A stretch of DNA of 20,000 nt from an uncultured virus (IMG/VR IMGVR_UViG_3300042399_001449) (taxonomy: Duplodnaviria; Heunggongvirae; Uroviricota; Caudoviricetes): IMG/VR virus record IMGVR_UViG_3300042399_001449; one strand, 5' to 3'. Below, in pieces: positions 1 to 20,000 of the stretch (its first letter is position 1; every line of letters begins with the position of its first letter). The translations under genes and the position numbers were made by a program. The notes beneath the pieces are model-generated. The model was not told the origin of the DNA. It did no database searches and was given only the letters and a program-made list of their open reading frames with translations.

Positions 1-1
1 T

Positions 2-598
2 AAATTAAAAAACATATTACAAGAAAATATGCGTAGCTTCGGAACTAAGAATTTATTAACCGAACAAGGAGCAGCTATTGAATTAATAGGTATGCCTCAA
101 GTTAAAGCTGCAACGCAATTCTTTAAAGCAGCATATGATAAGCAAGTACCTGCTCCTAATTACATATTAGGACAATATTATTTGAAAACAAACCCGACAG
201 ATTTTAACGCTGACGTTCGTAAAAATTATTTCGGTAAAGTTTTAGGTTTTGGACTAGTTCGATTCGGTACAATGACTATACCATTGTTAACCAATGGCGC
301 GCAAGACGAAGGCGGATCATTTCAATTTAACCCGGACCAAGTTACCCCGCAAGGGTATGACCTAGCATGGAAGGAATTGAGATTCTACTCGGAACCTTTT
401 GGTCCTGTACCTAAAGATTCCGCAGGCATGGCGAACAAAATTAATGCAGCATTTAATCAAATACCATTAAAAGATATTCAAGCTATGTATGCTGCAACAA
501 AGAATAAATATAACGCGCAAATTGTAGCATTCAAAGCATCGAAAGCTCCAGTATTAGCATTATTGACAGGAAATGCTAAAGCTTTCTACGGAGTATAA
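2..598 (+). CDS. Hypothetical (putative virion/head-packaged) protein, 5'-truncated by the window edge; paralogue of 612..1223
   Basis: The frame is open upstream of ATG 29 (2..28 reads KLKNILQEN), so the true start lies before the window and gives the IKLKxILxE leader. It shares PQVxAATxFFKAAxDK, YILGQYYLK, PLKDIQA and LLTGNAKAFxGV with 612..1223. Confidence 0.85.
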   Translation, partial: KLKNILQENMRSFGTKNLLTEQGAAIELIGMPQVKAATQFFKAAYDKQVPAPNYILGQYYLKTNPTDFNADVRKNYFGKVLGFGLVRFGTMTIPLLTNGAQDEGGSFQFNPDQVTPQGYDLAWKELRFYSEPFGPVPKDSAGMANKINAAFNQIPLKDIQAMYAATKNKYNAQIVAFKASKAPVLALLTGNAKAFYGV

Positions 599-611
599 AT
601 AAAAGTAAAAT

Positions 612-1223
612 ATGAAGAATCTTTTATCAGAAAATATGATGCGATTTGGAACTAAGAATTTATCTGAATCAAACATTAGAAACATTAATAAATCTTTATT
701 AACTGAAGGGGAAGTTGATTTAATGAAACTTCCGCAAGTTGCCGCAGCAACAAAATTCTTTAAAGCTGCGTGGGATAAGCGAGTTCAAAAACCTAGTTAT
801 ATATTAGGTCAATATTATTTAAAATCTGATCGAGAAACTAACTTCGAAACTGCATATCGTTATATGGGAAGTGTAGTTGGTTTTAAATTAGCTAGATTCG
901 GAACCTTAGTATTACCAGTTCCAGATTTATATATGGGTGGTAGATGGCAATTTGAAGGTACTGGAGCAAATGGTCCAATCGGCTTCAGTCAATTAATGTG
1001 GGATACTTCAGCTATAACTATAGAACCAAATATAAAGCCAGCTGATGCAGCAGCTTGGATCAATGAGGTATTTAATCAAATGCCACTTAAAGATATCCAA
1101 GCATTATATAATGCTTCGCCAGGAAAACCAAAATATGATACATATATTGCACAGTTAAAAACAGCAACAACTCCAATTAAGCCATTACTAACTGGCAATG
1201 CTAAAGCATTCTTTGGTGTATAA
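612..1223 (+). CDS. Hypothetical (putative virion/head-packaged) protein with MKNLLSENMMRFGTKNL leader
   Basis: 203 aa ORF, tandem paralogue of the upstream gene, followed by a terminator hairpin. Confidence 0.88.
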   Translation: MKNLLSENMMRFGTKNLSESNIRNINKSLLTEGEVDLMKLPQVAAATKFFKAAWDKRVQKPSYILGQYYLKSDRETNFETAYRYMGSVVGFKLARFGTLVLPVPDLYMGGRWQFEGTGANGPIGFSQLMWDTSAITIEPNIKPADAAAWINEVFNQMPLKDIQALYNASPGKPKYDTYIAQLKTATTPIKPLLTGNAKAFFGV

Positions 1224-1244
1224 ATAAAAAATATATAATGTAGG

Positions 1245-1271
1245 ATAGGGGCTTTAATTAGCCCCTATTTT
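1245..1271. terminator. Intrinsic terminator between convergent genes
   Basis: ATAGGGGCT-ttaatt-AGCCCCTAT perfect 9-bp stem followed by T run. Confidence 0.8.
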
Positions 1272-1272
1272 A

Positions 1273-1815
1273 CTATTCGATAAAACATTGTGCACATTCC
1301 ACATCGATGTTAATATTATTAAAGGTTAATACCGACCAAGTGTCTGAAAAATCTTTAATCATAATAACATGATCAATTAAATCTGGAATACCGGTATTAT
1401 ATAATTCTAAGATTTCAATTGTCTGAATATTATTTTTAAAATCATTAACATCTAAACTAAATTTTCCTACAATTTTCCTAGTATGATTAAATGTTGCTGT
1501 TAAGACCTCATCTGCATTTTTATCTGACATATAATCGTATCCATTAGAAAAATACATTGTGTCTGGAATTAATTTAAAGTATCCATGATTCCATTTAGTA
1601 AATCGATCATATGCTGAAATAAATGAATCTTTAATACTAGATTCTAATTTATTAACACGGCCGGAAACAACCATATTTCTAACGTGTGCTCCTGTATATT
1701 CAATACCGTAACGGTCTAATACTGCATTTTCAACTTCATTTAACATCGTAAATGTTATTTGCGAATATGTAACAGAATTAATTGCAATGGCTAATACTAA
1801 TAATAACTTTTTCAT
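1273..1815 (-). CDS. Secreted/periplasmic hypothetical protein with Sec signal peptide
   Basis: MKKLLLVLAIAINSVTYS|Q: basic N-terminus, hydrophobic core, Gln at the predicted +1 position (typical of Bacteroidota SPI substrates); has its own promoter at 1854-1886. Confidence 0.8.
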   Translation of the reverse strand: MKKLLLVLAIAINSVTYSQITFTMLNEVENAVLDRYGIEYTGAHVRNMVVSGRVNKLESSIKDSFISAYDRFTKWNHGYFKLIPDTMYFSNGYDYMSDKNADEVLTATFNHTRKIVGKFSLDVNDFKNNIQTIEILELYNTGIPDLIDHVIMIKDFSDTWSVLTFNNINIDVECAQCFIE

Positions 1816-1853
1816 CTCTTTTTAATTTAACTGATTAACTATTTAATTATACT

Positions 1854-1886
1854 ATATAATAAGAAGAATAATTCATGAATCCAATC
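1854..1886 (-). promoter_or_regulatory. Class-2 Bacteroidota-type promoter (GATTGGAT-N15-CTTATTATAT)
   Basis: Same architecture and 15-nt spacer as copies at 2856-2888, 5963-5994 and 19714-19746. Confidence 0.65.
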
Positions 1887-1909
1887 TATATGGTATTTTA
1901 ATTTTGCTT

Positions 1910-1917
1910 ATATTTAT
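1910..1917 (+). promoter_or_regulatory. Putative late promoter ATATTTAT
   Basis: The same 8-mer lies in sense orientation just upstream of several leader-bearing genes. Confidence 0.5.
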
Positions 1918-1944
1918 AATAAAGAATTTTAAAACAAGGAAAAT

Positions 1945-2565
1945 ATGAAGAATCTTTTATCAGAAAACATGATGCGATTTGGAACTAAGAATTTGTCTGA
2001 GGCAGCTCAGAAAGAATTAGTTATAAAATCAATTATGGAAACTATTGAACAACATGGATTATATAATGTAATTCGTAAAAAATTATCAGAACAAACAACA
2101 GTAAAACCAGGTGCAAAGGTAAATGTTGATTCACCAAGTAAAGGCCTAGTAGCAATGCCAGTGCCTACGGATTCAAAAACACAAGGTATGGCATCTAAAA
2201 TTATCGGTGGCATAATGAAAGCAACAGGCGGAATTGATGATAATAAAACAGTACAAAGTTTAGTATATTCAATTAAAACACCGGAACTATATTATGCATG
2301 TTTATATATGGTTGCACATTCTCCTGCAGTTAAAGCAAATTATGGTTTTAATTTTAGTACGGTTTGTAACATGTTAGGACAAGATATGACCCATGCAGCT
2401 GGTGCGAAAGGCGCATATGCTCCAGGTAGTAGAATTAAAATGGATTCTCCAGGTGCAATGGTTGCAAAAGCAACAGGCTATGAAGGTATGTATAGAGATA
2501 TCGAACGTCACTTGCAACAATTCAATTTAGAGGAAGAATTACCAACAGAAAAAAATAATGCTTAA
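1945..2565 (+). CDS. Hypothetical (putative virion/head-packaged) protein with MKNLLSENMMRFGTKNL leader
   Basis: 206 aa. First 19 aa identical to 612..1223, remainder unrelated; AAGGA upstream. Confidence 0.88.
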   Translation: MKNLLSENMMRFGTKNLSEAAQKELVIKSIMETIEQHGLYNVIRKKLSEQTTVKPGAKVNVDSPSKGLVAMPVPTDSKTQGMASKIIGGIMKATGGIDDNKTVQSLVYSIKTPELYYACLYMVAHSPAVKANYGFNFSTVCNMLGQDMTHAAGAKGAYAPGSRIKMDSPGAMVAKATGYEGMYRDIERHLQQFNLEEELPTEKNNA

Positions 2566-2569
2566 ATAA

Positions 2570-2604
2570 AAAAAAGCCCCTTCCTAATAAGTTGGGGCTT
2601 TTTT
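2570..2604. terminator. Bidirectional intrinsic terminator
   Basis: AAAAAAGCCCC...GGGGCTTTTTT inverted repeat with A and T tails between convergent genes. Confidence 0.85.
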
Positions 2605-2621
2605 ACTGTTATATAACTAAA

Positions 2622-2819
2622 TTATTTAATTCTTCGAATAACTTTTCTTGCTAATAATGGGATTGTAATCGCTAAAATTGCAATTGATAAGATATTCAAA
2701 TCATACAACCATCCTTCAAACAATGGGCCTTGACCTTTTGCTGGAGTTTGTGTAAAAATTGTGAATACTACTAATTTAAAAAATAATGCTGCTGCAAATA
2801 AAACTACTAACTTTTTCAT
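2622..2819 (-). CDS. Small membrane protein (two hydrophobic segments)
   Basis: 65 aa with two hydrophobic stretches and a basic C-terminus; own promoter upstream. Confidence 0.75.
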   Translation of the reverse strand: MKKLVVLFAAALFFKLVVFTIFTQTPAKGQGPLFEGWLYDLNILSIAILAITIPLLARKVIRRIK

Positions 2820-2855
2820 AACTCTTTAATTTTAATTAATAACTCTTTTATATTA

Positions 2856-2888
2856 TTATAATAAGAAATTAATTAATCAATTCCAACC
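2856..2888 (-). promoter_or_regulatory. Class-2 Bacteroidota-type promoter (GGTTGGAA-N15-CTTATTATAA)
   Basis: Motif and 15-nt spacer conserved; upstream of 2819. Confidence 0.65.
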
Positions 2889-2903
2889 GAATCTTAGAAA
2901 AAG

Positions 2904-3488
2904 TTAATCTTTTTTTACGAATCCATTTAAAAAGTCTCGTTGCTTTTGAATTGCAACATCTAACTCTGTTGGCTCTGCAACTTTTCGTTTTCTTGTATTA
3001 TTTGCAGTGTTTCTTGCAGCGCTAGATTTAGTATCCACTTTTGTGCTAGATCGTTTGGATCTTGCTTTTGTATCTTTAACAATAATACTTGTAGAATCTG
3101 ATCCGCTTTCTCTACTATCAGCTGCGATTTTAGTTGCTGACCCTCCGGTGATAATAGAAACTGTTTTAATTGGTCTTGATTTGGGTTGATTTCGCTCGGT
3201 TTCAATGCGTCTCGTGAGTTCGTCTTGTCCAATTGACTTTGTGGTTTCATAAAGGATGTATCCAACGCTATACGACGTCTTTTCGTTCTGAATCTCCATA
3301 CCACACGGATAATTCGTTTTATCAACTGATTGAACCGTATATTGAATACCCCAACCAACTTTTTTAAATTTAGTAACATAACCACATTGTTTTTGACCCA
3401 TCCAAGAAAAGAAAACCGCTGCTCCTGATTGGAACTGCGGCTTCTCAAATTTTTTCTGAACGGCATCTGTTATTTTTTGTTTTGCCAT
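2904..3488 (-). CDS. Hypothetical protein with an N-terminal SH3/KOW-like beta domain and a basic low-complexity tail
   Basis: 194 aa; PQFQSGAAVFF..CGYVTK..IQYTV pattern; K/R/S-rich C-terminal half. Confidence 0.8.
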   Translation of the reverse strand: MAKQKITDAVQKKFEKPQFQSGAAVFFSWMGQKQCGYVTKFKKVGWGIQYTVQSVDKTNYPCGMEIQNEKTSYSVGYILYETTKSIGQDELTRRIETERNQPKSRPIKTVSIITGGSATKIAADSRESGSDSTSIIVKDTKARSKRSSTKVDTKSSAARNTANNTRKRKVAEPTELDVAIQKQRDFLNGFVKKD

Positions 3489-3494
3489 TTGATT

Positions 3495-3935
3495 TTAATT
3501 AGTGCATATAACTGATACCTGATTGATTATATTAAATACCCTTAGATATCTAGTAATTTTATCACGCTTAAACATTTTCTCCATTTCTTTATCTCTACGA
3601 AGAATATATCCAGACTCAAAGAAACGATATACAATTTGCCGTACTGATCTGATACTATTAGATTCAACCATTATATTTTCATCATCTATCATGACTTCAA
3701 CATAATCAGCACCGGCCGGCAATTGTTTAGGACGTTCATCATATTGAGCAGATTCAACTAATGATTCTTTAATCATATCAAATACGCGTCCTAAATCAAT
3801 TCCTTTTGATTCTCGGATCAAAGCCCCTTCATACAATTCAAACAAGAATTGCATTTTTTCAGCTTTTGGAAGTTTTTTGAAGTAACTATATTCTGCATAG
3901 TTAACTTGCATTGTATCAAATACTGATTTCATCAT
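3495..3935 (-). CDS. Hypothetical protein
   Basis: 146 aa ORF in a tightly packed minus-strand operon. Confidence 0.8.
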   Translation of the reverse strand: MMKSVFDTMQVNYAEYSYFKKLPKAEKMQFLFELYEGALIRESKGIDLGRVFDMIKESLVESAQYDERPKQLPAGADYVEVMIDDENIMVESNSIRSVRQIVYRFFESGYILRRDKEMEKMFKRDKITRYLRVFNIINQVSVICTN

Positions 3936-4095
3936 TACGCACCTGTTTTATTTCAAATAAACTTATAACTGCGTCAAGTGGCAGTCTTTTAATTTCCATG
4001 ACCATAGTCTGGGCTTCATCTAAGTTATTTGCATTTACTCGGCCAATAACTTCTCTTGAAGAATCTGATTTATAATAATACACATACGTTGTCAT
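3916..4095 (-). CDS. Small hypothetical protein (59 aa, not in ORF track)
   Basis: Manual translation MTTYVYYYKSDSSREVIGRVNANNLDEAQTMVMEIKRLPLDAVISLFEIKQVRNDEISI; fills the gap; ATATTTAT upstream (4116-4123). Confidence 0.7.
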   Translation of the reverse strand: MTTYVYYYKSDSSREVIGRVNANNLDEAQTMVMEIKRLPLDAVISLFEIKQVRNDEISI

Positions 4096-4113
4096 AAGCG
4101 TGCCTATATTTTA

Positions 4114-4506
4114 TTATAAATATAAACCTAGCTCATATCCTTTGATAGCTGAGTTAAGTGAATCATTCAATGTTTCGAATAATTTTCCAATTTCCATTCT
4201 AGTTAGCATAAATACACGCCCTTTAATAGAAACTTCAAATGTCTCAGTTTTAGCAGTACGTTCTGCATATAAATTAGTAGACAATGTTCCTATTGATTTC
4301 GTATAAGAAATTAAATCTTTATAACGCATAGGAATCGAAGTGGTTACTACGTGTAGTGAACCCATTGTTACATTCATTGGATCTTCCCGGAAGACTTCTG
4401 CAGAAATTTTAGATTCGAATGTAAAATCTAAGTCTGCCCATGTATTGCCGTAACGATTTCTCATTTTGTCGCTAATAGCCCATGGTTGATTGATACTTGT
4501 TGTCAT
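4114..4506 (-). CDS. Hypothetical protein
   Basis: 130 aa ORF, operonic spacing. Confidence 0.8.
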   Translation of the reverse strand: MTTSINQPWAISDKMRNRYGNTWADLDFTFESKISAEVFREDPMNVTMGSLHVVTTSIPMRYKDLISYTKSIGTLSTNLYAERTAKTETFEVSIKGRVFMLTRMEIGKLFETLNDSLNSAIKGYELGLYL

Positions 4507-4511
4507 TTTTG

Positions 4512-5171
4512 TTAGAATTTATAAATTAATACTGTATATACGTCATTTGCGTAGTTATGTCGAATTGTTACATATCGATATTTTTCAATCAACATATCCA
4601 TCACTAAACCAGGATGTACATAAAAGAATCCTTCGTGGTGTTGGTTGTTAATTGGCGACAATAAATTAAATGCTACTACAGAACCAGCTGCATCATACAT
4701 TAACTCAATGTCATTGAATAATTTTTGAAGATCTTTATCTTCAGTATCACATCTTCGTTGTGTGAATACCCCCGATGCTACTACCCAATCATATGTATTT
4801 AGTTTGACAGGTGGTTTCTCAAAAGCTCCGGTGATGATATCATATCCATATTTTTGTTTAGCTAAATCTGCCATTAATGGATTATGATCAATTCCAGTAT
4901 ATGGAGGATGTTCTCCATAAAAATCATTAATGAAGTTACACATATCCGCTCTACCACATCCGATGTCTAAAATTGTTTGTGTAGGCAAATATCCTACTAA
5001 TAAGTTTTGAAACAAATAATGTTGTTCATTTGTATCATGATATCCTACTGGCTTTGGACTATATAACATATAATCTAAATCAGTCGGTTGTAAGCCATCC
5101 CAATACTGTTTCGTTTCGTCTGGGGCATCAAGGATACTAGTTATCTTGTTTTGTATATCTTCTTGTTTCAT
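4512..5171 (-). CDS. Class I SAM-dependent methyltransferase
   Basis: Motif I ILDIGCGRAD, motif II YTGIDHN, post-II YDWVVASGVF; no DPPY/PC DNA-MTase motif. Confidence 0.88.
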   Translation of the reverse strand: MKQEDIQNKITSILDAPDETKQYWDGLQPTDLDYMLYSPKPVGYHDTNEQHYLFQNLLVGYLPTQTILDIGCGRADMCNFINDFYGEHPPYTGIDHNPLMADLAKQKYGYDIITGAFEKPPVKLNTYDWVVASGVFTQRRCDTEDKDLQKLFNDIELMYDAAGSVVAFNLLSPINNQHHEGFFYVHPGLVMDMLIEKYRYVTIRHNYANDVYTVLIYKF

Positions 5172-5458
5172 CTTTGTCTGTGAATTCGATTAGCAATACG
5201 TTCTTTATTTTGATGTTTTCTTTCGTCCGACATCATTTTCTTTAAAGGATGTGTACGATTCATGTTACGTTCGGTACGTGCGGTTAAAAGTGCATTATTC
5301 CAAGCTTCTTCAATCGTATCACAATCTTCTAGTAAAAAAACATCATTCAAGTTCTGTTCTTGCCATTCAATAAAGTAATGTCCGGAAGGCGACACTGATA
5401 GCATCGCCCCTGGATATTGTTTTTTTACTTGTTTTTGTATGGTTTCGAGTTTAATCAT
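5168..5458 (-). CDS. Hypothetical protein
   Basis: ATG at 5458 overlaps the upstream stop (TAATG), so it is preferred over the TTG at 5464. Confidence 0.78.
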   Translation of the reverse strand: MIKLETIQKQVKKQYPGAMLSVSPSGHYFIEWQEQNLNDVFLLEDCDTIEEAWNNALLTARTERNMNRTHPLKKMMSDERKHQNKERIANRIHRQR

Positions 5459-5757
5459 TACCAAGAAGCTTTACCTGCAGAATTAGCATCTAAGTGTGGA
5501 AGTTGTTCATTTGCTACTAACTCTTTATATGGTATAGTAGAACGAATCATTTCAGTATCACACAATTTAGCAGTTAATGCTTTATTAATGAAAGTTTTAG
5601 CACTATTCGATGTTCCTATCATTACTAATGCTGATCGACTCTCTAATAAGATGTCATATACTGATAATTTGTTGATAATTCGTTTTGCTAAAACGACGCC
5701 TAATTGATTTTTGTCTTCTGTTGTGACAATTACTTCATCTCCTGCCTTGAATGCCAT
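5458..5757 (-). CDS. Hypothetical protein with KOW/SH3-like N-terminus
   Basis: FKAGDEVIV..GVVL..YDILL pattern; translationally coupled on both sides. Confidence 0.8.
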   Translation of the reverse strand: MAFKAGDEVIVTTEDKNQLGVVLAKRIINKLSVYDILLESRSALVMIGTSNSAKTFINKALTAKLCDTEMIRSTIPYKELVANEQLPHLDANSAGKASW

Positions 5758-5927
5758 TATTCTAAGATTTTGATGATTTTACTAGCAGTTACTGATTTAA
5801 CTTCAAAGTCAAATGTATATCCGGTAAAGTCTTCTACTAGATAAGTTTCTGTAACTTTTTTGATTTTCACTCCTTTCGGCGTGTCTACTTCATCCGTTAG
5901 TTGGATTTTTGCTGTGTAATAACTCAT
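5757..5927 (-). CDS. DUF4494-like small protein (56 aa, not in ORF track), apparently lacking the central helix
   Basis: MSYYTAKIQLTDEVDTPKGVKIKKVTETYLVEDFTGYTFDFEVKSVTASKIIKILE; KKVTExYLV matches my recollection of Bacteroidota DUF4494; TAATG coupling to the next gene. Confidence 0.7.
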   Translation of the reverse strand: MSYYTAKIQLTDEVDTPKGVKIKKVTETYLVEDFTGYTFDFEVKSVTASKIIKILE

Positions 5928-5962
5928 TTTTATTTGTTTTTAATAAATACTATAACTTATTG

Positions 5963-5994
5963 ATAATATAAGAAAAAAATTTCGTGATTCAAAT
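5963..5994 (-). promoter_or_regulatory. Bacteroidota-type promoter (TTTGAA-N15-CTTATATTAT)
   Basis: Canonical TTTG -33 box with the same spacing as the other copies; heads the 5927-2904 operon. Confidence 0.65.
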
Positions 5995-5999
5995 GAAAT

Positions 6000-6815
6000 T
6001 TACTTGTTTTTTTCTAGTTCTTTTTGCAAACGCTTTTGTGATCTATGAAATTCATATGATTGACGAATGTGTTTAGCTGACAAATCGAAGTTAACTTGCA
6101 AATTATCTAAAATATCAGCAATTAAACGTTCTTTTTCGAATGTCGTTTTAGTATTTCTAAGCATTGCATCAATAATTCGTTCTAGATGACGAATATATTG
6201 CTTTGGTAGTCGACGTAAAACTCTAGATTTTGAAATGTGTATTTCAACTTCTTGCTTTTTAGTGTCTTTTTTTTCAGAAATCAGCTGTTTTGCAACAGTA
6301 ACTGTCTCTTTTAATACATCGCCATACTTAACAACCCACGCAACTTCCGGTGCTGGTGGAGCTGGAGGTGTTTCTTCGGCACCAGGAGTAGGAGCAGCGC
6401 CACCACCTGCGGCTCCTACCTGAGCTTTTTCTTTATCTGCGTCGCCTAATCCAGCAACATCATCTAATGATAATTGCAATTCCAATGTATAATCAGTATT
6501 TCTTCCGAATCCGGTATATGGAACTACTTTAATAATGTTATGTCGTATTAAACTTAAAAGAATTCCTGGAGTGATATTCAAATCAGCTCCACTTCTTGTT
6601 ATGAATTCACGAACCCCAGCATCGCTAGGAGAATATAATATACCTAAATGACGCGAACCATATGCATCAAATTTACCTAAAAACTTTTCTTCTGCTGGCG
6701 TAAATGGTGAGTCTACTGCATCTTTCGGAGCGTTGTCGGTAACTTTTGCTGGCCCAGTTGCTTGTTCAGCAATTAGTGTGCGTAAAGTTTGTTGTATATT
6801 ATATTTAGTTTCCAT
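6000..6815 (-). CDS. Hypothetical protein with Pro/Ala/Gly-rich linker (possibly virion-associated)
   Basis: 271 aa; N-terminal LRTLIAEQ resembles the LxxLLxE leader; GAAGGGAAPTPGAEETPPAPPAP linker. Confidence 0.85.
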   Translation of the reverse strand: METKYNIQQTLRTLIAEQATGPAKVTDNAPKDAVDSPFTPAEEKFLGKFDAYGSRHLGILYSPSDAGVREFITRSGADLNITPGILLSLIRHNIIKVVPYTGFGRNTDYTLELQLSLDDVAGLGDADKEKAQVGAAGGGAAPTPGAEETPPAPPAPEVAWVVKYGDVLKETVTVAKQLISEKKDTKKQEVEIHISKSRVLRRLPKQYIRHLERIIDAMLRNTKTTFEKERLIADILDNLQVNFDLSAKHIRQSYEFHRSQKRLQKELEKNK

Positions 6816-7000
6816 TATGCTGCTTTTGCTTCTGCTAATTGAGTTGAACGATATTTGCTAACTAATTTTTTCATCTCATTAATTGATTTGCGAGCTCTAA
6901 CGCCTGCAGCTTTAACTTGTTTTTCTTGAAAGCGATCATGGTTTTCTTTAAATGTTAACCAATGTGCTTCCATTGCTTCATAGATTTCTTGTGATGTCAT
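6815..7000 (-). CDS. Histone H1-like (Hc1-type) small basic DNA-binding protein
   Basis: KAAGVRARKSINEMKKLVSKYR matches the Bacteroidota Hc1-like motif (GNKAAGTRARK..LE..K...R). Confidence 0.75.
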   Translation of the reverse strand: MTSQEIYEAMEAHWLTFKENHDRFQEKQVKAAGVRARKSINEMKKLVSKYRSTQLAEAKAA

Positions 7001-7037
7001 ATTAACCTTTATTTGTTTATAAATATATTAATAAATA

Positions 7038-7232
7038 TCACACTTTAATAAAACGCTCCATAAATGCATCTAAAGTGTAGCCTGCAGTTTCAATTGTATC
7101 ATAACTAGTAAGTTCGATAACAATTTTACCTTTTTTCTCATAAATTTGTTGTATATGAGATTGATTCACATAATGTACAGACTCAGACGCATCTGAACTA
7201 ATTGATATAATACGTATGAAGTCTGTTTTCAT
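7038..7232 (-). CDS. Small hypothetical protein
   Basis: 64 aa; VHYVNQSHIQQIYE..IVIEL beta-rich pattern. Confidence 0.72.
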   Translation of the reverse strand: MKTDFIRIISISSDASESVHYVNQSHIQQIYEKKGKIVIELTSYDTIETAGYTLDAFMERFIKV

Positions 7233-7234
7233 TG

Positions 7235-7777
7235 TTAATCTCCGCGGTAAATTGCACCCATATATCCACGTGATGGATTTTCTCTATCATATGGATCAAA
7301 ATCTGGTGATGTAGGTGTTTCTGGTCTAGGAGCTGCTGCTGGCTTTTTTGAATTTATATATTGCCATACTGCTATGTTCAATTTATATGCTTGATCAACA
7401 GTTAAATCAGTTAACTCAGCGCGACCAACTTTTTCTAAAAACTTTTTCACAAACGGCTCAGCAATTGGATTTTGTTTAACAGCATAAGCAGTTCCTCGCA
7501 ACATTGAGCCACCGCCTTGATCTGTACGAGCTAAACGATATGGATCTAAATCAATTAAATCTTGTGTGTCTGCTGGAACTTCATCCCAAGTAACATTGAG
7601 TAATGCGTCTGGATTTGGTTCTTTGGCTACGTATAACGCTTCCTTACGATCTTCAGGTGTCATTAAATCCCAAATGCGGTCAGCACTATAAGATTGTTCC
7701 ATAAGACGCTTAGCACGTGCTATCTCTTCCTTAAGGATTTGTTTGTGTCGAGGGTTGTTGATATCAAAAATATTCAT
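7235..7777 (-). CDS. Hypothetical protein (possibly virion-associated)
   Basis: 180 aa; ILKEEIARAKRLMEQ N-terminal helix; TAATG-coupled to the upstream gene. Confidence 0.82.
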   Translation of the reverse strand: MNIFDINNPRHKQILKEEIARAKRLMEQSYSADRIWDLMTPEDRKEALYVAKEPNPDALLNVTWDEVPADTQDLIDLDPYRLARTDQGGGSMLRGTAYAVKQNPIAEPFVKKFLEKVGRAELTDLTVDQAYKLNIAVWQYINSKKPAAAPRPETPTSPDFDPYDRENPSRGYMGAIYRGD

Positions 7778-8151
7778 TACTGTAAATTTTCTAATTTATA
7801 TATTGTTGTATATATTAAATCTTTGAATGTATCTAATTGGTTGATAATGTTTGTGTCTTTAGGATCTAGTTTATCGTAAGCACGATCAATGAATGTGGCT
7901 AATCCTTTAAAATACTTAAGCGCTGTAGCTTGACTATATTCATCAAATTTTTCCGCCGGCGCAAATCCTTTAAGGATACCATATTTACCTTGATATGCTT
8001 CTACTAATGCATCAATCATATCAGGTATTGCATCATAATATTTACCTAATGCTTTATGTGCAGCAAAAGATCCTGCACCAGTTGTTTGCCAATGAAAAAC
8101 ATGTGCTTGATCACGTGATGCCATTAGTGTTGATATTAATTTTTCAAACAT
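7777..8151 (-). CDS. Ferritin/Dps-like four-helix protein (DUF5856-like)
   Basis: QAHVFHWQT, HKALGKYYD, DALVEAYQG and YKL motifs typical of phage Dps/ferritin-like proteins. Confidence 0.8.
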   Translation of the reverse strand: MFEKLISTLMASRDQAHVFHWQTTGAGSFAAHKALGKYYDAIPDMIDALVEAYQGKYGILKGFAPAEKFDEYSQATALKYFKGLATFIDRAYDKLDPKDTNIINQLDTFKDLIYTTIYKLENLQ

Positions 8152-8160
8152 TTTCTACCT

Positions 8161-9540
8161 TTATTTACTATTTAATATGTAAGCAGCTTCTTTTTGTCTT
8201 CGTTTTGCATTGATGCCGCCGTTATGTGATTTTAATTGTAATACTGCTTGTGCAATATCATTTATATTTTTTGTTTTCATTGCACTGATAACATTGCTAG
8301 GTAAACTACCATAATTATATGCAATTGATACTAATGCTGAAACAGTACCTTTATTTAATCCGTCTGCATGTTGTAATACTTTCGGAATAAACTCGTCAGA
8401 CAGCCTACGTGATAAATCTCGAATTCCATCTTCCTTAGTAACAGTTATATCAGGTTTTTCTGATCTATCTGCAGATAAATGTTCAATGTTACCAGATGCA
8501 TCAGTTACCGTGCTACTTCCGTATCCAATTCTCCAATTATTAACATCCCAATAAGCTTCAGAACGGAATCCTTCAAAACCAGCCAACAAAGCTGCGGCTT
8601 GCTTTAATATTGGATCTGAATAATTTGCACCTGATATTGATCCTATTCCAATCAATGAAGCTAATGACATATCAGTGTCTTCTTCGCCCGCAGATGTGTC
8701 AGTTCCAATTTCTCCAGCTTTTTTAAATAAAATATTTTTTGTTATTGTATCTAATTTCCCGGTTGGGTCTTGTGTAATGTCATGTTGGAATTTAATTAAT
8801 CCACTTTTTGTATGAGGGCCGAAAATACCATCAACACCTTCGCGGCCAACTGAATATCCTAATTTAATTAAAGCAGATTGCATTTTAAAAACATCAGGAC
8901 CTTTATCGCCTACTTGCAATAATGCAGTGTCTTCTGGTTTAATTTCTTTGGTTGAATCCACATCAATTAAATCTAATACTTGACGTTTCCATTGACTTGC
9001 AATTTTTTTGTGAGCGTCCGAATCTAAATGAACGTGATCTTTTGTAAAATCAATTTCCGTGAAATCTCCAGTATCAATTATAACATCTGCAGACGTTTGA
9101 GTTTGAAGCCAATCTGATATTTTATCGTTAGCTGGGTATCCGCCTTTTCTATAATAAGCATCTCCAGGAGTAACAAAATCTTTTGTTGGATTAGTTATAA
9201 CAACTAATTTTGCTCCAACGTTACGTACCATATCAAACATTGTTTCAAAATTTCTAATAGCATTTACTGGCGATTTTGAAGCGCCATCATTACCACCACC
9301 CATTATTGATACAATATCATACTTATCAGATAAGCTATTTTGAAGCATTGTTAAAATAGCAGATGTTGAAGCTCCATTTTTAGCAACAATCGTTCCATCA
9401 ATTTGTTTAGATCGTACTAATATACGAGCATAACTCCAATCTGCTGCAGTTTGTGAATCACCAACAAACAATACTCGAAGTTTCTTATCTGATGTTTTCT
9501 CAGTAATAATTTCGTTTAATATAGATCTTAATTTTATCAT
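8161..9540 (-). CDS. Modular lysin: SGNH/GDSL esterase + peptidoglycan-binding domain + GH24 lysozyme
   Basis: SGNH blocks FVGDSQT, KNGAST, GGGND, DHVH; PG_binding_1 GDKGPDVFKMQSALIKLGY..DGIFGPHT..FQ; GH24 FEGFRSEAYWD..IGYGS..ALVSIAYNYG..RRQKEA. Confidence 0.9.
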   Translation of the reverse strand: MIKLRSILNEIITEKTSDKKLRVLFVGDSQTAADWSYARILVRSKQIDGTIVAKNGASTSAILTMLQNSLSDKYDIVSIMGGGNDGASKSPVNAIRNFETMFDMVRNVGAKLVVITNPTKDFVTPGDAYYRKGGYPANDKISDWLQTQTSADVIIDTGDFTEIDFTKDHVHLDSDAHKKIASQWKRQVLDLIDVDSTKEIKPEDTALLQVGDKGPDVFKMQSALIKLGYSVGREGVDGIFGPHTKSGLIKFQHDITQDPTGKLDTITKNILFKKAGEIGTDTSAGEEDTDMSLASLIGIGSISGANYSDPILKQAAALLAGFEGFRSEAYWDVNNWRIGYGSSTVTDASGNIEHLSADRSEKPDITVTKEDGIRDLSRRLSDEFIPKVLQHADGLNKGTVSALVSIAYNYGSLPSNVISAMKTKNINDIAQAVLQLKSHNGGINAKRRQKEAAYILNSK

Positions 9541-9686
9541 TTTCCTTGACTTACATATGCCTTAGTATAATTAGTTGCATTCTTGCTTCTACTTGTTTTA
9601 GTTTTAGCATGAACTCCAGGTCTTTTAACCTTCGGTTTCGAGATATGCATCTTTGCACTATTGCTGTTTACTTTTTTTGCTGCCAT
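9537..9686 (-). CDS. Small very basic protein (49 aa, not in ORF track)
   Basis: MAAKKVNSNSAKMHISKPKVKRPGVHAKTKTSRSKNATNYTKAYVSQGK; AAGGA upstream; ATGA overlap with the lysin. Confidence 0.75.
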   Translation of the reverse strand: MAAKKVNSNSAKMHISKPKVKRPGVHAKTKTSRSKNATNYTKAYVSQGK

Positions 9687-9763
9687 AGCTATTTCCTTTA
9701 AATTAAAACTAAACTAATAACATTGTTGGCCTCCCAACTTAAAAGAAATAACTTATTATATTA

Positions 9764-9771
9764 ATAAATAT
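9764..9771 (-). promoter_or_regulatory. Putative late promoter ATATTTAT
   Basis: Immediately after a terminator, heading the 9686-6000 operon. Confidence 0.5.
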
Positions 9772-9778
9772 GGGACAC

Positions 9779-9808
9779 AAAAAAAGCTCGAGGTCGAAAC
9801 CCCAAGCT
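9779..9808 (-). terminator. Intrinsic terminator with TTCG loop
   Basis: Minus strand AGCTTGGGGT-TTCG-ACCTCGAGCT followed by a T run. Confidence 0.85.
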
Positions 9809-9841
9809 CTTAACTATACCGTCTAAGGTAGCAGACGCTCT

Positions 9842-10366
9842 TTATTTACGTTTAAACGTTTCCGTTAAAATATGTTCAGACCCTTTAAGGTTACCCATTA
9901 AACGACGTGCAAATGACTCGTTCATATCTTCTTTGTCAACAAATGCTTGTTTCATTGACTCTTCTTCATCACCATCGCCATCAGCATCAATGTAATCAGG
10001 TTTAACACCATCAGCAGCTTCATTGATATCAACATCAAGCATATCAGCAATCATACTCATTGCTTCTGCTTTTGTATAATGATCACTCATATATATTTTT
10101 TCAATGATATCTAGCTCAGCCATTGATTTATTTAAAGCTGAATCAAATTCTTCTGAAGAGATTCCTAATTCATCAGCAATTTCATCAAAGATATCATCAG
10201 ATTCTTTTAGTGGCGTTTCCATTGGATTAGAGAGAGGTTGCTCAGCGCTTTGTTCACCCATTTTGGCAGCGTATGCCGCAGTTGTTTGTTCTAAGGTAGG
10301 TAAAGGCTTACCAGGTTCACGTTCCCACGCAAAACCTTCTTTAAGTATTGATTTTAGTTTGATCAT
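9842..10366 (-). CDS. Acidic putative head/scaffold-like protein with DxDxDG motif
   Basis: True start is probably MIKLKSILKE at 10366 (AAGGAAACA upstream); KPDYIDADGDGDEEESMK EF-hand-like loop; several xxE sites (PLKE, DINE, DMNE, ILTE). Confidence 0.82.
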   Translation of the reverse strand: MIKLKSILKEGFAWEREPGKPLPTLEQTTAAYAAKMGEQSAEQPLSNPMETPLKESDDIFDEIADELGISSEEFDSALNKSMAELDIIEKIYMSDHYTKAEAMSMIADMLDVDINEAADGVKPDYIDADGDGDEEESMKQAFVDKEDMNESFARRLMGNLKGSEHILTETFKRK

Positions 10367-10446
10367 TGTTTCCTTGCAATTTAAAAATAAATATAGTACG
10401 TTGTAAAACATAGTACGTTCGTAACCCCTTTCAGGGCTACATCCGT

Positions 10447-10977
10447 TTACATTGGGAATACAGCAAAGTGCGTTGTGATTTTCCCGCCACCATTCGGTAT
10501 CATGGTGATTTCAGTAGCAATTTCACGATCAGGTGTATCAGGCGAAGCAGATTTAACTGCTCCTACACCAGGATCATGTCCCCATCCACCTCGATGATTC
10601 ATTTGCCATGGGCGATCCGACGGCTCAAGTGGTACTTGTATAACCAATTCAAAGTCCGCATCGCGTGCAGAGCATCTAGTTGTGATGTCAGCAATGTTAG
10701 GACGAATCTTGTTGTCAGCTAACCATGGATTAATTTCACAAATCAATACATTGAAAAGTTGATGCAATGTATCGCCCGTGCCACCCTTTGCATGGGCAAG
10801 ACTAATTCCAACCCCAGGTCCTACATAGGTAAGTTGAAATTGTGTAGTAGTTAGTTCGACGCCTACATACACGCCCTCTTCACTGCCCAAGTACTTGCCG
10901 CGTTGTGAAGCCCATTGTCGACAAGATGTCCATGATTCTCCCGTCCATTCATGAAGCAATCGTTTTAAACGTATCAT
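10447..10977 (-). CDS. Hypothetical protein with MIRLKRLLHE leader
   Basis: 176 aa; AAGGA RBS; HAKGG..DTLHQ and HRGGWGH His motifs. Confidence 0.82.
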   Translation of the reverse strand: MIRLKRLLHEWTGESWTSCRQWASQRGKYLGSEEGVYVGVELTTTQFQLTYVGPGVGISLAHAKGGTGDTLHQLFNVLICEINPWLADNKIRPNIADITTRCSARDADFELVIQVPLEPSDRPWQMNHRGGWGHDPGVGAVKSASPDTPDREIATEITMIPNGGGKITTHFAVFPM

Positions 10978-10989
10978 AATTTCCTTGTT

Positions 10990-11604
10990 TTAAAATGATG
11001 CAGTTTGTGAGCCATCGCGATTAGCACGCCATTGAGTGGCATCCTCACTTCCATCGGGTGTCCAATAATCATCAGCATCTTCAATACCAGTAGCATCAGG
11101 CTGCGCTCCTGCTGTCTTGCGAACCAGGAATAAACGAGTTGCCCCTTGCACTACTTTGAATGCTGCTAAGTCAGAGTTGCTTTGCAACAATTCCGTGTAT
11201 ATTCTAGTTTTTTGTGCGCCCTTGGCGTCATATGTGTCGCTTCCGCTAACATCAATCACATCCACTCCGGGCTGCGTATTGGCAAAATCGCGAATTGCTT
11301 CACCTATTGTCTTGAAAAGACGAAATGTGTTTAATTCGCCTTGAGCCGCTGATTGGCGAGTAGTGGTTGTCCAACCTTCACCGTCTTTGCTACGAACAAA
11401 ATAAGCAAATTGCCATTCTCCGGTGTCTCCGTGCTGACTGTGTTTCCATTTGGTCATGGTCATGGTGATGGGCTGGGAATCGGCCTCAAACTTTGCTTCG
11501 AATGATTCTGCGTCGCCCCAATTGTCCTGCCATACAAATTGGGTCGCGTACGGTGTCACGCTCCCCAGAGAGATTTCCGCTAATAAATCCTTTAATCTAA
11601 TCAT
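10990..11604 (-). CDS. Hypothetical protein with MIRLKDLLAE leader; paralogue of 12038..12532
   Basis: GELNTFRLFKTIGEAI..KTRIY aligns with GVTLRVMSTITSII..RMRLY. Confidence 0.82.
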   Translation of the reverse strand: MIRLKDLLAEISLGSVTPYATQFVWQDNWGDAESFEAKFEADSQPITMTMTKWKHSQHGDTGEWQFAYFVRSKDGEGWTTTTRQSAAQGELNTFRLFKTIGEAIRDFANTQPGVDVIDVSGSDTYDAKGAQKTRIYTELLQSNSDLAAFKVVQGATRLFLVRKTAGAQPDATGIEDADDYWTPDGSEDATQWRANRDGSQTASF

Positions 11605-12041
11605 GGTTTATCCTTTATACCCGTCCAATCATATTGTGATGATGCTGGCACGATTATTACTTGGACGCGTTGGTTTCCTAATGCCCAATTGGCTACAAGA
11701 CGATGATGGCCATCCGCGATAGCTAACGAACCATCTGCAAATTGCGCGACGCGTATAGCGGGCAACTCGGGTAATCTGCGCAGAATCTGTACGACTTTGC
11801 TGCTTTGAATGTTTGGTTGTGTTATGTGTATGTCTTGAATACTTACCGATCGCATTCGACCATCCGCAGCGTTGGTGTCGACAGCAGCCGCTACTTGATT
11901 CCATGCATATCTACTAGTCGCAAAAATGCTTGTTATATTTTTAGCATCTGAAAATATGGTGCCACGTGGCAATGACTCAATGCGTTGTGTTGCTGTGAGC
12001 ATGCTGACCGATTCCGCTAATAAAGATGCTAATCGTATCAT
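11601..12041 (-). CDS. ParB/Sulfiredoxin-like domain protein with MIRLASLLAE leader
   Basis: VSIQDIHITQ..PAIRV..IADGHHRLVA..LG..V motif. Confidence 0.82.
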   Translation of the reverse strand: MIRLASLLAESVSMLTATQRIESLPRGTIFSDAKNITSIFATSRYAWNQVAAAVDTNAADGRMRSVSIQDIHITQPNIQSSKVVQILRRLPELPAIRVAQFADGSLAIADGHHRLVANWALGNQRVQVIIVPASSQYDWTGIKDKP

Positions 12042-12532
12042 TGTGCATCCTTGATTCCCGTAGCATCATATTGTGTGCTTCGCTTCCATATTCCCATTAA
12101 ATCAAATTTAGGAGTCTTTTTATATGTAGACCAAGCCGCATCAGATGCCACTTCGTCATAGCCCGTTAAATGCTTAGCAATATATTGACGATATAAACGC
12201 ATACGACGTTGATCTGATTTAGCAGCTGATATTACAATCTCGCGAGGGGATAACCGCGCTACTGCTTTTTTTATGATAGATGTGATGGTTGACATAACAC
12301 GCAAAGTTACCCCTTCATTTGTTTCTGTGTATTGATCTGGTCTTCCGGAATCATCTATTACCGCAAAGTGTATTTCCATTACACCCTGGACGTCCGTACG
12401 AAAGTCAACTTCGTATTGGGTTGCTGCATCTGTGCGAAAGTGTGCTTGGTTTATTGTGAAGTTGATGCGATATGCATATGGCTCTAACGTAGCTTCTCCA
12501 ATTTCCTGCAGGATGTGTTTCATCTTTATCAT
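12038..12532 (-). CDS. Hypothetical protein with MIKMKHILQE leader; paralogue of 10990..11604
   Basis: 164 aa; ATATTTAT lies 4 nt upstream of the ATG (probably near-leaderless mRNA). Confidence 0.82.
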   Translation of the reverse strand: MIKMKHILQEIGEATLEPYAYRINFTINQAHFRTDAATQYEVDFRTDVQGVMEIHFAVIDDSGRPDQYTETNEGVTLRVMSTITSIIKKAVARLSPREIVISAAKSDQRRMRLYRQYIAKHLTGYDEVASDAAWSTYKKTPKFDLMGIWKRSTQYDATGIKDAQ

Positions 12533-12536
12533 ATTA

Positions 12537-12544
12537 ATAAATAT
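12537..12544 (-). promoter_or_regulatory. Putative late promoter ATATTTAT
   Basis: Heads the 12532-10447 cassette; also at 10387-10394, 7019-7026, 7031-7038 and 4116-4123. Confidence 0.5.
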
Positions 12545-12726
12545 CGGAGATCGTTAATTTGGTGGCTACGTGAGGTGCTGACTGAAGCGTTAGCGTAGGG
12601 AGGCTCCGAAACGTACTATATATTAATAATAGCTCTATGGCACCGCCATATACAATAAAGAGTCTTCTCCCTCAGCAAAAAATCTTCCCGCGCTAGAAAA
12701 ACATATATTAGCACCACTATCTAGAT

Positions 12727-12841
12727 GGGGGTGTTCTACCCCTTAACGAAACCCTCCCCCACCCCCCTAAATCATGGGGGGTCAAAGGGGTCTATACTAG
12801 GGGGGCTACCCCACAAAAAAAGGGGGGCTATTACTCCCCCC
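12727..12841. other. G-run/C-run-rich non-coding block at the early/late boundary
   Basis: Five G runs and several C runs of 3-6 nt with nested inverted repeats in an AT-rich genome. Confidence 0.7.
12815..12841 (-). terminator. Intrinsic terminator closing the early region
   Basis: Minus strand GGGGGG-AGTAATAG-CCCCCC-TTTTTTT, 20 nt after the stop of 12862..13098. Confidence 0.85.
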
Positions 12842-12861
12842 ATGTTCTGGCTATATTTGGC

Positions 12862-13098
12862 TTAGGCTCGCTTCTTGGATATAAGGCATATCAAGTCTGC
12901 TGCTTCCCTAGCTTCTGGCAATGACCAATCTCCATCAATGTCTAAGTCTTGCATCAACATGTTGACTCCTAACCATTTGTTAATTGCTGAACGATACATT
13001 GGCTCGTCTTTGCCATAGTCTAATTCTAATTGCTTTGCATTCAAAAAGAATATTGCTTCTAGCTTCTGAATGTTTTGGATCATCTCTTTCTTTGTCAT
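12862..13098 (-). CDS. Early hypothetical protein
   Basis: 78 aa; AAGAGAGAC-ATG leader. Confidence 0.78.
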   Translation of the reverse strand: MTKKEMIQNIQKLEAIFFLNAKQLELDYGKDEPMYRSAINKWLGVNMLMQDLDIDGDWSLPEAREAADLICLISKKRA

Positions 13099-13121
13099 GT
13101 CTCTCTTGTTATATATTAATA

Positions 13122-13322
13122 CTACTTACCTAATAACTCTTGTACATTCTCTAATGCTAGCTTGGCTCCGAATTGAATTGCCATTTGCATTAGCACTAAG
13201 TCCATGCTTCCTTGATTTGCTTTTGCAAATGACTCTAGGTACTCTCTGCGGTCTGGAGTTGCAATGAAGCTTCTCTCTAATCCTTTTAACTCTGCTGCTA
13301 CAAACTCTTTTACTTTTGTCAT
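13122..13322 (-). CDS. Early hypothetical protein
   Basis: 66 aa; promoter, hairpin and AAGAGAGAGT-ATG upstream. Confidence 0.8.
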   Translation of the reverse strand: MTKVKEFVAAELKGLERSFIATPDRREYLESFAKANQGSMDLVLMQMAIQFGAKLALENVQELLGK

Positions 13323-13373
13323 ACTCTCTCTTATTAGTTAATTAAGCTTAGGGCCTTTCCCTAATTGCTATAT

Positions 13374-13413
13374 ATAAAGATAAGGTTTATCGGGATAGGA
13401 TCCTAATCTTTTT
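13374..13413 (-). promoter_or_regulatory. Early promoter copy 1 (AAAAGATTAGGAT-N15-CTTATCTTTAT)
   Basis: Repeated motif; TTAG-N20-TATCTTTA fits the Bacteroidota TTTG-N19-21-TAnnTTTG consensus. Confidence 0.8.
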
Positions 13414-13440
13414 GCCGATTTGTTTGATTTATTTTACAGT

Positions 13441-13470
13441 AGAAACCGACACCTTTCGATGCCGGCCTCT
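13441..13470 (-). terminator. Terminator-like hairpin after the ATPase
   Basis: AGAGGCCGGCATC-GAAA-GGTGTCGGTTTCT, 13-bp stem with G-U pairs; weak U tail. Confidence 0.7.
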
Positions 13471-13495
13471 TTCATATTGAGAGATATGATATGTC

Positions 13496-14443
13496 TTATG
13501 CCGCGATGATCTGCTCTGCAATTAAATTCTCTACTTCATCTGCCGGGAAGCCCATCGCCGCAATTCGTGATGCTTTGATAAAACTTCTTAGGTTGATGTC
13601 TACTCCGTCATACTTAGCGTGGAGCGCCTTCATAACATCTAATGCTTGTTGCTTTGCCGCTAATGGAATACGTGACTCCATGGTAGGTAACAACTGCTCC
13701 ATTCTTGTAAACATTTGCTCAGTGTTCATGCTAATGTCTGCTACAAAGCTACGGCTACGGATCGCCTCATCTAATTTGCTTTGGTTGATGTTTGAGATAA
13801 AAATGATCTTACCTGTGAACTCAAAGCGTGATGGGATCGGTTCGCCAAACTCATCTTTCAAAGGCTTCGTTGAGATATATGAGATCTGACGAGTGTCATA
13901 TGAGTCAAGTGCCGCCTTAAGGATATTGACTGCATCATCATCTTTGAATACTGAATCACAATCATCTAATACTACAATCTTGTCTGAGTTAGCATACAAT
14001 GTCATATACAAACCTGCCGCGGTTGCTTTACCTTTGAAATGCTCAAAGTCATATGACTCCTTCAAGCCCATTTGCTTTAGTGTCTCTTTAACAAGGTGCG
14101 TCTTGCCGACACCTGCCATACCTGTGATGACCAATGATGGTTGAATGCCTCGCCCTACCATTTTAGTCAGACGCTCCAAGTTGCCAAACATTGTCTCAGG
14201 ATCTCTAGTCTCAACTACTGACATGAATGACATCTTGCTAGGTGCTGATGGTGTTGAGCTTGTTGTGGTACTATCAAGTCTTGTTACTCTGCCGTTTGGA
14301 GCAACCATTAACAACTGACGATTCTTTTCTGCATTAAGCAATTGAATGTGTCGGATCAAATCTTTTCCTGCAATCTCTCCTGACTTAACATTTTTTGCTA
14401 CTAATTTACCTTTTACTCTTACTGGTTCAAATACGTTCATCAT
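13496..14443 (-). CDS. AAA+ family P-loop ATPase
   Basis: Walker A GMAGVGKT, Walker B IVVLDDCD, sensor-1 IIFISN, arginine finger AIRSRS. Start at 14443 is preferred because GAGAGAG directly precedes it, as in neighbouring genes. Confidence 0.9.
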   Translation of the reverse strand: MMNVFEPVRVKGKLVAKNVKSGEIAGKDLIRHIQLLNAEKNRQLLMVAPNGRVTRLDSTTTSSTPSAPSKMSFMSVVETRDPETMFGNLERLTKMVGRGIQPSLVITGMAGVGKTHLVKETLKQMGLKESYDFEHFKGKATAAGLYMTLYANSDKIVVLDDCDSVFKDDDAVNILKAALDSYDTRQISYISTKPLKDEFGEPIPSRFEFTGKIIFISNINQSKLDEAIRSRSFVADISMNTEQMFTRMEQLLPTMESRIPLAAKQQALDVMKALHAKYDGVDINLRSFIKASRIAAMGFPADEVENLIAEQIIAA

Positions 14444-14496
14444 CTCTCTCATGATTTAATTATAAATGCGTCTTGGGCCTTTCCCTTTCTGCTTAT

Positions 14497-14536
14497 ATAA
14501 AGATAAGCATTTTATTTCAATTAACCTAATCTTTTT
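14497..14536 (-). promoter_or_regulatory. Early promoter copy 2
   Basis: ATAAAGATAAG-N15-AACCTAATCTTTT on + strand. Confidence 0.8.
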
Positions 14537-14551
14537 CAAGAAAAGTTTCAA

Positions 14552-14701
14552 TTATTTTTCCTGGTGGATTTCAGCAATTGCGGCTCCAATTGTATTGAGT
14601 GCATCGCCGAATAGATGCTTCATGTTATTGGCTACAATGAATACGTGCATTGCTATTAATAATGCATTTGCGTCCTGGATTTCTTTTTTGCTTCTTATCA
14701 T
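14552..14701 (-). CDS. Early hypothetical protein (49 aa, not in ORF track)
   Basis: MIRSKKEIQDANALLIAMHVFIVANNMKHLFGDALNTIGAAIAEIHQEK; AAAAAGAGAT-ATG leader. Confidence 0.7.
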   Translation of the reverse strand: MIRSKKEIQDANALLIAMHVFIVANNMKHLFGDALNTIGAAIAEIHQEK

Positions 14702-14765
14702 ATCTCTTTTTTTACGTCCTAATGCCCTAACATTTCTGCTAGGGCTTTGGACTGAGAGATATATC

Positions 14766-15182
14766 TTATTCTTCTATGTCTAATTCAGCTAACTCATCTA
14801 ACTCCTCAGGATAAACAGGACCTTCTTCGTCTGCTTCAGCTTCCTCATCTTCTTCTTCGTCTTCAACAAGCTCCTCCAACTCGTCGCGGATGCTATTGTA
14901 TACATAATCAAAGTCGACTGATACATCACTTAAGCTAACTACATTATTCCAATCTAACTCAAACTCCGCGGAGTCTTTATCTATCAACTCGCGTCGGTCC
15001 ATTTGGTCTACGGCACTTTGGATCTTGTCCATTAACAAGTCAAACTGCGCGCCTTTGAGGCTGAAGCCTTTTGGAGCTTCGTCTTCCAACATACTTAATG
15101 CTGTCAATACTAAGTCGATCGATACTACTGACGTCAATTCTTTAGCGCCTTCTAACTTTGCAATCAATTCAATTTTTTTCAT
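14766..15182 (-). CDS. Highly acidic early protein
   Basis: 138 aa with a D/E-rich tail; AAAAAGAGAGATT-ATG leader. Confidence 0.85.
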   Translation of the reverse strand: MKKIELIAKLEGAKELTSVVSIDLVLTALSMLEDEAPKGFSLKGAQFDLLMDKIQSAVDQMDRRELIDKDSAEFELDWNNVVSLSDVSVDFDYVYNSIRDELEELVEDEEEDEEAEADEEGPVYPEELDELAELDIEE

Positions 15183-15235
15183 AATCTCTCTTTTTTGGTT
15201 TTTAAACTGTGGGACTATTCCCTAACTTCCTTATA

Positions 15236-15274
15236 ATAAAGATAAGGATAATAATGATGCGATCCTAATCTTTT
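15236..15274 (-). promoter_or_regulatory. Early promoter copy 3
   Basis: ATAAAGATAAG-N15-ATCCTAATCTTTT. Confidence 0.8.
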
Positions 15275-15296
15275 GGTAACTTTTTTTAAACTTTTT

Positions 15297-15509
15297 TTAA
15301 ACTAATTTTAACATTGTTCCGATTGCTTTAACCGTGTACCCATGATCCTTTAAAAGGCCTGATATAACTGTTTTCATACCTGGTGCTGGTACTATTAGGT
15401 TCGGAGAACAACTTCTAAATTGATACTGTGTGCCTGGCGTCGAGTCTGGTAATGTGTTACCATCAACTAATCCGAACTGACTTAATAATGCGATTGCGTC
15501 TTTTAACAT
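15297..15509 (-). CDS. Early hypothetical protein
   Basis: 70 aa; own promoter and AG-rich leader. Confidence 0.75.
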   Translation of the reverse strand: MLKDAIALLSQFGLVDGNTLPDSTPGTQYQFRSCSPNLIVPAPGMKTVISGLLKDHGYTVKAIGTMLKLV

Positions 15510-15529
15510 ATCTTTCTCTTTTTATTTTA

Positions 15530-15569
15530 TTAAAGATAAGGTTAATAATGATAGGATCCTAATCTTTTT
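15530..15569 (-). promoter_or_regulatory. Early promoter copy 4
   Basis: TTAAAGATAAG-N15-ATCCTAATCTTTTT. Confidence 0.8.
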
Positions 15570-15589
15570 GGAACTTTTTTGAAACTTTT

Positions 15590-15736
15590 TTACTTGAATC
15601 GGAACTTGTCTAATTCTGCTTCAACCTCAGCTAATGCTTGGCCTACTTCATCATCTTGGAAGAAACACTCCCAATACTCCATGATTGATCTCAATGCTTT
15701 GATCTTTTCTTCTAACGGCTTCATCTCTCTTTTCAT
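15590..15736 (-). CDS. Early hypothetical protein (48 aa, or 44 aa from 15724; not in ORF track)
   Basis: MKREMKPLEEKIKALRSIMEYWECFFQDDEVGQALAEVEAELDKFRFK; AG-rich leaders before both ATGs. Confidence 0.68.
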   Translation of the reverse strand: MKREMKPLEEKIKALRSIMEYWECFFQDDEVGQALAEVEAELDKFRFK

Positions 15737-15742
15737 CGTCTC

Positions 15743-15841
15743 TTAATTATAAAGTTCAACATATATCAATGCGCTTACAGCTAAGGTTGCTTGAGTCACT
15801 ACGCGCTTAAACTCCTCCGGTGTGAATCCTTCTGGTATCAT
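15743..15841 (-). CDS. Early microprotein (32 aa)
   Basis: MIPEGFTPEEFKRVVTQATLAVSALIYVELYN; ATGA overlap with the upstream ORF. Confidence 0.55.
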   Translation of the reverse strand: MIPEGFTPEEFKRVVTQATLAVSALIYVELYN

Positions 15842-15960
15842 TCTGCGGTTCTGATTGTGTAAATAATTCCCGGGAATACAAACAATATTCCTAAGTCGTT
15901 ACCTCCTGCTAAAAGGATTCCTCCTACTGCTACTGATGCTAATGTTAAAAAATCTCTCAT
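15838..15960 (-). CDS. Early hydrophobic microprotein (40 aa)
   Basis: MRDFLTLASVAVGGILLAGGNDLGILFVFPGIIYTIRTAE; AAAGAGAG-ATG directly after promoter copy 5. Confidence 0.65.
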   Translation of the reverse strand: MRDFLTLASVAVGGILLAGGNDLGILFVFPGIIYTIRTAE

Positions 15961-16004
15961 CTCTCTTTGGTTTTAAATTAAGGACCTTTCCCTAATTGCT
16001 TATA

Positions 16005-16044
16005 ATAAAGATAAGTATAATAATGTTCGAATCCTAATCTTTTT
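16005..16044 (-). promoter_or_regulatory. Early promoter copy 5
   Basis: ATAAAGATAAG-N15-ATCCTAATCTTTTT. Confidence 0.8.
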
Positions 16045-16064
16045 GAAACTTTTTTTCAGAAATG

Positions 16065-16805
16065 TTACAGGTATTGTTCCAATAGCTTGATGCCTGGTAA
16101 GCCTGCTAATGCAATCTCAGCTTGACGGACCAATTGACGAGCGCGCTCATTTGTGATGCCCATCTCTTCACCAATCTGCTCCATGCTCTGAGCATACTCC
16201 ATACCGATCCCATAATTGCGACGAATGGCTTCTTCTTGCTTAGGCTTCAATTGACTCAATGCTCGATTGATATCAAATGTCATGTCCGCGCGGTCTCTGC
16301 CTGATCGTGTTGCCTCAGCTTCTAAGAAGCGATCCGCATAAGTCTCTTTGTTATCATCATCGCCTACCGGAGTTGAAATACTCTTGGTTGAATACTCCTC
16401 AGTTGCCGTACGGTGTGATGGGATCCTTACAACACGGGACAAATCATTGAGTGCCTTCTGAAGCTCGGCTCTGATATACCATACTGCAAAGGTAATAAAC
16501 TTGACGCCTTTAGTTGGGTCGAAACGCTCAGCGGCTTCAAACAATCCTACATTAGCGAACCCAATAAGGTCTTCTAACTGCAATCCCATACCTTGATATT
16601 GCTTAGCTACCTGGATCGCAAATCGCAAATTAGACTCAACCAATTTATTCATAGCGCGTGTGTCTCCCGCTTGGATTTGGTTTGCTAACTCAATCTCTTG
16701 CTCTCGTGTCAAGGTTGCTAACTTTTTAATCTCACGCATATACTGCGTTGTGCTCTCTGCTGTTGCTACTATAGCTCCGGTGCTTACATGAATTCTTTTT
16801 GCCAT
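16065..16805 (-). CDS. Phage-encoded sigma-70 family RNA polymerase sigma factor (RpoD/SigA-like, shortened region 3)
   Basis: Region 1.2 YMREIKK..LTREQEIELA; region 2 LVESNLRFAIQVAKQY..DLIGFANVGLFEAAERFDPTKGVKFITFAVWYIR; region 4 SMEQIGEEMGITNERARQL. Confidence 0.93.
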   Translation of the reverse strand: MAKRIHVSTGAIVATAESTTQYMREIKKLATLTREQEIELANQIQAGDTRAMNKLVESNLRFAIQVAKQYQGMGLQLEDLIGFANVGLFEAAERFDPTKGVKFITFAVWYIRAELQKALNDLSRVVRIPSHRTATEEYSTKSISTPVGDDDNKETYADRFLEAEATRSGRDRADMTFDINRALSQLKPKQEEAIRRNYGIGMEYAQSMEQIGEEMGITNERARQLVRQAEIALAGLPGIKLLEQYL

Positions 16806-16811
16806 CTCTCT

Positions 16812-16904
16812 TTATTTACGTGAATCTATTATTGATACTATTGATGCTACTAATCCCGTTACGACTATCGCCGCCATCGTGATACCTATCGCCGCCATTA
16901 TCAT
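16812..16904 (-). CDS. Single-TM microprotein (30 aa)
   Basis: MIMAAIGITMAAIVVTGLVASIVSIIDSRK; ATGA-coupled to 16901..17092 and ends just before the sigma leader. Confidence 0.55.
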   Translation of the reverse strand: MIMAAIGITMAAIVVTGLVASIVSIIDSRK

Positions 16905-17092
16905 CTTACGAAGCGCGGATTCAATTTAGCCTTAGCTTCTTGCTCTGCGCGGTAGATTCGGTTGCGCTCTCCTGCTGCTAAAGCTGCTTTAACGATTGGA
17001 CTAATTTCTCTTGCTCTACGTGCATCTCTTGCAAATTGACCAATTACTGCATCTTGCTGAAACTTTCCTGAATTTTTTTTGCCTATTGCCAT
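16901..17092 (-). CDS. Basic early protein
   Basis: 63 aa, R/K/A-rich; AAAAAGAGAGAA-ATG leader. Confidence 0.78.
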   Translation of the reverse strand: MAIGKKNSGKFQQDAVIGQFARDARRAREISPIVKAALAAGERNRIYRAEQEAKAKLNPRFVR

Positions 17093-17136
17093 TTCTCTCT
17101 TTTTTATGATTGGGAACCATTTCCCTTTCTGCTTAT

Positions 17137-17175
17137 ATAAAGATAAGCATTTTATCTTTCGAATCCTAATCTTTT
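17137..17175 (-). promoter_or_regulatory. Early promoter copy 6
   Basis: ATAAAGATAAG-N15-ATCCTAATCTTTT. Confidence 0.8.
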
Positions 17176-17569
17176 AGGAGAAAAGTTTCGAAAATGTTTC
17201 TGCTTGTTTTAAGCATTCAAATACGCCGGAATCATTCTTTCCCCATATTTCAGCTTTGCCGGTATGACCGCATTTAGGAATTACTGTGAATAAAACTCCG
17301 TTCTCATCACATATACGGAAATCATCATATAATGGTCCATTCATCGGACAATTATTTTTAAAGAACACATATGTATCCAAGATGTCAACTTGAGTTGCTG
17401 CAACAAACTTTTTTACCTTTGGGAACAATGCATTTGCTTTGCGCTCTAATGATGAATCTTTGCAGAACCAATCATAAAAGTTAAAACAATCATTTTCTGA
17501 TCCTTCACTGTCAATGATTCTGCCTGATGCAAACGCATTCAATTGTTCTGCTAAATTTACTTTTTTCAT
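17174..17569 (-). CDS. Conserved-looking phage hypothetical protein
   Basis: 131 aa; FYDWFCKDSSL and YVFFKNNCPMNGPLYDDFRICD motifs. Confidence 0.85.
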   Translation of the reverse strand: MKKVNLAEQLNAFASGRIIDSEGSENDCFNFYDWFCKDSSLERKANALFPKVKKFVAATQVDILDTYVFFKNNCPMNGPLYDDFRICDENGVLFTVIPKCGHTGKAEIWGKNDSGVFECLKQAETFSKLFS

Positions 17570-17587
17570 ATCTCTCTTTTTATTTTA

Positions 17588-17627
17588 TTAAAGATAAGCA
17601 TTTTATCTTTCGAATCCTAATCTTTTT
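17588..17627 (-). promoter_or_regulatory. Early promoter copy 7
   Basis: TTAAAGATAAG-N15-ATCCTAATCTTTTT; spacer identical to copy 6. Confidence 0.8.
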
Positions 17628-17647
17628 GCAACTTTTTTTAAACTTTT

Positions 17648-17908
17648 TTACTGGAATCGTCTTTGCAAATTATCCAATCCAATGCCTTGTTCCGGAGCTA
17701 TTTGCGGAATTACCACGCCGGCTTTAATAAGCGCTTGCATTAGCTGATTAAACGGGACAAAGCCATTCGGATCAAATTGGTCCAGGTAAGTGTCTGTACA
17801 TGCTCGGCTTGAATCAAATTCCTCATTCAACTCTGCCTCAAGCAATGTTTCCAAAAACTGTGCTATCTCCGTTGCTAACACTAAATCAATCTTAAATTCT
17901 CTTTCCAT
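17648..17908 (-). CDS. Acidic early hypothetical protein
   Basis: 86 aa; AAAAAGAGAGAT-ATG leader. Confidence 0.78.
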   Translation of the reverse strand: MEREFKIDLVLATEIAQFLETLLEAELNEEFDSSRACTDTYLDQFDPNGFVPFNQLMQALIKAGVVIPQIAPEQGIGLDNLQRRFQ

Positions 17909-17930
17909 ATCTCTCTTTTTAAATTAATAC

Positions 17931-17969
17931 TTAAATATACCGATAATATCAATGCGATCCAACCTTTTT
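17931..17969 (-). promoter_or_regulatory. Early promoter copy 8 (degenerate)
   Basis: TTAAATATACC-N15-ATCCAACCTTTTT. Confidence 0.65.
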
Positions 17970-17985
17970 GCAAACTTTGTTTAAA

Positions 17986-18165
17986 TTATTTTGTAAAGGT
18001 TATTACATAATCTAAATCCCATGATGTTTTTACATTAACCTTAAATCCATGGAATCTGCCTAATTGCTGTACATAATCCATAAACGACATTTGATCCTCG
18101 GGATGAGCTTTAGCCTGATATACATTATATTCAGCTCTTAATTGCAATTCTAATTTCCTTTTCAT
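17986..18165 (-). CDS. Early hypothetical protein (59 aa, not in ORF track)
   Basis: MKRKLELQLRAEYNVYQAKAHPEDQMSFMDYVQQLGRFHGFKVNVKTSWDLDYVITFTK; own promoter and AG leader. Confidence 0.72.
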   Translation of the reverse strand: MKRKLELQLRAEYNVYQAKAHPEDQMSFMDYVQQLGRFHGFKVNVKTSWDLDYVITFTK

Positions 18166-18180
18166 ATCTCTTTCTTTTTT

Positions 18181-18219
18181 ATAAAGATAAGCATTATAAT
18201 GTTCGGAAACAACCTTTTT
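18181..18219 (-). promoter_or_regulatory. Early promoter copy 9
   Basis: ATAAAGATAAG-N15-AAACAACCTTTTT. Confidence 0.72.
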
Positions 18220-18369
18220 CTAATATTTGTTTCGAATAACTTTAATGGTTTCTCTCACACCGGTTGCACATCTGCGGATTTCAACATAACCCAATTTAAT
18301 GTCAGTGATGCACTCAATTTTACCTTCTTTGATTTGTTGCTCTACGGTTCTTACTTTTAATCTTTTCAT
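18220..18369 (-). CDS. Early hypothetical protein (49 aa, not in ORF track)
   Basis: MKRLKVRTVEQQIKEGKIECITDIKLGYVEIRRCATGVRETIKVIRNKY; sits exactly between two promoters. Confidence 0.7.
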   Translation of the reverse strand: MKRLKVRTVEQQIKEGKIECITDIKLGYVEIRRCATGVRETIKVIRNKY

Positions 18370-18380
18370 AGCCTTTTTTT

Positions 18381-18420
18381 ATAAAGATAAGCATTTTAAT
18401 GTTCAGATCCTAATCTTTTT
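18381..18420 (-). promoter_or_regulatory. Early promoter copy 10
   Basis: ATAAAGATAAG-N15-ATCCTAATCTTTTT. Confidence 0.8.
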
Positions 18421-18437
18421 CCAGAAAAGTTTGCTGG

Positions 18438-18812
18438 CTAACTAAAGCCAACAAACCCTTTTTCTAATTCAATCTCTAAATCTTCTGCTATCTCTTTTAA
18501 ACGGAATAAAGGAGCATCTTCTAATTCTTGTATTACTCTTTCAGATACTGCTGCTACATCATATCCATATCCAAACCCGTAACATGTAATAGCTCTTTGG
18601 ACGTTTTCTAATTTTTCTGGAGCTAAAATCCATTCAACATCGGACATAAACTCTTCTCCCTTATCCTCTTGGAATTCATTTATTGCATCATTCCACATTC
18701 CTAATACCGTCTCGCGAACCACATCTGCTACTTGCTCATTGTGAGCATACATCTCTGAACTCCATGGCTTTGTAATTACAATTCCAAATTCTACTTTTGC
18801 TTCTTTTTTCAT
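18438..18812 (-). CDS. Acidic early hypothetical protein
   Basis: 124 aa, Glu-rich; AAAAAAGAGAT-ATG leader. Confidence 0.82.
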   Translation of the reverse strand: MKKEAKVEFGIVITKPWSSEMYAHNEQVADVVRETVLGMWNDAINEFQEDKGEEFMSDVEWILAPEKLENVQRAITCYGFGYGYDVAAVSERVIQELEDAPLFRLKEIAEDLEIELEKGFVGFS

Positions 18813-18854
18813 ATCTCTTTTTTTATATTAAGGACCATTCCCTAATTGCTTATA

Positions 18855-18893
18855 ATAAAGATAAGCATTTTTAGAATGCGATCCTAATCTTTT
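18855..18893 (-). promoter_or_regulatory. Early promoter copy 11
   Basis: ATAAAGATAAG-N15-ATCCTAATCTTTT. Confidence 0.8.
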
Positions 18894-18915
18894 CCAAGAA
18901 AAGTTTCAGAAAAGT

Positions 18916-19149
18916 TTATCTTTTATCTACAAGGAAGAATCTTTCAAACACTTCCGGTGGAAACTTTGACGGCTTTTCATCTGCATAGTCCATATCAAAG
19001 CGAACTACATAATTACCTTTCTTGGTAATTTTAATCAACTCGCCGAATATCATATTATTATTCGCAATGTTGTCTCCTATCTTAACATTGCCGGCCTTAA
19101 GGTCAACTGGTACAAATCCTACTGCAATCAATCTTTCTCTTAAACTCAT
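18916..19149 (-). CDS. Early hypothetical protein (SH3/KOW-like)
   Basis: 77 aa; VKIGDNI..GELIKI..YVVRFD pattern. Confidence 0.78.
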   Translation of the reverse strand: MSLRERLIAVGFVPVDLKAGNVKIGDNIANNNMIFGELIKITKKGNYVVRFDMDYADEKPSKFPPEVFERFFLVDKR

Positions 19150-19164
19150 AGTCTCTTTTTTATA

Positions 19165-19320
19165 TTAATAACTAATTAAATCTGCTAACGTTTCTCCCGT
19201 GCTAACACCGTTACGGGTAATTTCATAATTCGGATCCATGCCCGAATACATTACATCATCCAACAACTCGTCGATGCTGGTAAACTCTTTCTCATAATAA
19301 CTACAATTCAAACTATACAT
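19165..19320 (-). CDS. Acidic early protein (51 aa, not in ORF track)
   Basis: MYSLNCSYYEKEFTSIDELLDDVMYSGMDPNYEITRNGVSTGETLADLISY; AAAAAGAGAGATAT-ATG leader. Confidence 0.75.
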   Translation of the reverse strand: MYSLNCSYYEKEFTSIDELLDDVMYSGMDPNYEITRNGVSTGETLADLISY

Positions 19321-19344
19321 ATATCTCTCTTTTTAATTAATAAT

Positions 19345-19383
19345 ATAAAGATAAGTATAATATCAATGCGATCCTAATCTTTT
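19345..19383 (-). promoter_or_regulatory. Early promoter copy 12
   Basis: ATAAAGATAAG-N15-ATCCTAATCTTTT. Confidence 0.8.
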
Positions 19384-19414
19384 CGGAAAAAAGTTTCGAA
19401 AATGTTTTCAGCAG

Positions 19415-19708
19415 TATAGGCACCGCCTAAACGATGCCCGGACTACTACCCGATCAAGGTAAAGAGAGAGAAACCCGATCAGCTTACCTAACGTCGGACC
19501 GCCGGGTGCGTCTTTCGAGCGCGTTATTCCCGGACCCTGCCGACATTTATGGTATGACGGTGTTAGCTACATGTAGCTTGTGGTTGCCATACCGGTTTGA
19601 TCCATGTTCTGTTTATAGGATAGACCTTTCCCAATACGTATCTATATTTAATATCCTTGTGGCCGCCTTTCAGCATTTGGTTGGATAATAACCCTTCCTT
19701 CTTATTTA
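19415..19708 (-). ncRNA. Candidate structured non-coding RNA (~290 nt) with a CU-rich loop
   Basis: GC-rich, no credible CDS. Consecutive hairpins at 19419-19438, 19452-19480, 19493-19544, 19551-19593, 19622-19632 and 19652-19687; GAAA tetraloops and G-U pairs mostly favour the minus strand; class-2 promoter immediately upstream. Confidence 0.55.
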
Positions 19709-19713
19709 CATTT

Positions 19714-19746
19714 ATATAATATGAAATCTATGTCTAGAATCCAACC
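19714..19746 (-). promoter_or_regulatory. Class-2 promoter (GGTTGGAT-N15-CATATTATAT) upstream of the candidate ncRNA
   Basis: Same boxes and 15-nt spacer as 1854-1886 and 2856-2888. Confidence 0.6.
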
Positions 19747-19818
19747 ATACGCGCGCAAATATTCCGGAAAGTTTCGTCTCTCAATAGCTAGCAAACCGAA
19801 CTAAAACCGCATATACGT

Positions 19819-19990
19819 TCTAAAAGTGCGGCATGCATCTAAAAATAGATTCTAAAAATAACGGCATATTGCTCTAAAAATCGTCTAAAAATAGAACCCA
19901 TAACACATAAGCTTCTAAAAATAGAACTAATCCGTCTAAAAATAGAAGCATTCAGGATACTATATATAATGACACAACGCATCTAAAAAT
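19819..19990 (+). repeat. Cluster of TCTAAAAAT(AG) direct repeats
   Basis: Exact 9-mers start at 19838, 19851, 19873, 19884, 19914, 19935 and 19982; degenerate copy at 19819; non-coding; probably continues past the window edge. Confidence 0.85.
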
Positions 19991-20000
19991 GAATCGTGAT

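Follow-up and report, generated by a model that had tools for sequence, protein, structure and literature searches.

RESULTS

A structured RNA element at the head of the early-gene block

The window analyzed here is a 20,000-nt stretch of the 72,273-bp record of an uncultured caudoviricete virus (IMG/VR IMGVR_UViG_3300042399_001449). Toward its right end, on the minus strand, a non-coding region with a predicted RNA fold and a promoter-like box precedes a block of early genes. The features of this region are as follows.

19395..19709, minus: structured non-coding RNA, ~310 nt, both ends inferred
19409..19449, minus: 3' hairpin that closes the unit in this phage, from the fold
19452..19480, minus: CU-loop hairpin, with loop UUCUCUCUCUUU at 19461-19472
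19483..19491, minus: module M5, single-stranded UUAGGUAAG, an invariant block in the homologue alignment
19493..19544, minus: long hairpin, helix P4, GUCGG...GGGUCCGGG..GAAA..CCCGGCGG..CCGAC, from the fold
19713..19746, minus: promoter-like box "class N," GGTTGGAT-N15-TTCATATTATATA, in front of the RNA
19819..19990, plus: eight clustered copies of TCTAAAAAT (seven exact, one with one mismatch), upstream of the RNA's promoter

Read on the minus strand, 19452-19480 is GAUCGGGU-UUCUCUCUCUUU-ACCUUGAUC, and the 12-nt CU loop stays open in minimum free energy (MFE) folds, so the hairpin given in the preliminary description was recovered. The GC-rich, non-coding surroundings with GAAA loops that it reported are also evident: GC content is 0.52 across 19400-19599 versus 0.31-0.36 in the flanks, and GAAA loops occur in the RNA region. 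The repeat UGAUCGGGU is present twice, at 19448-19456 and 19473-19481, as had been noted. The minus-strand fold is better than that of shuffled sequences (z score of -2.41; 1 of 100 shuffles was equally good), and folding of the plus strand is no better than its shuffles (z score of +0.33). An alignment of the RNA across nine homologues yields 55 consensus pairs; compensatory changes occur in 22 of these, and G-U pairs are frequent. The most conserved helix among relatives is P4, again with compensatory pairs, and a scan with the P4 pattern found matches in 13 viral contigs. Together, these observations support the view that the minus strand of 19395-19709 holds a genuine RNA element that is both structured and conserved.

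When searched against Rfam 15, as the preliminary description had suggested, the whole window gave no match at gathering score to any family, including LhrC, RsaE, RNAIII, C4, tmRNA, 6S, and Flavo-1, and a permissive scan of 19250-19900 returned only noise at E > 2. Across eight homologous loci, the sole Rfam match was a tRNA in one of them (L078). ARAGORN called no tRNA or tmRNA, and blastn found no match to the region among 50,697 phage records. The plus strand carries an 84-amino acid ORF (19434-19688) with no Pfam or PHROG match. We rejected it as a protein gene, as it has no family match and its homologues differ by hairpin insertions and deletions and by compensatory pairs.

The box at 19713-19746 also reads as GGTTGGAT-N-TATTATATA. 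Nine boxes of the form AAAAGATTAGGAT-N14-15-CTTATCTTTA precede the early genes, and the class N box is unlike them in sequence, which agrees with the earlier assignment to a different promoter class. The class N box also precedes the homologous unit in relatives and is found in only 1-4 copies per complete genome (160-173 kb). It presumably functions as a promoter, perhaps with a timing that would place transcription of the RNA after the early genes. On the RNA strand, the upstream repeats read ATTTTTAGA, and they flank the promoter in relatives too. An origin of replication, suggested by iteron-like repeats beside a promoter, was considered and rejected, as it leaves the covarying helices and the loop-leader complementarity unexplained.

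No terminator-like site was called in 19250-20000. The CU hairpin of the window has no U-run behind it and does not show the GC stem, short loop, and direct U-run of an intrinsic terminator. Given the lack of a called terminator, transcription may run on into the first early gene. Four RNA-labeled runs gave only short contigs on 18000-20000, strandless and possibly derived from DNA; most come from relatives that are 85-99% alike, and many fit only partly. A single 232-nt contig, likewise strandless and possibly DNA, spans 19303-19491 and includes the CU hairpin and the next promoter.

The CU loop is complementary to the leaders of the early genes

The block downstream of the RNA is defined by a common leader.

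13101..19332, minus: early-gene block with 10 AAGAGAG leaders, each 0-4 nt before an ATG

The first A of each AAGAGAG lies at 19331, 17917, 17578, 17101, 16812 (the sigma factor gene), 15967, 15731, 15192, 13332, and 13107 on the minus strand. The loop of the CU hairpin is complementary to AAAGAGAGA, found 0-4 nt before the ATG of early genes. This motif has nine matches in the window versus a chance expectation of 0.30, and none of 200 shuffles reached nine. Eight of the matches are on the minus strand, each just ahead of an ATG, and the ninth, on the plus strand at 19461-19469, is the loop itself. Across all 72,273 bp of the record, the minus strand holds 10 copies of AAGAGAG. Each lies 0-4 nt ahead of an ATG, and together they are confined to 13101-19331; the plus strand has a single copy, the one in the loop.

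The loop pairs with start regions at ΔG ≤ -8 kcal/mol in 13 of 14 early-block ORFs versus 6 of 80 others, where both sets are crude ORF picks; 2 of 200 shuffled loops equaled the early-ORF pairing. The previous estimate that about 15 early genes are complementary to the loop is thus a fair one. Loop-leader complementarity is well beyond chance and confined to the early block. Since the loop mirrors the early-gene leader, the RNA probably controls early translation by RNA pairing. The paired stretch covers about -1 to -12 and leaves the start codons themselves uncovered. Start-codon occlusion, as first proposed, therefore does not describe the loop but does describe a second motif, presented below, that covers the AUG.

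The loop is invariant in relatives, and its stem is not

We collected and aligned 26 homologous CU hairpins from relatives. The loop core CUCUCU(U) is invariant across all of them on 20 distinct stems, and folding placed the CU motif in an open loop of 12-16 nt in 25 of the 26. These data support the CU loop as the best-conserved part, with a stem that changes freely. A metagenome scan with an 18-nt loop pattern gave at least 82 matches in at least 80 loci, many of them chance hits, and at least 22 matches had five or more stem pairs by a crude, register-sensitive count. We used these matches solely as extra stem examples.

In three complete genomes of ~160 kb each, the loop motif occurs once on the early-gene strand, and AAGAGAG-N0-4-ATG occurs in 13, 11, and 17 copies, on one strand only and nearly all within the 6-10 kb directly downstream of the RNA. 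Written as TCTCTCTTW, the motif has a single match on the early-gene strand in G000 and in each of three complete relatives, and the opposite strand has 9-16 matches, which are the leaders. Leader and loop are nearly invariant within the close family. The most common loop (..CUCUUAUU) fits AAUAAGAGAG leaders perfectly (99 of 445 instances) and has one mismatch to the most common leader, the AAAA type (134 of 445). Of the two signs in relatives that the preliminary description had asked for, conservation is seen in the loop core, invariant over the 26 hairpins, but loop-leader covariation is weak because phylogenetic co-occurrence amounts to about one evolutionary event.

Farther away, the system changes. 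A distant subgroup has the leader UAAGAGAU-AUG, with CU loops absent and CAUAUCUCU(A/U/G) beside terminators. AGAGAG leaders are absent from the more distant sigma-bearing phages L040-L047. In the 18 kb covered for L042, a distant phage that also encodes a sigma factor, the conserved leader is a different one and no anti-leader was found; a shared leader thus does not require an anti-leader.

A second anti-leader pairs in cis at another site

A second anti-leader, CAUAUCUCUC, recurs after stop codons and covers the AUG too, being the exact complement of the AUG and the bases before it. Copies of it lie in two 3' UTRs and, in relatives, within the RNA itself, where the module is unpaired in the consensus structure; the RNA of the window is without it. 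The loop is thus not the sole anti-leader, and the CAUAUCUCUC elements are an addition of the present analysis. In 6 of 7 cases, the second anti-leader in relatives' RNAs fits early start regions exactly over 10-13 nt, and the exact 10-mer is found in antisense only within the early block. We rejected an antisense gene start (leader plus ATG) as the origin of CAUAUCUCUC, as the resulting ORFs range from 2 to 129 codons and are inconsistent over 61 instances. The two 3' UTR sites, called Elements 1 and 2, have the following features.

14754..14764, minus: Element 1 anti-leader AUAUAUCUCUC, 1 nt past the stop of gene 14766-15182
14716..14752, minus: Element 1 GC hairpin, inside the anti-leader:leader stem
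14699..14713, minus: leader and AUG of the next gene (14552-14701), with predicted cis masking by Element 1
13479..13488, minus: Element 2 anti-leader CAUAUCUCUC, 7 nt past the stop of the AAA-ATPase gene 13496-14452
13446..13466, minus: terminator-like hairpin and U-run after Element 2, from the fold

The Element 1 anti-leader pairs with 14699-14707 in the MFE fold. Among its homologues, 13 of 16 distinct sequences pair over at least 9 bp at ΔG ≤ -9.3 kcal/mol, and the compensatory change CAUGUCUCU:AGAGACAUG is present in one lineage (L018, with the same sequence in L019 and L039). Judged from sequence and folding, the Element 1 anti-leader is clearly predicted to act in cis on the next gene. 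The phage thus uses leader:anti-leader pairing in cis at one site other than the RNA, and this sole pairing with a compensatory change is cis, not trans. Therefore, cis action must be weighed for the CU loop too. The position of Element 2 is kept in most relatives, and neither Element 2 nor the in-RNA module has a cis partner within 110 nt.

The phage, its host, and translation signals

The phage is T4-like and lytic and comes from freshwater (lake water), and its host is probably a member of the Bacteroidota. The nearest cultured phage by capsid protein is Flavobacterium phage immuto (57%), which has no homologue of the sigma factor. A match to ribosomal protein bS21 (PF01165) lies above cut-off at G000:C1:11047-11178, between the capsid (8154-9785) and portal (14150-15994) genes, and each of four complete relatives also has a PF01165 match above cut-off. 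A bS21 gene within the structural module (TerL, portal, and major capsid) is a trait that this phage has in common with the bS21-encoding Bacteroidetes phages of Chen et al. (2022).

A Shine-Dalgarno (SD)-like 4-mer precedes none of 14 early genes versus 21 of 49 late genes. Duplex energies versus a generic anti-SD 12-mer have medians of -2.4 to -2.9 kcal/mol everywhere. Bacteroidota are not known to use SD pairing, and little is known about how their phages program translation. Pfam identified no RNA-binding domain in the early proteins (17 + 9 proteins, including 14 early ORFs and a 49-amino acid ORF), and the RegA family (PF01818) had no match in G000 or the four complete relatives in a search run without a positive control.

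DISCUSSION

A proposed anti-leader RNA as the best reading

The RNA element, its strand and structure, and the invariant loop on covarying stems are the observations that any explanation has to accommodate. We consider an anti-leader RNA that masks early start regions to be the best reading and give it about an even chance of being right. Here, an independently promoted structured RNA would head the early-gene block, and its hairpin would display a CU-rich loop of 12-16 nt as the functional part. As the Watson-Crick complement of the purine leader (A)AAGAGAGA(U), located 0-4 nt before early AUGs including that of the sigma factor, the loop would pair with early start regions, and the single-stranded CAUAUCUCUC of relatives would do likewise. 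Pairing would exclude the 30S subunit, so that early translation is lowered or ended, and the duplexed mRNA may perhaps decay. The RNA would act in trans, and repression appears more plausible than activation. Under a trans reading, one RNA would have to titrate 11-17 mRNA species.

Alternative explanations

Given the behavior of Element 1, the first alternative is a cis insulator or coupling device, in which anti-leaders mask the next start only on their own read-through transcripts, and the masked gene is translated from an own-promoter transcript or when an upstream ribosome melts the stem. Element 1 does just this: its anti-leader adjoins a stop codon, and its pairing partner is the next AUG, 50-70 nt farther downstream. 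In addition, no terminator was called for the RNA of the window, which lies ~120 nt upstream of the next early leader, and in L025 the 12-nt match of the module is the first gene after the RNA. However, little read-through is to be expected in most relatives, where the CU hairpin combines a strong 10-13-bp stem with a U-run behind it, and in L004 the RNA is followed by a gene that lacks this kind of leader. Element 2 and the in-RNA module, as noted, are partnerless nearby, and a motif that is held in a loop is ill suited to forming a long cis stem. We regard a general cis role as unlikely, while keeping it in serious consideration.

We think it distinctly unlikely that the loop is a protein-binding site whose complementarity to purine leaders is a by-product. 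The protein could come from the host or the phage. The loop might serve as a site for protein S1, or as a decoy for the ribosomal pocket of bS21, bS18, and bS6, which in Bacteroidia sequester the pyrimidine-rich 16S 3' tail (PMC9976891). The phage and four relatives encode bS21, and an invariant loop on variable stems is also typical of a protein site. This explanation does not account for the exact AUG complement in the second anti-leader, though, pairing is demonstrably in use at Element 1, and no RNA-binding domain was found among the early proteins scanned.

The hairpin could also be a mere terminator or stability element of a cassette for stable RNAs or peptides, with a targetless loop kept by descent or mutational bias. 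Consistent with this, the last CU hairpin of relatives is followed by a U-run, and the unit includes tRNAs or small hydrophobic peptides in some of them. Yet the loop there is 13-16 nt, and loops of this size are long and unfavorable for terminators, which suggests that the loop sequence is kept for another reason. Twenty stem versions contrast with one invariant loop core, some units have two such loops, and L007-type units have a separate UUCG-loop terminator after the CU hairpin. We judge a pure terminator role very unlikely.

The preliminary description had also offered an adaptor or anti-SD substitute, through which the RNA would aid translation or stability of early mRNAs in a non-SD host. 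Beyond the host's probable lack of SD use, nothing we found favors the substitute as such. In general terms, an activator would suit a probable Bacteroidota host, the SD-like 4-mer that is confined to late genes in our comparison, and an RNA placed first in the early block. However, a duplex at -1 to -12, or over the AUG for the second motif, would lie within the ribosome footprint and block the initiator tRNA. Moreover, no ribosome-docking part was found in the RNA, and early genes need translation before a phage RNA accumulates. Activation therefore strikes us as highly improbable.

Scarcely more credible is an intramolecular kiss that serves folding only, between the CU loop and GUAAGAGAG, a loop that resembles the leader and belongs to the 5' domain of this RNA: GCCGUAAGAGAG(G)CG is present in the first hairpin of 6 of 10 full-length homologues, but the RNA of the window and 4 of the 10 (among them L051, identical here) have GAAA, GCAA, and UUAA loops, and relatives with peptide-coding units lack the 5' domain and keep two CU hairpins.

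Implications of the proposed anti-leader RNA

Returning to the anti-leader RNA, the whole early class is marked by one purine leader, and complementary CU elements are found in the RNA, in 3' UTRs, and in a cis stem. The leader/CU system would be an RNA-based post-transcriptional temporal switch, a task for which T4 uses the proteins RegA and RegB. A bolder version, which we put forward as a rather improbable extension, is a private stage-specific initiation code in a host lineage that disregards SD sequences. A stable-RNA operon, which includes tRNAs in relatives, would provide the CU-rich anti-leader RNAs; these and the 3' UTR anti-leaders would silence the early class, whose purine leader is non-SD and adjoins the AUG, while ribosomes remodeled with the phage's own bS21 serve SD-like late mRNAs. 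If so, this RNA would play the part of T4 RegA/RegB in RNA form and account for half of a switch that changes ribosome specificity from early to late. Since bS21 is encoded and SD-like leaders are found in late but not early genes, the finding gives the question of what phage bS21 is for testable RNA signals. A further use of the leader and loop pair could be as a part for orthogonal translation control in Flavobacteria and Bacteroides.

Comparison with known systems

In RNA phage MS2, translation is coupled by start-site masking. Element 1 is similar in that a sequence beside the upstream stop sequesters the next start, which a terminating ribosome is expected to open. Unlike in MS2, its mask repeats an anti-leader motif that recurs across the genome, and it surrounds a stable GC hairpin. 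The c4 RNA of P1/P7 and the CI RNA of P4 are phage-encoded, structured, processed antisense RNAs whose loops pair with leader sites of transcripts from the same region. The RNA described here would likewise be a phage-encoded structured antisense RNA with loops complementary to leader regions. Those RNAs govern a single operon during lysogeny (ant, or early transcription of P4), whereas here the phage is lytic and T4-like, with 10-17 targets. In Staphylococcus aureus, RNAIII and RsaE use pyrimidine-rich hairpin loops to seed on the start regions of many mRNAs. They direct UCCC motifs at the SD in Firmicutes, and neither family has an Rfam match here. The RNA would work like LhrC or RNAIII but matches no known family.

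The bS21-encoding freshwater Bacteroidetes phages (PMC9723584) share with this phage a lake-water source, bS21 in the structural module, and probably Flavobacteriia-like hosts, and in both cases the subject is how phages control translation initiation. The words "motif," "UTR," "non-coding," "sigma," and "early" are absent from the main text of that paper, and the leader/anti-leader system is not described there. In T4, as described in PMC3014915, RegA competes with ribosomes on ~30 mRNAs and RegB cuts GGAG in early intergenic start regions. The likeness is a class-wide post-transcriptional shut-off of early or middle mRNAs through a feature common to start regions; the T4 effectors are proteins, whereas the effector proposed here is RNA.

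The original analogy to RNAs of the RNAIII/RsaE type was apt, and LhrC of Listeria monocytogenes, as described in PMC4132741, is closer still. LhrC carries redundant CU-rich sites in a stem-loop, a single strand, and a terminator loop, and every site can bind purine-rich mRNA start regions and block translation (PMC4132741). This layout matches the single-stranded CAUAUCUCUC together with one or two CU loops seen here, although LhrC has no sequence or Rfam relation to the RNA. From that account, LhrC is a host sRNA directed against the Shine-Dalgarno sequence, whereas the RNA here is phage-encoded, 250-500 nt long, and equipped with extra conserved helices. Its proposed target also sets it apart from LhrC, as this is the phage-private, non-SD leader of a whole temporal gene class.

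A putative structured RNA with an exposed CU loop

The putative non-coding RNA lies at window positions 19395–19709 on the minus strand. G+C content is 0.52 at 19400–19600 versus 0.31–0.36 in the flanks, and the minus strand of 19400–19700 folds at −89.9 kcal/mol (z −2.41), with 1 of 100 shuffles equally good. The plus strand of the same interval folds no better than shuffled sequence (z +0.33). The hairpin of the preliminary description exists exactly as described, reading GAUCGGGU / UUCUCUCUCUUU / ACCUUGAUC with its loop open in the minimum free energy (MFE) fold. No Rfam family matched the whole window at the gathering score, and a permissive scan of 19250–19900 returned only noise (E > 2). 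ARAGORN found neither a tRNA nor a tmRNA, and plus-strand ORF 19434–19688 had neither a Pfam nor a PHROG match.

We retrieved 45 related loci (L-numbered) from viral contigs using the sigma factor as the query. Recognisable homologues of the RNA region occur in 19 of them, on the same strand and ~3 kb upstream of sigma. A structure consensus built from nine aligned full-length homologues has 55 pairs, 22 of them with compensatory changes, as well as many further G-U pairs compatible with the minus (RNA) strand alone.

Modules of the consensus structure
5′ helix, e.g., UGAUCC:GGAUCA, changed to UGGUUC:GAACCA in L150
Second helix, AGAGCCGG:CCGGCUCU
Single-stranded AACAUAUCUCUCAA, in the relatives; the window's RNA is without it
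19493–19544, long hairpin GGGUCCGGG...CCCGGCGG with a GNRA-type loop
Conserved UUAGGUAAG
19480–19452, minus, CU hairpin

Similar to the conserved UUAGGUAAG is UUAGGGAA(A/U)GG, around which a small hairpin forms between promoter and leader in four early 5′ UTRs (minus strand; 13354–13364, 15215–15225, 15985–15995, and 18835–18845; four matches, 0.69 expected). We found no counterpart of the 5′ modules among known RNAs.

The early-gene leader matches the loop

The complementarity between the loop and the sequence preceding early ATGs, as first proposed, held up. AAAGAGAGA is present in nine copies in the window versus 0.30 expected, a count reached in 0 of 200 shuffles; all eight minus-strand copies are immediately 5′ of an ATG, and the one plus-strand copy is the hairpin loop. 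Across the whole record, AAGAGAG has a single plus-strand copy and 10 minus-strand copies, all within window 13101–19331 and all 0–4 nt 5′ of an ATG. Three of these 10 leaders (16812, 15731, and 13107) follow coding sequence and lack an early-type promoter box within the preceding 75 nt. Therefore, the motif is part of the mRNA start region and not of the promoter. Using our own crude ORF picks (ATG starts, at least 45 aa, non-overlapping), the loop is predicted to form a duplex of −8 kcal/mol or better with positions −25 to +6 of 13/14 early ORFs and 6/80 other ORFs, and only 2 of 200 shuffled loops matched the observed median energy. The early block (13101–19332, minus) contains nine promoters of the early type, AAAAGATTAGGAT-N14–15-CTTATCTTTA. 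Its products are small proteins with no family match, a sigma-70-type factor (16065–16805), and an AAA ATPase (13496–14452).

Early and late genes carry different translation signals, as judged by counts of SD-like 4-mers at −18 to −4. These are found before 21/49 late genes (6/49 in the in-gene control), before 10/31 genes of the remaining region (control 4/31), and before 0/14 early genes (control 6/14). A TATTTATATAAA box is a further feature shared by late genes in the whole record, G000, where TATTTATATA has 10 minus-strand copies, nine of them 13–26 nt before the nearest downstream ATG.

The loop is constant within a variable cassette

The homologous unit resembles a cassette whose content varies around constant CU hairpins. 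Downstream of its promoter-like box, the unit holds the structured RNA (window, L003–L006, L009, L018, and L039), a hydrophobic mini-ORF of 27–29 aa (64 aa in L037) or, in some cases, a tRNA, such as tRNA-Met in L024:5712–5785. Promoter-proximal mini-ORFs were located in L007, L010, L020, L029, L031, and L037, and the tRNA-like insert at L078:378–490 is an Rfam tRNA match. A tRNA or hydrophobic mini-ORF may replace the structured RNA or stand beside it in the relatives' units. What stays the same is the presence of one or two hairpins bearing the loop UU(U)CUCUCUCUUAUU(U). An open loop of 12–16 nt holds the CU motif in 25 of 26 aligned hairpins, and CUCUCU is invariant across the 26, which have 20 different stem sequences; this extends the original observation to the relatives. 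Among the matches listed, a metagenome scan for the loop gave more stem versions and many chance matches too.

In G000 and three complete relatives (160–169 kb), the early-gene strand has a single copy of TCTCTCTTW, in the CU loop, and the opposite strand has 9–16, as the leaders. AAGAGAG-N0–4-ATG is present in 13, 11, and 17 copies in the three complete genomes, on one strand only and nearly all in a 6–10 kb block immediately 3′ of the RNA. Three points weaken the anti-leader reading given below. There is little variation of leader and loop in the family, and the commonest loop fits AAUAAGAGAG leaders (99/445 instances) better than AAAA-type leaders (134/445). A distant sigma-encoding phage (L042:11460–16893) has another shared leader, (A)AGTAACT, abutting the ATG of 13 genes, and no complementary anti-leader in the 18 kb seen.

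A conserved box, GGTTGG-N15-T..TATWATATA, opens the unit in the window and relatives. It belongs to a rare, separate sequence class with one to four copies per genome, in agreement with the earlier assignment of this promoter to a class distinct from the early one.

Promoter-associated features
~1830–1861, minus, second box of the RNA's promoter class, ATTGGAT-N17-TATTATATAG, before gene 1273–1815
19819–19990, plus, cluster of eight TCTAAAAAT copies (seven exact), just upstream of the RNA's promoter

Gene 1273–1815 has the leader AAAAAGAG-ATG. In relatives, the TCTAAAAAT repeats flank the promoter and extend into it; they could be regulator sites or iterons.

A second anti-leader, with pairing in cis at one site

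The leader and start codon together read GAGAGAUAUG, whose reverse complement is CAUAUCUCUC. This second anti-leader is found on the gene strand inside the relatives' RNA and at two 3′ UTR elements within the early block, every copy being directly 5′ of a GC hairpin.

Anti-leader elements in the early block
14754–14764, minus, Element 1 anti-leader (element 14699–14764), directly after the stop codon of gene 14766–15182
13446–13488, minus, Element 2, CAUAUCUCUC (anti-leader 13479–13488) plus a terminator hairpin in the AAA-ATPase 3′ UTR

We rejected the CAUAUCUCUC copies as opposite-strand gene starts because the ORFs there are 2–129 codons long, with no consistency.

The main rival to action in trans is that the anti-leaders act only in cis, on read-through transcripts, and Element 1 behaves in this way. 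In its MFE structure, the anti-leader is paired to the start region (leader and AUG) of the following gene, 50–70 nt downstream, and the GC hairpin is enclosed. This pairing has at least 9 bp at ΔG ≤ −9.3 kcal/mol in 13 of 16 distinct homologues and is weaker in three. The L018 lineage (identical in L019 and L039) pairs CAUGUCUCU with AGAGACAUG where others have CAUAUCUCU:AGAGAUAUG, a compensatory change. Together, the pairing and this change show that selection maintains leader:anti-leader pairing in the phage, and Element 1 looks like a site of start-site masking and translational coupling.

For Element 2, which is conserved in relatives, and for the RNA-internal module, a pairing partner is absent within 110 nt. 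Element 2 could give rise to a 3′-UTR-derived anti-leader RNA. The RNA-internal module has an exact 10–13-nt match to early start regions in 6/7 relatives; most of these matches are kilobases distant, with the L025 match ~190 nt downstream. Exact antisense copies of the 10-mer are confined to the early block in three complete genomes. A more distant subgroup (sigma ~60% identical) uses UAAGAGAU-AUG as its leader, lacks CU loops, and carries CAUAUCUCU(A/U/G) beside terminators or within a hairpin loop.

Proposed role and comparison with known systems

The best-supported reading is a putative anti-leader RNA whose CU loop would target early start regions. The exposed, invariant loop would pair with start regions of the early class, joined in relatives by the single-stranded copy covering the AUG, and the pairing would exclude ribosomes from early starts. 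Of the preliminary interpretation, in which the RNA switches off the early regulon or aids initiation, the structured, conserved RNA with its anti-leader loop stands, and the effect on early genes is a proposal.

The CU loop may alternatively make an intramolecular kissing contact with the 5′-domain loop of the same RNA: GUAAGAGAG is in the first-hairpin loop of six of the 10 full-length homologues printed (L062, L054, L069, L078, L132, and L150), but the window's RNA has GAAA there. The loop could also be a protein site, e.g., a 16S-tail mimic for the bS21 pocket. G000 has a bS21 match (PF01165, 45.9 bits; G000:C1:11047–11178, ORF 11008–11253, minus) in the structural module, outside the window, and each of four complete relatives has one above cut-off. 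PMC6847099 and PMC9976891 attribute the lack of SD pairing on Bacteroidia ribosomes to sequestration of the 16S 3′ tail by bS21, bS18, and bS6. The RNA might instead be an activator. As for the CU hairpin being a mere terminator, a U-run follows the last CU hairpin in most relatives, L007-type units have a separate UUCG-loop terminator after it instead, and no terminator-like site was called at 19250–20000 of the window.

The putative anti-leader RNA belongs to a 72,273-bp IMG/VR virus record (CheckV completeness 43%) of which the window is the final 20 kb, with nearly all genes on the minus strand. The record has a T4-like capsid, portal, and terminase, the closest cultured capsid match in protein comparison is Flavobacterium phage immuto (57% identity), and lake-water metagenomes contain the phage DNA. 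The bS21 gene in the structural module recalls the freshwater Bacteroidetes phages of Chen et al. 2022 (PMC9723584), in whose main text the words motif, UTR, non-coding, sigma, and early are absent. We did not find the leader/anti-leader system reported in the literature searched; it is conserved, directly testable, and bears on the open question of the role of phage bS21. In its mode of action the element would resemble a CU-loop sRNA, but it lies outside every described family. Its layout is like that of LhrC, in which three CU-rich sites (loop, single strand, and terminator loop) all recognise start regions (PMC4132741), and its proposed logic is like that of T4 RegA and RegB (PMC3014915).
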